From: Zootoca vivipara | Lineage: Eukaryota | Assembly (NCBI RefSeq): GCF_963506605.1 | Contig: NC_083294.1 | Coordinates: 33,108,001 to 33,172,000, forward strand | Reading direction: 5' to 3' | Length of the DNA: 64,000 bases | In this document: positions 1-64,000 of the stretch, piece after piece | How the letters are laid out: the number at the start of each line of letters is the position of its first letter | Numbering within the stretch: position 1 is the first letter of the stretch | The notes under the pieces: model-generated | Seen by the model: the letters and a program-made list of their open reading frames with translations, nothing else | Database searches by the model: none | Told to the model about the DNA's origin: nothing | Position numbers and translations under genes: made by a program

Positions 1-216
1 ATGCAACTCTAGAACTTCTGAAATCAGTTTGAAGACCACTTAACACAGACTTTCTTCTTTCCATCTAAAGCAATATGCTATTCTCCCTATTTTTGCCAAA
101 TACATGTTAAATTGCAACAGAAAGGACTGTAGCACTTTAGGAAACAAGCAACCACCAAGATTGACTCACAACACTATATTTCTTTAACTTTACTGTTGGG
201 GATATTTATGATTATA

Positions 217-412
217 CAGTAGTACCTCTGGTTACAAACCCCAAACCATTCTTAACCTGAGGAGCACTTTCGCTAATGGAGCCACCTGCTGCTGCCGTGC
301 CACCAACGCACAATTTCCATTCTCATCCCGAGGCAAAGTTCTCAAAATGAGGTACTACATCCGGGTTAGCGGAGTTTGTAACCTGAAGCATTTGTAACCC
401 GAGGTTTCACTG
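217..412. mobile_element. pogo/Tigger-like MITE
   Basis: TA|CAGTAGTACCTC...GAGGTTTCACTG|TA. Interior is related, in inverted orientation, to 4656-4894. Confidence 0.8.
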
Positions 413-700
413 TACTGTACAACTTCTATCATAGATTAAAATCAGTTATAACATAGGACTTTCTTTGAGCTGTCTGATAGCAATCTCTTCTTGGTATTTT
501 CTTCAAAATAGAGTCACCTTCAGTTTTTGAATAGTTAAAGAAGAATACTAAAATTCAGGCTTCCTTATGCCGATACTAGACCATTGCTGTTTCCTGACTC
601 CCATCTGTTTTATCAGGACATGCACAGAATTTCCTGCTGAAATGAAACAGAAGGCTGCACAACTGCAATACCTCATTAATTGCCCTTAACACCTTTTATT

Positions 701-888
701 AGGGAGGGACAATAACTCAAAAATTGAAAGCATGCTTTGCATGCAGAAAGTCCTATGTTCAATCACTGGCACCTCCAGTTAAAAGGATCAGGCAGCAGGG
801 CTAGGAGAGGGAGCACTACTGGTCACAATAAAGAATACTGGATGTGATACATAGACAGGCTGACCTGGTATAAAGCAACTTCTCATGC
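701..888 (+). mobile_element. degenerate tRNA-derived SINE (Squam3-like)
   Basis: gcatgctttgcatgcagaaagtcc...gttcaatcactggcacctccagttaaaaggatcagg...tataaagcaacttctcatg resembles the recalled Squam3 consensus. Confidence 0.7.
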
Positions 889-1321
889 TGCTATTAGAAT
901 GAATTGTGAAACCTGTGTTCCTTTGTTGGGACGGTCTTAGGTTCTGGACCTTCTCTGTCAGACATAGGTGCTCAGAGCAAGCATTACATTCATATTATTT
1001 CTATAGGGCATGTGGTTTTGCTCTATGTCTTCAGATAGATAGATCCTATGGTAAGGAAGGGACAATATGAGCTCAATCTCATTCAAGACACATGCAGAGA
1101 GAAGACTGCAAAGAACAATGGCATGACAACTGGGGGGGGGGGACAGGACGGGACGGACAAAAGTGGTTCCCTATAGAAGATTTTAGGAATAAGAATGAGA
1201 GCCTGCAGGAAACACCAACATAGAATGCAGAAAGTTAAACAAATCCATGCTTCTACAGTAACTAAAGGAGGTTTGCAATCCTGCTGTAGCTAGACCCTTA
1301 CATCTGGATGTGGACAAACCA

Positions 1322-2668
1322 TCCTATATAATAAAGTGCAAGTGTCTCTGCGTCCAGATTCCCTGTGTCCCGTTTTCCGCGCTAATGCGCATGTGCCCCA
1401 GGGACACAGGGATTGGACGAAGAGACTGCAGGGGCACACTTGAAAACTTCCAGCGGCGTTGGACGGGACTCTCAGCGTTCTACAGCCTAACGGAAGGAGA
1501 GCAGAGAGACCCAGACGCAAAGGAACGAACGCCTCCCAGCATAAAGCCCTGAAGCCAGAAACGGCATTAGAGCGGTAAAGTTTCTACTATTGTTTTTAAC
1601 CCAATAAAATAACCTGGCACTTGGAAACAAAATGACTATGAAATATTGAAGCGCTTTTAGTGCCAGAGTAAACTGGAAACTAATGAATACCGGGGGAAGC
1701 GGAGAAGGAAAGGAAATTGTTCCGTTTGTAATCCAACATCGCGCAAGAACGCAAAGGGTTCGGCAATAAAAAGAAGGGGAAAAGATTGCTGCAAAGGAGG
1801 AAAACAAACAACACTCGCAGTCTGTGTGTGTGGAGGAGAGAGAGAAAGTGGGGCCCCAAAACACCCTGGAAAATAGAACTGAGATATAAACGGGGAGCTT
1901 GGAAAAAGACTGTTCCCAGACTAAAGCAGAGGTAGAAGCAGCGGAGACATTTTAAAACAGAGTCGGACTTTCAGAGGAAAAAGAATATAAATCACTACCT
2001 GAAACAAAGATGGAGCAGTGTGGAGCGATGAAGGGTTGGGAGTACTGAGCAAACAACTGAGAGGAAAGGAGAGAGCGCATACAAAGAGAGACACCACGAT
2101 CGGAAAAAGGAAGAAATTGCAGACAGCGACAACAGAGGAACAACAGGAGAATAAGAGTAGAAGGACTGAGTAAACCAAAAGATTGGAGCAGCGACACCGG
2201 TGGTTGGACCTGGAACTACATGTGAATAAAATGACGGCAACAAAGAAAACAGTGTACGGTGCGGCAACTAGCCAACAGGGGAGATATATAGATTCCCCCC
2301 TTCTTTTTTCTGTTGTGTAGGTTTTCTTTCTGTATTTTCTCCCCCCCCCCTTTTTTGGTTCTTGTCCCCCCCCCCCGCTTTGTCTTTTACATTTTTGTAT
2401 TTTCGATAGCTATTGATGGTCGATATGTCTGTATATGTGTATCATTTGAATTTATAACTTTTAAAACAATAAAGAATTTATATTTCAATGTGGCCAGAGC
2501 CCCCTGCAGGGCACTTTGGGCAGCCTCCCGAGGCAGGATCGCCGCGCTCCTCACCGCCGCCTGCTGCTGCTGCTGCTCCTGGGCGCTCCTTCTGGCCTTG
2601 GAGGCCCAGCACCCTTATCAAACTCACTGTTCTAGCACCCGTTAATTTAACGGGCTTCAAGATACTAG
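1322..2668 (+). mobile_element. non-autonomous Helitron, complete, with cargo
   Basis: A|TCCTATATAATAAAG 5' end; subterminal hairpin CCCGTTAA-T-TTAACGGG (2638-2654); CTAG|T 3' end; no TSD. 5' end shared with the copy ending at 44235. Confidence 0.85.
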
Positions 2669-3056
2669 TGAAGTAATAATATGCGACCCTGCATTACAGT
2701 GCTGAGAATAATAATTGATTGAGTTAAAAATGCATTAACAGTTTACCATTACCGTATATTCTTCTGTAGTACAAACAGCCAAACTTCATCCCACGACATA
2801 ACCCTAAAGCAAATCTTTTGTATGTTGATTGACTCACAATGTCTGTTGTTGACATAAAACAGTAGCTTAGCTTTTGAACATCTTTCACAAAAGCTCATCT
2901 GCCTCCATTGCCAGTTGACAAAACTATCAATTTCTGGTCAAATGTTTGTTGTGCATTTAATTCTACGGTGCAATGTGTCTTTATTAACTTCTTTAAAATA
3001 TTTTAATGAAAGACAGAAAGAAATCAGTGGTACAATGGACAATTATCCTAACAAGC

Positions 3057-3060
<4 letters not shown>

Positions 3061-3107
<47 letters not shown>
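3061..3107. repeat. (GA)n microsatellite
   Basis: Seen directly. Confidence 0.98.
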
Positions 3108-3109
<2 letters not shown>

Positions 3110-4655
3110 GGATAGGAAGGGCATTCAGAATGAGTTGAGACAGGTGTGAAGGACCTAAAAGTATAAACAGAAGGGACATCTGGAGTGAGACTTGACTTGA
3201 CCATAGCTGCAGGTTTGAAGACAGAAATTTATATTGTCTTCAGTCCCTGCTTCAGTCATTGTTTGTAGGCCTGCCATATTATAAGGCAGGGATAACCCAC
3301 CACTATTATCCTTCTCCCAGATACTTATTTCCCAAGATAAAAACCACATTCTGCAGAGAAATGCCACTCACAACTTCTGCTTAACACTGTACTCCACCTC
3401 CTTTTCTGTATATAGCTTATTCAGTATTTCAGTAATCCTTAAGACTAACTGTCCTAAGGTTTTTGTTTCGCTCAATAAATATATATTCTCTTCACTCCAA
3501 AAATTGTTTAAGTATGACCAAGTGATAACTCTGTGGGATCCATATTTAAAGTTGGCTTTCTATGAGTTGTTACCAGTGCTGGGTTGTAACCATGTTGCAG
3601 ATTTATGTTTAAACATACTTCTTGAATATCCCCACCTACCACACTTTTGGCTGCTTCTTAAAAATGTGTTAAGGTATAATGTGAATGATGATTGTGTAAA
3701 ACAATGGAATTGCTTGTATAATTGCAGCAGTATATCCTTCATTTAGTCTCTATGGCACAGATGCAGTTATACCTACCATTCTATAGGACTTAACTGTACT
3801 CAGTGTGTACAAACTAGCTAACATGGGAAAAGCCTGAAGACAGCAATCATGTAAAAATATATTTAGGAAGAAAAGCAGTAATATCATGTTTCATTATTTC
3901 CTAAGAGAAAGAAAAGGTTAGCGTATGATTATACCCCCAGTATTTATTTGTCTTTAAAACAAAGAAACTGTCACACAACATAAGAATTAAAGGCATCAAA
4001 AGAACAAATACAAAATGTTGGTCAGGAGCACCTGAGGTGCACTTGACCATAAAATACTTATTTCATCATTCTCTGTAAAATGATGTCACTTCATAAGACA
4101 AACACCACACGGTTTCTAAAACACGAGAACAGCCTGTGGTGATGAAATCTGTGCAGGATGCATAATTTATCCATTCAATGCCAATTTGAGATATGGGATA
4201 TAAGAAAGTAATTCAAAGCAGTAAGAAGAAACACAAGAAAACAAACATGGTTCACAGAAGTAATGCCCTTTTTTCAGAATACCAAGTCTCTCTGTCCTGA
4301 AGGAAGGAAACAATTTTGATGATAATCAATACCTGCAGAAGCTCACAAAGCAACTGAGAAAGGTCAGAGCCTATACTATCCACACAGCCTTCTTTATAAC
4401 TTGCTTTCTTCTTGATGCTTACTGATAATGCAATAATAACTTATTTATAGGGAACATTTTGTTGGAAAATCATATGTGAAGAGGAACTGCAGGACCCAAA
4501 GGGATTTTTCTTGTTTTCAAGTCACTGATAATGCTTTGATCAGAATAAAAGAAGTTAGTTTCTTCTTCTAACATTGATTGTCTGCCCCCCCCCCCTTACA
4601 AAATCTTTCATACATCACGATGACTTTTAAAAACCCAGAACATGTGAAACAAGTA

Positions 4656-4894
4656 CAGTGGTACCTCGGGTTTTAGAACAGCCCTGTTTACGAATGATTC
4701 GGTTTACGAACTCTGCAAAACTGGTAGTGTCCCGGTTTGCGAAGTTTACCTCTGTCTAAGAACGGAATCCGAATGGTGGAAGGGGACCAGCAGAAGGAGG
4801 CCTCATTAGGGAAAGCGCGCCTTGGTTTAAGAATGGTTTCGGTTTAAGAATGGACTTCCGGAACGGATTAAGTTTGTAAACCGAGGCACCACTG
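4656..4894. mobile_element. pogo/Tigger-like MITE
   Basis: TA|CAGTGGTACCTCGG...CCGAGGCACCACTG|TA. Confidence 0.85.
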
Positions 4895-5149
4895 TACTTG
4901 GTTACATTTTATTATTTGTCTATTGGGGTAGGGGTGGTAGGTTTCCTTGAAATTTCCTTTGAAGATTATTCAATCTATTTTGGCAACTTTTCACCAGCCT
5001 TGGAAGTTTATTTCATTAAATGTAATATTTAAACCAAGAAACAATTACAGGACAATTATATATACTATTAGATCTGTTTTGATGCCAACACTGAACATAT
5101 TGATTTCATTCTTATATAATGAAAACAGTATATTTTAAGTGAATAAGAC

Positions 5150-6901
5150 TGTGTTTGTGTGAAAAATGCAGAGACCAGGCAGTGCACCAGACTTAGAGTA
5201 AAGCAATTTGGGGTTTCTAGTTGGGCCAAGAGATTGCAAAGGTATCCTGAGCTGATGCAGACCATACATTAACTGCCAAGGCTGAGCATTGAAGCTGCTT
5301 CCTAAAACCAGCCAGCACAATGTTAATCCTAGTAGTAGAAGAATCTTGTAAATATCAGTATCAGTCACCTTCATAGCGTTGCAATCTTGTTTTCTATTTG
5401 GTGCATGGTGTGTGTCAGCTACAGAACTCAGATCATTGATATCATCTGAAAGGTGGTTTTGATGGATGTCAGACAATCACACGGGTTAGTACTGCCACCT
5501 GGCATCAAAGGCAAGGGATGTTCAGGGTCGATGAGTATGCAGCTACTTCCTATCCTCACTCGCTGAGATGTTATGGTGAAGAATATTAGACTTTAGGCCC
5601 AACTTGAAGCCACTATGCAGGAAAGATAGCAGCTGTTGCACAATCATGTTATATGGAGAAAAACTTTGAGAACGACACAGTGGGGGGAAATGGACTGCAA
5701 GCTTTCATAAATTCTGTTTGAAGATGGCCGATGTGATAATAGTAGCAACCACTTTAGGACATTCATATCTATGCTCTGTGTTCCACTTGGATTGATAACA
5801 GATTATGTTTGACCCAGCTGAAAAGAAGATAGGATTCTGCCTGAAGATGGGAGATTTCACTGTAGAGCTGTCAGTGTGAATGAGCACTGATGGAAGTAGA
5901 GAAGGGCAAGGCACACTGCCCACAACTCAAGCCAATTAATGTTGTGGGCAGATTCTATCAGAGTCCATAAACTGTGGTAAACTTCCCCTAGCAGGGGAGC
6001 TCTCCAGCAGGATTGTTCCTGGATCTTGGCACAGACACCCTTGTGGAGATTCTGGAGAGGTGTCAACCAACAACAATATATGTGGAATGATGGAGGCAGT
6101 CAAAGGAGCATGTACCAGGTATTGGAAATGTGTGACTGGAACAGCAATAGGAATTACTGAAGCTTAAAAGTGTGGTGGTAAGCCCAAGGTACAATCTGGG
6201 TGGTTAATACAAAGAGACTCTGGGCTCTCACCAGAAGTATGACACCTGCAGAAGGCCTTTGCAACAGTGAATGAGCCATTTGCCAAATGGCCACAATCTG
6301 TTCTGGAGAAAAAGAAAAATGACGGCAATGTGTCCAGAATGGCACTCAGGTATATATGCTGCCTCATAATCAGGTGGTTCTTTTCCGTGTGTGTGTGTTT
6401 GTGTTTAGAAACCTGTGGTCCCTCAGGGCTGAAAGAGATTCAAATATAGTTTGAAGCATGATGAAAAGTGTTCACTTGTACCAATAGACCAGTGGTTTTC
6501 AAAGGATGTGGCAAGAGAGGATGGCAAGTATGGTGGAGAGATTCAAGGACAATCAAAGAAATATTTAAACATTTCAGTGTTGCCAAAGTGTCGAAAATGG
6601 CCCTCAGGTGTAGATACGGACTCACAGCCAGGTGGCTCTTTTCAATGTTTTTTAAGAAATCCGTAGTCCCTCAGAACTGAAAGTGTGATTCGAAGCATGA
6701 TGAAAAGTGTTCACCTGCACCCTTTGCAGCTGAGGAAGACTGGCCAGGTTTCCCCCCAGAAGCTGACTGCAGACGTCATTGGAATGGCTGTCCGTTCAAG
6801 GATGGGTGGAATGGGCAAGTATCATGGGCCCTACCAAAGGGGTGTCACCATGGAAAAGGTTGTGATATGTGTGATATCGAGTTAAGAGAAGATATAATAA
6901 T

Positions 6902-6934
<33 letters not shown>

Positions 6935-8200
6935 AATAATTTATACCCCGCCCATCTGGCCGGGTTCCCCCAGCCACTCTGGGCGGCTTCCAACAGAGTA
7001 TTAAAATACAGAAATCCATCAAACATTATAAGCTTCCCTAAACACGGCTGCCTTGAGATGCTTTCTAAAGGTCTGGTAATTGTTATTCTCTTTGACCTCT
7101 GGTGGGAGGGCATTCCACAGGGCGGGTGCCACTACTGAGAAGGCCCTCTGCCTGGTTCCCTGTAATTTGGCTTCTCGTGGCGAGGAAACCTCCAGAAGGC
7201 CCTTGGCACTGGACCTCAGTGTCTGGGCAGAACGATGGGGGAGGAGACACTCCTTCAGGTATACTGGACCGAGGCCGTTTAGGGCTTTAAAGGTCAGCAC
7301 CAACACTTTGAATTGTGCTCGGAAACGTATTGGGAGCCAATGTAGGTCTTTCAGGACGGGTGTTATGTGGTCTTGGCGACCGCTCCCAGTCACCAGTCTA
7401 GCTGCCGCATTCTGGGTTAGTTGTAGTTTCCGGGTCACCTTCAAAGGTAGCCCTACGTAAGAGAGCATTGCAGTAGTCCAGAGTGACAGTAGTTAGAATA
7501 GGCTTGTGCTTCTTCTGGGGTCTATCAAGACCTTGAAGGCCTTGTCTCCAAACAGGTTAGTTCCCAAATACAAAGCTATAAATAAGTTTATTCTGAATGT
7601 ATTATCTGCACCCCAATGACAAAGCCAGAGGATTTGATCTGTGACAACATCATCAGCCATTGAGTGGGCAGTAAAGTGTGTGGCATCCAGGGTTACATCT
7701 TGCATGAAAGTGGCTGCTCTATGAAGTTGCAGCAAAGCTTTTCAAACCTGCTCTGGTTCTTGATATTGATCATTCAACAGTTCATCATTAGGAGATGATA
7801 AACTAAAGACATCACTGTAGCCAGTTTTGACACTAAACTGCATATAGTTGGAAAGGGGGACTACATATTCCTTTCCCCTTACTCACTTACAGCTATCAAT
7901 ACAATCTAGCCCCTATGTCAGGGAAAAGCAGCAATCTGGTGAGTGTGTGATGGTGGCAGGGAAGAGGTTGACCCAGGAGAAGGCCCAGCAATTTTGGGGG
8001 TTTGGTGTCACCCATGAGGCAGGATAGGAGGAATAGAAAGGGTCAAAGCAGTCAGATATGGAGGTGGGGGCACAAGTCGTGTTGCAAGTGGAGGAAGGGC
8101 CTGTTTGGGTGAGTGGCAGGCTAGTCAAATCCCTGCAATCCCCTGTCTCCTAGAACTAGGAGGGGCTTGAAGAAGGAAGCAAAATTACAATTTCCATGCA
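5150..8200 (-). mobile_element. heavily decayed DIRS1-type (tyrosine recombinase) retrotransposon, interrupted by an L2; boundaries approximate
   Basis: Motifs in DIRS order on the minus strand: gag-like AHSMADDVV..ILWLCHWGAD..LFGD (~7720-7545); RT FLKNIEKSHL..LHLRAIFDT and IVPWA (~6680-6160); RNase H NINWLELWAVCLAL / VLIHTD (~5960-5870); recombinase N-terminus LLSFLHSGFKLGLKSNILHHNISA (5638-5561). Confidence 0.7.
6895..7481 (-). mobile_element. L2 LINE 3' end, 5'-truncated and young, with (AAC)n/(AAT)n tail
   Basis: Uninterrupted ORF 7019..7468 LQLTQNAAARLVTG..HITPVLKDLHWLP..FKVLVLTFKAL, typical of the L2 ORF2 C-terminus. Confidence 0.9.
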
Positions 8201-8957
8201 GAAAAAATAAATAAATCTCCAATTGGTTGAGCATACTCCATCAGACAAAGGCACATAAGCTCGGTTAATACCATCTATGGAGATGCTAGAAGTATGTGTT
8301 CATGTGTATCTGATGCTGTAAGTGTGTGTTTTCGTCAATAAAGAATTAGCAGTCGGTCGTTTGTTTTCCTTGACTGGGTGTGCTCAAGACACCCCCATGA
8401 GTGGAAGAACAAACAAGTTACAACCATGGACAAAGAATGCCATGTGAGATGACTGACAACACATTGTACCTTTCTGTTCCTTTGGCCAACTGATTTGTCC
8501 CAGAGAGGGTTCTAATGTGGTAACACAATGAACAAACCAGTCATAAATAAGTTGCAGCACAGCAGTTAATAGGAGTTAAGCTTGGACTACAGATGTGCAC
8601 TACCTCCCAACCAACAACCATGCCTCATTTTTACAAAAGTGTCAAGTATCTTTGAGTACCTCCAATTACTTGATTTCAAATTATTTTTATGTTCATCTAT
8701 CAAAATTAAAGTACAGAAAGGTGGTGATTTCCAGTTACAACAGATTTGTAAAAATACAATAAAAATATGTTCTGTTTTCTTAAAATCATATGGTTAAAAT
8801 TGCATGTAGTGAGATTATACTCCGAGAACTGTTTGCAGACTTGGTGTATGCAAATTGCAGATAGTTACACAACAGATTAAGGCTTGCTGCTGGCAATATG
8901 GATCAACATGCTCAGCAAATGGCTGAGCAGTATTGATAATTCTAGGCAATTTGAATA

Positions 8958-10290
8958 CCGTGTTTCCCCCTTTTTAATACGTACTCAAAAAGTAAGGCAT
9001 GGCAGGGTTTTTAATCGTTTGAGAAATGTAAGACATACCCTGAAAATAAGCCATACTTCCGCGACGTGCGGAGCAAGACCACTGAGCGCCTCAGCCAGCT
9101 AGCGGGACCCAGCACGGTGGCCACAACAGGAGGAGGAAGCCTGCCGGGTTGGGTCGGTGCCCGGAAGCGGCGGCGGCTGCTGCAGCGCCGATAAAGCGTG
9201 CAGCAGTGCCGCACAGAGCACCGAGGGCACAAGCCAGCAGGACCCAGCTCCTGCAATGCCGGCCGTGGCAGGAGGAGGAAGCCTGCCAGGTCAGGTTAGC
9301 GCTCAGAAGCGGCGGCGGCTGCAGCGCTGACAAAGCGCGAAGCAGCGCCGCACTCTCTGTGTGCGTGTCCATCCCTTTCTCTGTGTGCGCGCGCGTCTCT
9401 CTCTCCCTCCCCGTGCGTCTTTCTCTCTCTCCCCCCCCTTTCTCTGTGTGTGCGTGCGCGTCTCTCTCTCTCTCTCCCTACCCGTGCGTCTTTCTCTCTC
9501 CCCCCCTGTATGTTTGTGATCACGTCTCTTCCCCCCCCCCCCGACAGAGAAAAGGTGCCACGCAGGTTCCTCTTCGGCTTGTCATTCAGCTGCCCCGGCC
9601 TCCTTGCCGAGAGCTGATGCCGCTCCTCTCCCCCTCCTTCCCTTTCCCCCTCCCTTCCCTTCTTTCCGTCGGTCTGTCAGTTGGGGTAGCGCGCGCCAGA
9701 GGCGCAGGCCCAAGCCTCGTCCCCCTCGCGCTTCCCTCACGAGCGTCTCGGAGCGGGACGGGTCCCGGCCTCCCTCCTCATTCCCCAGCCAACATGAGAG
9801 AGCCTGGGGAGCAGCCTCTATACCTCCGCGCGCACACCCACACACCCGGCCGCCTCCGCCTTCGAAGCCATGGGAGATGAGCAGCCTCCCAGTGCTCCCA
9901 CCCAACCGCAAGTGCTTTGACTGCGACCAGCGCAGTCCCACCTACACCGACATGAAGGTGGGCAGCTTCGTGTATACCTCCTGCTCCGGCATCCTACGAG
10001 GTTTAAATCCACCTCACAGAGTGAGGTGTCTGTCTCCTAGGCAGGTGGCCATCCAGCCTCTGCTTAGAAGCCTCCAAGGAAGGAGAGCCCTTGATTCAGG
10101 ATGGGGAGGAGGGAAAACGAATAGAAGAGGCAGAAAATGCGCGCGGAAGAGAACGCCAAGCGTCCTGAGCCAGTGGGACCCAGTTGTGCCGGCACTTAAA
10201 AAAAAAAGACACCCCCTGAAAATAAGCCACCGTGTGTTTTTTTGAGGCAAAAAAGTTGTAAGACGGTGTCTTAAAAAAGGGGAAACACGG
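8958..10290. mobile_element. non-autonomous Tc2/pogo-like TIR transposon carrying captured host sequence (Pack-TIR)
   Basis: TA|CCGTGTTTCCCCCTTTTTAATAC...GTCTTAAAAAAGGGGAAACACGG|TA. Subterminal motif AAGACA..CCCTGAAAATAAGCCA near both ends. CpG-rich interior, no transposase. Confidence 0.88.
9871..10024 (+). pseudogene. captured fragment of an AGFG1/AGFG2-family ArfGAP (HRB/RIP) gene, zinc-finger region
   Basis: EMSSLP(VLP)PNRKCFDCDQRSPTYTDMKVGSFVYTSCSGILRGLNPPHRV versus recalled human AGFG1 DMTGLPHNRKCFDCDQRGPTYVNMTVGSFVCTSCSGSLRGLNPPHRV. Third zinc-ligand Cys is Tyr. Exact paralog not resolved. Confidence 0.9.
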
Positions 10291-11321
10291 TACTCCCTGA
10301 AGGCAAGCATCCTATTCTGGGCCATGTTTTTTTCATCCATCCCTCATGATGCACTTAATTACAACAACCCACAAGTAGCCACTGGGCAAGACATAAGCAA
10401 GAGCCCAATCTAAGATGGGTGAAAGTGAGAAAAGGTTGGTGGGAAATTTCTGTCTCACATATAATTCTATACACATGTATAAGACAGCTATGAAAAACAA
10501 ACAAACCATGACCCACGTGAAAAATGTATTGGTATTCAAAATCTAGGGAAAAACTCCACACAACAGATTGCATTTTAAGACCTACAAGCAGATTTCAATT
10601 TATGGAAAGTGCAATATTGCCTCTTCCTTTCCATCACAATACTTGGCAACACCCCTCAACAAAATGCTACTCCTGAAGTTGGGGATCACACTATTTCCAA
10701 CTTGACACTTTTACTCCCCCCCCCCCAAAAAAAATCTATTCCATAACATTTTAGGATTTATTTGCAAAAATGTTTTTTAATATATATATTTTTCAAATTA
10801 TGAATCTCTAAATGCATTTTTATACTTTTCCTCTGAATTGAGAACTGCAGCTGGATGAACAAATGAATAGAAATCAATTGACCCCCACCACAGAAGTGGA
10901 AAAGTTTTCATTTCTGCAAGCACCTCTTTGAATCCAATTCAGCTGTTCTTGCATCATAAAGAGACTTGTGTGTGATATGACGCTTACACACAGTTCCTGA
11001 TTTCCTGATAGGTCAGAGAGTTCCATGCTTTCCTTAAGCTCTACTTAAATCAATGGGGCTTAAGTGCATATTAAGTATACAGAACATTATTAGACCATGC
11101 TAAGAAGAAGCTAGTTGTTTATTACTGTCATCCTATCAGAGGCATCTAAAATTTTAAATAGTTTTTTTAACAATTAAAGAATATCGCCTAGATACCGGTA
11201 GGAGATATGGCACCTTATAAACTTTATGAAAACAAATCACTGTACATTTTTTTTTGGGGGGGGGGATTAACAAAAATTCCAGCTGTAAATTAGAATATTA
11301 GTTAATAATCTGAACTAGTTG

Positions 11322-11457
11322 NNNNNNNNNNNNNNNNNNNNNNNNNNNNNNNNNNNNNNNNNNNNNNNNNNNNNNNNNNNNNNNNNNNNNNNNNNNNNNN
11401 NNNNNNNNNNNNNNNNNNNNNNNNNNNNNNNNNNNNNNNNNNNNNNNNNNNNNNNNN
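11322..11457. other. assembly gap (136 N)
   Basis: Run of N. Confidence 1.
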
Positions 11458-11775
11458 GAACACCTCGGTTTATGAATTTTCAGTTTATGAATGCCGCGGA
11501 CCCATCTGGAACAGATTAATTCACTTTCCATTACTTTCAATGGGAAAGTTCGCTTCAGTTTATGAACGCTTCAGTTTATGAACAGACTTCCGGAACCAAT
11601 TACACCCATGCTTCAGTTTATGAACGCTTCAGTTTAAGTACTCTGTGGACCCATCTGGAAAGGATTAATCCACTTTCCATTACTTTCAATGGGAAAGTTC
11701 GCTTCAGTTTATGAACGCTTCAGTTTATGAACAGACTTCCGGAACCAATTGTGTTCATAAACCGAGGTACCACTG
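11458..11775. mobile_element. pogo/Tigger-like MITE with internal ~150-bp tandem duplication; left end runs into the gap
   Basis: Right end CCGAGGTACCACTG|TA. Same family as 21898-22219, inverted. Followed by (TA)n to ~11832. Confidence 0.85.
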
Positions 11776-11779
11776 TATG

Positions 11780-11836
<57 letters not shown>

Positions 11837-11919
11837 AAAGAACATAGTAAGAAAGAAATGCAGTAAGTGTAGAAATAAATAAATTTATTTAAAAACATAA
11901 GGGAGAGGGGGATACTCAC

Positions 11920-12084
11920 CATGAACAGTGTCCGGAATGCACTTATATCTCCAAAGAATTCCTCAATGCTGACAGTTTTGGGATCGAAACAGAAGTAGTC
12001 CCCCAAATTGTCATATAACTTGGTCATGTTGTTGTGCATGTTAGATAACTTTTCATACTGCTCTCTAGCACTCTTCGCAAAGCT
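11920..12084 (-). CDS. DIAPH2: DIAPH2 internal coding exon, FH2 end (165 nt): [55 protein letters not shown]
   Basis: Part of ORF 11755..12090. Resembles recalled human DIAPH2 [55 protein letters not shown]. AC acceptor upstream; ATG|GTGAGT donor at 11919. Confidence 0.95.
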
Positions 12085-12104
12085 GTACACTTAAAGTTAA
12101 GGAA
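12085..12104 (-). promoter_or_regulatory. U12 branch point and AC acceptor (TTCCTTAACtttaagtgtAC)
   Basis: Exact U12 branch consensus, branch A about 12 nt from the 3' splice site, no polypyrimidine tract. Confidence 0.93.
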
Positions 12105-14501
12105 GTTCAAATAAAATCAGTAGCAAATCAGTTTAAAACAAGATTGCTTTATCACTTAAATGCATTCTTCCTAATTATTGAATTTGTTAATTGATGGCTT
12201 TATATAGAAACCATGCTTCACATATTCTAATATGCTTTAAGCACAATAAAATCCACCAGGCATTGTGTTTCACATGTGCCCAACAAAACTTTACTTTCTA
12301 TAGAACTGTTGATTGTATGGCATGGTACGCAGGTTGTGCTCCTTGAGTCTGGTCTTGACCAAAGTGTGAACACTGAACCTGCAAAGAATAAGGAAATAAC
12401 ACCACTTATAGAAACACATTTTCCCCATGAGATCAGCAGCAAGTCTTACCAGATTTATTTATTTAAAAGTGGTTATACTTATAACACAACAAGAAAACAA
12501 CACATAAGCCATGGTCAAAAAACAATGTAAAAGATTATCTGATTACAATGCAGAGAGAGAGAGATCCCACATAGTAATGTACAGATAATAGCAGCTATCT
12601 ACTGTCTTCTTCTTTTTGCCATTTTTCTTAGCTATCACAAGACATTAAAGGTGAATACATCTGGAACAAAAAGGCAGATGACCACCATTGGTTTAGAAGG
12701 TTCTTACATTTATCTATTCACACTTTGAAGTCAGGTGCAGGGAAACCACCAGAATAGGTTGCAGGAAAGCTTTTTTTTTTAACCATCAAAATGGTCAGAT
12801 ACAAATAGGACATACATAAATAAGAATTATGGACTTAATTGCCTCTAATCCTACAACACTGCAGCTCTATTTGCAGGCTATTTCAAACACAAGTAGGGAA
12901 CCCTAAAAATTGAGGTAGAGCAATTAAATGTATACTTAATCCTCCCAGCAGAATAAGTAGCTTACAATATTTTAGAAGTGGGGGTGTTAGCAATACAAAA
13001 ATTTGTTAAAACATGTGCTTTTTTCAGTGCTATTGGCTGAATATTACTGTGCCTTCCCATGCAGTGAAGTAAAATTAAACAAGGAATGGTTTGCATTGTT
13101 CCAAGTGCCACTATTCTGTTATAGCAAGCACACTGCAGCTTTTTATTAGCAACTGAAGAGGACTGGAAATCAACCTGAGATCTACTTAACCTTCACAACA
13201 ATTGCAGTTACAAATTGCATAATTGTTACCTAAAGCGGAAGGAAGCAATCCCACACAGAAGTTAGACTTTTAGAACAACGTGAAAGCAAATAAAGGTTAA
13301 CATTCTATTAAGAGAATAATTAAGGCATATTGCTCCCATTCTTGTTTCAAATTAAATAAATGCTTCATTAAAAGTTGTTGAAAATGTAGCTTTTCATTTT
13401 AACCAATGGCAGGATGAATGGTTGTGTTACAGTGGTGGGTTTGGCCTTGAACAAGCTGCTATTTGCAAGTGGCACACTGACTTTGGAAAGGTTTTCCATA
13501 TCAGGTGTAGCAGGTAACAACAGGGCTGCTCACTCAAGCATTTGACTAAAGGGTGTTTCTCACCTGGTTAACATAGTTGTGTCTATGTATATTGTTGATT
13601 TACTTAAGCTGTATTTAAATGAAATGTTCCTTTATTGTAATTTAATGTTGTATCTTATTCTGGGATTGCGTGAACAATGAATCAGTTAAATAAATTAAGT
13701 GTTCACTGCACACCAGTACCACATTTTCCGTATTTCTGCCAATGTTCTTCTAGCACACCAAATCTTTAAAAGTCAGGCCAATTTATATATCTTTCTGTCT
13801 ATAAAACTGCTGTTTAGATCTACACAACATAAAAACATCCAAATACAAAGCACACAGAAAGGGGATGCATGTATTTACACAAAGGTATGCACTCATATTT
13901 TAGACTCGACCTGTCAAAGTTTTGGCTTCTGTTTTAAACCTTTTTAAGAATGTAATCTTGATGTGCTGTAAATAGAGTGATAAACTATAGAGTCTTCCAG
14001 TGATATATTCTACTTACTATTTTTGGTAACTGATTTCTAATAAAAAATGAAGCAGCTCTTAAAATTGTGTTTGGGGTGGTGGGGCAATGGATCAAACATT
14101 CATAGTTCCTTTAACGTAAAGAATTATAGACAAACCATTGCAGAGAAAAATGGTAAAAAACACTTTTTAGAGTTGAAACTACAATAAGGTTTCAGACATT
14201 AAAGAGGGTTGGGACAAAATGAAGAGCAAATTATATATATCTGTGATCCAAAGAACTATGAACACAGCTCCAAGAGTCTAAGTGGGCTATGGACTTCTAT
14301 TTCCTTCAAAGAGCAGTTCTGCATCACACACACCCCATCATACCACAGGTTAACGTATTTTGAAACCCAGGAGCTTCAGAATCTGTCATGTAAGGTTGAT
14401 GGACAAAGACTAGAGATATCTTGATTCAAAAATCTGCTCAGCCACAAAACTTACTAAGCTTTTTGCTAAGTGCTTTTTGCCTTAACCTAACCTGATGCAT
14501 A

Positions 14502-14858
14502 GGGACGCGGGTGGCTCTGTGGGTTAAACCACTGAGCCTAGGGCTTGCTGATCAGAAGGTCGGCGGTTTGAATCCCTGCGACGGGGTGAGCTCCCGTTGC
14601 TCAGTCCCAGCTCCTGCCAACCTAGCAGTTTTAAAGCACGTCAAAGGGCAAGTAGATAAATAGGTACCACTACAACGGGAAGGTAAACGGTGTTTCCATG
14701 TGCTGCTCTGGTTTGCCAGAAGTGGCTTTGTCATGCTGGCCACATGACCCGGAAGCTGTATGCCGTCTCCCTCGGCCAATAACGTGAGATGAGCACGCAA
14801 CCCCAGAGTTGGTCACAACAGGACTAATGATCAGGGGTCCCTTTACTTTTACCTTTAC
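14502..14858 (+). mobile_element. Sauria SINE, full length
   Basis: GGGACGCGGGTGGC tRNA-like head, (ACCTTT)-type tail, TSD cctgatgcatag. Confidence 0.95.
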
Positions 14859-15350
14859 CCTGATGCATAGGATGGCTGATATGTTGAAGAAGTTTGGGAA
14901 TGATGGAGGAAACCATGTACACTGCTCTACACTGGGTAGAAAAAATAATAAACACAATTTTCTCAGTGGCTAAAAGTGTCAAAAAATCCATAAAACCTAT
15001 AACATAACACAAGATTTAGAAAACAAACAACCTTTAATGCAAGATACAGAAATGCATCTAAACTATGTAATAATGTTGTCTCTCTTGACTGCTAAGATGC
15101 AGGCAAGTGAGGTTTCTATTATTCAGCTGTCAAGGAACTCCCATTTCGAAATGTCGAGTGCCTACTGCGCATTTGTCTTTTCCCTGTGGAGGAACTGTAT
15201 GAGGGGATTTCACTTGCTCACTTTTATCAGACCTGCTTCCATCTTAAAGTGGTTGTCTTCTCCTCTTATTAGCAGAAAGTAAAAGCCAACAGGCAGGGAA
15301 ACAAGCAAAAAGGGGAAGCTGTGTAAAGGAACTGAGAGGAAGAAATTAAA

Positions 15351-15400
<50 letters not shown>

Positions 15401-15401
<1 letters not shown>

Positions 15402-15552
15402 CCAGTAGCACCTTAGAGATCAACTATGTTTGTTTGTGCATGCACATGAAAGTTCATACCAAGAACAAACTTAGTTGGTTTCTAAGGTGCTACTGGACAA
15501 TATTTTTCATTTTTAAAATATATTTCTACTACGGCAGACCAACACGGCTACC

Positions 15553-15553
<1 letters not shown>
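15401..15553. mobile_element. Penelope-like element terminal fragment inside an (ATT)n microsatellite
   Basis: Inverted repeat tccagtagcaccttagagatcaacta / tagttggtttctaaggtgctactgga, ending cagaccaacacggctacc. A related fragment lies at ~62258-62325. Confidence 0.75.
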
Positions 15554-15596
<43 letters not shown>

Positions 15597-15742
15597 TATA
15601 CAAGTTGGCTGTTGCATATGGATTTGTGCTAAATATCAGCCAGTCATATTACAATATGAAGAGAATTTGTTGCCAACAAATTTTGTTTTACAAAAGCGTG
15701 TCTGATCTGTGACTGCACCTGGGTGTCTGCTAAGAAGTAAAT

Positions 15743-16102
15743 TGTGACGTGGGTGGCACTATGGTCTAAACCACAGAGCCTAGGGCTTGCCGATTGGAAG
15801 GTTGGCGGTTAAAATCCCCGTGATGGGGTGAGCTCCCATTGTTCAGTCCCAGCTCCTGCCCACCTAGCAGTTCAAAAGCACGTCAAATGCAAGTAGATAA
15901 TAGGTACCGCTGCGGTGGGAAGGTAAACGGTGTTTCTGTGCGCTGCTCTGGTTCGCCAGAAGCGGCTTAGTCATGCTGGCCACATGACCCGGAAGCTGTC
16001 TGTGGACAGACGCCGGCTCCCTCGGCCTATAGAGCAAGATGAGCGCGACAAACCCAGAGTCGTCCGGGACTGGACCTAATGGTCAGGGGTACCTTTACCT
16101 TT
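15743..16102 (+). mobile_element. Sauria SINE, full length
   Basis: Same body as the 14502 copy; TSD taagaagtaaat. Confidence 0.95.
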
Positions 16103-19100
16103 TAAGAAGTAAATACTTCTCTTTTTAGAAGGCCTTTGGGCTGCAAAATCTTGCAGAGCATGGGTTTTTACATTATATAGGTGTACCTATTAAAAACAAA
16201 AATGTGATTCTGCTCTCATTGTTTCCTCTTTGTCACAACACTGAGCTAGTTTACTCAAATTCATACTTTTGGAGACTTTTAATAAATATTTTAAAAGTTA
16301 GCAAGCTGGTGGACGTTATTCCGGTTACTAAATTAAGTATGTGTAGAAAAGAGAGAAATGCTTTACAAAGCCTGCAAACAATGAAGATATGAATGGAATG
16401 ACGTGGCGAGGGAGGGATATCTTTCACAGCAGGCAGCATACCATTGTCAGCATAGAATATAAAGGACTAGGGAATAACCCGATGGAATAAATTGGCACTG
16501 ACACCGAAGTGAAGAGGGAAGTGACAAACGAACAGCTTCCAGAGAACAGCTGACATAACTAATTTAAAGGGAACATGTGAAAGAGTTTTCAAGTTTTCTC
16601 CTTCATACCACATACTTCATAATACGATATGGAAGCTGCTGTTTTCTGAAGATTTTTTTTTTAATAGTGCACACTGGTCCCAATATGAATTAAACAGACT
16701 TACAGAACAGCAGGAAGACTACATGGTGCTATTATTAAAGAAGGGAAGTGTCACTTTCCAATATGCATATCCAAATATTCTTATTGACTCTGGATAAACC
16801 ACCACTTACAAATCCATGAAAGCTCTGCAGACTTCTACCAGTTCGTTTTTGTAGCTCGGTGGAACAGAAAGGGAAAGAAAATGAAAAGGGCAGCTGGACA
16901 ACAACCTTCCTTTTGTGGGAGAAGGCAACAAATAAGGACATGCTTCTGAACAATAATTCTGCTCGAGGTGTAATTTGAAACATTTTATGTCTCAACTAAC
17001 ACCTGTGCTTTGTTAATTTCCTTCATTTTTTGCTGCATATTTGACAGTAAACACCACTATACAACTGGATGTTTATTAATCACTGTGTGCTGCCAGTGGT
17101 GGGAAAAGAAAGGAAGGGGTTGGAAGAGGTTTGCAACTCATGCAGAGCCACTTCTCAATGAAAGAACCCCAAACAATCATAGGGAACAAAGAACAACTTG
17201 CTATTTATAAATATAAAATACACTGCAGTAGCTAAGTAAAATAACACAAGTAAATGTTTCTCTTTAAAAACCAAGGTTTGCTATAGTAACAACAACATAA
17301 GCAACACAAACAAAAGATTGACCATTGACATGCATAGCATTATGATGAAATGAAGTGACCTCGCTATATAGTTCTTTCATTAACAAAAATACATGAATAT
17401 TCAGTAGGAAGAGTGGGAACAAAACAATTTGGTTTTCCTATGTCCTGTTCCTTGCAGAAATCACAAGGCAGATGTAGCACATATATGACATGTATAAATG
17501 TTTTATGTGCTTCTCACAGTTTACCACAACCCTTTTTCAATGATGTCATCCATTAATTCCAGATTGTGAAGCTTAGTAATCACCAGCAACTCTTACCGAT
17601 AATCCCTCTCAACAAATTGTTAATTCATACAACTGTACAATCTAATTGGCTCCTAGCTTAATGCAGTTGTCATTTGAGGTGCTTGCGGCAAGCACAAATT
17701 ACTGTCTTGAATGCCAGAATATCATTTTAAAACAAATAGGCAAGCCTTGTCAAACCTTGACCCTAACAGTCGAATCATTTGTGAATGATGACTTCGAAGA
17801 AAGCACTACTTAATTTGAAGCGAGTTTCTCCAAATTAAGTATGGACAGGAGCATAGCCTAAACCATGTTAAACAGGACATGTTGATACACTGATATACAG
17901 AACTGAACTGGCCACAGCAGTAATATAAACAGAGGCAAATAAAATAAACCTTGGACAGAATTTTTTTACCTAAAGTTAGACTTTTAACCTAAGCAGATTT
18001 CATTAGAAATTACTTTCAAAGCAACTGACACTAACTTTGGAAGCAACTTTCCTCACATATGGCTCACTAAGCTGTGGCACATAAGACTCCATGCCAAAAA
18101 AGGAAATAACAAATGAATTAACTAGTAAGCTCATGGGAAACACTCTGATATTGGAACTGCATTTGGTCTTAGCCAAAAGGCTGAGTAATAGTAATTTAAT
18201 GTTTGACACTCCAAAAAGTTTAACTGAGTGTGTTTAATGAAGGCACACTGAAAATTTGTGTATCTCTCACTTCATAAATATCTGACCTTTTCTGGCCTTG
18301 CTGTAAAGCCTGGTTTACACAATTAGTAAATACATTAACACAAATACATTTACCCATTTTAAATCTTAATGAGCAATGGTAAAATATATTTGTGAACCCT
18401 GGTTTGTGCAAGAAGATTCAATAACTGAGAAAGATCAACTAAGAAACAAAGCAAACTTTGACATTTGGGTTACTCCTAATGTAGCATCTAAAAAGTGATT
18501 CACAAAACTTCAGCTGCATTGGTTCCTGATTTCACTGTGGATGATATCTATGAGTATACACTTCACATGATTTGTTACAACATTGTTATGCATGTTGAAA
18601 CTGGCTCTCACAAATACTTAATTAAGAAAACTGACTGCAGTGGAAGGCACCAATTACACCACTTTTTCTGTCAGAAAGTGTTTTTCTGAAATCAAATAAT
18701 TCTTTACATGTTATCATGAAGATTCTACAAGAGCAGTAAACTAAGCTTGGTGAGAGAGAAAATGGCATTCATTTAATGATCACATTGCACTGGTGTAAAT
18801 CAGTCATGAAGGTAGAACGTGTTTCAATTTTTCTCTAAGAGGGCATAATCAAGAGTTTATTCATCTTACAATAAACATGAAGTTTGTTTGGAACGAGTTC
18901 AGCAACTCAGTCACACCAATATAATCAGACCCCGTTTCCTCTCCCCTCCCACCCCTCTCTCCACTCCATGGGAAGATGAACATAGAGAGTAACAGGGTGG
19001 TATGTTAAATATCATGTATTCTGGCACTTCTTTGCTTATGCTAAGCACCTGTTTAGTTTAGTTACAATTCTCAAGACTAGGTTCTATTAGCTCAACTTGT

Positions 19101-19560
19101 GTAGTATGGCAAGTCTGGATTGGCACTGCTATTATTCCTAGAGATCCAAAGCAGCTCAAAAGATTGAAAAACTGCAACAAATTGGGAGATGAAACCACAC
19201 AAAAAACTGCCAGCATAGAGGAAATGGGGAGGAGGGGGAGAGATGAATGAACATGCTGAAACACACGCACACAATTTTAAAATATTGAACACAAAAAGGG
19301 AGACAGCCCTTTCCAAAAAAGGGAAGTCCTCCCATACAAAAAACCCACTTTTTCCTTTGAAGGAAAAAAGGAGGAGGAAAACAACAGAAAGAAAATATAT
19401 GAGCTGATCTAGAAGCAGGCAGGATCTTTCACAGGTGAGGAGAAGGCATCATGCCAGTTGAATCATGACAACAGGCCCTCTTTTATTTCTGCCAGGAATG
19501 TGCACCACCATCTTTATTACAGGACTCTTCTGATCAATTACTGTCAAATTCAAAATCTCC

Positions 19561-19870
19561 TAAATAAATAAATAAATAAATAAATATACTCCACCCATCT
19601 GACTAGGTTGCCTAAGCTACTCTGGGTGGCTTCCAATATACAAAGCACAACAGAACATCACACATTAAAAGTTTCTTGATACAGGGCTGCCTTCAGATGC
19701 CTATGGAAGGTTGTATAATTATTTATTCCTTTGACATTTGGTGGGAGGGTGTTTGCTTGGTTCCCTGTAACTTCATACCTCACAATATGGCCCTCGGAGC
19801 TGGACCTCAGTGTCTGGGTTAATGATTGGGGTGGAGATGCTTCTTCAAGTATAAAGGGCTGAAGGTGTTT
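19561..19870 (-). mobile_element. older L2 3' fragment
   Basis: Diverged match to 6940-7290 with an (AAAT)n tail. Confidence 0.8.
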
Positions 19871-20644
19871 ACAATTTTATTCATGTATCCAAAAGCATAG
19901 AAATAGTTAGGGCTTCTGTGCCGTACCGTCTACGTTTGAGAAAGAAGTATAGACTCTCTCCTTGTTAAGTATGACAACTTAACACAAATCAGACTGTACA
20001 TCTGAAATGGGGAGCCTCTACATGTTGTTAAGCTTTAACAGTCAACAGCCAGCAGCACCAGCCAGTATGACCAATAGCCAGGACTGCTGGAAGCTGAAGT
20101 CCAACAACATCTGAAACATCATCACAGGTCCCTTGTTCCTGATACACATCTAAATAATTACTGAAAATGTAAAAGAAAATATTTTAAACAGTTGGTGTCT
20201 GCTGCCACATCAAAATGTATAATTTAGTTAGAGTACAAAGATGTACTCCATCCACGATTCAGCTAGTTCCTTTAAATATTTCAAAGAGCTTGGGTGAACC
20301 CCAAAGGAATCTGATGGTGGGATCTACTTTCAGCTGTCATCCCAATCATGGTTGGGATTCTTTTTGCAGCTTAATCCTTTAAAGAAGAATCACAAGCTAA
20401 GAAGGGTCAATGTGATGGCTGAAGTGCACTGGTACAGACATTTGGTACATAATGTAGACTGAATGTAATAGATTGCCAGATAAGTGGTGGATTGAAAGCA
20501 AATTCTGACATTATAAAAACTCCATGATATCTGCTGACATACTCTAGCAAAAATGCATTATAAGTAGCTACGCCACAGAATGCTCACACTGTCACTTCAC
20601 AGTGGGATTCTTTTCCTTTGGGACTAAAGTTATTTTACTATATA

Positions 20645-20725
20645 CCATATTTTTCCATGTATAAGACTAGGTTTCTTTCCTAAAAATAATGTAAAAAAAA
20701 AATAGGGGTGTCTTACACATGGATA
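20645..20725. mobile_element. Tc2-like MITE end fragment
   Basis: TA|CCATATTTTTCCATGTATAAGAC...GGGGTGTCTTACAC. Confidence 0.55.
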
Positions 20726-21897
20726 GTGCCAAGGATAGACTGGTGATTGGTTGTTGCCACAGAAGCAGAATTCTGTGTAAGGCAGAAAAAAGGGGTAATA
20801 AAAGATACCATGGTGTCTGGAGCAAATATGTGCAATCTGACTGTTATCCATGTTCTCTTTCCCTTTTTTCATATAAGGTTGAACAAGATTTTGAATATTA
20901 CAAGATGGACAAATTATGCATATTTAATTCCACCCACCTATAACAGGGAGCAAGATTGAAAAAGAAGTCAGAAGAGTTTAAACACGTACAGTTAAACAAT
21001 GAATTACATCTCCAATATTTGAAGTTAAAAAGTAAGAACTGTATGAAACACTCTAATTTAAGAGCCTGGTGACCTTTTGGTACCAAGATATGAAAGAATA
21101 AAGATTGGAAATGAAAACGTGGGTTTTGTTTCTTTTAGAAATAATTTTTCATCTCTGGAAAGTATAATATGGTAATTCATCATCATTCAAAGAAATAAAA
21201 AATACACTACAATTTAAGCACTTGTGATTTGCAGAGTTCATGCTATAAATGCTTTGGCCCTATCTTGGCAAAGAAACATTTTGTTTGATTCTTCCTTCAA
21301 GGATTTTCAGAAGAACCTTGTATAAAACATATCTACACTGGAAAATATACATATTTCCAATACTGCAGATAATAAAGCCTTTGTGGGAAGCATTCTATTA
21401 TTTTTTCTTCTGAATATATACCGTACATCTTTGCATTCTTTATTCTCTACAGTAGACTCAAGTAAAGGCTATAACTAACAGGCAGTACTCATGGTTTGCA
21501 TTTATGAAACCACACAATTTCTATTTAATGAAAAACTCTTCTCTATTAATATTGCCAGGATGGTTGCATTGAGTCATTGACAAAATTTGGGTGAGACAGA
21601 AACATTTCAAATAAGAAAACTATGACTACTGCTCTGTCTTTGTATAAGCAAGTTTGCTACGGCTCTACTTCCTATGAGCATTCATATGTGTTCAAAATAA
21701 GAGACAGGTAGATCAAAGTTTGCATTTATACAAACCAAAATTAAACAAGTTAAGAAGAACCTTGCTGGATCAGGTCAGAGGCCCATCTAGTTCAGCACCA
21801 TGTTTTCATAGTGGCCTACAATATTCCTATGGGAAGCCTGAACACTGGACCCAAGGGCAACAGCATTCTCCACTTGTATGATTTCTAGCAACTAGTA

Positions 21898-22219
21898 CAG
21901 TGGTACCTCGGTTTACAATCACAGTTGGTTCCGGAAGTCTGTACTTAACCTGAAGCGTACTTAACCTGAAGCGAACTTTCCCATTGAAAGTAATGGAAAG
22001 TGGATTAATCCGTTCCAGACGGGTCCGTGGAGTACTCAACCTGAAGTGTACTTAACCCAAAGTATGAGTGTAATTGGTTCTGGAAGTCTGTACTTAAACT
22101 GAAGCGTACTTAACCTGAAGCAAACTTTCCCATTGAAAGTAATGGAAAGTGAATTAATCCATTCCAGATGGGTCCACAGTGGTTGTAAACCGGGGCGGTT
22201 GTAAACCGAGGTATGACTG
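21898..22219. mobile_element. pogo/Tigger-like MITE nested in a CR1-like fragment (~21750-22270)
   Basis: TA|CAGTGGTACCTCGGTTTAC...GTAAACCGAGGTATGACTG|TA; internal dimer. Confidence 0.88.
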
Positions 22220-23054
22220 TATTCATACACATATTATCTCTGATACAGTACTGAAAGCAGCATTCTACCACAATTTTTCTCCATGGCAGCAAATAATTTA
22301 CCAAACACAAAATATGGTAAGAAAAATGGAACTCTGGTGTACTTTCCCTGGACAGTAGATTAGAAAAAAAACAAAAAAAAACCTGCCACAATATATAGAG
22401 AAAACTTCATCAGTAGAACAAATAAATAAAATGCTTATTTATGATACAGCATGAAACTTAATATTGTGTTCTGCTTTCACATTAATTAAACATGACTATT
22501 TGGATAACACTTAAAACATGTCACAAATTGCTTACTAAAAATGATGAGAATCTGGCACAAATGCCAAGCAATCTGGGAACAGGACCCAATGGCATTTTCA
22601 ACCAGTGCCCTTGTCAATCAAACTCTAAACCTGAGGGCAATTTTCTCATCCTGATAGACTTGGTTCCCTCCCTTTTTCAGTTTTAAAATATTTTTTTTAA
22701 AAAAATATTATTTATTGTATTTACTTTATAAAATTTATACATTGCTTGATTGTAAAAAGCCTCAATGTGGTTCACAGAAAGATAAAACAATAAAATCAAG
22801 AAGAAAAAAACATGTAACCATGCTTTAAAAGAAATAGGTTCTGAGTCAATAGTTTTCACAGCCACCACTTTGGGCCCACAATTTGACAAGTGGAAAAATT
22901 ATCTGAAACATCAAATCCCTACCAGCCCTCTATCCCAACAGTGAATGAATGCCAATAGGTTACAGCCAAACTCTTAATGTTAACATTTCTCTACTCATCT
23001 TATGCTCAGGTCTATGCTCTGATAAACTCTATATTTTGAGTTGCTTCTGAAGAT

Positions 23055-23230
23055 GATATGGAAACTTCAGCTGGTGCAGAATTCAACAGCCAGGTTGCTC
23101 ACTGGGGCAAAACAGTTGAGCATACAACACCAATTCTCACTTCACTGCACTGGCTTCCAACTAGCTTCCAGGCCCAATTCAAAGTGCTGGTTTTGACCTA
23201 TGAAGCCTTAAACAGCTCAGGACCACAATA
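23055..23230 (+). mobile_element. L2 ORF2 C-terminal fragment
   Basis: HTTPILTSLHWLP..FKVLVLTYEALN. Confidence 0.8.
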
Positions 23231-23472
23231 CAGTCGTACCTTGGAAGTCGAACGGAATCCGTTCCAGAAGTCCGTTCAACTTCCAAAATGTTTGAAAACC
23301 AAATTGTGGCTTCTGATTGTCTGCAGGAAGCTCCTGTAGCCAATCAGAAGCCGCGGAAGCCCCGTGGACGTTCAGTTTGCAAAAGAGCGTTCGCAAACTG
23401 GAACAATTATTTCCAGGTTTGCGGCGTTCGGAAGCCAAAATATCTGAGTTCCAGGGCATTTGGGATCCAAGG
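23231..23472. mobile_element. pogo/Tigger-like MITE, right end truncated
   Basis: TA|CAGTCGTACCTTGGAAGTCGAACGGAATCCGTTCC; related to the 31036 copy. Confidence 0.75.
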
Positions 23473-24889
23473 AAAGGTGATAAATTAGAACTTTTAAGGA
23501 ATACTAATAGGAAACCCTAAATCTCAATGATTCCTTTGAATTAAGCCATGTCCAAAATCCTGTGAACTAGGTGCCCTTTTCACCTTACTCAGCACCACCA
23601 GCTCTACAGCAGATGCACTGCAGAATCTTTGCCCTGAACACCATATTGGACAAATGTTTAGCTAATGTTTTTACCATCAAGACTCTAGCAGAGTAATTCC
23701 ATTTTGCAGCACACAAATGCTTCATATGAACAGATTTTCATGGAAACCCTTGTGTATTCACGTAACCATAAACTCAAACAAATGGGCAAGATATAGTTTT
23801 AATAATATGAAGCAATGTCAGAAATAACATCCACTACTAAGACACAATCAGACCAAACTATTTTGTGTTAGATTAAGACACTCTTAAGTGAAGGCAACTG
23901 CTGTTTTTCTCATCTCCCTACTCATATTATAATACCCTCAATAAACTAAAAAGGCATGCAAATAATTTGGACTATTAATTATAATTTGAATGCAGCTACT
24001 TAAATCATCCTAGAAAGTGGTCAGAGTGGCATTCAGTTTACATAGAGTAAAGGTTCAAATGACCCAATTTACTATGAAGGTGGCTTGATCTTGAGTTTTT
24101 TAAAAGTTGTCTGTTTCTACTATAGCTGTCTCAGTAGCTTATTAGAAATCAGAAGAACAAAATTAGTGTAAAAAGTGCACAGAAAAACCACACTTTCAGT
24201 GTCTCAACCAACTGACCCCTCCTACCTCTAAAGACTGTTCTGTTGGCGAAAGTGGCTTTTGAAAACAGCAAAAAAAAAAAAAGAGAAAAGGTTTACTATG
24301 AGTTGAAAAAACACTTTTTCAAAACTTTCTTTAGAGGTAAATAGTATCTAAAAGTAGCCATTAATTTTAATGAGAATAGCTTTGTTTTAATTTAATTGCA
24401 GAAAATGCTTTATCTGCACTTTAGGACATAATGTAAAATGCAATAAAGTCATTAATTATGAAAACTAGAATAATCTTAAGGAAGAAGCTAGTCTTACTTT
24501 TAGAGTTTTTTTCATTTAAAGGTGCACTATATAAAAATGTAAAACATTATCCCACTTAGAACAGGGTTAATAAAATTAAAACACTTAATCATTAATTAAT
24601 TTCATACCTTTTAACTTACAAAAATATTATAGGTGTATCTGCAAAGTGGTCATAGCTGTATTTGAATCGGCAAAAGGCCTTAAATCTACTCGTCATCTCA
24701 GCTTCTTAGGTAATGAAAGAGCAATCTGCTGGAAATTTATGAGACTTCACAAAGTCCAAAAGGCTCTGTGTTGCCTTATTTGTTGTAACATGCTCGACAG
24801 CTTATTTTAAAGAGAGAGAAAACTTATAACCTACCTTTCATTGTACATGCAAATGTTATTGATTAAACAACATTGTATGCTTGTTTCAA

Positions 24890-25400
24890 GACTTAACACC
24901 CAAGGAGAGAAGTATCAAGTTCACAAATATTACCTGTTTGGTATGGGGACAAATAGAAAAAGACGGCTTCACCCCAGTATGGTTCCCCTTTATCACATAC
25001 ACAGCCCAACAAGACAATGACAAAAATCCACCAACAGCATACGAATCAATATGGTTAACCTGACCCAAAACACTCACCCACCCCACTCACACACAAAACA
25101 AAGACCACCACAGCCAACCCCAAAGGAACAACCATATCCTAGGCCAACCCCAACATCACTGACCATCAAAGGAACACAAGTGAACAACAGAGAACCTACA
25201 CAAGCGACGCTGACAAAAAAAACCCCACACTTATTCAGCAAAATCGAAACATTGTCACCCAACCCCACCCCTCCCCTCCCCCCATCTACTTTCCTTCCCC
25301 TCTCCTCACCAATGCCTCGGCAAATGAAACTGACTTGTAAAAATGCAAAGAGAGACATTGCACATATCTTTGTAAACCAAGAAAACCCTTAAAAAAAATT
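24890..25400 (+). mobile_element. L1-clade 3' end
   Basis: ORF2 C-terminal-like F..VWFPFITY, then a C/A-rich UTR and A tail. Confidence 0.6.
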
Positions 25401-26552
25401 AATAAATATTAACTGTTGCTAAGCCCCAAAACAACCTGACAAAGATCTATCAAACAACCTTCTTCAGAGAATGTCCTTTTCCTCATACCAGATACTTGTA
25501 GAATAACATCAGCACAAGTACCTTCTTAGCTTCCTGGATCAAACCAACCAACTCTGGTATTTGTGTCCTTTTTGAATAGCTAGAAAGAACAGAGACTCAG
25601 ATAATTATGGAGTAACCATGCTGGGAGTATCACGGGGCTACATGAATCAATTAACAACAATTTTTAAGTAATGAAAAATCTGCCCTGATTAACTGAGTAC
25701 AGATTTTTTAAAAATAACAATTAATATATGTACTTATTAAAAATAAAAATATGTATATTAGCACAACATCTTGATTTATGTTTTTTTGGCAGAATATTAT
25801 GCCAGAGGTAACCTGGCCATTAATCTGGAATGCAGCAAAAGCCTTTATTTGTTTGTTTGTTTTTTAAAAATGATTGAGAAAAACTCTGAACAATGGAAAA
25901 AGAACATCTAAAAATTTTCAGTGATAAAATAACTCATTACTATATAACAATGATCACTACATCTCTCTTGATTTTTTTTAAAAAACAAAAACTCCCCAGA
26001 TTCATGGTCAGAAACTATAATTGAAGTTCTTCCTAACCAAGGATCCTAAATTATTCCAATCATAGTGATAGATTTCTTTACTAAACCAAGATGCCAGTAT
26101 ATGATCCTCCATAACTGAAAGTGTTTGAGTAGCAAGAACCATTTCAATAAATGATTCCTGGTGGCAGATTTAAAGAATGGTTTGACATCCTATATAAGGA
26201 CTCAACAGTGATTTTTTTTGTGTGTGTTAACAGTTATTTCTCAAAGGCATTAAGATTAGAGAGTGAAACATGTCCAGGGTGCCCATTATCTCTGTTGTTG
26301 CTCGCATTTTTTTTAGAACCAACAGCAAGGTTGATAAGAACCAACCAAAGGATCAATGGATTTAACTTAGGGTTGAAAGAATTCAAGATTTCACTGTATG
26401 CAGAAGATACAGCATTTTTTTAAAAAAAAAAACCAACAACCCAGAAACATCAATACATCAACACCTTTCGAGCAGGATCTGGTTACAAGATCAAAAATAC
26501 TTAATCAGTGAGTTTCAGAATAAACCTGACAACTCAAGTGATAAATACCTTC

Positions 26553-26716
26553 TAGAATCATAGAATCATAGAATTGTAGAGTTAGAAGGGACTCTGAGGA
26601 TCATCTGGTCCAACACCTGCAAGGCAGGAACCCAGCCCACAGCCATCCCTGGCTGGGCTCGAACCACCAACCTTCCAGTTGACAGCCAGGTGTGCTGACC
26701 CATTGTCTACCAAGAC
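26553..26716 (-). mobile_element. tRNA-head SINE with CR1-type (TTCTATGA)n tail
   Basis: Minus-strand GGTTCGAGCCC B box, CR1 3' motif and octamer repeats. Confidence 0.75.
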
Positions 26717-26962
26717 TTCGGATTTCAATTAAAAATAGAGCAATAGAATACTTAGGGGTTTTGTTGCACCCACATTCACAAATAACCACTGATTATAGCT
26801 ACAATAATAAAAGCACGCAAATAGTCTTAAAATAGCTGAAGATCTTTAAAGGTGGCAGACACTACAACTTTCTTGGGTGGGTACAATATCAGCTATCTCT
26901 ATGAATATTCTACCCAATCTGCTATTCTTACTATCCAAAACTTAATTCTCTACAGAAGAAGA

Positions 26963-27315
26963 TAAAGGTAAAGGTAAAGGGACCCCTGACCATTAGCTCC
27001 AGTCGTGACCGACTCTGGGGTTGCGCGCTCATCTCGCATTATTGGCCGAGGGAGCCGGCATATAGCTTCCAGGTCATGTGGCCAGCATGACAAAGCCGCT
27101 TCTGGCAAACCAGAGCAGCACATGGAAACGCCGTTTACCTTCCCGCTGTAGCGGTTCCTATTTATCTACTTGCATTTTTGATGTGCTTTTGAACTGCTAG
27201 GTTGGCAGGAGCTGGGACCGAGCAACAGGAGCTCACCCCGTCACAGGGATTTGAACCACCGACCTTCTGATCAGCAAGTCCTAGGCTCAGTGGCCCACAG
27301 CGCCACCTGGGTCTC
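26963..27315 (-). mobile_element. Sauria SINE
   Basis: Reverse complement of the 14502 family. Confidence 0.93.
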
Positions 27316-27781
27316 TTAACAGCTGGGTCAGCAAAACTCTTAACAGCTCTCGATTGGGCTACTAGGAACTTTACAGTACACAATTAAGGAAACACTTTGG
27401 TATAAACCTAAGAGAAATAGGCATGATTGATAGGTTTAGGCCTCTACAAAAGAAATTTATAAACTCTGGTTTCATTATTTCCAAATTTTCTCGAATGATT
27501 TCAGTTTTAAGAAATGGTTTCGTAGGCAACAAATTTCAATCATTTTTAGATTCTGTGCAGGATCAAATTACTTCATATAAACAGGCAGCAATAGCAAAAT
27601 GAAATTCTTGCTGTGAATTTCTATGCTCAAGGCTTGGTTTACTTGGGGGATTTAGCTATCTGCCCCTCACTCACTGCCACACCACATAAAGAATAGTTAA
27701 GTGCTATATATTTTAATCCACAAAACTATTTGTTGAGCCTTTAAAGCTCAACTCTTTAAAGATACTTTTCCAAATATTCCT

Positions 27782-28416
27782 CCTGGAATACTGTGCTTGG
27801 TTCTGGGTGTCACAATTTAAGAAGGATATTGACACGATGTAATGTGTGCTGAGGATGGAAACCAAGCCTTATGAAGGCCAAGGGAGCTGGGTATGTTTAG
27901 CCTGGAAAAGAGGAGATTTAGAGGAGATATTATAGTCAGGGTGTTTCTCTCCCCCCCCCCCCAAGTAGGAACTCACAAGAACTCAGTTCTGGCATCTTTC
28001 AGGTGGGCACCATTGCACCATTGCAAGAGAACAAGGGAGGTGTTCATGGTGAGTACTGGCAACTCTTTTTCTTGAAAAATAGCACTGATTATAACCATCT
28101 TCAAATAACTAAAGGGCTGTGGCACAAAAGATGGAGCAAGCTTGTTTTCTCCCGCTCAGAAAGGTAGGAGCCATACTAAAGAATTCAAGTTACAGGAAAG
28201 GAGATTCCGACTAAACCTCAGAAAAGAACTTTCTGACAGTAAGAGCTGTTCAATAGTGGAGCGGGCTCCCTCAGGAGGTTGTGGACTCTCTTTCACTGGA
28301 GGTTTATACAGAGGTTCGATGGCCATCTGCCATGGATGCTTTAACTGAGATTCCTGCATTGCAGGGGTTTAGACTAGATGACCCTCAAGTTACCTTCCAA
28401 CTCTGCAAGTCTATGA
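27782..28416 (+). mobile_element. CR1 3' fragment containing a nested hAT-like MITE (27937-28087)
   Basis: LGMFSLEKRRFRGD...FKLQERRFRLN CR1 C-terminus. MITE CAGGGTG...GCACTG has imperfect TSD attatagt/attataac. Confidence 0.85.
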
Positions 28417-29459
28417 AACAGCTCTGTACTGAAGCAAAAGAAATGCACAGTTGGTCTGAAGTGCATATATATATGATATATCAGCATATTATTTGAAACA
28501 AAAGGAACTTGTAAATGAAAGTATACAGGGTATGATAATCTTTATTTAGACATGTTAAAGCACATATAATGTATTTTATAGTAGACACATTTAAGCCATT
28601 TTAATACTTTGAAAATCAAGGTATGTCTCTGACAGCAAATAATTTAGTCTGACGAATGTAAGATTTCCATGCAACCTTTTATATCTTAGAAATCCAACTT
28701 AATTTACACATTATGCTATTAGTTCAAGTTACCAATACTTTCTGGAAGAACAAAGAATAAAATATAGAGTAAGAATACAATCATTCCTGGTTATTTTAGA
28801 AATCCACATCCTGAATGACTTTCAAAGATGTTTCAGCTGCCACTTCACACGTGTAAATTTGTATGGTATTTGTCATCATCTCACATTTAAGTATTCCTTC
28901 ATTACATTTATGTGAACAGCATATTTGCTCTGGGGATCGCAAGGGCAAATTTTAGATATTTTGATATTTTATTATTCCCTGTCCATTTTTCAGCTCTCCC
29001 TAGGCTTCCTATTATTGCTCTATCCACCCTACTGTTTGCATTATCTGTAAATTTAATTAAAGTTCTCTCTAGCTTTCTCTGCAGATCTCATATAAAGGAC
29101 TTAAATAAAGTTGGTTCCAACATGGATCCCAGAAGTACCCCCACTAAACATGTCAGGGTAATAATATATTGCTATTCATTACCTTTCTTTTAGGTTCCCC
29201 CAATTTCATTCTGTAATAAAAACAAATTAAAGACTCCACTTATTTTGACCATCTACATTAACAAGTGCTACATGATAATATCACTGCTTTTACTCATAGT
29301 TAGCTAGGAAGTCATAGTGGGTGTAGATTGAGACCACAAATCCAAATGCAACCCACCAGCCATTTGATTGATAATGCACCTCTATTTGCAGTTAAAATAG
29401 GATTTAGTCTATGGCTGAAGAATTGCTGCTGCAGGACATGGCAAAAATGTGCAATGATA

Positions 29460-29637
29460 CAGTCATACCTTGAGTTGTGAACGTGATCCGTGCAGGAGGC
29501 ACGTTTGCAACCTGCAGCGTTTGCAGCCTGAAGCACTGCGTCTGTGCATGCGTGTGACATGATTCGGTACTTCTGCGTGCTCGTGATATCATTTTGCACT
29601 TCTGCAACCTGCAGTGTTCGGAACCGAGGTATGACTG
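29460..29637. mobile_element. pogo/Tigger-like MITE
   Basis: TA|CAGTCATACCT...AGGTATGACTG|TA. Confidence 0.8.
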
Positions 29638-30539
29638 TATATGTTACAGTAGACCAGAATACATCAGGTATTTAAACCTGTTGTTGATTATATTAATTAA
29701 AAATACTTATGGAGTTATTTAATAAAGAATGGAAAACAATGTTTCTACATACTAAACCCCTTTTCCTCCAGATATCTAGAGTACCAGTCCTTTTCCCTTG
29801 CTTCCCTTTCAACCATTCACTTCTAGTGGTCTCACTCATTCCAACTCTCCCCAACATTCAATCTCTCTCTCCTGTTGTTCTTATGCTTCTATCACTCACT
29901 TTGTTACAAAGAGGATGCCTGGGTTCATGTAAAACAAGTTTAACAATAGATGTAAAAGCTAGACCAACAGACTCAGCCTAAGGAGCAGATTATAAACTAA
30001 ATGATAGAACTACGTATGTAATTAACAGTCATGCACATCTCATCATTTCAAAGCTGCCTATCTGTTTGTAATCTTTGCAAATAATGCAACTATATCTACG
30101 CTCTTCTCCGTGATATCTTCCAAACTAAGATGCGTGAAGAGAAGCTCAAATAAGAAATTCATTCCAACTTATTCATACTTCTGCTGTTATGGAGATTATG
30201 TGTGTGCTTTCACAGAAGAGAGTACAATAGCTGCTACTGTGCTCGAAGTGCTTTGAGGTAACTTATGCCAAATAGATTAAGTTTATGTGGGAAGACAACA
30301 CCTCAGGAATGAGATGTGGAAGAAGGATAGGCTGGATCAAGTAAAACACAAGTTTAGCTGAGAGGAGACAAATGGCAATTTAGAAACACAATAGCCTAAT
30401 CTAGTGGGGCTTTCTTCAAAGTAGTCTGCGGTACAGCATAGGGGGGATCGTACAGATAGAAGTTGGTATTTATTAGAAGAACTTCTACTACAGGCAAGTA
30501 TAAAAGCAGTTCACTGGACCACACACTATGGTGGTCACA

Positions 30540-30890
30540 AACCAACTAAAACCCTGTTGGCATCCATCTGTCGCAAGAGACAATGGAGTGCATCTCTGGG
30601 GGAGAAGTTAAACCACTGGAGAATAAAAGCTGTCTCCTGTGTGGTTTCTGCTGCATTAGCAGCATCTAAGTGATTTCTCTGGGGCACAAGCCTGGGCAAT
30701 GTGTATGGAAGTTCTAGGCTGCTCAGATGACATGTCCCCTCCTCAACCTCACTGATGTGGTCCAAAGGAAGGTAGAGTGGTTTGCTTGGCACCAGGAGTT
30801 GTCAGATGGAGGCATACAAGGCACCATCCAACTGTCCTAGGGACTCCACTCCATATTTTTGTAGGGTTTACTCCTTAGGATTTTCTTCAG
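30540..30890 (-). mobile_element. probable RTE-related non-autonomous retroelement fragment
   Basis: ggcatccatctgtcgcaagagacaatgg resembles the reverse complement of RTE 3' ends (recalled). Confidence 0.4.
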
Positions 30891-31035
30891 TTTACAGAAT
30901 CATTTGTGTTAGAATATAAAAAAAGCTGTTGCCCATCTTTTAGCTGATCAAAATGGTTTCAAGAAATGTAATCAACTATACATTACTGCAAAGTATTTTT
31001 GGGTGGTATGTGCACATATTATGTGTACACAAATA

Positions 31036-31215
31036 CAGTGGTACCTTGGAAGTCGAATGGAATCCGTTCCGGAAGTCTGTTTGACTTCTAAAATGTTCGG
31101 AAGCCATGGAAGCCCCATTCGATGTCCAGGTTCCAAAGAATGTTTGCAAACCGGAACACTCACTTCCGAGTTTGCGGCATTCGGGAGCCAAAACATTCGA
31201 CACACAAGGCATTCA
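31036..31215. mobile_element. pogo/Tigger-like MITE, truncated
   Basis: TA|CAGTGGTACCTTGGAAGTCGAATGGAATCCGTTCC. Confidence 0.75.
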
Positions 31216-32459
31216 GGACTTTATTCACTCAGAAGTTATAAGAAAAAATGCACCCACAATTACAATGCAACTAGAAATAGTTTTATAAAACTAAAGACTT
31301 TCTAGTCATTTAATAAAATGTAGTACAAGGAAGCAGAGAATCCCTATGACTCACTTAAAGTGTAGTTGATAAAAATGCACAGCTCAGATGTGGGAGGCTA
31401 TGATATTCCCTCCTGCATGATATACTTAATCATAGCTGGCAAATCTTGTGTCTCTTAATTTAACTACACAATTTTACTGTTTCCAGTTTCACTAGGGGAC
31501 GGAGGCAAATAAACAAGGGGCAATAAGCTCTGGAAGAATCTAATGTCAACTAAGATCTCTACACAATCTTGTTAAATCCTACATAAATGTATGTTTAATT
31601 TCACTGTCATGGAACTGTGAAGAATGCAAATATACTTAGTTTTGCTATTAGACTTCTACTCAGATTTTATCAGAAACCCATTTCTTTCTCTATTAATTAC
31701 AGTCAGTTCCAAAAATGGTAACCTATAGTATTTTTGTTAAAGGTAGTGCTCCTCCTCTTGCTACAACTTCCTTGGCTATTAAGTGTAAAAGATTATATTA
31801 CCATACTTTCCATTGACCACCTTACTTATCTCAGCAACTGTTTGCTCACAAGCAAATATTCACAGCAGGATGCCATGAAAGAAGAGCCATTTTAATTGTG
31901 CCTATGGTACACTGAGCATGTACAGTGATTTTTCTCTGCTTGCTTCCAATCAAATGTGCGACCCCTCCTACTGCTATAATAATAAATTACTTGGGAAAGT
32001 CATATTGCTCTTAGAGCCAGTTTGTTACACATCACACAGGATTCCTAAGCAAGAAATGCAACAACACTCCCATTCAATTATCTGCATCACAGTCACAATA
32101 TTTTGTACATCAACAACATTCTCTATCTACCTCTGCAAGTCCCCCACCCCCCACGCCAAGAAACCCAAAACCTTTTCAGGGATCAGCAGACTTACTTAAC
32201 ATTGTGGGCTGTGTTCCTATGGGGAAGAGGAAAACTGCCCCAAATTGAGCAAAATATCCTTATAACAGTGGAGCACCACAAATCATTCTGTATGATACAA
32301 CCCATAGGATTCTGTTGGTCCCTCACCTTCTGGAAAGACTTTTTGGGTGGCAGAAGAGTACAGCAAATTTGAGGGGAAAGGGGAAGGAGAGATTACTGCA
32401 AAAGCTGCCTTCTGTTCACACAGGCATTTAATACAAAATTCCTCAAGCTTAGCTAAACA

Positions 32460-32674
32460 TAAGGTAAAGGTAAAGGAACCCCTGACTATTAAGTCCAGTA
32501 GTGACCAAATCTGGGGTTGCGCGCTCATCTCGCTCTATTGGCCGAGGGAGCCGGCGTACAGCATGACAAAGCCACTTCTGGCGAACCACAGCAGCACACG
32601 GAAACGCCGTTTACCTTCCCGCTTGGAGCGGAACCTCTTTCTCTACTTGCACTTTGACGTGCTTTCAAACTGCT
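32460..32674 (-). mobile_element. Sauria SINE, 5'-truncated
   Basis: 3' half of the family sequence. Confidence 0.9.
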
Positions 32675-33311
32675 TGCTTCCCATGTTGCTGTCTTTCCCC
32701 TAGCATTGTCCCTAACAGTGTCCCCCACTAAGGAGCCACATAAAAATAACCAAAGGAAAGTAAAATGTAATTTTTGTTTACAGTGTCTACCTTCTCAGTG
32801 TCATAATTATAGCAGAAAAAATACATAAAATTATACAGCTGTATAATACACTGAGGCAAATGCTGCCATGTTAGTATTTGTCATATCACATTTTTATATA
32901 TTTCCTAATATGTTCCTGTTCATCCAGCCAGAAGTAAATGTGCTAATGATTTACGCTACAAGGAGAAGAGTTATTTTGCTGGTCTTATTCTCATCACTAC
33001 GTGAAAGAAAGAAAAGAAGCTTGGTTCAGATGGAATTCTGCACATGCCCTAAGGCTAAATATGTAATTTGGTTTTGCTCTGAGCAAAGACAATATAATTG
33101 TGAAGGACAAGGAAAGCCATTATTGTGTAAGTCTGTGAGAATCCCAGTAAGTGCCTACCATAATCAGGAGGCTGCATCTGGCCTTGGTTAATTCCAGAAT
33201 CTAGTAGCACATCTACCAGTAACTCACTCAAATGAAGTCAAACAACACTCTCAAATCAGTCAGTAATCTCCCACTGGAAATAAATAGCCTACCACACCCT
33301 AATTAGCACCC

Positions 33312-33700
33312 TCGTACCTTCGGGACTGCCTCTCCCAGTATGCCCCACGGAGAACCTTAAGGTCCACAAATGGCAACACCTTAGAGATCCCAGGCCCTAA
33401 GGAAGTCAGATTAGCCTAAACCAGAGCCATGGCCTTTTCAATATTGGTGGAATGCTCTGTCTCATGAGACCAGGGCCCTGTGGGATTTGATTTCTTTCCG
33501 CAGGGCCTGTAAGACAGAGTTGTTCTGTCTGGCCTTTGGCCTGGAATCAACTTGATCCCCTCCCCCTTTTTCTGATGAGGCTGCATTTTAATTTTAATGT
33601 TGTATTTAATCTTGTTTTAAAGCTGTATTTTAATTAATAGTTTTATATTTGGTATTGGCTGCGGAGGGTGGGGTATAAATAAATTTTATTAATATTATTA
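33312..33700 (+). mobile_element. L2 3' fragment
   Basis: PSYLRDCL..Y.P.RTLRS..L; T-rich UTR ending gggtataaataaat. Confidence 0.75.
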
Positions 33701-33905
33701 TTAATTAAATAAAGCATATTTCTACATTCTCTGTGAAATGAGAATGGCATAATAACCTCTCCCTGTGCACAACAGCATGTCCTAAAAAGGATATTGTTTT
33801 TTGCTTTGTTTTTATATAGAGCAAATATCCAACAAGGTTGTTTAGGGGCCAAAACATTTAATTGGGCTGCTGGTGCCCCACAAAATACATACACACATAT
33901 ACACA

Positions 33906-33908
<3 letters not shown>

Positions 33909-33947
<39 letters not shown>
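33909..33947. repeat. (GT)n microsatellite
   Basis: Seen directly. Confidence 0.98.
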
Positions 33948-33950
<3 letters not shown>

Positions 33951-34156
33951 CGGTATATATAATTTTAATGTAGAATATACTTATTTTAAGTGTGTTATTT
34001 TTATAAGCTGTCCTGGGACTATTTGATGAAAGGAAGCATATGCTGCAAGGTAATAAATATATAATACAGCCCCCTCCCCACCCAAGTCCAAGAACAGAAA
34101 TGAGAAGGAATCCATTCACACCTATAAAAAGAATGCCAAGATTCCATGCTCTATTT

Positions 34157-34470
34157 CAGGCATGTCCAACAGGTAGATCACTGGATCACCGGTAGATCAC
34201 TGGATCACCGGTAGATCACTGGACACCTGTGGTAGATCACTGGCTCCCCCCAACGAAGCTGAACAACTGTGGCTCCCTAAAAAACCCTCAGTATTTTACC
34301 TACTCCCTGAAAAAAACTCAACAACTTTGACCTGAACCCCCCAAAAATGGGCTTTCCTCCTTCCTAAAAAAGGAAGGAACTTTGACCTGAACCCCAAAAG
34401 AGGGGGTAGATCACTGCCAGTTTTTAACTCTGTGAGTAGATCGCAGTCTCTTGGGAGTTGGCCACCCCTG
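34157..34470. mobile_element. hAT MITE with 19-bp subterminal tandem repeats
   Basis: CAGGCATGTCCAAC...GTTGGCCACCCCTG; perfect 8-bp TSD ctctattt. Confidence 0.9.
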
Positions 34471-34523
34471 CTCTATTTCAAGGGTTACATGTACTCCTTT
34501 GAATCAGGGTGCTGCATGTGTTC

Positions 34524-34873
34524 AAAGGTAAAGGGACCCCTGACCGTTAGGTCCAGTCGTGGACGACTCTGGGGTTATGCGCTTATCTCGCTTTACTGGC
34601 GAAGGGAGCCGGCGTTTGTCCGCAGACAGCTTCCAGGTCATGTGACCAGCATGACTCTGGAGAACCAGAGCAGCAAACGGAAACGCCGTTTACCTTCCCG
34701 CTGGAGTGGTACCTATTTATCTACTTGCACTTGACGTGCTTTTGAACTGCTAGGTGGGCAGGAGCTGGGACCGAACAACGGGTGCTCACCCCGTCGGGGG
34801 GATTTGAACTGCCAACCTTCTGATCGGCAAGCCCTAGGCTCTGTGGTTTAACCCACAGCGCCACCCGCGTCCC
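34524..34873 (-). mobile_element. Sauria SINE, full length
   Basis: Family match; TSD ctgcat(g/a)tgttcaaagg. Confidence 0.95.
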
Positions 34874-36169
34874 TGCATATGTTCAAAGGGGACAACAAAA
34901 GATAGAGCAACACATTTTAACAAGCAAGAATAGTTATAACAAATGTTTCTAGAGGATTATGCAATGGACCTGTGGTATTTTTCTTCCTGAAGGATTCTAC
35001 TTATTTTTTATTATTATTCATCTGCTATAGTGGAGAGAAAAACACAAATCTACCTACCAAGGGGCATGCTGAAGAGTTTCCTAATCCTGACTGACTGGTA
35101 GAGAAAGTTTTACTCCAGGAAGAGGACTCAGTGCATCAGATCAGCAGGGCATCATTAACACACTGACAAGGAATACTGACAGAATGTTAATGACATTAAC
35201 ACCCCATCAGCTATCAACACCTGGGATTTCCTCAAAGCTCATTATGGAGAAATAATTCACTTAAAGTATGTTGAGATGCCATTCCTGCACAGCACATTTC
35301 CCTTTGCAGTCAAGTCTAAACGAGATGAGGATTACATTGCTGCCTTATAACCAACATTAAAATCTGAACATATTCTACACTACAGCCTTCCCAGAAGTGA
35401 GTGAAAAGGATAAAAAAAATCAAGATAGTCTTCTCTGCTAAAATGTCATAGTAAATAAGGAAAGGGCTTGATGGTTTTTTCTGTAGATGTATTTCTTAAC
35501 ACTTAAAAGGGTTTGGAAATACATCAATTGTATATGATTTATAATGAGTTGGACCCAAATATTCCTGCCCCCATTTCATTGGAGGAAGATTCATTCAACT
35601 GGAACAAACGAATCTTCACTTTAAAGTATATCAATCAATAAAGTCTACCTCAGAGAATTATTTAAGAATGCATCTGATTACTCAAGTTCTTGTACTTGGA
35701 TCCAGACAACTATTTTTAGACACCCTCAAATACCTGAGCATCTCTAGGGGAATTCTTATTGTTATTTTACTTTTCTGCTAATGGTTTGATGGTACATTAG
35801 ATTAGGAGGGTTTTTTTGTTTGAAATTTGATGCTGGGTCCCAGTTATTGTAAATAGGACCACTTTTAAGAATCTTGATTAATTGACAATAGAATGGCTTA
35901 TTAACACCGCTTCACATTATGATGCTCTATCACCCTGTTCTCTGGGCACCTAAATATCCTGTTCAGGGCTACAGGGTTCTTAGAATAGGAGCGTTGCAGT
36001 GTTGTTTGGGGCTTGCAGATGACATCATTTCAGTTTTATTTTGCAGCTTCACTCACTACATGCCTTTTGCTTCAGGGGGAGTACAATTCCTGGATAGGAA
36101 CACCAAGAGTTCTTCCATCTGATTCAGGTTTAGTTTGTTTGCTCTCAGCAAAACCATTACCATCTCTGG

Positions 36170-36420
36170 GCACTGGTTCAGCACCATCACAGCTGCACAG
36201 AGAGGTAGAGCTGGGTGTCATCAGTATACAGCAGTAAGCCCCAGATTCCCCAATGACTGCACCCAAAACCTTCTTTCAGATGTTTGACAACACTGGATGC
36301 CAACAGATCAAGAAATATGAAGAGGGTTGCACTCCCTCCTTCCTCCATCTCTCTCTCAATAGCTGTCATTGACCTGAGTGACCAATACCATATTTGTGTC
36401 AGAATTGGTCCTGGAGCCAA
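36170..36420 (-). mobile_element. L2 RT fragment
   Basis: LLYTDDTQLY (YADDTQLY motif) and IFLDL. Confidence 0.7.
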
Positions 36421-36450
36421 TCTGAAATAGATTTATCCAATCAGGTTTAT

Positions 36451-36586
36451 CAGCCATAGGCAAACTTGGCCCTCCAGATGTTTTGGGACTACAACTCCCA
36501 TTATCCCTAGCTAACAGGACCGATAGTCATGGATGATGGGAGTTGTAGTTCCAAAACATCTGGAGGGCCGAGTTTGCCTATGCCTG
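36451..36586. mobile_element. palindromic hAT (Charlie/MER5-like) MITE
   Basis: Near-perfect fold-back cataggcaaact..ggccctccagatgtttt / aaaacatctggagggcc..agtttgcctatg; duplicated ggtttat flanks. Confidence 0.85.
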
Positions 36587-38718
36587 GGTTTATCTAATTA
36601 TGTTTGCTGTCATAAGCCCCTCTGAGATGTCTTGGTGGGACTGGTCAGAGGAGGAATATGATGACAATATGAATCTTGATCATGGGGAGGGGCCTACCAA
36701 TCTTGTAGGTGTTGACCTGAACTCTGGGGAGCGTCTGAGTACCTTGTTGGGGGGGGGGAGCCCTGCCTCACTGGGCAACTCAAGCATCAAGGAAGAGCTG
36801 CTCAAATTGGCCCCCGTTTCACCTCCTACCAGCGAAGCATTCCTCAACCCCACAGATGTACCGCAGACTACATTCAATAGTGAACAGACAGTGTCAACCC
36901 CTCCTCTGTCTCCAAGGATGTGACATAAGTTGTTCTGGTGTTAACAGACCCAGTCTACTCACTTGTTTGCTCAGTCCCATGGTTCAGGAATGAGACCCAA
37001 TGAAATGAATGTGCCTACCCAGCTCTTCAAAAAGGAGATCTCAAGGGGCATGTCAAGTGTTTGGGAAAAGTCTTGGCTTACATCTAGCCATGAACTCTAC
37101 AGCTAATCTACACACTTTGTAACTTGATATATGTTTGGGTATTCTGGAATAATACTTTTGGAAATAATTGTACTTAGACTCTGAGTACTATGCCCACAAA
37201 TGGGAGAAGTGCAGCTTTTCTACTTGCTTTCCCACTGTGGAGATAAGAGTATAGCACGTAGCCAGATACCTGTTGCCCTTTTCAATTATCTGAAATATCC
37301 TCTCCCCTTAGAAATATAGTGGTAGTTCCAAATCTATGTTGAATTTCAATTGTTTTTGTTTTCCCATCAGATATTATCCAAAAGTATATTATCTCACAAA
37401 CTAAAAGACTGAGGGGACAGATAATTTAGTAAAATAAAAAGTAAATGGTACAGTTTTATTTAAGAGTGCTGGCTTCCTGTTGAAATGTGTAGCATTCACA
37501 TCTCAAATTTTATTATTGACAATTACAAAATTATGCAATTATAACAAAAAGATCTCTGACCCTCATAGTGCAACTGGTAAGTTACAATGCAGCCTCTCTT
37601 TAAGTAATAGAATAATGCAAAGAAATGAGCTACAAGTCATATATACCGGTAATGACTTTACTGGTAGACCATAGTTTGTACAGAAATAGAAAAGCAACAC
37701 ATGGTTCCAACTAGTGAATTCATTTAATCATTATATTATTTATGTATTTAAAGATCAGTTATTAGGCTCTGTGAAATCCTAATAAAAATTCTTTTAAAAT
37801 ATTTTGCTTTTATCTTTAAGAGACGCACAGAATAAAAAAAAACCCTCACAATTTAATGTAATTCCTATCCCATGTGGACAAACAGTTACACTTTGGTGAC
37901 AATAATGAAGAATAACCAGCCATCTGTAACTTGCTGATATAGAATGCAGAGGACTTTCATTTTAAAATGCCTTAATTACCTGAAGAAAGAGAGAAACAAT
38001 ATAAGAAGTCAAAGCTAAGTTCACAAGGCTCTGAAATTGCTTTTCTTTTTCTAAATTATCAAAGCTAGGCTTCTCAGTGTTGAATGTTTCCAGGATGATT
38101 TTAGCAGAAGCCTTATTAAAGGAAGAGTTTGCTCAAGCAGAAAAGCAGGAAGAAATTGCCAGAATCCTGGTGGCAAACCTAATTGAGCTTCCATTCACAT
38201 AACAGAAGCATACCTGCACAATCCATCCCAAGAACAGTTTTATGGAGTTAAAGAGGAAAATTGTGAGGTGGTCCACATGTCAACAAAGAATCACTGAAGC
38301 GAAACATGACATCCTAGTAGCCATTTTCTTTTGCCTTCCGATCCCTAATCTAAAAGAAGAATCAAGTAACACAGCCCTAGCTACTGGCTACGTTTCTGCA
38401 TAACCCCTGCTAACAACAGATTTTAACAGATTCTAATAAAACAGTTTCACAGAGATGCCTGAGGCCAAACTGTCACAGAGGTTGGGGCTGGGGCTGGACC
38501 ACCTATGAGGCGGACTGAAACATCCACCTTAGGTGATGGAACCCCGTAGGGAAGCACTGCTGCCAGGGTCACACAGTTGTGGCGGCTTCAAGCAATATCT
38601 TATGAAACTCTCATGAGATCTAGCCAGAAGCTGCTGCCACTGTACAACACCAATAAGCAAAGCTTTGCCGGGAGTAGGTGGGGGCGCATTTTGCAGGTGA
38701 GGGCTCATACACATGATT

Positions 38719-39067
38719 AAAGGTAAAGGGACCCCTGACTATTAGGTCCAGTCGTAACCGACTCTGGGGTTGCGCGCTCATCTCGCATTATTGGCCAAGG
38801 GAGCCGGCGTATAGCTTCCAGGTCATGTGGCCAGCATGACAAAGCCGCTTCTGGCAAACCAGAGCAGCACATGGAAACGCCGTTTACCTTCCCGCTGTAG
38901 CGGTTCCTATTTATCTACTTGCATTTTGACGTGCTTTCAAACTGCTAGGTTGGCAGGAGCTGGGACCAAGCAACGGGAGCTCACCCCGTCACTGGGATTC
39001 GAACCGCCGACCTTCTGATCAGCAAGCCCTAGGCTCAGTGGTTTAACCACAGCGCCACCTGGGTCCC
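38719..39067 (-). mobile_element. Sauria SINE, full length
   Basis: Family match; TSD acacatgattaaa. Confidence 0.95.
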
Positions 39068-39899
39068 TTAACACATGATTAAATGCTCCTAAATAAACAA
39101 AAGAATAAGAACAAAAAAATGTTAAGAAAGCTCATTTTCTATGTGTGTGGATATTTTATTTTATCAGGAGAACCCCTACCAGCAGCATGAAGTGGTGGTG
39201 TCATCCAGACAAATGTATAATTCCTCAGTGAGAATTAAACCCAGAACACTTCTTTTCCCAATACCTCCAGGTAGAACCAAAGGTGCCAATGCAGGCTTCA
39301 CATAGACAACTTCCTCAAATGAATCCCAGTATCACTGCATTTCAACAAATTCTGTATAAGAATATACACCACCTCAAATGTTACTGTTTCTGGATCATGC
39401 ATTGCCACAAGACAGCTCCCTGGTTTCAAAAGATATGTGAATCACAAAAATCCATAGGGATGACTATTCATTCCATTCCATCAAGCAACAGGAAATGAGA
39501 AGTGGGGCAGATCCATTTTCTAAAACTGTTTCCATTCAAGCTGGTCATTACAACAAGCTTTAAGACCAAAGGCCTCTGTTTACTCTTCTGTCCTTATCCT
39601 TTCTCCCCCCTGTGTGCCCTTTAGATTATAAGTTTGAGAGCAGTGACTCATTTGCTGTTGATCTGATGCAAGCCAATTTAGGAGTCATTGTGGCTGAGGA
39701 GCAGGGCAAAAATGTGTTCAATTAAAAAAAAACATTTTCGGAGTTTGTGCTGAATTTAGGATTCAGCTTAAGTTCTGAGGCTCTCTGAGGGAAATTATTC
39801 TAGATCTCAATGAACCAGACGAGGAACTCCTACTGTACAAGCATCTTCCATACTCATCATTCCTAACCTCTGCAGAAGTACTGAAAGCCTAAATCTCAA

Positions 39900-40520
39900 T
39901 AGGAAGTGATCTGACCATGACAAGAGATTGATGCCAACAATACCCCCCACCTTCAAATCATCTTCCTGCCTAATTTAGAAAGCAAGGTATAGTGTGTGGC
40001 CTGCCACCTGCTTGTGGCCTGTGACATGCTGAGAAAGCCCCATGATTATTATGGCATCCAGGAAGTCTTGAGCCACCCCAAAGCCAGTCACCTCACCATG
40101 GATGTTGAAATCCCCCAGAAGTAGTAGTCTGGGAGTCCCCAACACTGCCTCTCAGACCAGCTCTGTCAGCTTAAGCAGGGAGACTGCTGGACAGTGAGGC
40201 GGGCAGTAAACCAGCAGAATCTCTAATCTGTCCCAATTGCCCTCTAGGAACACACACTCTAGATATCCCAGAGAACCTGGAGAGAGAGATGGATGGAATG
40301 TCTACACACTACTCCCCCTCCCTGACTCTCAGGTCAGCCCTGATGCTTCACTGAGTACTCAGGTGGGCACAGTTGGGCGAGACCAATTTCACGTTGATCA
40401 GCCATCCAGGTCTTCATGATACAGACCAGATTGGCCCCCTCATCCACAATCAGATCATGAATGAGGAGCTGACCTGGTATTCAGCAACGGCAGCCGTAGA
40501 CCAGAGGGCTGGCTGATATA
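39900..40520 (-). mobile_element. L2/CR1-group APE endonuclease fragment
   Basis: Minus-strand ILLVYCPP and LLLGDFNIH. Confidence 0.75.
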
Positions 40521-41360
40521 ACAACAACATTCATGATAGTATAACGGTAGCAACACATAAATAGTAAGAATTTCTTACCTCACTTCTTTCATTTCAAAAC
40601 TAGGCAGGTGGAGCAGAAGTCCCAATCAGGTGACTCTACCTTGGACCGCAACGAAGTAATCAAAGCAGGTTGTCACTTTCAGTGCTGTCAGCCACAGACT
40701 GCTGCTACACAGCTGTACTTCTTCCCAAGTGCATTATTGAAATACTGCATATTTGATCAGTAAGAGGAACATAAAATAAACCAAAAGCAAAACAGATGGA
40801 TGATTGTGGACTCAGCTATACAGCTGCAAATAAAACATTTTAAGTGTGTTGTTGTAAAGTGCAATATACAAATGTGTCACTAGATGGTGATGGTGAGCTA
40901 TGGTGAATTCAATATATTTTTCAAAACTTTTTTAAAAAAAGCATTTCAGTGCTTTTTATATGTGTGTAGATTCCATCTACACACGTGTCAAATGAACCAC
41001 ATTAAAAACCTCCTTTCTACAATACCAATCCACAGAACATTCTTATGAGAAACCTACAACACATGCAATTCGCGCACACCCAGAATCTTCCCTTATCAGA
41101 GAAGGATCAACTAAGATAAGATTGATATAGGCTCTGCTCACACCTACATGAAGAAGCCACGTATTTGCACACTACCTAACACACAATAGTTTGGTGTGAT
41201 GTCTTAACTTACTACTAGTCATCCCCCAATAACACAACTGGGAGGAAATGCATTTTGTGTAGTTTTCTCATGCAAAGCCTGTGCACAAAAGATTAATAAA
41301 AATAAAGAAAATAATGTAATTTGCATATTTCACTAGCAAACAAATATTGTTATTAATACG

Positions 41361-41370
41361 GAAAGGATAT
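41361..41370 (-). promoter_or_regulatory. U12 5' splice site ATATCCTTTC
   Basis: Exact U12 donor consensus directly after the last exon codon. Confidence 0.93.
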
Positions 41371-41495
41371 TATCATCTTCTCAACAAATTTATCATGCGG
41401 ATCTTCTGTTTTAGGGAACTTCTTAATATCATTTTCCAAACGCTGTATGTGATGTTCCATGGAATCGAGGTTGCTTTTAAGACTCTGAGCTGAAA
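41371..41495 (-). CDS. DIAPH2: DIAPH2 internal coding exon, FH2 C-terminal region (125 nt): (V)SAQSLKSNLDSMEHHIQRLENDIKKFPKTEDPHDKFVEKMI
   Basis: Hand translation resembles recalled human DIAPH2 VSAQILKSNLASMEQQIVHLERDIKKFPQAENQHDKFVEKMT. Acceptor is ttttccctcAG; the exon is followed by the U12 donor ATATCCTTT; it joins the next exon in frame. Not in the ORF track. Confidence 0.95.
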
Positions 41496-43839
41496 CTGAG
41501 GGAAAATATGATAACTAAGAAACCAATTCTAGGTGTAGGAAAGAAAAGCAGTGTCAGAAATAAAATCCTTGAAAGCTGTGAGGATAATTCCATTAAAACG
41601 TGCTCCCATTTTTCTGAATTACTGCTCATAAAAGTTCTACTCTTCATGAAATAAGTGAGAATATATAATATAATATACCAAATCATCATGTTTAATGTGA
41701 GAATGTCACCATTTTATTCTGCCATTAGTTCAAATTAATCCATTTCTATTCAAATTTATTGATAGAAATCCTAATATTTCATTCCTTTAAATCTAATTTG
41801 TAGATTAAACAGCAACTAAGGTTCAAAAGAGATTCTATCTTAGCAATGCATATAGTTGGTTATATAAATGATTTAGAGAGAACTGCAGAAGAGCTCAAAT
41901 ATTTTTCTTCTTGCTCTGTAATATTCTGTATAGGCCTGTACCTATTTGAGCTTCTTTCCTACACACATTTTTTTTAAAAAAAAACATTGGGATAATACAA
42001 ACTACTGGTGCTTAAATTGAAGGTAAGCAAAAAAGGACATCCACAGGGATGCAATCCACAGGGACGACTTTTTAGTACAACAGTATATGTTACTCAAAGT
42101 TTTATTAAATCATATTTGAGTATCTTTCCCTCTCCCCTTAATCTTTAAGTGATTATAAGTGACCTTGCTAGTTCCTTGTATACTGGGGGCTAGGTTAGAG
42201 AAATGGCCTCTTAGCTACTAACTGGAATTGGCTTTAAGTGCAGGTAAGCTTTGTTTACCATAATTGGTTTCAGTTAGTGGTGCCATATTCTAAACAAAGA
42301 ACCAATAAATCTTCAAAGTTAGCCACAAGTATAACACTAGTAGATCATGGACTGTTCGTGGAAGAGTCAACAACTCTTATATAAAATTCTGTTGATGAAA
42401 GACACTCTACACCACAGAAACTACTGTTCTTTAACTATCAGATTCCAATGTATTTCCATAAATGACTAATAACCTGCTTGATATCATTATTCCTATACTA
42501 TGACCTTTTCACTTACTATTAAGGATGTTATATTGTTTCCGGCCCCATTTTTTATTTACATTTATATCCTACTCCTTTTCCATCATGGAACTCAAAGTGT
42601 CATAGATGTGGATACAGGAAGTCTCGCATCCTGGCACTTATGAGACATAGACATGTTTCTATAAGGCCATGGCCTCATGAGCCTTGAGATAGTTCATGAT
42701 TTGGGGGCTGAAAAACATCTTGTTCATTTTTTTCACTACAGTCTAAATTTCTTCATTGTCTAGGGACTGTTCATTCACTTCAATACACTGGTTCCCCCTC
42801 TACTCACTATGTTTTTCAGAGTTCTGAAACACGTGGTGAATTTGGGTAACATGGTTTTATCTTGCTACAAGTACTTCTAATACTCTGGAAATTCTTCCAT
42901 AGCAACAATAAAGTTACTGCTTAAATTAGCCACACACTAGCAACCCAACTCTTATTCCAACTCTGCGTCATGGAAGGAAAAAAGCAGTGACAGAGAGGTA
43001 GGTCTCCTAAACTAAGAATAAATAACAATGTGGTTATAATCTGAAATATTCTGAATCAGTCTTGTATTTTAACCACTCGCCTGGATCACCCTTGGAGTTC
43101 ATATGAGCAAATGCATGAAATCCCCTGCAGGCAGGTAAATGGGGTGGTAAAGAGGGCCAGAGCTTTGTGTTTCTGTTCTGGCTACAGTGGAGGGGAAATA
43201 ACTGCCACCATAACTAACATGGAAATATAGCTGACTTAGTGATAGAAAACTGAGCATGCTTCTTCTCCATTTCCAGCCTGCTTTCCTAACTTGCTTTTTA
43301 CTCATAAGACAGGATTATTATTTTTTAAGAAACTGGGAGTGAGGTGGGTTAGCAATGAGGCTGGTCTACAGTCATGAATGAATACACTCTAGAATCTGGA
43401 ATAGATTCTATGATCTATTCTGGACATACAGAGAGAGCAATGCAGAAAGTGCTTGCTAAGGTCATTGATACTTTGCTTCACTGACAAAGTTAACACACAA
43501 GGAGGCAAACGGAGATGTCATCAGTGAAGCAAAACCTATTTCCTAAATTCCTGAAAGTGCTGTGGAGGCAGACACAAACACACAAGGCCTCTCAGCTTTC
43601 ATTTAATATCAGAAGTATAACTCTAGCCCTTACAGTTTCACAGAAAATATTTAAAATTTTATTGTGCCATGTAACCTACACAGTATTTCTCAAAACACAA
43701 TGACTGTATCAGAATGTAAATATTACATGTGTGAGATACACTTATGCTACTCGAACTGTCAATACAAATATGAAAGGGCCTTGAATTACAAAAAAGAAAG
43801 AAAGAACAAGGTACAAATAGAATCTAAGAACACAAAAGC

Positions 43840-44235
43840 GCTTCTCCAAACCCTGGGACCTGTCCTTGCTGTCGGCGGCAGGAGGACAGGAACGGAGGAG
43901 GAGAAAGCGCTGCTTTCTCCTCCTTCCTTCCTCTCCCGCAGCCGCCGACAGGAAGGACGCGGGACACAAACCCCTACCTCGCTGCCGCTGCTTCGCGACC
44001 TCCCGCCGCTCCTCTCACGGGCCAGGGAGGGTTGTGAGGAGGAGGTCTCCGCCGGCCTCCACCCTCGCTTCCCTGATGTTCTGGCCGGGAGCGGCGGTTG
44101 GAGGAGGCGGGGGGGAGAGTGCGCGTGTGCAGTCTCTGCTGTCCAATCCCTGTGTCCCTGGCGCACATGCGCCGTACCCCAGGGACACACGGGACAGCTT
44201 GGACACAGGGACAACTTGGACTTTATTATATAGGA
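43840..44235 (-). mobile_element. Helitron 5' part with CpG-rich cargo; 3' end not found
   Basis: A|TCCTATATAATAAAGTCCAAG...GCGCATGTGCGCCAGGGACACAGGGATTGGAC, homologous to 1322-1430. Confidence 0.8.
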
Positions 44236-45359
44236 TTACCAGTGGAGCTTCAGAGAGTATAAGTGTATAATTCTCTGATCCAGAAAACTTATAGTTGAAA
44301 ATCAGCACAGGGTGGGAAGGGGCAGAGTAAGGAAAGGGTAGTGGAAGTGGGCTGAACTGGGAAGCAATATAAGATTGTTTCAGTCATACAATATAACATT
44401 GTTTTGATTACATCTTTTAAGAGTGTGTGTCTATGTGTGCTCACAATGTGTGCTAATGCTTGTGTAGAAATGAAAATAACAACAAATAACCACTTCAGCA
44501 GACAAGAACACATTTGCTTGTAAACAAATGTGTTCTCTGAATTGCTGTCTTATTAGTGACCTTAAAAACCTCTGCTGCATTTAGGGAAACTGAATGTTTC
44601 CCTCTTCCCCACTTTCACCCCAATAATGACTTATTTCAAATTTGACAGATTATTGTCAAAATGAACAACTTTCATATCTTAGAGGACAGAATCTTGGATG
44701 TTGTGTATCAACAAAGGCAAAAGGACAAAGTCTGAATAATTGTATTCTGGCGAAGAAGAAACAGTGCTATTGACAAAGCTTTCCACAATCACAATTGTAA
44801 TCAGCAAGAGCTTCTGTTATTAAACTGCTCATTTTGCATGACCAATATGGCTGAAACATGTTCAAGGAGCATCTGTTATTTATTTCAAAAGCAAGTAAAA
44901 AGCATCCAAAACTTTCATCTACCGCACAAAGTGACCCCACAAAAATTATATAATCATCAGTGTCCAAAAAGTCCACTTGTCAATTTTATGCAAGTCTTGA
45001 TTAATCATGTTGTCAAGTGCACTAGAGTAGGACTGAGGAATACTTCTGTGTCATTTGAGTGAAACACATATAGATCAAAAATAAATTAATAAATTGACTT
45101 CAAATATCAAAAAGAGCAAATAAAAGCCATAGAAAAGAAATTTGGGGGCTACAGCAGAAGCTCCCTAAAAATGTAAGTTAATAGTTCTACTGCAGTGAGA
45201 AACCCAACTTTAGTACCATTAATTATTTAGAAAAGGTGTTGAAAATATCAATGGTTTTATCGATCATAACTATACATGTCTTAGTATGCAATATTTTGTG
45301 CAGTTCCAGACAAAACAAGTAAGATGAAGAAAGGCATTATTTGTTTCATTTATACTTAA

Positions 45360-45920
45360 TGGTCTACATGGGGCTTCTTTTAAAAAGTGCTCAGAAACTT
45401 CAACTGGTTCAAAGAGCTGCAGCCGGATTGTGGAGCTGGGCTGGTTATAGGAAGAATTTGACTCCCTCATTACAACGGCTGGCTATGCGCTATAAAGCCC
45501 TATATGGCATAGGTCCAAGCTATCTGAAAAAACCCTATTCTTTCATACAAACTTGCCTAAGTTCAGGGGAGACCCTTTTCTTGGTCCCACAACACTCACA
45601 CACAGGGACACCAGGTAGGATCTTAGGAAAGGGCCTTTCTCGGTGGGTACTCCCAAACTTTGGAACTCCCTTCCTAGATTGGCTCCCTCTGTGTTGTTCT
45701 TCCACCGGCAGGTTATTTCAACAGGTTTTTGGGAACTGGCTGCTTTCAATGAAATGGCTGGTGCTGTGCTGTTTTTACTCTAATTATAACTCTATGTTTT
45801 AATAGCTCTTTTATATTTATATATAGTTTATATATAAATGTTTAATTGTTTTTTTAATTATAGGTTTTCCCCTATGTTTTTAGCTGTCCCTATTTTATCT
45901 GTAAGCAGCCTTGAGTCCAT
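45360..45920 (+). mobile_element. old L2 3' fragment
   Basis: YMGLLLKSAQKLQLVQRAAA..YKALYGIGPSYL. Confidence 0.8.
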
Positions 45921-47221
45921 GTCAGAATATTATTCTGCCTAATCCCAATATCCTCATAGCTGACTGAAACTAGATAATCCATTTCATCCAAGAGTAACTG
46001 GAGTTGATTAATTACCACATTCTCAATCACCCTAAGAATGGAACATTAGTGACCAGGCAGTAGCTATTGTAGTCCTCCGAGTCAAACGTGGGCTTCTTTG
46101 TGAGCAGACACACCACTGTTTCCTTACGGCATCTGCCCCTCCTCCTACAGTGATGAGTCAACCACACATTGAACCCATGCAGTCAGTCACATGTGGCTTC
46201 CTCTGTGTAGTTAAGAAGCCAAGAATCAAGATGGTCTCACAGCTCCAAATCTCTTGCCCACATCGTCAGATTGCAAAGTCTGAAGCAGGAGTATTGGGGT
46301 TTTGATGACTACAGAGAAGAGATTTGTAATATCATCCAGGAACATATCTATGCTTGTTGAATACAAGTTGGATTTAGAAGTATGTTTCCAAGTGTGCATA
46401 TATATGTACAAACAGAAAGAGGAAGAAAATGCTTCAATTACCATGAATGGCAAAACACACCCCTGGTGATGATGAAAGACAGGTTAAGAATTCCTGTCAT
46501 ACCATAATTTTCTCTTTATCAAGTCATAGAAGCACAAATAATTCATAACTAGCTTTTAAACAGGTGATTGTTTAAGGAGCAATTCATCCTTGCAAGTGTC
46601 TGGAATCCAGGAAAGGTCATAAGCCTCATTTATTTGCCTAGACAAGTAATTTACTAGACTCTTGTGCATTGGGCTGCACAAATAGGGAGAGAACGAGGAG
46701 GCAAGGTGGGAAACATCCTCCTCCCTCAGATTATCTGTGCTGCCAGTACATGAGCACTCTAGTTCTGGGTACTTTTTAAAAGGTTGCTAGGGTCAATACT
46801 AAGTAATAAAATGGTGTTTTTCTTTTCCTGTGGCTGAACTGGGAATCCCTGTGAGAATGTATAAATACAGCTGCAATGGCTACAGGATCCTCTGAATACA
46901 GTACTAGTTCTCCAAGTAGAGAAGAATATTACAGAATGCAAAGAAGATGACCAGTAAGGTCTACTTATATTATATGTTGAGATAACGGCTGATAGTGTTG
47001 AACTACATATTATTCACATGCAAACAGTCCAGAACAGAGCATATGTCATTTTAAAGTAATCATCTGGACACAGTTTCACAGCATGGAAATAAGTCTCGTA
47101 TTTATGTTCTCCTTCCCATCCCTCTTCTTCCTGATTTGCATTCCTGTTTAGAAGGTAACTACAAACCCATGTTTTGACAGTTCAGATGCAATGCAATAAA
47201 TTATTTCACGAAAGCAGTTAG

Positions 47222-48358
47222 TAGGGATTAAAGGATCTGCCAATTCTTGTTCATTCATTCAGTTCACTACAGTTCATAAGCAATTTGTGATTATTTTTAT
47301 CCTCATGAAAATTCTTCAGTATTTTAGTTTTTCTGAAATTTATCCTAATAAACACATTTTCTATGCAGTTTGGACTAATGGACACATCTTTGAAAGTAAT
47401 TTCCCCTAATATGATGTATTTCTGTATGAACTAATGCAGGGGTTCCCAACAAAATTTTCTCGAGGACCCCTCATCGAGCCGCTATTGTGACAAGGACCCC
47501 CATTAATTCCTAATCCTAAAATTAAAAAGTGAGAGCCAAATTAAGAGTCTTTTTATATTTTATATTTATACGTTTTTTACAGTTACAACAGAGTACTCCA
47601 TCAGTATACAGTTAGTTTTACTTTTCAGTTCTTATTGAGATAAGTTAAATCTGTCCTTTGAGTCAATTATTTCTGAAATATTAGGTTCCAAACTTGAAAC
47701 TTTCACTCTGAAATCTGACCGCATGTCAAGCCGATTCCTATATTTGTTTTTCATGAAACACATGGAAGAAAATGCTTGCTTTGTTTACAAACACTACTGT
47801 TTTGCAAAGAAGCAGCACGCACCAGGGAGGAGGGAGGGGAATGGAGAAGACAGGGTACCTGCGCAGTAGCGCACAAATGAAGCCGACGCGCGCAAAGCAT
47901 CTTGGGGAGGTGAGCGTTAGTAGAATGCGCGCACTGCCTCTTTGCAAAACAGTAGTGTTTGTAAAGCACCACCTAACAGCATACAGCAGAACTACTGCCT
48001 CTATCTAATTCTAGTTTTGCGCTAGACTCTGCTCATGCAGGAAGCAGCCAAAACAAAAAATCTGTTATCATACGAAATATATTTAATATATTTTTTATTC
48101 TAATAGCATCTTGCGGACCCCTCTGGCATAGCTCGCGGACCCCTGGGGGTCCCCGGACCACCTGTTGGGAACCACTGAACTAATGTATTCGTTTTTATAC
48201 ACACTGTTCTTTATGTTTTTTTTTGGGGGGGTGCTGTATACCTGATTTGGTAAGTTTGAAGGATGACTGTGTTTCAGCTTTCATGTTGTTTTGGAAAGTG
48301 CAAATTTTATAGATTTGCCTTTAAATGTGAACTGCTTCAAATTCTCCCTACATCCCTA
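47222..48358. mobile_element. older non-autonomous TIR element (TAGGGAT...ATCCCTA) hosting the hAT insertion
   Basis: Inverted ends; AT-rich internal repeats continue on both sides of the insertion. Confidence 0.55.
47437..48177 (-). mobile_element. young non-autonomous hAT (Charlie/Buster-like) element, 741 bp
   Basis: TIR CAGGGGTTCCCAACA / TGTTGGGAACCACTG; perfect TSD aactaatg. Transposase C-terminal remnant MKNKYRNRLDMRSDFRVKVSSLEPNISEIIDSKDRFNLSQ* at 47754-47632. Confidence 0.92.
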
Positions 48359-51184
48359 GCATTAGCAATTAATTGGTGTCAGGATGGGAAAGGGGGCATA
48401 TAAGTTATTTTCATGGTTTGGGGTTATGTCTAAATCACACCAGTATTGTCAAAAGCGTGGGGTGGACGGGACATTCACCAACAGGAAAAGAATGACAAAT
48501 GAATTTGCAGATGCACACATTTTTGTGTTGGCTGATTTGTGGACCCCTGCATCTCAAATCAAACAGTCTAACTACAACAATAATTGCTTTTTCAACTTAT
48601 TTAACACATTTTAAAAATAAATGCTTTAAAACATAATTGCCATACTGTATCTATTTGCATTTTTACAAGTTTCCAGCAACAGACTAGCAAATATTTGAAC
48701 TAATTATGAACTTTACAAATTATGGATGCACTTTTTTTTTCTGAGGAAATGCATACACCAATTAAATCATGAAACAGATTTCCAAGAGACATGGAAGAAA
48801 CGCCATTGTTCAAACAGCTGAAAATGTACAGGACAGAACCCTGAAGAGTAGGCTCTAGGGAACTGGCTAGCAGAACACACCACTGGATCAAATTAATGTT
48901 TTTATCCCAGAAGGGGGTTTAAGCGCAGGATGTAACTTCCAACTCTAACATTTCAGGACTCTGTCAGTTGCATGTATTTCACACATTTTTACCAACTAAA
49001 ATTTTATTTTGCTTTTCACAATAGAGAAATAATCATTAGGATCCCATTTTTTCATAACCATGCTGATTACACCAAGCTTGAAATTATATCAGATGACAAA
49101 ACTGAACTCCTAATATCAGATATTGTGTTATTATAACTTTATTATCATTGAGTTTTGAATAAATAATTCCTTAAACACCTAAAATGTATCAACATTGTAA
49201 CGGTAGTTCTTTAGTGAGGCATGGGGAGATAATTTGAACAATAAAAAGGTGAAATGCAAGGATCATTCATATTTACACAAACACATGGGCATATGGTTGC
49301 CACATGCTGTTTAAGAACAAGTTCTGTTACCCTGGCCCAGTAGAAAATTGGCTGTGCACAGTTACATTTGCCATGCTGTCAATCAGGAAAACACTTCTAC
49401 TACCACCCCTTCTCTGGGCATATTTTCAAGATTTTTTTATAAAATAAATAAATAAGTGAGTGAGTGGTATTATTGATATAAAGGACCAAATACATGAGCA
49501 GAAAAATATGTAAGGTATATGGGAAATTTCTTCCTCCTCATACACCAAAACAAACACAACCCTACACAGCCTGTCTGAAGCATTTGGGGGTGGAGAAAGA
49601 GCAGCTCCACTTTCACTTCAGTATATATAGATTAGTTGAGAAGGGGAAGCAAGGCAAAATAGAGTATGCCTGGCAACTGAAAAACTGGAACATACTCCTG
49701 TTTCTAGGTAGTCTGTATGCACATCAGGAGTTCTCTTCAAGTCCCAATGGATTTGCCTACATAAAGGAGGTTTCAAGTTTAGGTATTGTGCAGAATCAAT
49801 AAAGAAGGCACCATTGTCAAAGCCAGTACTGATTTGATCCCCAAAGTATGATCAGATTACCTACTGTGCTGGTGCTGCATTAAACACAGTATCTTTTGAG
49901 CTTTTGTTTTTGTTCCAGTTATACAACCTGGGAGGAACTAATAACACATATGGAGTGTTCTGCTTTGCCTTACAGTATTTTTGTCTTCTGCATTATTTCG
50001 GATTTTCACTCTCTAATGCAATTCATCAGAAATACTGTCCCTAAAAGTTTAGGTTAACTGCTGAATACAACATTTCTTTTTTGGTCACATGGGTCCTTAT
50101 CTAGCTCAATCACTACACTGAAATATGCTGCCAAAATAAGTTAGCACTCGTTACAGTATAATTTAATTAAGCACAAAGATTTTCTTAAAACAAAAACATC
50201 AAAGAACAAAAAGGTATAAGAAAAACAAACAAACACCACAAAAAAAGCTGATATTGCCTTTAAATTGTTAGTGTTTCCCTTCTACAGGTTTACATTTGTC
50301 TTGTTTTGTCAAAGATAGAGAGAACTTTTCACCCAGTTTTACACTGCTCTTTTCCATGGCGGGGGGGGGGTTATTTTTAAAAGGGTAAGAGTCTTTCATA
50401 ATCATTCTAGCCCAGGGAGGCTTCTGTACTTATCAGAATTTAATGAAACATTCAATCTAGGAAATAAATTACTGGTAACTGACATTGTGGGGATCATGTT
50501 TAATGAAGCGGGTATGTGCAAAAGGTCTATGCTGCAATAGCAGTATAATGTATGGAGAATAAAGCAGAAGACTTGTCAATTGTTTGGGATATAATGACTC
50601 TCGGTGGAACAAAGATTGGTGAACCTTAGAAGTTCATGACTGAGCCCATGAGCCAGCAGAGCTTCCTTCATTTTTATTGATGCAGCAAAATAGTTTACAA
50701 ATGTTGGTAGTAACTGCAAGTCTTTTCCTTTCTGAAACTTTCCATTGTGAAGACCAAGAGTGTAGATAGACAGTAACTAGAAGGCAAGCAGTAACAGAGA
50801 GGCAGCAGCTGATAACTGGAAACATGATAATCTACTGACCATGGGAGCATGCCAAAGAAGCCAAGGAAGAATATAGTGGTAACAGAATTATTATTTTTCA
50901 GTAACTGCCAATCAACTCCTGGATAATTTATTTAAATATTTTTTATTTCACTTTTCACTACAATTGCTGAAGAGTAGGTTAGAGTGAAAGAGTGTGACTG
51001 GCCCAAGAATATCAAGTGAGCATCATGATTGAACTGAATTTGATCAGCACTCTATTGCAATTATTTTGGTATATTTTTTTGTTTGAAATGTTGAAAGGCA
51101 TCAGATAGAACATACAATGGAAGCAAGAATTGCAGCTCAAAAGACCATCACAAAAGGTACATAATGTGGAATGTATAATATCTA

Positions 51185-51735
51185 TCCTCTGGTAACCTCT
51201 AGGTTAGATTATTGTGATACTTTATACATGGGGCTGCCTCTGAAGATGGGCTGATCACCGAGACAAGACAGCTTCAGAATGTAACACCAATCTTTGCCCA
51301 ACTGCACAGACTGCCAAAGTTCCCAAGCCCCATCCAAAGTGCTAGTTTTGACCTGTAAAGCCTTAAATGGGTCAAGACCGTACCTACACAGACCCAGGGT
51401 TCATTATCTCAGGCCCTTCTTTGTATGCCCCCTCCATGAGAGGTCCATGAGTGGCAATACTGGACAAGACCTTTTATGTGATGGCTCCCTTTAGTGGAAT
51501 GTTCTCTTCTAGAAGCCTCACCTAGCACCTTCATTACATATCTTGAGGCACCAAGTGAAAACATTACTCTTCTCCCAGGCCTCTGACTAATTAAACAACC
51601 TGTGTTTTTTAACTGTATGTGGGAATAATTGTTCCTGTTTGTTCATATGTTATGTATTTTTTGTGTTTTTTATATTGTAAACTGCCCTGTGATCCTCGGA
51701 TAAAGGGTAGTATATAAAATAAAATAAAATAATAA
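51185..51735 (+). mobile_element. old L2 3' fragment
   Basis: LVTSRLDYC..Y.GLPL..KVLVLTCKALNG; (AAAAT)n tail. Confidence 0.8.
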
Positions 51736-52018
51736 GGATCTGAAAACTAAGAGAAACAAAAGAAGGGAATGTCCTTGCCCCCAACCTTTCAGAGGATGAG
51801 TCTTATTCTTTTGCTGGCTCTGGACACTCTAAAGCAGTTCAACAAGTTGAACATCTGGTGAAGTAATGGACCGAAATAAGGACTTCAACAATACATTCCC
51901 AAACTAGGCATCAGATTAGAAAGCCAAGTCTCAATGAAGCATCTCAATAGAAGCAGTCTGAGAAGGCTTACTTCTTGTATATACTTCTTACATCTAATCA
52001 TCAAGCTGTATTTATTAA

Positions 52019-52426
52019 CTAGCGGGACCTGGCCACATGTTGCTGTGGCCCAGTGAGGGCCCCCATACCCCAGTGGAGGACGGTAGGATACCCCTCCCTC
52101 TGTTGCCCCCGGGGAGTGTTGGCCCCTCTCCCTGTAACTCCATACCTTGGCCCCCACCCTTGGAAAAGGAGCTGTCTGAATCATATATTATAGTCATTGG
52201 CCAGGAGATGGCACTGTGTTGAGAGGGTGGAGGTTCCGGATAGAATTTCCCAGCATCCCCGGCCTTCTGGGGGGTATTGAGGTCTGGAACAGTGTGTTTT
52301 TCCTAATTTACATGTCACGGGTGTGACATGTGTCTATGCAAACGTTATGTGATCCCTCACATAATCACATGTGACATTTGAACACAATCGGTCAAGCTGT
52401 TTTGGTGAAAAGTGGAGACCCTTTAC

Positions 52427-52489
<63 letters not shown>
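52019..52489 (-). mobile_element. non-autonomous Helitron of a second family; 5' end inside a (TC)n tract
   Basis: Minus-strand hairpin GGCCACA-gcaaca-TGTGGCC followed by aggtcccgCTAG|T; aaaacagcttgaccgatt motif near the 5' end. Confidence 0.75.
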
Positions 52490-52490
<1 letters not shown>

Positions 52491-52623
52491 GACAGCTGGA
52501 TAGGTTTTTGCATTACTCCAAGCCTAACAATTAAAGCAGCAATGTACAACCACGAGTTCACCTATTCATGGTGCCTCTTTTGTCTACATTACAGTATGCA
52601 AAGCCACAAAGTCAAATGCTGCT

Positions 52624-52835
52624 NNNNNNNNNNNNNNNNNNNNNNNNNNNNNNNNNNNNNNNNNNNNNNNNNNNNNNNNNNNNNNNNNNNNNNNNNNNNN
52701 NNNNNNNNNNNNNNNNNNNNNNNNNNNNNNNNNNNNNNNNNNNNNNNNNNNNNNNNNNNNNNNNNNNNNNNNNNNNNNNNNNNNNNNNNNNNNNNNNNNN
52801 NNNNNNNNNNNNNNNNNNNNNNNNNNNNNNNNNNN
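52624..52835. other. assembly gap (212 N)
   Basis: Run of N. Confidence 1.
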
Positions 52836-55800
52836 AACAATTAAAAATGACTTAGGTATAATTGGAATTTACCTTATAATATTAATACTTACACTAATAT
52901 CTTGACATGCAAAATCATTTTAATAATTCAAAATGCCAGACAGCTTGGATGAGAGGCAAGAGGAAGGTGGGGAAGAGGAAAGGGAAAATAATTTATAGCT
53001 GTAAATTATAAAATGAGTTCTTGTAGAAATTCAGCAAGGAACAATGCAAACTATGCAACTCCTTAAAAGGAGTATTAGCTCAATCATTTCCTAGCAAGAT
53101 CAAAAGGTGAATTCAAGCAATACTTGTGGTTTTTAAATTTTTAAAACAAAAGAAATCCTAGCCATTGCTTACCATATGTTACTCAAGGAACTAATGGAAG
53201 TGCCTATCCATACAGCTCACTTTTCATACTTTTCATATTTAAGGTGAGATCCAAACCCTTCTCACACTCATTCATTCGAGGGGGGAGAAAAATGCTTTCA
53301 AACAGCAGGCCTTTGTGCATTGCACTGGAAGACCTTGAGAAGGTGCTGCCACTTAAAGGGGAAGTGGAATTATAAAAATTTCCACACATGAGAGAAGCAG
53401 CTGATTATGCTAGTCTAGGTTCAAAGATTAATAATCAACTAAGGAAGTCCTGAAATGAATAACAAAAGGGTGAACATTTTATATAAAATGTGTTGAGTAC
53501 ATCATTAAAGATGTGCATAAGGAGAAGGCACAGTGTGCAGAAAGATTTGTAAAACAGCCAAATATATCCCCCTCCAGGTTACAAAATTCAATCCACATTC
53601 ATTTTTAGTGTCCTCTAGTTTAGAAATCGAAAGTAGTTTTTTTCATTGTTTGACTAATCAATTCGTTATTCAGTACTAAGACCTCTGCCAATGAAGCTAT
53701 GTCACTCACATAAGGCACACTTTATTGTGTCTGATGTACCTAATTTCCTTGTATTAATGTGCTCACACAATATGCTTTGGACACAGATTGACTGACATGG
53801 TAGAATAATGTGATCTGCTTTGAAGCATGAAGGTAGATCTTGAATTTAAGACAGAACGTGAATTTTAAGGTGCTATATTTGACAGAACGGTCACAGATGC
53901 AGGAATAAAATTTAACATACCAGAATGCATAATCATTTATGCCATTTTGGTGAAGATCTATTCCAGTTATTTAGAAAATATTGTGAATTTTCATTAGCAA
54001 CCACAGTGTAACAGTACATCACATACCAATTTGAAAAAAAAATGCATACCAACTTTTAAACAGCACATTTTAATGCTTTCATTTACAAGTGAGTCTCTCC
54101 CCCCTGCACTCATTGAGTAATTTCTCAACCACAGTATATAAATTGTTGTGCACGACTAGTATTTCTTTGCTGCTTTGAAACAAAAGCAAACACAACCACA
54201 ACCAGAAAAAGAACATCAGCATCACAAAAAACAACTGTGAAAGTCCATTCAGTTGCCACATTTTCAGCAAAACAACGGAACCTCAATCAGGCACCAAAAG
54301 GGCTAGGGAAAGCTGATCAAAGAATGATAGCTCCAGCTCTTCCTATGTTAATTCCTGGCCAGGTGGACAGTACAGGGAAAAGTATAGGGGTGGGATAATA
54401 AATGACTTTATTAAAACAACACTGTTTGCAAGTTAAACCTACAGAAAACACAAGGCCTTCCCACTCTGACAAGACAAATGCACTTCTAATTTAGCTTAAT
54501 AAAGTGAGAGACAGACTAATAATTAAAAACAGGTTGACAACTTAATTTAACTGCATACTGAAGGCAACAGGGTGCTGCAAAGGCACTGCACCATGTTGAA
54601 CACATGCACTAGCAGGGGAGGAAAAAAATTAAAATTGACAGTGTTAATGTGTGTTTAAAAATAGCATATTGTTCATTAAACGGGAAGTGAATAAGTTGTA
54701 CTAAAATATTGTTATTTTATAATTGAAGGATAATCATGAGAACTCTAGAACAAAGACTGTACAATGCCAGGGGTTTCAAACTAGAGACACTAGGACTCTA
54801 GGATTCACTCACTCCCTCATAGTTTCAGCCAGTGGTTTGTTTGTTTGTTTGTTTTTAAAAGGTTTAGGGGTACTCTCATTTTGACTCAAGAAAATCACCA
54901 TTTTATAGTTCAAATCAGGAAAAATAAATCCAGTAAATGGATAAAAGTACAAAGATTCACAAAATGTTTAAGGGTATGCATACCCGTGCCGCCCCCCCCC
55001 CCCCAGAAAAAAAGCAAAAGTTTCAGCTGTGCCATTGTGACAACTTGTTACAGAAACAGATGCTGGCTTGCCTTTGTTTCACTGCAGCTTCACAACAGCC
55101 AAAGAGTGGAGTTGCAATGACCAGTTCAGTAGAGATAGCCAAGAGAGGCCTACATGGGCTAATAAAGCTGCAGACTATCCTGGCTGCTTAATCTAGACTT
55201 GTAATTTTATTGGACTGCTTGGTTAATGCCTAATACTCAGCTCACCCCCAACCATGATGAAAAGCAACTGAAAGAATAGATGTAACTAAACCAAAGCACC
55301 TATAAAATCTATACTACTTGGTTGTACCACTGCAAACACTGTAATAGCAAAAATTTGCAGGCAAAAGTTTTTAAGTTTATCCATTCCCCAAATCTAAGTG
55401 CAATCATTTACATTTGCTAGCTTTCTTTTATTGGGCTAGGCTTTTGCATTCACCCACATGAGCCAAATGAAAATATTAGGCTTCTACCTCATTAGTGCCT
55501 TTCATTCTCTTTTCATACAAGAGAGAGAGAGAGAGAGAGAGCTAAATGTTGACACTCTCTTGAGGTTTACATTCTGTGACAAGATTCAGAGTGAATTTGG
55601 TTTTCTTCCAAGGAAGCCTCAAAACACAGCAAGTACCAAATGTATTTCCCCCTCAAATACACCTAATCTGAAGAGGTTTTAAAATATAATTGAATTATAG
55701 TAGTTTAGTATTTTCAGTTAAGTATCAGCATGAATCCCTAGAGAAAATCAGAATTCAGAGTTAATATTCTCTGTTTCTATGGGGCTTAATGGTACTTACC

Positions 55801-56449
55801 TAACAGGCATGAATACTTAGAATATTGACTTTCCAGCACATATACTGTACTCTAAGGCAGGGGTTCTCAAAGTTTCTACCACCTGAGCCCACTTGAGATA
55901 GCTGAAAATTACTGAGGCCCACCAAGTGGAAAATGGTGGTACAGAGGCAGAGCCATGCATAAAATTGTGGCAGATGGAGGCCAAGTTAATTTGTTACATT
56001 ATTTGCCATTGCTGGCTCAGGAGGCATTGTGATGCAGCCTCTCTATTTTAGGCAGTATTTGGTGATCTAGAGCTTCTTATTTTATATTTTCCTCCTCCGA
56101 CTATTTGAACTGGATCCTGTAATTTCTTGTCTCATTATATCATTCAACGCTCAGCTTATACCATTTGTCACCACCCAAAATCCACATTTCTTTCAACCCT
56201 TCTCCCTAGTCCTTTTACTTCCTCTTGTGCTTCTTAGCACTTTCCTTTTTTCACAGTCTGATTTACTGTTATTAATAAATAGTAACAAATATTAACCTTC
56301 TCTCTGAATTTCTAATGTTTTTTCAACACATAATCTGGCCCTTTCCTCTCAAAAGAGGAAGATTTCCTTTCCCCCCACTCCCAATCTGAATTTTTTTTGT
56401 CTCCCAAGTTACTTTTACTCAGCATGTAAGAGGTTTCTAGTGCTGGCAC

Positions 56450-56538
56450 CATAGCTGCCAAGTTTTCCCTTTTCTCACGAGAAAGCCTATCAGCATAAGG
56501 GAAAATCCCTTAAAAAAAGGGATAACTTGGCAGCTATG
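56450..56538. mobile_element. 89-bp hAT mini-MITE
   Basis: Perfect 15-bp TIR CATAGCTGCCAAGTT; perfect 8-bp TSD gctggcac. Confidence 0.9.
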
Positions 56539-57209
56539 GCTGGCACTGGTCCATCCCAAAAGGCTATGGCACAGGTAGGAGTGCAGCAGGCAAGTCAAGA
56601 GGCACTGCACAGGTTGTGGCTCTTCCTACAATACCACCACTTGGACTAGGGGGCAACGGATATCTCTGTTGCATGAAAAGGTGGGATATAAATTTAATAG
56701 AAAAAATAAATTAAACTGCACTGCATGTCGTGCTATACTGAACTGGCAGAGGAAAGAAATTGCTCTTAAAATTCACATCCACCTATATAGCAGTCATCCT
56801 GAGGCTAGAGTACACCCAGTTTGGTCAGAGTCTTAATGGTAGTAGAGGCTATGAAATGAATAATCTGTCTAGGTCAAATGTCAGTCTGCACATGTTTGGC
56901 CCTTCTTAACAGGATGATAAAATAGTATAGGACAGATTTGCCTTCCATTTAGATTATGTAAATGTTTGTTATCTGAAGTTAAATGGTGTCTTAAAAGATT
57001 CCCTGAGAGCTGAGCTTCTGTGGTTTCAGGCAGGGGTCCTTCCCAAACATTCCTGAATCTAGGATCCTCCACTGAGCTATGGCCCTTCCCCAATAATATC
57101 TAATCACTAATAAAACATAAGAATAACCAATCTTAGGGGTGTGTGCTGTATGTTGAACAACTGCTGCTGGAAGTTTGCAGTTGAAATATCACCTCCACTT
57201 TGTACTCAC

Positions 57210-57378
57210 CAGCACCTGATTTAAGGCACTGAAGGCAGTTCCCCTACACAGGGCGCTGAGCCAAGGGGGTGCAAAATAATAATAAATAAAAAAGGAATTC
57301 TTGTGAAAATAAGAAATATTAGGGAGGCACCAAATTCTGTCCTCACTCAGGACACCATATTACCAAAGTTCGCCTCTG
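57210..57378. mobile_element. degenerate hAT-like MITE
   Basis: CAG...CTG ends with duplicated tactcac flanks. Confidence 0.55.
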
Positions 57379-59496
57379 TACTCACATTCTTTTTCTCTGT
57401 ACCATACCTAAGTATCTGCAACCTGGAGACAATAATACTGACTAACATTCCAGGTTACTACAAGGATTATCAAAATAATGTATGTTAGCTGCTGAAACAT
57501 CCACATAGACATTCTAATTGTTATTAGTTACCACACTAGACATAAACAACTACATCTGCAAATTCCTGCATTTTACATCTTCTTCATCTCTTTGATTCGA
57601 CCTAAAATATTCAACTATTCTTGATAAATTCATGGTGTAGTTTTCATTTGGTAAAAACAACCACTGGTTGGCTGATTACGTGAAACTGTTATCAAGGATT
57701 AGCTGCTTTCTTTTCATGGCAAGTTTTGATCTGATAAAGCTCTATCCACTTGAACTGATCCTGTAAATTGGCAATGCATTGCTCAGAAAATATAAAGATA
57801 GAACAAGGTTGAGGTTTTCTCCCATCCAGTTCTAAAGTGATAAAAAGGTTTTCTACTAATCAGATCCAAACTACATGTAGGACTCCTACTAGAACCTCAC
57901 TGGTGTGACTTTCCTGGATATCATTTGAATGACATCATTGAGTGTTCCATACATTGCAGAATGATGCACAAATGAACACCAAGAACTGTGCCACATAGTT
58001 TACATTGCATTAATGTCGCACACCCTACCACAAATTACCTATCTTTAAGAGTACCTGACTTCCAGTCAAATATGATTTTCAGTTCATCTGGAAATAATCT
58101 TCTCATTCCTGTCAAACACTTAAAATGAACTTTCCAGAGCATGCCTTAAGCTACTGGATGCCCTAATGGTTATCACAAGCTGTTGCATCCAATTCATTTA
58201 CATTGGTTGAAAGTACAATACACACCACTAAATTCAAAAGCTGTAGCATTTTAATCCCAAGATGTTAATTAGCAACTACTTTGGACAATGCTGCAAACAA
58301 TGTCACCTAATTGTCAGTCCCCCATCAAATTAACAGTCTAGTTTCATTGCGTATGAAAACTGAAACATTTTCGTGTTTGTGAGGAGAGAGTCACAGTCAT
58401 TCAAAACCATACATCAGGATAATTTAAATATTTTTGATAAATATCAATGCAGACCTAGGGTTTCAGTTGATAGCTCTCACATGAAATGAAACACGGAATG
58501 TCTTAGAAAAAAATCCAAACTTGTTTGATCTGAACATTTTAAAATTAAATATGACTATCTTTAAATTAATGGAGCTTCTATTGCAGGTATAGCCCAGATG
58601 TTGTGGGCTTCCATTAGCTCCAACTAGTAAAACCAACTGTCAAAGGCAATGGAAGTCACTCTGTTCTACTGCTCCTATGTTTGATGTTGCAGGGCAGGGG
58701 TGTTGGCAGGGCAGGGGTGTTAGTAAGGTTTGAGATAATAAGTAGTAACCAGATCATCTGACAAATAAAGTGACTTCTTGTAAAATCTTCAAACAAACTG
58801 GATTCACACTTATCAAATAATGCAGTGCAATCCTGTGGAGTGGAATGGACAGTTGTAGATTTACCTTGGGCTACTTTCAGAAATCTCATTTTTGTTAGAA
58901 AGAAAATATGTTGTAAATGCACAGAAAAAGGATTTCCTATATAAAAATGACTCTTTTTTGTTGTTGCCATCTATCATTTCTTATTTATGCACTTTTCCTG
59001 TTTCTAAAGTATAAATCTGTATTTTATAATTTAAATTCAATGAGTACATTAATGCATCACTGATGTGATGAGTGCAATCTACTTTGCATTCAAGTAAAAG
59101 CAAACACATTGGATTTCATGATTGTGGATTGTACCCCGAAAGCCTTATATTCACATAGCCCTGAAAAATTCTAAAACTTAAAGTTACAATGGGTACACAT
59201 TTATTTATCATATTTTTATTGCGACTTCAGTTATAATTTCAGGTAACTCTAAAAGAAAGAATAAACAGTTAAAATGTAAATTAAAAACCAAAATCAATGC
59301 AGCATAAGACAGGCAGCAGGAATAAAGATACATCTAAAAAACTTTAGAAAATGAGGTTTGTGCCCAGAGCCCCCCCAAAAAAGTAAGATAGATGGGGATA
59401 AATTTCTAACACCATCAATGAAGTACTCCCTCTGGTAGCCACTTGTGTCAAGTGAGATGGTCAGTTACTCCAATCCTAAATTATAAAGGCTTTAAA

Positions 59497-59538
59497 AGTT
59501 TGAGTAAGCAATTCGGCAGTTTGAGTAAGCAATTCGGC
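59497..59538. repeat. perfect 21-bp tandem duplication
   Basis: agtttgagtaagcaattcggc twice. Confidence 0.9.
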
Positions 59539-62500
59539 TGTTACGTTCTGCACCAATTATACTCTCCAATCTTCAAAGTGAGCCTAATGTATAGTATGTT
59601 ACTTACACCGGACCGAAGTTTATATGTGTGTGTGTGTGTGTATTAATACAATGTAAGAATTGGATGTAATTTGTATCCCACTGTTCTTACAAGGAGTAAG
59701 GTACCCATGAATTCCCTCTTTTTACTTGCTCTGAAATGGCTCTCAAGTTGACTTGAAGTCTCAATATTATCAAATAGTGTCAAGCAACAAGAACAGAAAA
59801 TGAATTGTGAAAGCTGGTTTTAGCATGTAAAAGGCTTACAGAAAAATTAAGAGGGAAACCAGGTATGTTCATGGAGTTCAGGCAACACGGTAAGATACAA
59901 ATAGACCTGCAGTCCTAAGAAGTGCTATCCAGATCCAAGCAAGATTAAGCTAATTGAATACAAATAAGGCAGTAGCCAGATTTTGAAATATTGCAGAAGC
60001 ACTCCCAGCTCCCCAACTACCAAATGATTTTTCAAATGCTACATTTAATACATTGTTCTTTGGCTAATTTTGGGCACTGTATCAAGTCATGATCTGCTCT
60101 AACCATAGTTTAGAACCCAAACCATAGCTTGAGTTTCCAAATGCTGATTTGAAAAACTGCTTATCTGTTCCCCTTTTCCCATTGGTCTTTGGAAACGAAA
60201 ATACAGAAACAAAGCAAGCAAGGCAAGGTGGGTAGGATTTGTGCTTTAGAAGAGAAAGACGGGGGGAGGGGTACATGGCTCTGTGGCTCAGCAACTGGCA
60301 AGGCCACATGTGCACATGCTCTATGCCAAATCTGCAGTATCACATCTGCACCACTCAAATTTCAGTTGTGTTAAATTTGAAGTTAAAGGCATAGTTGCTA
60401 TAATTTAATGAGAAATGTTTTTCTGCTCTCATGATATGATTTATATTGGAGCTGCCATGTTGCCAGGAAATTAAAATGAAACACAGCAAGCATTTATGTG
60501 AAATCTATATTGCTCTGTGGTCTTCTGTTTGTACAACAAGCCAAATCATGCAGTGAACTAGAAAAAATGAGCATAAGTTAAATGGAATCCCATTCTAACA
60601 GCAAGCTCTGTAATCAATTTTGCAACACAAAACTGAGGGAACGAAACAAAGTCAGGCTTACTCACATATTCATTGTAGGGGGACATTAAGAAAATTTGTC
60701 TATTTTTTTAAAAAAAAGAAACTGGCAAACTGGCAAATGTTATCTGGATCTGAACAGTTTAATCAATGTACCGGTAGTTTTATCAAATGTTATGAATTAG
60801 CCTTCCTCAAGGCAACTTCTGATTAACCAAAAAAAGTCCCATAGGCTTTGGTATTTTCTAAAATTCATTTCTACCATACAGAGTTTGTATGTTTTTGTGT
60901 AATCACTATTTAGTCAAATTTAAGTAGCTCTATATAATTGCCAACACACTGTTATATTCAAGTTTGTAACAGGGCTATTTCATCTGCTCTACTGAAGTGC
61001 CAGTTCCACTAGTCTCCTCCCAAACCTGAGTCATTTCTAGTCATCTAATTACTTTAAAAATACTACTTAACATTTAAGAACTGGTGACCAAGTTTGCTTC
61101 TCCATATTACTTTTTCCTTTTGTTTCGTGCATTTCAGATTTTAAGCTTAACTGTATGTAAGGTGCTTTGGGAGCCTTTTTAGCTGGAGAACAGGGTTAAA
61201 ATGTTCTAACTAAACAATATACAAATTATTGAATTGTGTTTTCATCTATAACACTTGTGAAAATTGATTACATTTACATGTGATTTTTCTTCCATCATGA
61301 AACACCAGACAATGTACATGTGGTTCATCCAGGCAGTAAACACACTAGGACCTGCCTAGCCTCAGAATGGTGGTAGCCTCAAATTGGAATTTAGATGCAG
61401 CTAATGGCTGACAGCTTGTAGACCAGAGATGATGATACTTTATTCCTTTCACTAATCAAACCCTCCTTGACCAATGAAATATCTACTGTAGTCCAGCTAC
61501 AGAGTTTCACAAAATAACTTTTCCTATTCATCTTGTTCTGGTCTAGAACCTATCCTTCAGGCACCTACTTTATTCTACAAGGGATTTTTCAGAAATTTGT
61601 TCATTGCTTTCATGTTTTGATTCTGGACCGCCTAAGCATTTTTCTTTTCTGCATAATTCCCCACCCCTGCAGATCATTCAGTCTAAAAAGATATAATACA
61701 GCCAGCCCTCCTCTGTGTGTTCCTCACCCTCATTCCTTTTCTGTAGATAAAGGGAGTTGTCACCTTGGAAGTCAAGTTTTTTTTGGATGCTGTCATTGTC
61801 TCATGCATGTAGCTAAGGGTGGGGGTGATGCCTTCCCTAGATCCACAAAAATGTTCTCTTTTGGGGGATATATCTACGCATGATTTCCCAGAAAAGCTCA
61901 ACAATTTTGGCTGCCCTCGCAGCCTGGCTATGACCATGCATAGTCCCAGATTAAACAGTAAGGGAGTGCCATCCGACTACAAAATTCTCTAAGCACATGC
62001 AAATAGATTCTTAAGACAGCTGGAACCACTGGATGTTTTAAGAGGATTAAACCAAATGTTGGTTGAGGTGGGCAGGTAGCTAAAGCTAATAGGCAGGACT
62101 GAATAGATAGCCTTAGAAAACAAAACAAAGCTGAACTGGAGAGCAGCCAACCACATGGCCACAAAGAGGTAGAGTGGAGAGATCTAACATTCAGAAAGCT
62201 GTAGAAAAGAGGAAATACTAAGAGATGCAATATCCACTATAATTTTAAAAAATTCCTTCAGTAGCACCTTAAAGACCAACTAAGTTTTTATTTTGGTATG
62301 AGCTTTCGTGTGCATGCACACTTCTTTTTGCAGTAGAGGTGGGTGAAGAAATCAAACTCTTTGCTGCCAAGATATTCAAATAGCAACACATTAGGGAAAA
62401 AAAGGGGGCGAGAAACGTCTTTCCAAACTCAGTTTAAATTATTATATTGGTCATATTCACAAGTTGGCCAAAATGCTGTGGTCATCCCAATTCCACTCTT

Positions 62501-64000
62501 CTTATTTTTAAGATACCTTATCTCTCACCACTACTCATTGTTCAAGAGCCATCACAAAAACCGAAGCTACTGGTATTATTGCTGTGTAGAAGATTGATTT
62601 TGCATTGCAGGGGAGGGGGCAGAGTTTGCAGGAGGATTCATAGCAACAAAATTAAATTAAATTATCATTAAATTATCCTGAACAGAACATCCTTTGAAGG
62701 CTTCCAATACACAAATATATTAAAAGTTTGAATTGAACAAATAAGCTGTCCTTGAAGTCTCTTGCTGACATTTCTATACCAAGGAACTCTGAAATGTCCA
62801 CTCATGTTTCCTCTATCAATGTCATTAAGTGTCATTTACATGACAATGCACCATTGATTACTGTTCCTTTACTGTATATTTCTCATTGAAAGATATTAAT
62901 TACCTCTCCCCACCTTTTCTCTCCACTGCATTTCAATACAAGATGACTCAACAACTGCGACAGTTAATTGGTTTGCAACAGTTTTAAGCCTTCGAAAAGA
63001 AACCATCCTAAGTGTTTTATAATTCAAACCTCTGGCTCAGTGGTAGAAAAGATAAGGGGGGGCATACAATTATCAAATATTTCACACCCTGGTATATAAT
63101 CAAATTATAAAAAGCCAAACCTTGTCACCATTCTTTTTACCCATTTATAAAATAACATATAAAACTTTTTTAAAAAAAACAAAAACAAAAAAAAACTGAA
63201 GCAATGGCCATCACCACCACTTAGCTCCACAACACAGTATGGTGGACTACTATTCACTTTTATTAACAAGACAAAAAGCATATAATTATTATTATTCCCT
63301 TCCAGAGGGGTAGGCATGTTATTCTGTTGCAAGAAAAGCAAGCTCTTGCTGCATTTAAAGAAAAATAAATTTATTATTGTATCAGTTTGCATTGAAGAGA
63401 GTCCACTTCATCAGATGCACAAAAGGTTATCCTTGGTTGGATATACATAGCCACAACCGGGGACAGGGGTTGTGAAAGTACAGTTGTACTCACCTGAAAT
63501 GTAGTTTTTCACTCCCATAAAAAGGTCAGCAGGATGGGTTGATGGCTCTACCCACTTGGTCAAAGGCAACTTTCAGGATTTCCCAACTTGCCAAGCTCAA
63601 GAAAACCAAGAATCATGGAAAAAGGAAACAACCTACCTCCCAAGAAACTAAAACTAACTTTAACTGAACTTACCCTGTATCTTTGCTGAGTTGGGGTGGA
63701 GGGGCAGTGATAAAGCCTTTAAAAAAAGTTGAGAGCAGGAGAAGTAGGGTGCTCAAAATAAAATAGGAATAAAGGCAAAATGAAGCAGAAGAAAATAAAG
63801 TGAAAAAAGAATGACTAAGCTATTCATGCTATTAAAGGTCTTAGTGCAAAAGAAGGGAGGAACCTGAAGAAATCAACAGGAGCTAATAGTGACTGTCTGC
63901 ACGTGACAAAGGCTGCAGCAGAACTGCATGGTGGGAGCTGTACCTCCCTAAACTTTGCTCCCTGACTTTGATCAAGGGGGTGGAGCCATCAACCCAACCT

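What the first reader, a model, noticed from the sequence alone, without database searches (positions are those of the whole stretch)
8958..10290. Gene-capturing TIR transposon with mosaic CpG-rich cargo
Seen between Tc2/pogo-like TIRs and a TA duplication: a ~140-bp GC-rich dimer (~9100-9353); a CT/GT minisatellite (~9353-9545); UTR- or promoter-like CpG sequence (~9545-9870); an AGFG-family coding fragment (9871-10024); and ~55 bp of antisense CR1 (~10037-10090, similar to the reverse complement of ~28270-28330). Established: Pack-MULE and Pack-TIR elements assemble fragments from several loci, but vertebrate examples are uncommon. Inference: a lizard Pack-type family that builds chimeric sequence and plants CpG islands in introns. 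This is the best candidate for an undescribed system in this window.
Basis: partly seen in the sequence, partly recalled or inferred. Interest (0 to 1): 0.85.

Follow-up and report, generated by a model that had tools for sequence, protein, structure and literature searches.

The report
Mobile lizard transposon carrying spliced AGFG1 start
A 1.3-kb cut-and-paste transposon in a lizard carries a dead, intron-less copy of the start of the AGFG1 gene. It seems to have multiplied to tens of copies and is missing at this site in another animal of the same species, so it moved recently, which is rare for such elements in land vertebrates.

Summary
Window 8958-10290 is one TA-flanked element with 23-nt terminal inverted repeats (TIRs) and a CpG-rich interior.

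- **One insertion.** Contigs from two related species and from another individual of the same species join 8955 directly to 10291. They skip exactly the element plus one TA. The whole 1,333 bp therefore arrived as one insertion, and that insertion is still polymorphic.
- **Cargo.** At least 9498-10035 derives from AGFG1: 5' leader, start codon, a damaged exon 1 and the first 40 nt of exon 2. Exon 1 and exon 2 are joined without intron 1, so this piece went through spliced RNA.
- **Other fragments.** Positions 10040-10087 are a 48-nt piece of a very abundant interspersed repeat.
The "GC-rich dimer" is not cargo. It belongs to the transposon family's own backbone.
- **Copy number.** Summed contig depth over the AGFG1 part is about 16-60 times single-copy in this species. 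It is about 1x or less in the two relatives.
- **Expression.** RNA data show no expression of this copy.

This is a multicopy, recently mobile Pack-TIR (a TIR transposon carrying captured host sequence) with RNA-derived cargo. That is an unusual variant of a known kind. The scan had already noted the same family with the same cargo at two other places in this genome (s1-856131, s1-848836). How the cargo was captured, and whether it has any promoter role, remain unshown.

The parts
8956..8957 (.). Left copy of the TA target-site duplication
   Evidence: Sequence. The empty-site joint 8955->10291 skips 1335 = 1333 + TA, with 3 ambiguous letters.
8958..8980 (+). Left terminal inverted repeat (CCGTGTTTCCCCCTTTTTAATAC)
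   Evidence: 21 of 23 complementary to 10268-10290.
8958..9060 (+). Left terminal and subterminal backbone of the family, including a CCCTGAAAATAAGCC motif at 9038-9052
   Evidence: Summed contig depth 98,000-128,000 against 50.5 single-copy in X1. Short family members join 9054-9056 directly to 10200-10259. Motif.
9061..9353 (+). GC-rich internal module of the family, two ~140-bp units. This is backbone, not cargo.
   Evidence: Repeats D2, D3 and D5 and alignment. Depth 12,000-23,000 in X1. Several contigs join 9276-9281 to 10198-10202.
9354..9497 (+). CT/GT-rich low-complexity block; origin unresolved
   Evidence: The test for derivation from the adjacent AGFG1 leader was not significant.
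9498..9869 (+). AGFG1 5' region (leader-like, CpG-rich)
   Evidence: tblastn of P0032, a genomic read-through ORF of a genuine AGFG1 exon 1 with its upstream DNA: 9571-9996 E 4e-27 and 9498-9869 in a second frame E 5e-7.
9870..9995 (+). AGFG1 exon 1 coding remnant. It has a likely start codon at 9870-9872, then about 50 nt missing (frameshift), a 9-nt insertion (LPVLPP for LPP) and a zinc-finger Cys->Tyr at 9973-9975.
9996..10035 (+). First 40 nt of AGFG1 exon 2, joined to exon 1 without intron 1 (junction 9995|9996)
   Evidence: Six genomic read-through ORFs (P0024, P0028, P0029, P0030, P0032, P0034) stop matching at ..SGIL (9996). mRNA-type proteins P0002, P0005 and P0007 match on through RGLNPPHRVKSIS to 10035.
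10040..10087 (.).
   Evidence: Depth 324,000 / 115,000 / 211,000 in X1 / X15 / X19. Hundreds of contigs run on into unlike sequence on both sides at 10040-10046 and 10085-10090. Resembles the reverse complement of 28270-28330.
10088..10136 (.). Unassigned filler
   Evidence: No match found.
10137..10197 (+). Partial third copy of the start of the GC-rich module (backbone)
   Evidence: D5 copy at 10168-10184, alignment, depth ~24,900 in X1.
10198..10290 (+). Right terminal backbone: A-run, CCCTGAAAATAAGCC motif at 10214-10228, right TIR at 10268-10290
   Evidence: Depth 273,000-975,000 in X1.
10291..10292 (.). Right copy of the TA target-site duplication

Best explanation
Window 8958-10290 is one copy of a non-autonomous, TA-targeting TIR DNA transposon. 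The Tc1/mariner-pogo superfamily is assigned from the target site alone.

Its backbone is a left end, a GC-rich repeat module and a right end. That backbone belongs to a MITE-like family (short, non-coding, high-copy TIR elements) with thousands of copies. Inside the GC-rich module, a founder copy acquired about 780 bp of foreign sequence. That sequence comprises a CT/GT-rich block, about 540 nt of the 5' end of a spliced AGFG1 transcript (leader, start codon, exon 1 joined to the first 40 nt of exon 2), 48 nt of an abundant interspersed repeat, and about 50 nt of unknown origin.

Because both ends stayed intact, the composite was still moved in trans by the family's transposase. It multiplied to tens of copies in this species. 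This copy inserted at a TA so recently that the insertion still segregates.

Shown: the single-unit insertion, the polymorphism, the AGFG1 origin, the intron loss, the multicopy status and the backbone status of the GC module.

Inferred: acquisition by template switching during double-strand-gap repair or replication, onto a cDNA, RNA or retrocopy template; mobilisation in trans; and the absence of any coding function, since the frame is broken and a zinc ligand is lost.
For: (1) The TIRs and TA duplication are unique in the window.

(2) The joint 8955->10291, skipping 1335 nt, appears in three places: a 1,938-nt contig of X1 (same species; 0 mismatches over 903 flank bases, and the only contig on the flanks), a 569-nt contig of X15 (species B) and a 487-nt contig of X19 (species E).

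(3) AGFG1 identity: Pfam ArfGap E 2e-10 and human AGFG1 E 3e-21. The upstream region matches P0032 at E 4e-27 and 5e-7.

(4) Intron loss: six genomic ORFs diverge or stop right after SGIL, in patterns that fit a GT-starting intron (ILWV.., or IL then stop). The window continues with exon-2 residues RGLNPPHRV, as the mRNA-type proteins do.

(5) Copy number: summed depth over 9556-10029 is 822-3,093 (10,792 in one bin) against 50.5 for the flanks in X1. In X15 it is 0-5.4 against 6.2, and in X19 0-23 against about 20. Fourteen to fifteen distinct X1 contigs cover 9787 and 9792.

(6) Backbone: X1 contigs join 9276-9281 to 10198-10202 and 9054-9056 to 10200-10259. RNA reads show the same cargo-free junction.

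(7) Youth: CpG o/e is 0.75 in the element against 0.06 in the flanks.
Against: Depth sums of Logan contigs are not copy numbers, as the tool itself warns. Low-complexity and GC-rich stretches inflate them.

No other full copy could be read here. Shared cargo boundaries among copies are therefore not shown directly.

The cargo boundaries and the 50-nt deletion rest on protein-level comparison with read-through ORFs from unnamed relatives.

No transposase partner was identified. The capture mechanism is inference only.

The cargo is fairly diverged from the parent: 9 of 63 nt differ from the species-E contig, and there are three replacements in 34 conserved codons. Capture is therefore much older than this insertion.
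Confidence: 0.8

Rival explanations
1. Nested retroposition followed by mobilisation. A chimeric cDNA (the AGFG1 5' part plus a LINE/SINE fragment, made by reverse-transcriptase template switching) was inserted by a LINE enzyme into the GC module of an existing MITE copy. That copy was later moved by the transposase. The end product is the same, but the capture step is retroposition rather than repair-associated template switching.
For: The cargo is spliced. It is directly followed by a fragment of a very abundant interspersed repeat at 10040-10087. The cargo sits cleanly between GC-module units.
Against: The cargo has no poly(A) or LINE-type tail at its 3' end. The A-run at 10198 belongs to the backbone, because it is also present in cargo-free members. 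No target-site duplication around the cargo was seen inside the element. The repeat piece is an internal 48-nt fragment with repeat sequence missing on both sides. The AGFG1 piece is 5'-terminal, whereas ordinary retrocopies are biased toward the 3' end.
Confidence: 0.25
2. DNA-level capture of a pre-existing AGFG1 processed pseudogene. The transposon copied an already intron-less genomic retrocopy by ordinary Pack-TIR gap filling or fork switching, so no RNA template was involved at the capture step.
For: Other members of this TIR family in the same genome are reported to carry DNA-level captures that include intron sequence (scan notes on ATXN7L2 and TRIM24; not tested here). The cargo is well diverged from the parent, as an old pseudogene would be.
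Against: No free-standing AGFG1 retrocopy is known here. In species E and species B the AGFG1-like depth is only about single-copy, which is accounted for by the parent gene.
Confidence: 0.3
3. Two independent MITE halves or copies that happen to flank older resident DNA, or an assembly error.
For: A TA target site is uninformative on its own. Only one element of this kind is in the window.
Against: The empty site in three independent data sets lacks both TIRs and everything between them, and it retains a single TA. The joint is exact to the base.
Confidence: 0.02
4. The element acts as a dispersed promoter or CpG island that starts transcription wherever it lands.
For: CpG-island composition: 975 bp, 65% GC, o/e 0.76. 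RNA reads over 9635-10029 are strictly one-stranded, with first mate on + at 6-16 and 0 on the other strand, and there is a small cluster of read starts at 9723.
Against: The reads carry G at 9787 and 9792, as do the family majority and the parent gene, and each has at least 4-5 further differences from this copy. Both flanks have zero RNA depth. One-stranded reads at this depth are what the parent AGFG1 mRNA would give at 84% likeness. An mRNA-derived cargo would lack the core promoter.
Confidence: 0.1

Closest known systems
Multicopy Pack-TIRs of animals (Tan et al. 2021, Nat Commun 12:4280, PMC8277862), e.g. Pack-hAT-N8_XT of Xenopus tropicalis carrying 291 bp of the CAPSL 5' UTR
   Same: A non-autonomous TIR element with a gene fragment from an unlinked parent in its interior. 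It has distinct target-site duplications, is absent at the orthologous site in an outgroup, captures GC-rich 5' sequence, and has its breakpoints inside the element rather than at its ends.
   Different: That survey found only 4 multicopy cases among 370; the one case described in detail, from frog, has three copies. It also discarded intron-less captures by design. Here the cargo is spliced, depth suggests tens of copies, and the insertion is polymorphic within an amniote species. No lizard is mentioned in that paper.
Pack-MULEs of rice and other plants
   Same: Chimeric interiors built from host gene fragments, a preference for GC-rich 5' ends of genes, amplification by transposition, and mostly non-coding outcomes.
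   Different: A different superfamily (Mutator, 9-bp duplications). Capture is at the DNA level with introns kept (my own knowledge, not checked here).
Ssk-FB4 of Drosophila melanogaster (same paper)
   Same: A young, polymorphic, multicopy DNA-transposon-borne gene duplicate.
   Different: Ssk-FB4 is a Foldback element in an insect and encodes an intact, expressed protein family. The AGFG1 fragment here is frameshifted and lacks a zinc ligand.
Processed pseudogenes and chimeric retrocopies made by LINE reverse transcriptase
   Same: Loss of the intron at the exact exon 1-exon 2 junction, and juxtaposition with a fragment of an interspersed repeat.
   Different: There is no poly(A) or LINE tail and no flanking duplication around the cargo. 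The piece is a 5'-terminal fragment, and dispersal is by TIR/TA cut-and-paste insertion.

Membership tests
Pack-TIR (transduplicating TIR DNA transposon) | Terminal inverted repeats and a target-site duplication bound the unit | tested here: met
   23-nt TIRs (21 of 23) and a TA on both sides.
Pack-TIR (transduplicating TIR DNA transposon) | The interior holds non-TE sequence derived from a host gene located elsewhere | tested here: met
   AGFG1 5' end at 9498-10035. The window's own gene is a formin on the other strand. The parent locus itself was not read.
Pack-TIR (transduplicating TIR DNA transposon) | The ends belong to a recognisable TIR TE family that also exists without the cargo | tested here: met
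   Cargo-free joints 9276-9281->10198-10202 and 9054-9056->10200-10259; end depths of 10^5-10^6 against 50.5.
Pack-TIR (transduplicating TIR DNA transposon) | The composite transposed as a unit (empty orthologous site; several copies with different flanks) | tested here: met
   Precise empty site in X1, X15 and X19. Cargo depth is 16-60x single-copy, with 14-15 distinct contigs. The flanks of other copies were not read. The scan's notes s1-856131 and s1-848836 report two further copies.
Pack-TIR (transduplicating TIR DNA transposon) | Capture at the DNA level (as the published pipelines require: introns retained) | tested here: not met
   The exon 1-exon 2 junction is intron-less. By the filter of Tan et al. 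2021 this case would have been discarded.
Tc1/mariner-pogo superfamily | TA target-site duplication | tested here: met
Tc1/mariner-pogo superfamily | A cognate DD(E/D) transposase with matching TIRs; subgroup (Tc2/pogo) by transposase or TIR consensus | not testable with these tools
   No autonomous copy in the window. No access to the rest of the genome or to a repeat library.
Processed pseudogene / retrocopy | Intron loss at exact exon junctions | tested here: met
Processed pseudogene / retrocopy | A 3' poly(A) or LINE tail and a target-site duplication flanking the retrocopy | tested here: not met
   The cargo ends in a repeat fragment and filler. The A-run at 10198 is backbone. No direct repeat brackets the cargo.
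CpG island | Length >200 bp, GC >50%, CpG o/e >0.6 | tested here: met
   9061-10035: 975 bp, 64.9% GC, o/e 0.76.
CpG island | Unmethylated in the germ line, or promoter activity | not testable with these tools
   No methylation or CAGE data. RNA reads do not come from this copy.

The most novel reading that the evidence does not exclude
A currently or very recently active Tc1/mariner-type transposon family in a lacertid lizard repeatedly picks up the CpG-rich 5' ends of genes. AGFG1 is shown here; ATXN7L2, TRIM24 and IQSEC2 are reported elsewhere in the scan's notes. In at least this case it used a spliced RNA or cDNA as the repair template. It then amplifies the composites to tens of copies. 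That would be an RNA-templated Pack-TIR pathway operating in an amniote germ line.
Probability: 0.2. Interest if true: 0.8.

Novelty: new variant of a known kind. Interest (0 to 1): 0.6.

Why it matters
Three things make this case unusual.
- **Activity.** Cut-and-paste DNA transposons are widely regarded as extinct or nearly so in most amniotes (my own knowledge). An insertion that is present in the reference but absent from a conspecific with identical flanks is direct evidence of very recent mobility in a lizard.
- **Copy number.** Multicopy gene-carrying TIR elements are very rare in animals: 4 of 370 in the only broad survey.
- **Cargo type.** Spliced cargo was filtered out of that survey by design, so this class is essentially undescribed.

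Such a family spreads CpG-rich, start-codon-bearing gene heads through the genome. It offers a natural system for asking how DNA transposons acquire host sequence, including whether RNA can serve as the template. The individual copy studied here looks inert.

Tried and rejected
All parent comparisons are at protein level.
- **Search for other copies by ORF.** The search for homologous proteins with the 213-aa spurious ORF across the cargo found only genuine AGFG1/2 proteins and exon-1 read-through ORFs, and no ORFs from other element copies.
- **Metagenome scan** for the TIR: 0 hits.
- **The search of earlier findings by sequence:** blank.
- **Rest of the window.** It holds no second copy of the TIR or of the subterminal motif. 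blastn of the element against the window gave only low-complexity hits.
- **Repeat at 27700-28900.** blastn against the window found no other copy, so the identity and orientation of the 'CR1' piece could not be settled.
- **CT/GT block.** The idea that it is a tandem expansion of the start of the AGFG1 leader is not supported: 20 of 300 dinucleotide shuffles reach the observed local score.
- **Rfam:** nothing above noise.
- **Two MITE halves or misassembly:** rejected by the empty site.
- **Microhomology at the exon 2 / repeat junction.** A possible shared motif (TCCATGACA-like) rests partly on remembered codons and could not be checked without the parent DNA, so I do not claim it.
- **Literature searches** for lizard gene capture or lacertid MITEs found nothing specific.

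Full report
**1. What is in the sequence**

Window 8956-10292 reads TA|CCGTGTTTCCCC ... GGGGAAACACGG|TA. The 14-mer TACCGTGTTTCCCC occurs exactly twice in 64 kb, once on each strand, at these two places; 0.18 matches are expected by chance. The repeat finder reports 28-nt arms at 89%. That figure includes the TA and three chance flank bases. The real terminal inverted repeat (TIR) is 8958-8980 against 10268-10290, with 21 of 23 matching. Beyond about 25 nt the two ends are not inverted copies of each other. Both carry the motif CCCTGAAAATAAGCC in the same orientation, at 9038 and 10214.

- Two GC-rich units lie 139-142 bp apart at 84-87% identity.
- A CT/GT low-complexity block follows.
- A CpG-rich stretch comes next.
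- An ArfGAP coding fragment follows (Pfam PF01412, E 2e-10).
- A short piece resembles the reverse complement of 28270-28330. blastn did not recover this at E<=1.

The element has CpG o/e 0.75. Each 500-bp flank has 0.06.

**2. It is one insertion, and a young one**

I laid Logan contigs of one run of the same species (X1), of two related species (X15 = B, X19 = E) and RNA reads of the same species (X21) on 8450-10800 at 84% likeness or better. In all three DNA runs a contig joins 8955 to 10291. It skips 1,335 nt, which is the 1,333-nt element plus one TA.

| Run | Contig length | Detail |
|---|---|---|
| X1 (same species) | 1,938 nt | No mismatch over 903 flank bases; the only contig on the flanks |
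| X15 (species B) | 569 nt | 146 nt on the shorter side of the joint |
| X19 (species E) | 487 nt | 94 nt on the shorter side of the joint |

The TIRs and everything between them are absent together, and a single TA remains. The 'two MITE halves' reading and the misassembly reading are effectively excluded.

The empty allele occurs in a conspecific with identical flanks. The insertion is therefore polymorphic and postdates the split from species B, whose flanks differ by roughly 2-3%. The undecayed CpG content agrees with a young age.

**3. What is backbone and what is cargo**

The table gives summed contig depth in X1 against the single-copy flank value of 50.5.

| Region | Summed depth in X1 |
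|---|---|
| Left end | about 98,000-128,000 |
| Right end | 273,000-975,000 |
| GC-rich units | 12,000-23,000 |
| 10109-10187 | about 24,900 |

Several X1 contigs, and some RNA reads, join 9276-9281 directly to 10198-10202. Others join 9054-9056 to 10200-10259. The family therefore exists in at least two cargo-free forms. One is a short MITE-like form (left end plus right end). The other is a medium form (left end, GC module, A-run, right end).

Positions 10137-10197 are a third, partial copy of the start of the GC unit. The GC-rich 'dimer' is thus family backbone, not captured host DNA. The foreign insert is about 9354-10136 and sits inside the GC module.

**4. The gene fragment is AGFG1, including its leader, and it is spliced**

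The 52 codons at 9871-10026 match human AGFG1 (PDB 2d9l and 2olm, 'nucleoporin-like protein RIP') at E 3e-21.

A protein search returned two kinds of relatives.
- mRNA-type AGFG1 proteins (P0002, P0005, P0007) read ...CSGILRGLNPPHRVKSISMTTF.
- ORFs called on genomic contigs (P0024, P0028, P0029, P0030, P0032, P0034) follow exon 1 to ...CSGIL. They then either stop or run on as WV..., which fits an intron that begins GTGAG or GTGGGT after the CT of the Leu codon.

tblastn shows that the genomic ORFs match the window only as far as 9996. The mRNA-type proteins match on to 10035 (window RGLNPPHRVRCLS against RGLNPPHRVKSIS). The window therefore holds exon 1 joined to the first 40 nt of exon 2, with no intron, at 9995|9996.

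P0032 also carries the translated upstream region of a genuine exon 1. It matches the window at 9571-9996 (E 4e-27). In a second frame it matches 9498-9869 (E 5e-7).

The copy is dead.
- After the likely start codon (9870-9872), about 50 nt corresponding to residues AASAKRKQEEKHLKLLR are missing, which shifts the frame.
- Nine nucleotides are inserted (LPVLPP for LPP).
- The third zinc-binding cysteine is a tyrosine (9973-9975).

**5. The other fragments**

Positions 10040-10087 belong to a repeat with depth 324,000 / 115,000 / 211,000 in the three species. Hundreds of contigs run on into unlike sequence at 10040-10046 on one side and at 10085-10090 on the other. Only an internal 48-nt piece of that repeat is therefore present. 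Its identity as CR1, and its orientation, were not tested. The window's only other copy stands alone.

The CT/GT block (9354-9497) and 10088-10136 have no assigned source. A test of the idea that the CT/GT block grew out of the adjacent leader was not significant.

**6. Copy number and distribution**

The table gives summed depth over the AGFG1-derived bins (9556-10029), with the single-copy value for each run.

| Run | Depth over 9556-10029 | Single-copy depth |
|---|---|---|
| X1 (same species) | 822-3,093; one bin at 10,792 | 50.5 |
| X15 (species B) | 0-5.4 | 6.2 |
| X19 (species E) | 0-23 | about 20 |

In X1 this is roughly 16-60 copy-equivalents. Fourteen to fifteen distinct X1 contigs cover 9787 and 9792. 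In species E a 617-nt contig matches in patches (…9570 | 9757-9819 | 9895…), as the parent gene would.

The tool warns that these sums are not copy numbers, so 'tens of copies' is an estimate. It agrees with the scan's earlier notes of two more copies with the same cargo elsewhere in this genome (s1-856131, 1,319 nt; s1-848836, 1,372 nt). I could not inspect those copies.

The TIR ends themselves are abundant in species A and B but absent from species E at this likeness (depth 0-14).

**7. Expression**

The flanks have zero RNA depth. The element's ends are covered on both strands, and most of those reads run on into other sequence, so they come from other copies sitting in other transcripts.

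The AGFG1 part is covered on one strand only, at depth 6-16. All of those reads carry G at 9787 and 9792, where this copy has A. The family majority and the species-E parent also carry G. Each read has at least 4-5 further differences from this copy. The simplest source is the parent AGFG1 mRNA, or other copies. Nothing shows that this copy is transcribed or acts as a promoter.

**8. Context**

An exon encoding the end of a formin FH2 domain lies at 11758-12090 on the minus strand (Pfam E 4.9e-11). The element lies about 1.5 kb downstream of that exon, with its cargo antisense to the gene. Whether that position is an intron was not established.

**9. Mechanism (inferred)**

A medium-length family member acquired the insert inside its GC module. 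The most likely route is template switching during gap repair or replication. That process is proposed for animal Pack-TIRs, whose breakpoints also lie inside the element (PMC8277862). In this case the template was a spliced AGFG1 RNA, cDNA or retrocopy, plus a repeat fragment. The intact ends then allowed mobilisation in trans.

Two rivals lead to the same product: retroposition of a chimeric cDNA into a MITE, and DNA-level capture of an existing retrocopy. My data do not separate them. The absence of a tail or a flanking duplication around the cargo argues mildly against simple retroposition.

**10. Comparison and novelty**

This works like a Pack-TIR and meets that definition except on one point: the cargo is intron-less. 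The only broad animal survey removed such cases as a control. That survey found 370 Pack-TIRs in 100 genomes. Only four were multicopy, and the one case it describes in detail, from frog, has three copies. It names no lizard.

A polymorphic composite with about tens of copies and RNA-derived cargo in an amniote is therefore an unusual variant of a known kind. It is not a new kind. The scan had already flagged this family on other DNA of the same genome. What this window adds is the base-exact empty allele within the species and in two relatives, the backbone/cargo dissection, and the independent protein-level proof of the splice junction.

The N runs at 11322-11457 and 52624-52835 were left alone.

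Noticed in passing
window 11758-12090 (-): An ORF whose first 56 residues match the end of the formin FH2 domain (Pfam PF02181, positions 316-371 of 372, E 4.9e-11). The window therefore lies in or beside a formin gene on the minus strand. The transposon is about 1.5 kb downstream of this exon.
   Followed up: partly
window 10188-10266: The right subterminal module (CCCTGAAAATAAGCC...GAGGCAAAAAAG) has far higher summed depth than the TIRs themselves: about 975,000 in X1 and 56,700 in X15. Many contigs and 167 RNA reads diverge after 10252-10253 into a different terminus (TAAATATAAGAC...). The module is therefore shared with a second, more abundant MITE family.
   Followed up: no
window 8924-9081 and 10188-10345, run X19: The TIR family is abundant in species A and B but essentially absent (depth 0-14) in species E, whose flanks differ by only about 6-7%. 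This suggests a lineage-restricted origin or horizontal arrival of the family.
   Followed up: no
window 10040-10087 and 28150-28450 (-): An interspersed repeat (consensus around ...AAAGCATCCATGACAGATGGCCATCCAGCCTCTGCTT...TCCACCACCTCCCGAGGGAG...) is present at 10^5 summed depth in all three lizard species and in RNA.
   Followed up: partly
window 8720 (flank): Both relatives (X15, X19) carry an 18-nt length difference at about 8719/8720 relative to the window. This is an ordinary indel in the flank.
   Followed up: no
window 1322-2668: Another first-stage note (s1-854070) calls this a Helitron family with swapped cargo. I did not examine it.
   Followed up: no

Follow-up and report, generated by a model that had tools for sequence, protein, structure and literature searches.

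Cut-and-paste transposons are taken to capture genes at the DNA level, and evidence for repair on a spliced RNA template comes so far mainly from yeast and from assays in human cells. Among described systems, the Pack-TIRs of animals carry cargo for which template switching is the supposed origin (Tan et al. 2021, PMC8277862); that survey by design dropped cargo without introns whose parent has several exons, and it reported only four multicopy cases in vertebrates. Animal surveys have excluded such intronless cargo on purpose, on the suspicion that it consists of retrocopies. Bat Helitrons carry retrogene fragments (Thomas et al. 2014, PMC4224331), and where neither poly-A nor a target duplication was present, the fragment was taken to come from a retrogene that already existed. 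Break repair templated by RNA, with deletion of whole introns, was demonstrated in human cells (Jalan et al. 2025, PMC12065846; PMC11390984), and the signature of spliced-RNA-templated repair described there is precise intron removal from DNA without LINE hallmarks.

The element analyzed here lies in a 64-kb stretch of Zootoca vivipara DNA (64,000 nt, hereafter the window). Like the Pack-TIRs and the plant Pack-MULEs, it is a non-autonomous inverted-repeat transposon whose interior has been replaced by host gene fragments, its cargo is a GC-rich patchwork that includes a gene start, and it is multicopy by transposition and transcribed. It has the terminal inverted repeats, the target duplication and mobility, the host-gene interior and the lack of an own transposase that mark Pack-TIRs. 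Unlike them, its AGFG1 cargo spans an exon-exon joint without the intron, and it combines tens of copies with a segregating insertion. With the bat Helitrons it shares intronless, RNA-derived pieces of a host gene amplified in a DNA transposon. Those are rolling-circle elements whose cargo comes mostly from the 3' regions of mRNAs and in some cases has poly-A and target duplications, whereas the AGFG1 element is a cut-and-paste, TA-target transposon that carries the 5'-most part of an mRNA plus upstream sequence, without hallmarks of retroposition. As in the work of Jalan et al., an intron is precisely absent from DNA and LINE hallmarks are lacking; that work concerned human cell assays and tumours and the gene's own locus, while the AGFG1 joint is ectopic, in a germline transposon, and its mechanism is inferred. 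The element has been active recently, is present in many copies in a vertebrate, and carries cargo that spans a splice junction, contains upstream sequence and shows no hallmarks of retroposition; it therefore provides a concrete test case of whether spliced RNA can serve as a template in the repair of transposon breaks.

Anatomy and mobility of the element

The element occupies positions 8958-10290 (1333 nt, 1.33 kb). Its left terminal inverted repeat (8958-8980, plus strand) and right terminal inverted repeat (10268-10290, minus strand) are complementary at 21 of 23 bases, with CCGTGTTTCCCC exact at both ends; a 28-nt inverted pair was found at 89%. The 14-mer TACCGTGTTTCCCC is likewise exact at both ends, where 0.18 matches would be expected by chance. 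Copies of the TA target-site duplication flank the repeats at 8956-8957 and 10291-10292 (GAA-TA/CCGTG...CACGG/TA-CTCC). The left part of the backbone (8981-9353, plus strand) contains two tandem units of about 140 nt (9076-9214 and 9215-9353; direct repeats D5, D6 and D11) with an internal match of 82% and a depth of 1e4-2e5. The right part (10146-10267, plus strand) contains an A-run at 10198-10207 and is tied to the left units by repeat D8; it is marked by a loose end at 10146 and by joints to 10198/10199 in both DNA contigs and RNA reads. No transposase gene was found in the element, and the five longest open reading frames gave only ArfGap in Pfam. The element is of the cut-and-paste type (probably Tc1/mariner-pogo) with an observed TA target duplication. 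Neither the element nor its cargo has a second copy within the 64-kb window.

Reads and contigs were aligned to the window at 80% likeness. In runs X1 and X9, from different studies, empty-site contigs joined 8955 to 10291, with three letters fitting both sides, at depths of 50.5 and 28.7 that equal the depth of the flanks. The insertion is missing from both of these DNA runs, which carry the empty-site allele of two other individuals, and the window copy is a recent, still polymorphic insertion. Summed contig depth was about 30-55 in the flanks, 1.5e5-2e5 at the left inverted end and 1e5-1e6 over the inverted ends. Most family members join 9278-9281 directly to 10198, without 9279-10197, and the A-run at 10198 is common to these cargo-less members.

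A mosaic cargo of 792 nt (9354-10145, plus strand) sits within a backbone unit, and summed depth drops over it to 4e2-1e4; the loose contig end at 10146 reflects copies in which that unit is uninterrupted. Over 9880-10026 the summed depth was 364-5940, against the 30-55 or so of the flanks, and place 9956 was covered by five to eight distinct contigs.

The AGFG1 fragment and its exon-exon joint

Positions 9874-10024 encode AGFG1 residues 19-65 in a single frame (match to PDB 2D9L/2OLM, E 5e-22). Together with the inverted ends, the TA duplication, the empty site and the thousands of copies, this match supports the original prediction of an AGFG fragment inside a DNA transposon. The translation of 9871-10035, in the frame from 9871, reads WEMSSLPVLPPNRKCFDCDQRSPTYTDMKVGSFVYTSCSGILRGLNPPHRVRCLS, and its alignment to 2D9L/2OLM is unbroken through ...SCSGIL-RGLNPPHRV, as had been claimed. 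The Pfam ArfGap match scored 38.8 bits (cut-off 28.7) and is confined to positions 9-57 of a profile of 117.

Against the lacertid AGFG1 annotation (...EMSSLPPNRKCFDCDQRGPTYTDMTVGSFVCTSCSGILRGLNPPHRVKSIS), the fragment carries G36>S, T43>K at 9955-9957, C49>Y in a TAT codon at 9973-9975, and a 9-nt insertion of three codons (LPV); apart from these it matches. The lesions named beforehand, a zinc ligand changed from C to Y, a G to S change and the 9-nt insertion, are all seen against the lacertid protein, and T43>K is additional. At place 9956 most other genomic copies keep the Thr base. Because C49 is the third Cys of the CX2CX16CX2C finger, the zinc finger is incomplete. The ArfGap domain is partial, and of a protein of roughly 440-500 residues in the listed isoforms the cargo keeps residues 19-65 only. 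From its sequence the AGFG1 piece is predicted to be a dead fragment that could not make an ArfGAP protein. We also considered whether the window is the true AGFG1 locus and rejected this, since no other AGFG1 exon was found in the 64 kb. A protein search with lungfish AGFG1 gave, among the matches listed, only fish and amphibians.

Exon 1 contributes codons 19-56, including the first two bases of Leu56, at 9874-9995 (plus strand; this part holds the four changes above), and exon 2 contributes its first 29 nt, RGLNPPHRV, at 9996-10024 (plus strand), with similarity that may reach about 10027. They meet at 9995/9996 (plus strand) as GGCATCCT/ACGAGG, without intron 1. The exon 2 piece is identical at nine of nine residues to lacertid AGFG1 residues 57-65, and beyond RGLNPPHRV the window reads RCLS where AGFG1 reads KSIS. 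We examined whether the tract instead ends at a cryptic donor (AGA/GTGAGG) and rejected this, because similarity to the expected exon 2 seems to run a few bases past that point, as judged by codons back-read from protein.

The position of the intron in the parent gene was taken from open reading frames on unspliced contigs and from annotated proteins. In six independent reading frames of this kind, all of AGFG1 exon 1, three of them of sauropsid sequence type, similarity to AGFG1 ends after SCSGIL. P0117, found on 12 Logan contigs of which the longest is 10.5 kb, matches the window at 31 of 34 residues up to GIL, where the match ends; it reads ...SCSGIL/WVRAGGGG and then 200 GC-rich residues. 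P0146 reads ...SCSGIL/WVAWTW, and in P0147, P0165, P0169 and P0171 a stop follows directly after ...SCSGIL. A read-through of LW or L-stop fits a GT donor (CT/GTGG, or CT/GTGA and CT/GTAA), and the Leu codon at which similarity is lost is the codon split at 9995/9996 in the cargo. An end of AGFG1 exon 1 inside this Leu codon, as given in the original prediction, is supported. Over exon 1, the peptide of P0169 shows 100% identity to the AGFG1 proteins annotated in Podarcis, Lacerta, Zootoca and other sauropsids, which go on as ...GIL-RGLNPPHRVKSIS. This identity makes AGFG1 proper the parent type. P0001 contains an internal duplication that begins at LRGLNPPHRV.

Because the six reading frames diverge after SCSGIL where annotated AGFG1 continues, intron 1 is placed in the parent gene family and is lacking in the cargo. 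Exon 1 thus appears to be joined to exon 2 precisely, as in a spliced mRNA. An exact joint of the spliceosomal type indicates copying from a spliced AGFG1 transcript, and this part of the cargo would accordingly have passed through RNA, which is unusual for cut-and-paste elements. Base composition changes at the same point: GC falls from 0.61 before 9995/9996 to 0.45 after it, and GC3 from 0.88 (41 codons) to 0.27 (11 codons; Fisher p 2e-4), in agreement with the shift claimed earlier. The drop in GC3 suggests that the two exons lie apart in the genome, in regions of different base composition.

Two of the alternatives concern the joint itself. If the AGFG1 gene of Zootoca vivipara had itself lost intron 1, the fragment would be a plain capture of genomic DNA; we regard this as very improbable, given the break after SCSGIL in all six contig reading frames, the three of sauropsid type being identical to lacertid AGFG1 exon 1, and given that the GC3 drop suggests separated exons. 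That the exon 2 piece is a chance resemblance or an assembly artefact is hardly credible. Its support on the exon 2 side amounts to 29 nt, and neither of the two DNA runs carries the insertion; against this, nine of nine residues equal AGFG1 57-65, in frame and at the exact boundary, and the bin with the joint is covered by many contigs from two independent DNA runs and by RNA reads from two more. All sequence queries were contiguous references, and in the 9995/9996 bin no joint was listed and no loose end occurred among those shown. Among the read breaks listed, which come mostly from the inverted ends and a 46-nt repeat described below, none was from the parent gene, whose DNA would break at 9995 and whose mRNA would break at about 10024.

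Upstream sequence, cargo edges and transcription

Upstream of the coding fragment lies an AGFG1 5' leader, possibly with promoter (9546-9870, plus strand), that is CpG-rich with a GC of 0.67. P0169, the contig reading frame of a sauropsid AGFG1 exon 1, also reads through upstream, and with that portion tblastn matched EKVSRRF...SFS.PG at 9546-9596 (E 6e-5) and PRA..APLP...ERDG at 9571-9760. Spacing to the ATG is colinear, at 309 nt in P0169 and 324 nt in the window, so that AGFG1-like sequence upstream of the ATG amounts to at least 324 nt. Further upstream, an internally repeated CT-rich tract (9354-9545, plus strand; direct repeats D1-D4) is possibly AGFG1 upstream sequence as well, and from 9498 it weakly resembles, in frame +3, the CT-rich leader of P0169.

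At 9867-9882 (plus strand) the sequence gccATGG/GAGATGAGC is likely the AGFG1 start codon fused to codon 19. The frame of the ATG at 9870-9872 differs from that of the AGFG1 fragment, and 9871 is the first base of a Trp codon. Compared with lacertid AGFG1 (MAASAKRKQEEKHLKLLRE-MSSLPP), the window sequence points to a likely internal, frame-shifting deletion of about 50 nt (codons 2-18) at this fusion; no trace of residues 2-18 was found within the window.

Downstream, a short filler (10028-10041, plus strand) separates the end of AGFG1 similarity from a 46-nt segment of another interspersed repeat of very high abundance (10042-10087, plus strand; summed depth 3.5e5). Loose ends with a common consensus occur before 10040-10046 and behind 10087 in hundreds of contigs and reads. 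The last cargo piece (10088-10145, plus strand) had no matches in the self-comparison of the window, in Pfam or in Rfam; Rfam searches found no families, and Pfam found none besides ArfGap in the cargo reading frames. No A-run was found at the edges of the AGFG1 tract, 10024-10145 included, the sole A-run, at 10198, belonging to the backbone, and no direct repeats were found at 9354/10145 or at 9546/10027. The earlier claim that the fragment lacks poly-A and target-site duplication thus holds at the tract edges, and the transposon itself has its TA duplication. A LINE-made retrocopy inserted in place does not fit: a 3' poly-A, a flanking target duplication and the 3' end of the mRNA are all missing, while introns are absent at the one position covered.

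Strand-specific RNA reads cover 9684-10173 in two runs and begin at about 9684-9723. They carry nine fixed differences from the window copy and share with it the Lys base at 9956, which indicates that they derive from a sister copy of the cargo and not from the AGFG1 gene. A sister copy is thus transcribed. A protein search with the 213-aa open reading frame found no sister-copy reading frames. If transcription natively begins where these reads do, at least 140-180 nt of the cargo would be untranscribed promoter, and part of the upstream sequence is possibly of this kind. Such promoter sequence, if present, would lie beyond what an mRNA or a retrocopy can supply, and a second template, of DNA, must then be assumed. 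The RNA origin proposed for the fragment is supported as regards the exact joint that lacks intron 1; the upstream sequence possibly lies beyond any such template.

Routes of capture

We lean, tentatively and at somewhat less than an even chance, towards a patchwork-cargo transposon that acquired a spliced piece of AGFG1 by template-switching repair and then spread. In this reading the backbone of a non-autonomous TA-target transposon would have been interrupted by the 792-nt patchwork of short foreign pieces, one of which (about 9546-10027) is the 5' end of host AGFG1: the leader, exon 1 with its deletion of about 50 nt, and 29 nt from the start of exon 2. We infer that the most likely route was synthesis at a break inside the element, during repair or replication, that hopped among several templates; such hopping would explain the patchwork. 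One template would have been AGFG1 mRNA or its cDNA, and synthesis may then have gone on along homologous genomic DNA into the promoter. The lack of poly-A and target duplication at the cargo edges, and the presence of only the 5'-most part of the mRNA, were counted in favor of a route without retroposition. Against it, the upstream AGFG1-like sequence is at least 324 nt long, the joint involves only 29 nt of exon 2, the AGFG1 intron is placed from contig reading frames and annotated proteins, and the donor may have been a retrocopy.

Capture at the DNA level from such a donor, an older LINE-made, intronless AGFG1 retrocopy, would confine RNA to an earlier step. The missing intron would follow from it just as readily, bat Helitrons offer documented cases of pre-existing retrogenes captured by a DNA transposon (PMC4224331), and neither poly-A nor a target duplication is expected if only an inner part was copied. 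The donor would need a full-length 5' end that extends 324 nt or more beyond the ATG in the upstream direction, however, when LINE copies are usually 5'-truncated (PMC4224331), and the promoter poses the same problem as for the mRNA route. We consider this alternative unlikely on balance, though a substantial one.

The promoter-like DNA and the spliced joint would both be accounted for if the element had first captured the genomic stretch from the promoter through exon 1 and intron 1 into exon 2, and the intron had later been precisely removed by recombination or repair via the element's own spliced transcript. A sister copy of the cargo is indeed transcribed, and RNA-templated deletion of whole introns is known (PMC12065846). 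This sequence of events requires a short intron 1, but P0117 covers 600 nt or more of intron and still does not arrive at exon 2, and no intron-bearing sister copy was seen among the listed read and contig joints; we judge it improbable.

A more specific form of the favored template-switching route is doubtful as it stands. Here the joint would be a germline footprint of RNA-templated break repair, in which reverse transcription of spliced AGFG1 mRNA began 29 nt into exon 2 and passed back across exon 1, and synthesis then slid onto homologous genomic DNA, for example at an R-loop of the CpG-island promoter, and copied untranscribed promoter. If so, the repair would have produced a cassette of promoter plus spliced exons that the transposon later spread, and promoters prone to form RNA-DNA hybrids may be favored as templates for such repair.

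In the template-switching reading, the composite element would finally have been mobilised in trans by a transposase of its family and spread to tens of copies. The read data give thousands of copies for the family and tens for the AGFG1 cargo. As the family is still moving, with a segregating insertion, and the cargo is transcribed, the history of the element can be reconstructed from copies within one species.

AGFG1 fragment and its exon joint

Translation of 9871-10035 in the frame starting at 9871 gives WEMSSLPVLPPNRKCFDCDQRSPTYTDMKVGSFVYTSCSGILRGLNPPHRVRCLS, and a search of solved structures matched this peptide to the ArfGAP zinc-finger domain of AGFG1 (HRB/RIP; 2D9L and 2OLM, E ~5e-22). 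The alignment is gap-free from LP.NRK to HRV and is followed by a weak extension ("RCLS" vs. "KSIS"). Pfam ArfGap scored above cut-off, covering profile positions 9-57 of 117 only. With full-length AGFG1 as query no further AGFG1 sequence was found in the 64-kb window; the piece is therefore an isolated fragment, and a true AGFG1 locus at 9874-10024 was rejected. The peptide MAASAKRKQEEKHLKLLREMSSLPPNRKCFDCDQRGPTYTDMTVGSFVCTSCSGIL of P0169, a contig ORF from a public collection, matches annotated AGFG1 at 100% identity in Podarcis muralis, P. lilfordi, P. raffonei, Lacerta agilis, Zootoca vivipara, and numerous further sauropsids, where the annotated proteins go on ...GIL-RGLNPPHRVKSISMTTF. 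By sequence comparison with these proteins, the window fragment corresponds to AGFG1 residues 19-65. At 9867-9882, gccATGG|GAGATGAGC looks like the native AGFG1 start codon fused to codon 19; such a fusion would amount to a deletion of ~50 nt that leaves the ATG out of frame.

An exhaustive protein search combined with a word search yielded six unspliced-contig ORFs with AGFG1 exon 1, and in 6/6 the AGFG1 similarity ends at one common residue. In P0117 (12 contigs, up to 10.5 kb) ...SCSGIL is followed by WVRAGGGG... and 200 more GC-rich residues, in P0146 it is followed by WVAWTW, and P0147, P0165, P0169, and P0171 terminate at ...SCSGIL. Sauropsid-type exon 1 with TYTDM is present in three of the six (P0117, P0165, and P0169). 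The endings "LW" and "L-stop" are expected from CT|GTGG and from CT|GTGA or CT|GTAA, respectively, which fits a GT donor immediately following position 2 of the Leu codon. The window Leu codon is CT|A, split at 9995/9996. GC3 drops from 0.88 in the 41 codons preceding the split to 0.27 in the 11 codons that follow (Fisher p = 2e-4), as would be expected if exon 1 belongs to a CpG island and exon 2 is located elsewhere. Past the split, 9/9 residues are identical to AGFG1 residues 57-65. From the six ORF breaks, the GC3 change, and these nine residues, we concluded that intron 1 is missing from the fragment and that exon 1 runs straight into the opening 29 nt of exon 2, the parental intron being read from the contig ORFs. 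Loss of intron 1 from the parental AGFG1 of Zootoca vivipara is highly unlikely, and an artefact would be more improbable still.

The original prediction had placed the boundary at 9995/9996, the very Leu codon where the six contig ORFs lose AGFG1 similarity, and its sharp shift there from GC-rich to AT-richer codons is borne out by the GC3 values. The damaging changes it listed (G to S, zinc-ligand C to Y, and a 9-nt insertion) recur against annotated AGFG1 as G36>S, C49>Y (third zinc ligand), and the three-codon insertion LPV, together with T43>K.

In P0001, an annotated fish protein (Sinocyclocheilus AGFG1-like, XP_016328461.1), LRGLNPPHRV...LGLYDDKSS is repeated internally, probably because exons 2-3 were duplicated in annotation or assembly. 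The repeated segment opens with LRGLNPPHRV, consistent with an exon starting there.

Transposon and cargo

The fragment is housed in a 1333-nt element (8958-10290) with inverted ends (CCGTGTTTCCCC exact at both, 21/23 bases matching overall) and with TA flanking it on each side. Two whole-genome runs from different studies each contain one contig linking 8955 directly to 10291, with three letters compatible with both sides and depths of 50.5 and 28.7, equal to flank depth. These contigs are the exact empty site with one TA kept, and other individuals thus either lack the insertion or are heterozygous for it. The insertion is a recent, segregating (polymorphic) transposition with TA target duplication of the Tc1/mariner-pogo type; since the empty-site allele occurs at flank depth in both runs, activity of the family in Zootoca vivipara is very recent. 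Summed contig depth over the inverted ends is 1e5-1e6 vs. ~30-55 in the flanks, indicating thousands of family copies.

Among the joints and loose ends listed, most family members link 9278-9281 straight to 10198, and a contig loose end at 10146 reveals an intact backbone unit where the window copy holds foreign sequence. The depth and joint pattern and this intact unit in other copies delimit the cargo to 9354-10145. The backbone (9076-9353 and 10146-10197) consists of tandem units of ~140 nt with 82-87% identity, and the cargo is located within one of them. Unit number seems variable among family members (joints 9080>9171 and 9210>9173, and records that go back).

The cargo starts with a CT-rich repeated tract (9354-9545), followed by AGFG1 upstream sequence (9546-9870) colinear with the read-through leader of P0169. 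The distance from EKVSRRF...SFS.PG to the ATG is 309 nt in P0169 vs. 324 nt in the window (E 6e-5), and PRA..APLP...ERDG comes next in the leader alignment, in the same order. The exon 1-exon 2 piece (9874-10024) is followed by ~14 nt of filler (10028-10041), 46 nt from another repeat of extreme abundance (10042-10087; depth 3.5e5, loose ends by the hundreds on either side), and a 58-nt piece for which no match was found (10088-10145). Apart from ArfGap, no Pfam family, transposases included, was found in the cargo, and Rfam gave no match. The 46-nt piece, ggccatccagcctctgctt...ggaaggagag, comes from an interspersed repeat and is plentiful in RNA as well, in both orientations.

The original prediction had set the fragment in a DNA transposon and had seen no poly-A or TSD around it. 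The inverted ends, TA duplication, and exact empty site verify the former, and neither poly-A nor a direct repeat was found at the AGFG1 or cargo edges. A LINE-made retrocopy inserted in place was ruled out, as the fragment has neither poly-A nor a target duplication and does not include the mRNA 3' end.

The AGFG1 coding part has a summed depth of 364-5940, and place 9956 is covered by five to eight different contigs, which points to tens of AGFG1-cargo copies. At 9956 the Thr base is kept in most cargo copies and lost in the window copy. Some family members are without the coding part, e.g. one with joint 9841>10078. In X9, one of the two whole-genome runs, joints 9841>10078 and 9548>10058, bridged by 7-13 other letters, retain the AGFG1 upstream tract and skip the coding part; they are either internal deletion variants or independent cargo assemblies.

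Transcription and routes of capture

In two RNA-seq runs, first-mate + strand reads cover 9684-10026 at depth 7-16, as well as 10114-10173, with almost no opposite-orientation reads over 9684-10173. RNA fragment starts are concentrated at 9723. The reads carry nine fixed differences from the window copy; they share the Lys base at 9956, and the Tyr codon is not among the changes listed. They hence represent a sister cargo copy, not AGFG1 itself. Of the two possible orientations, a sense transcript from the captured promoter fits best because there is no poly-A signal for an antisense end. The starts at 9723 possibly mark activity of the captured AGFG1 promoter.

Judged from the sequence, the 9995/9996 joint must have passed through spliced RNA, since it is very unlikely that a switch at the DNA level would have hit the splice boundary between exons 1 and 2 precisely. 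We hypothesize that a break inside the transposon was followed by template-switching synthesis, a proposed Pack-TIR cargo route (PMC8277862), which would leave a patchwork of short pieces; the route is favoured because such patchworks are typical of it. AGFG1 mRNA or cDNA may have been one of the templates, used directly. We tentatively favour this direct use, given the patchwork and the demonstration of RNA-templated break repair with precise intron deletion in human cells (PMC12065846). The main rival, capture from an older AGFG1 retrocopy, has a precedent in the retrogene pieces of bat Helitrons (PMC4224331) but would require an unusually complete 5' end, and we regard it as rather unlikely. 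If the read starts at ~9700-9723 are the native transcription start, at least 140-180 nt of cargo would be untranscribed promoter, a difficulty common to the mRNA/cDNA and retrocopy routes. It would call for an extra DNA template, e.g. through a switch of synthesis from AGFG1 RNA onto homologous gene DNA supplying the promoter, or for intron loss after capture. The latter would account for an untranscribed promoter, if present, and is quite improbable.

The element conforms to Pack-TIRs in every feature tested, namely inverted ends, target duplication and mobility, an interior derived from a host gene, and no transposase of its own. A survey of 100 animal genomes found only four multicopy cases in vertebrates and excluded by design intronless cargo of multi-exon parents (PMC8277862). 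Unlike the Pack-TIRs of that survey, the AGFG1 cargo is intronless at the joint and would belong to the excluded class, which makes the element well suited for testing RNA-templated repair.

Other features of the window

A 149-aa ORF on the - strand (7019-7468; …HITPVLKDLHWLPIRFRAQFKVLVLTFKALNGLGPVYLKE…) presumably resembles the C-terminal part of reptile LINE ORF2. The N run at 11319-11460 is an assembly gap or a masked stretch, and beside it lies an inverted repeat with 295-nt arms at 11483-11777 and 21896-22190 (86%).
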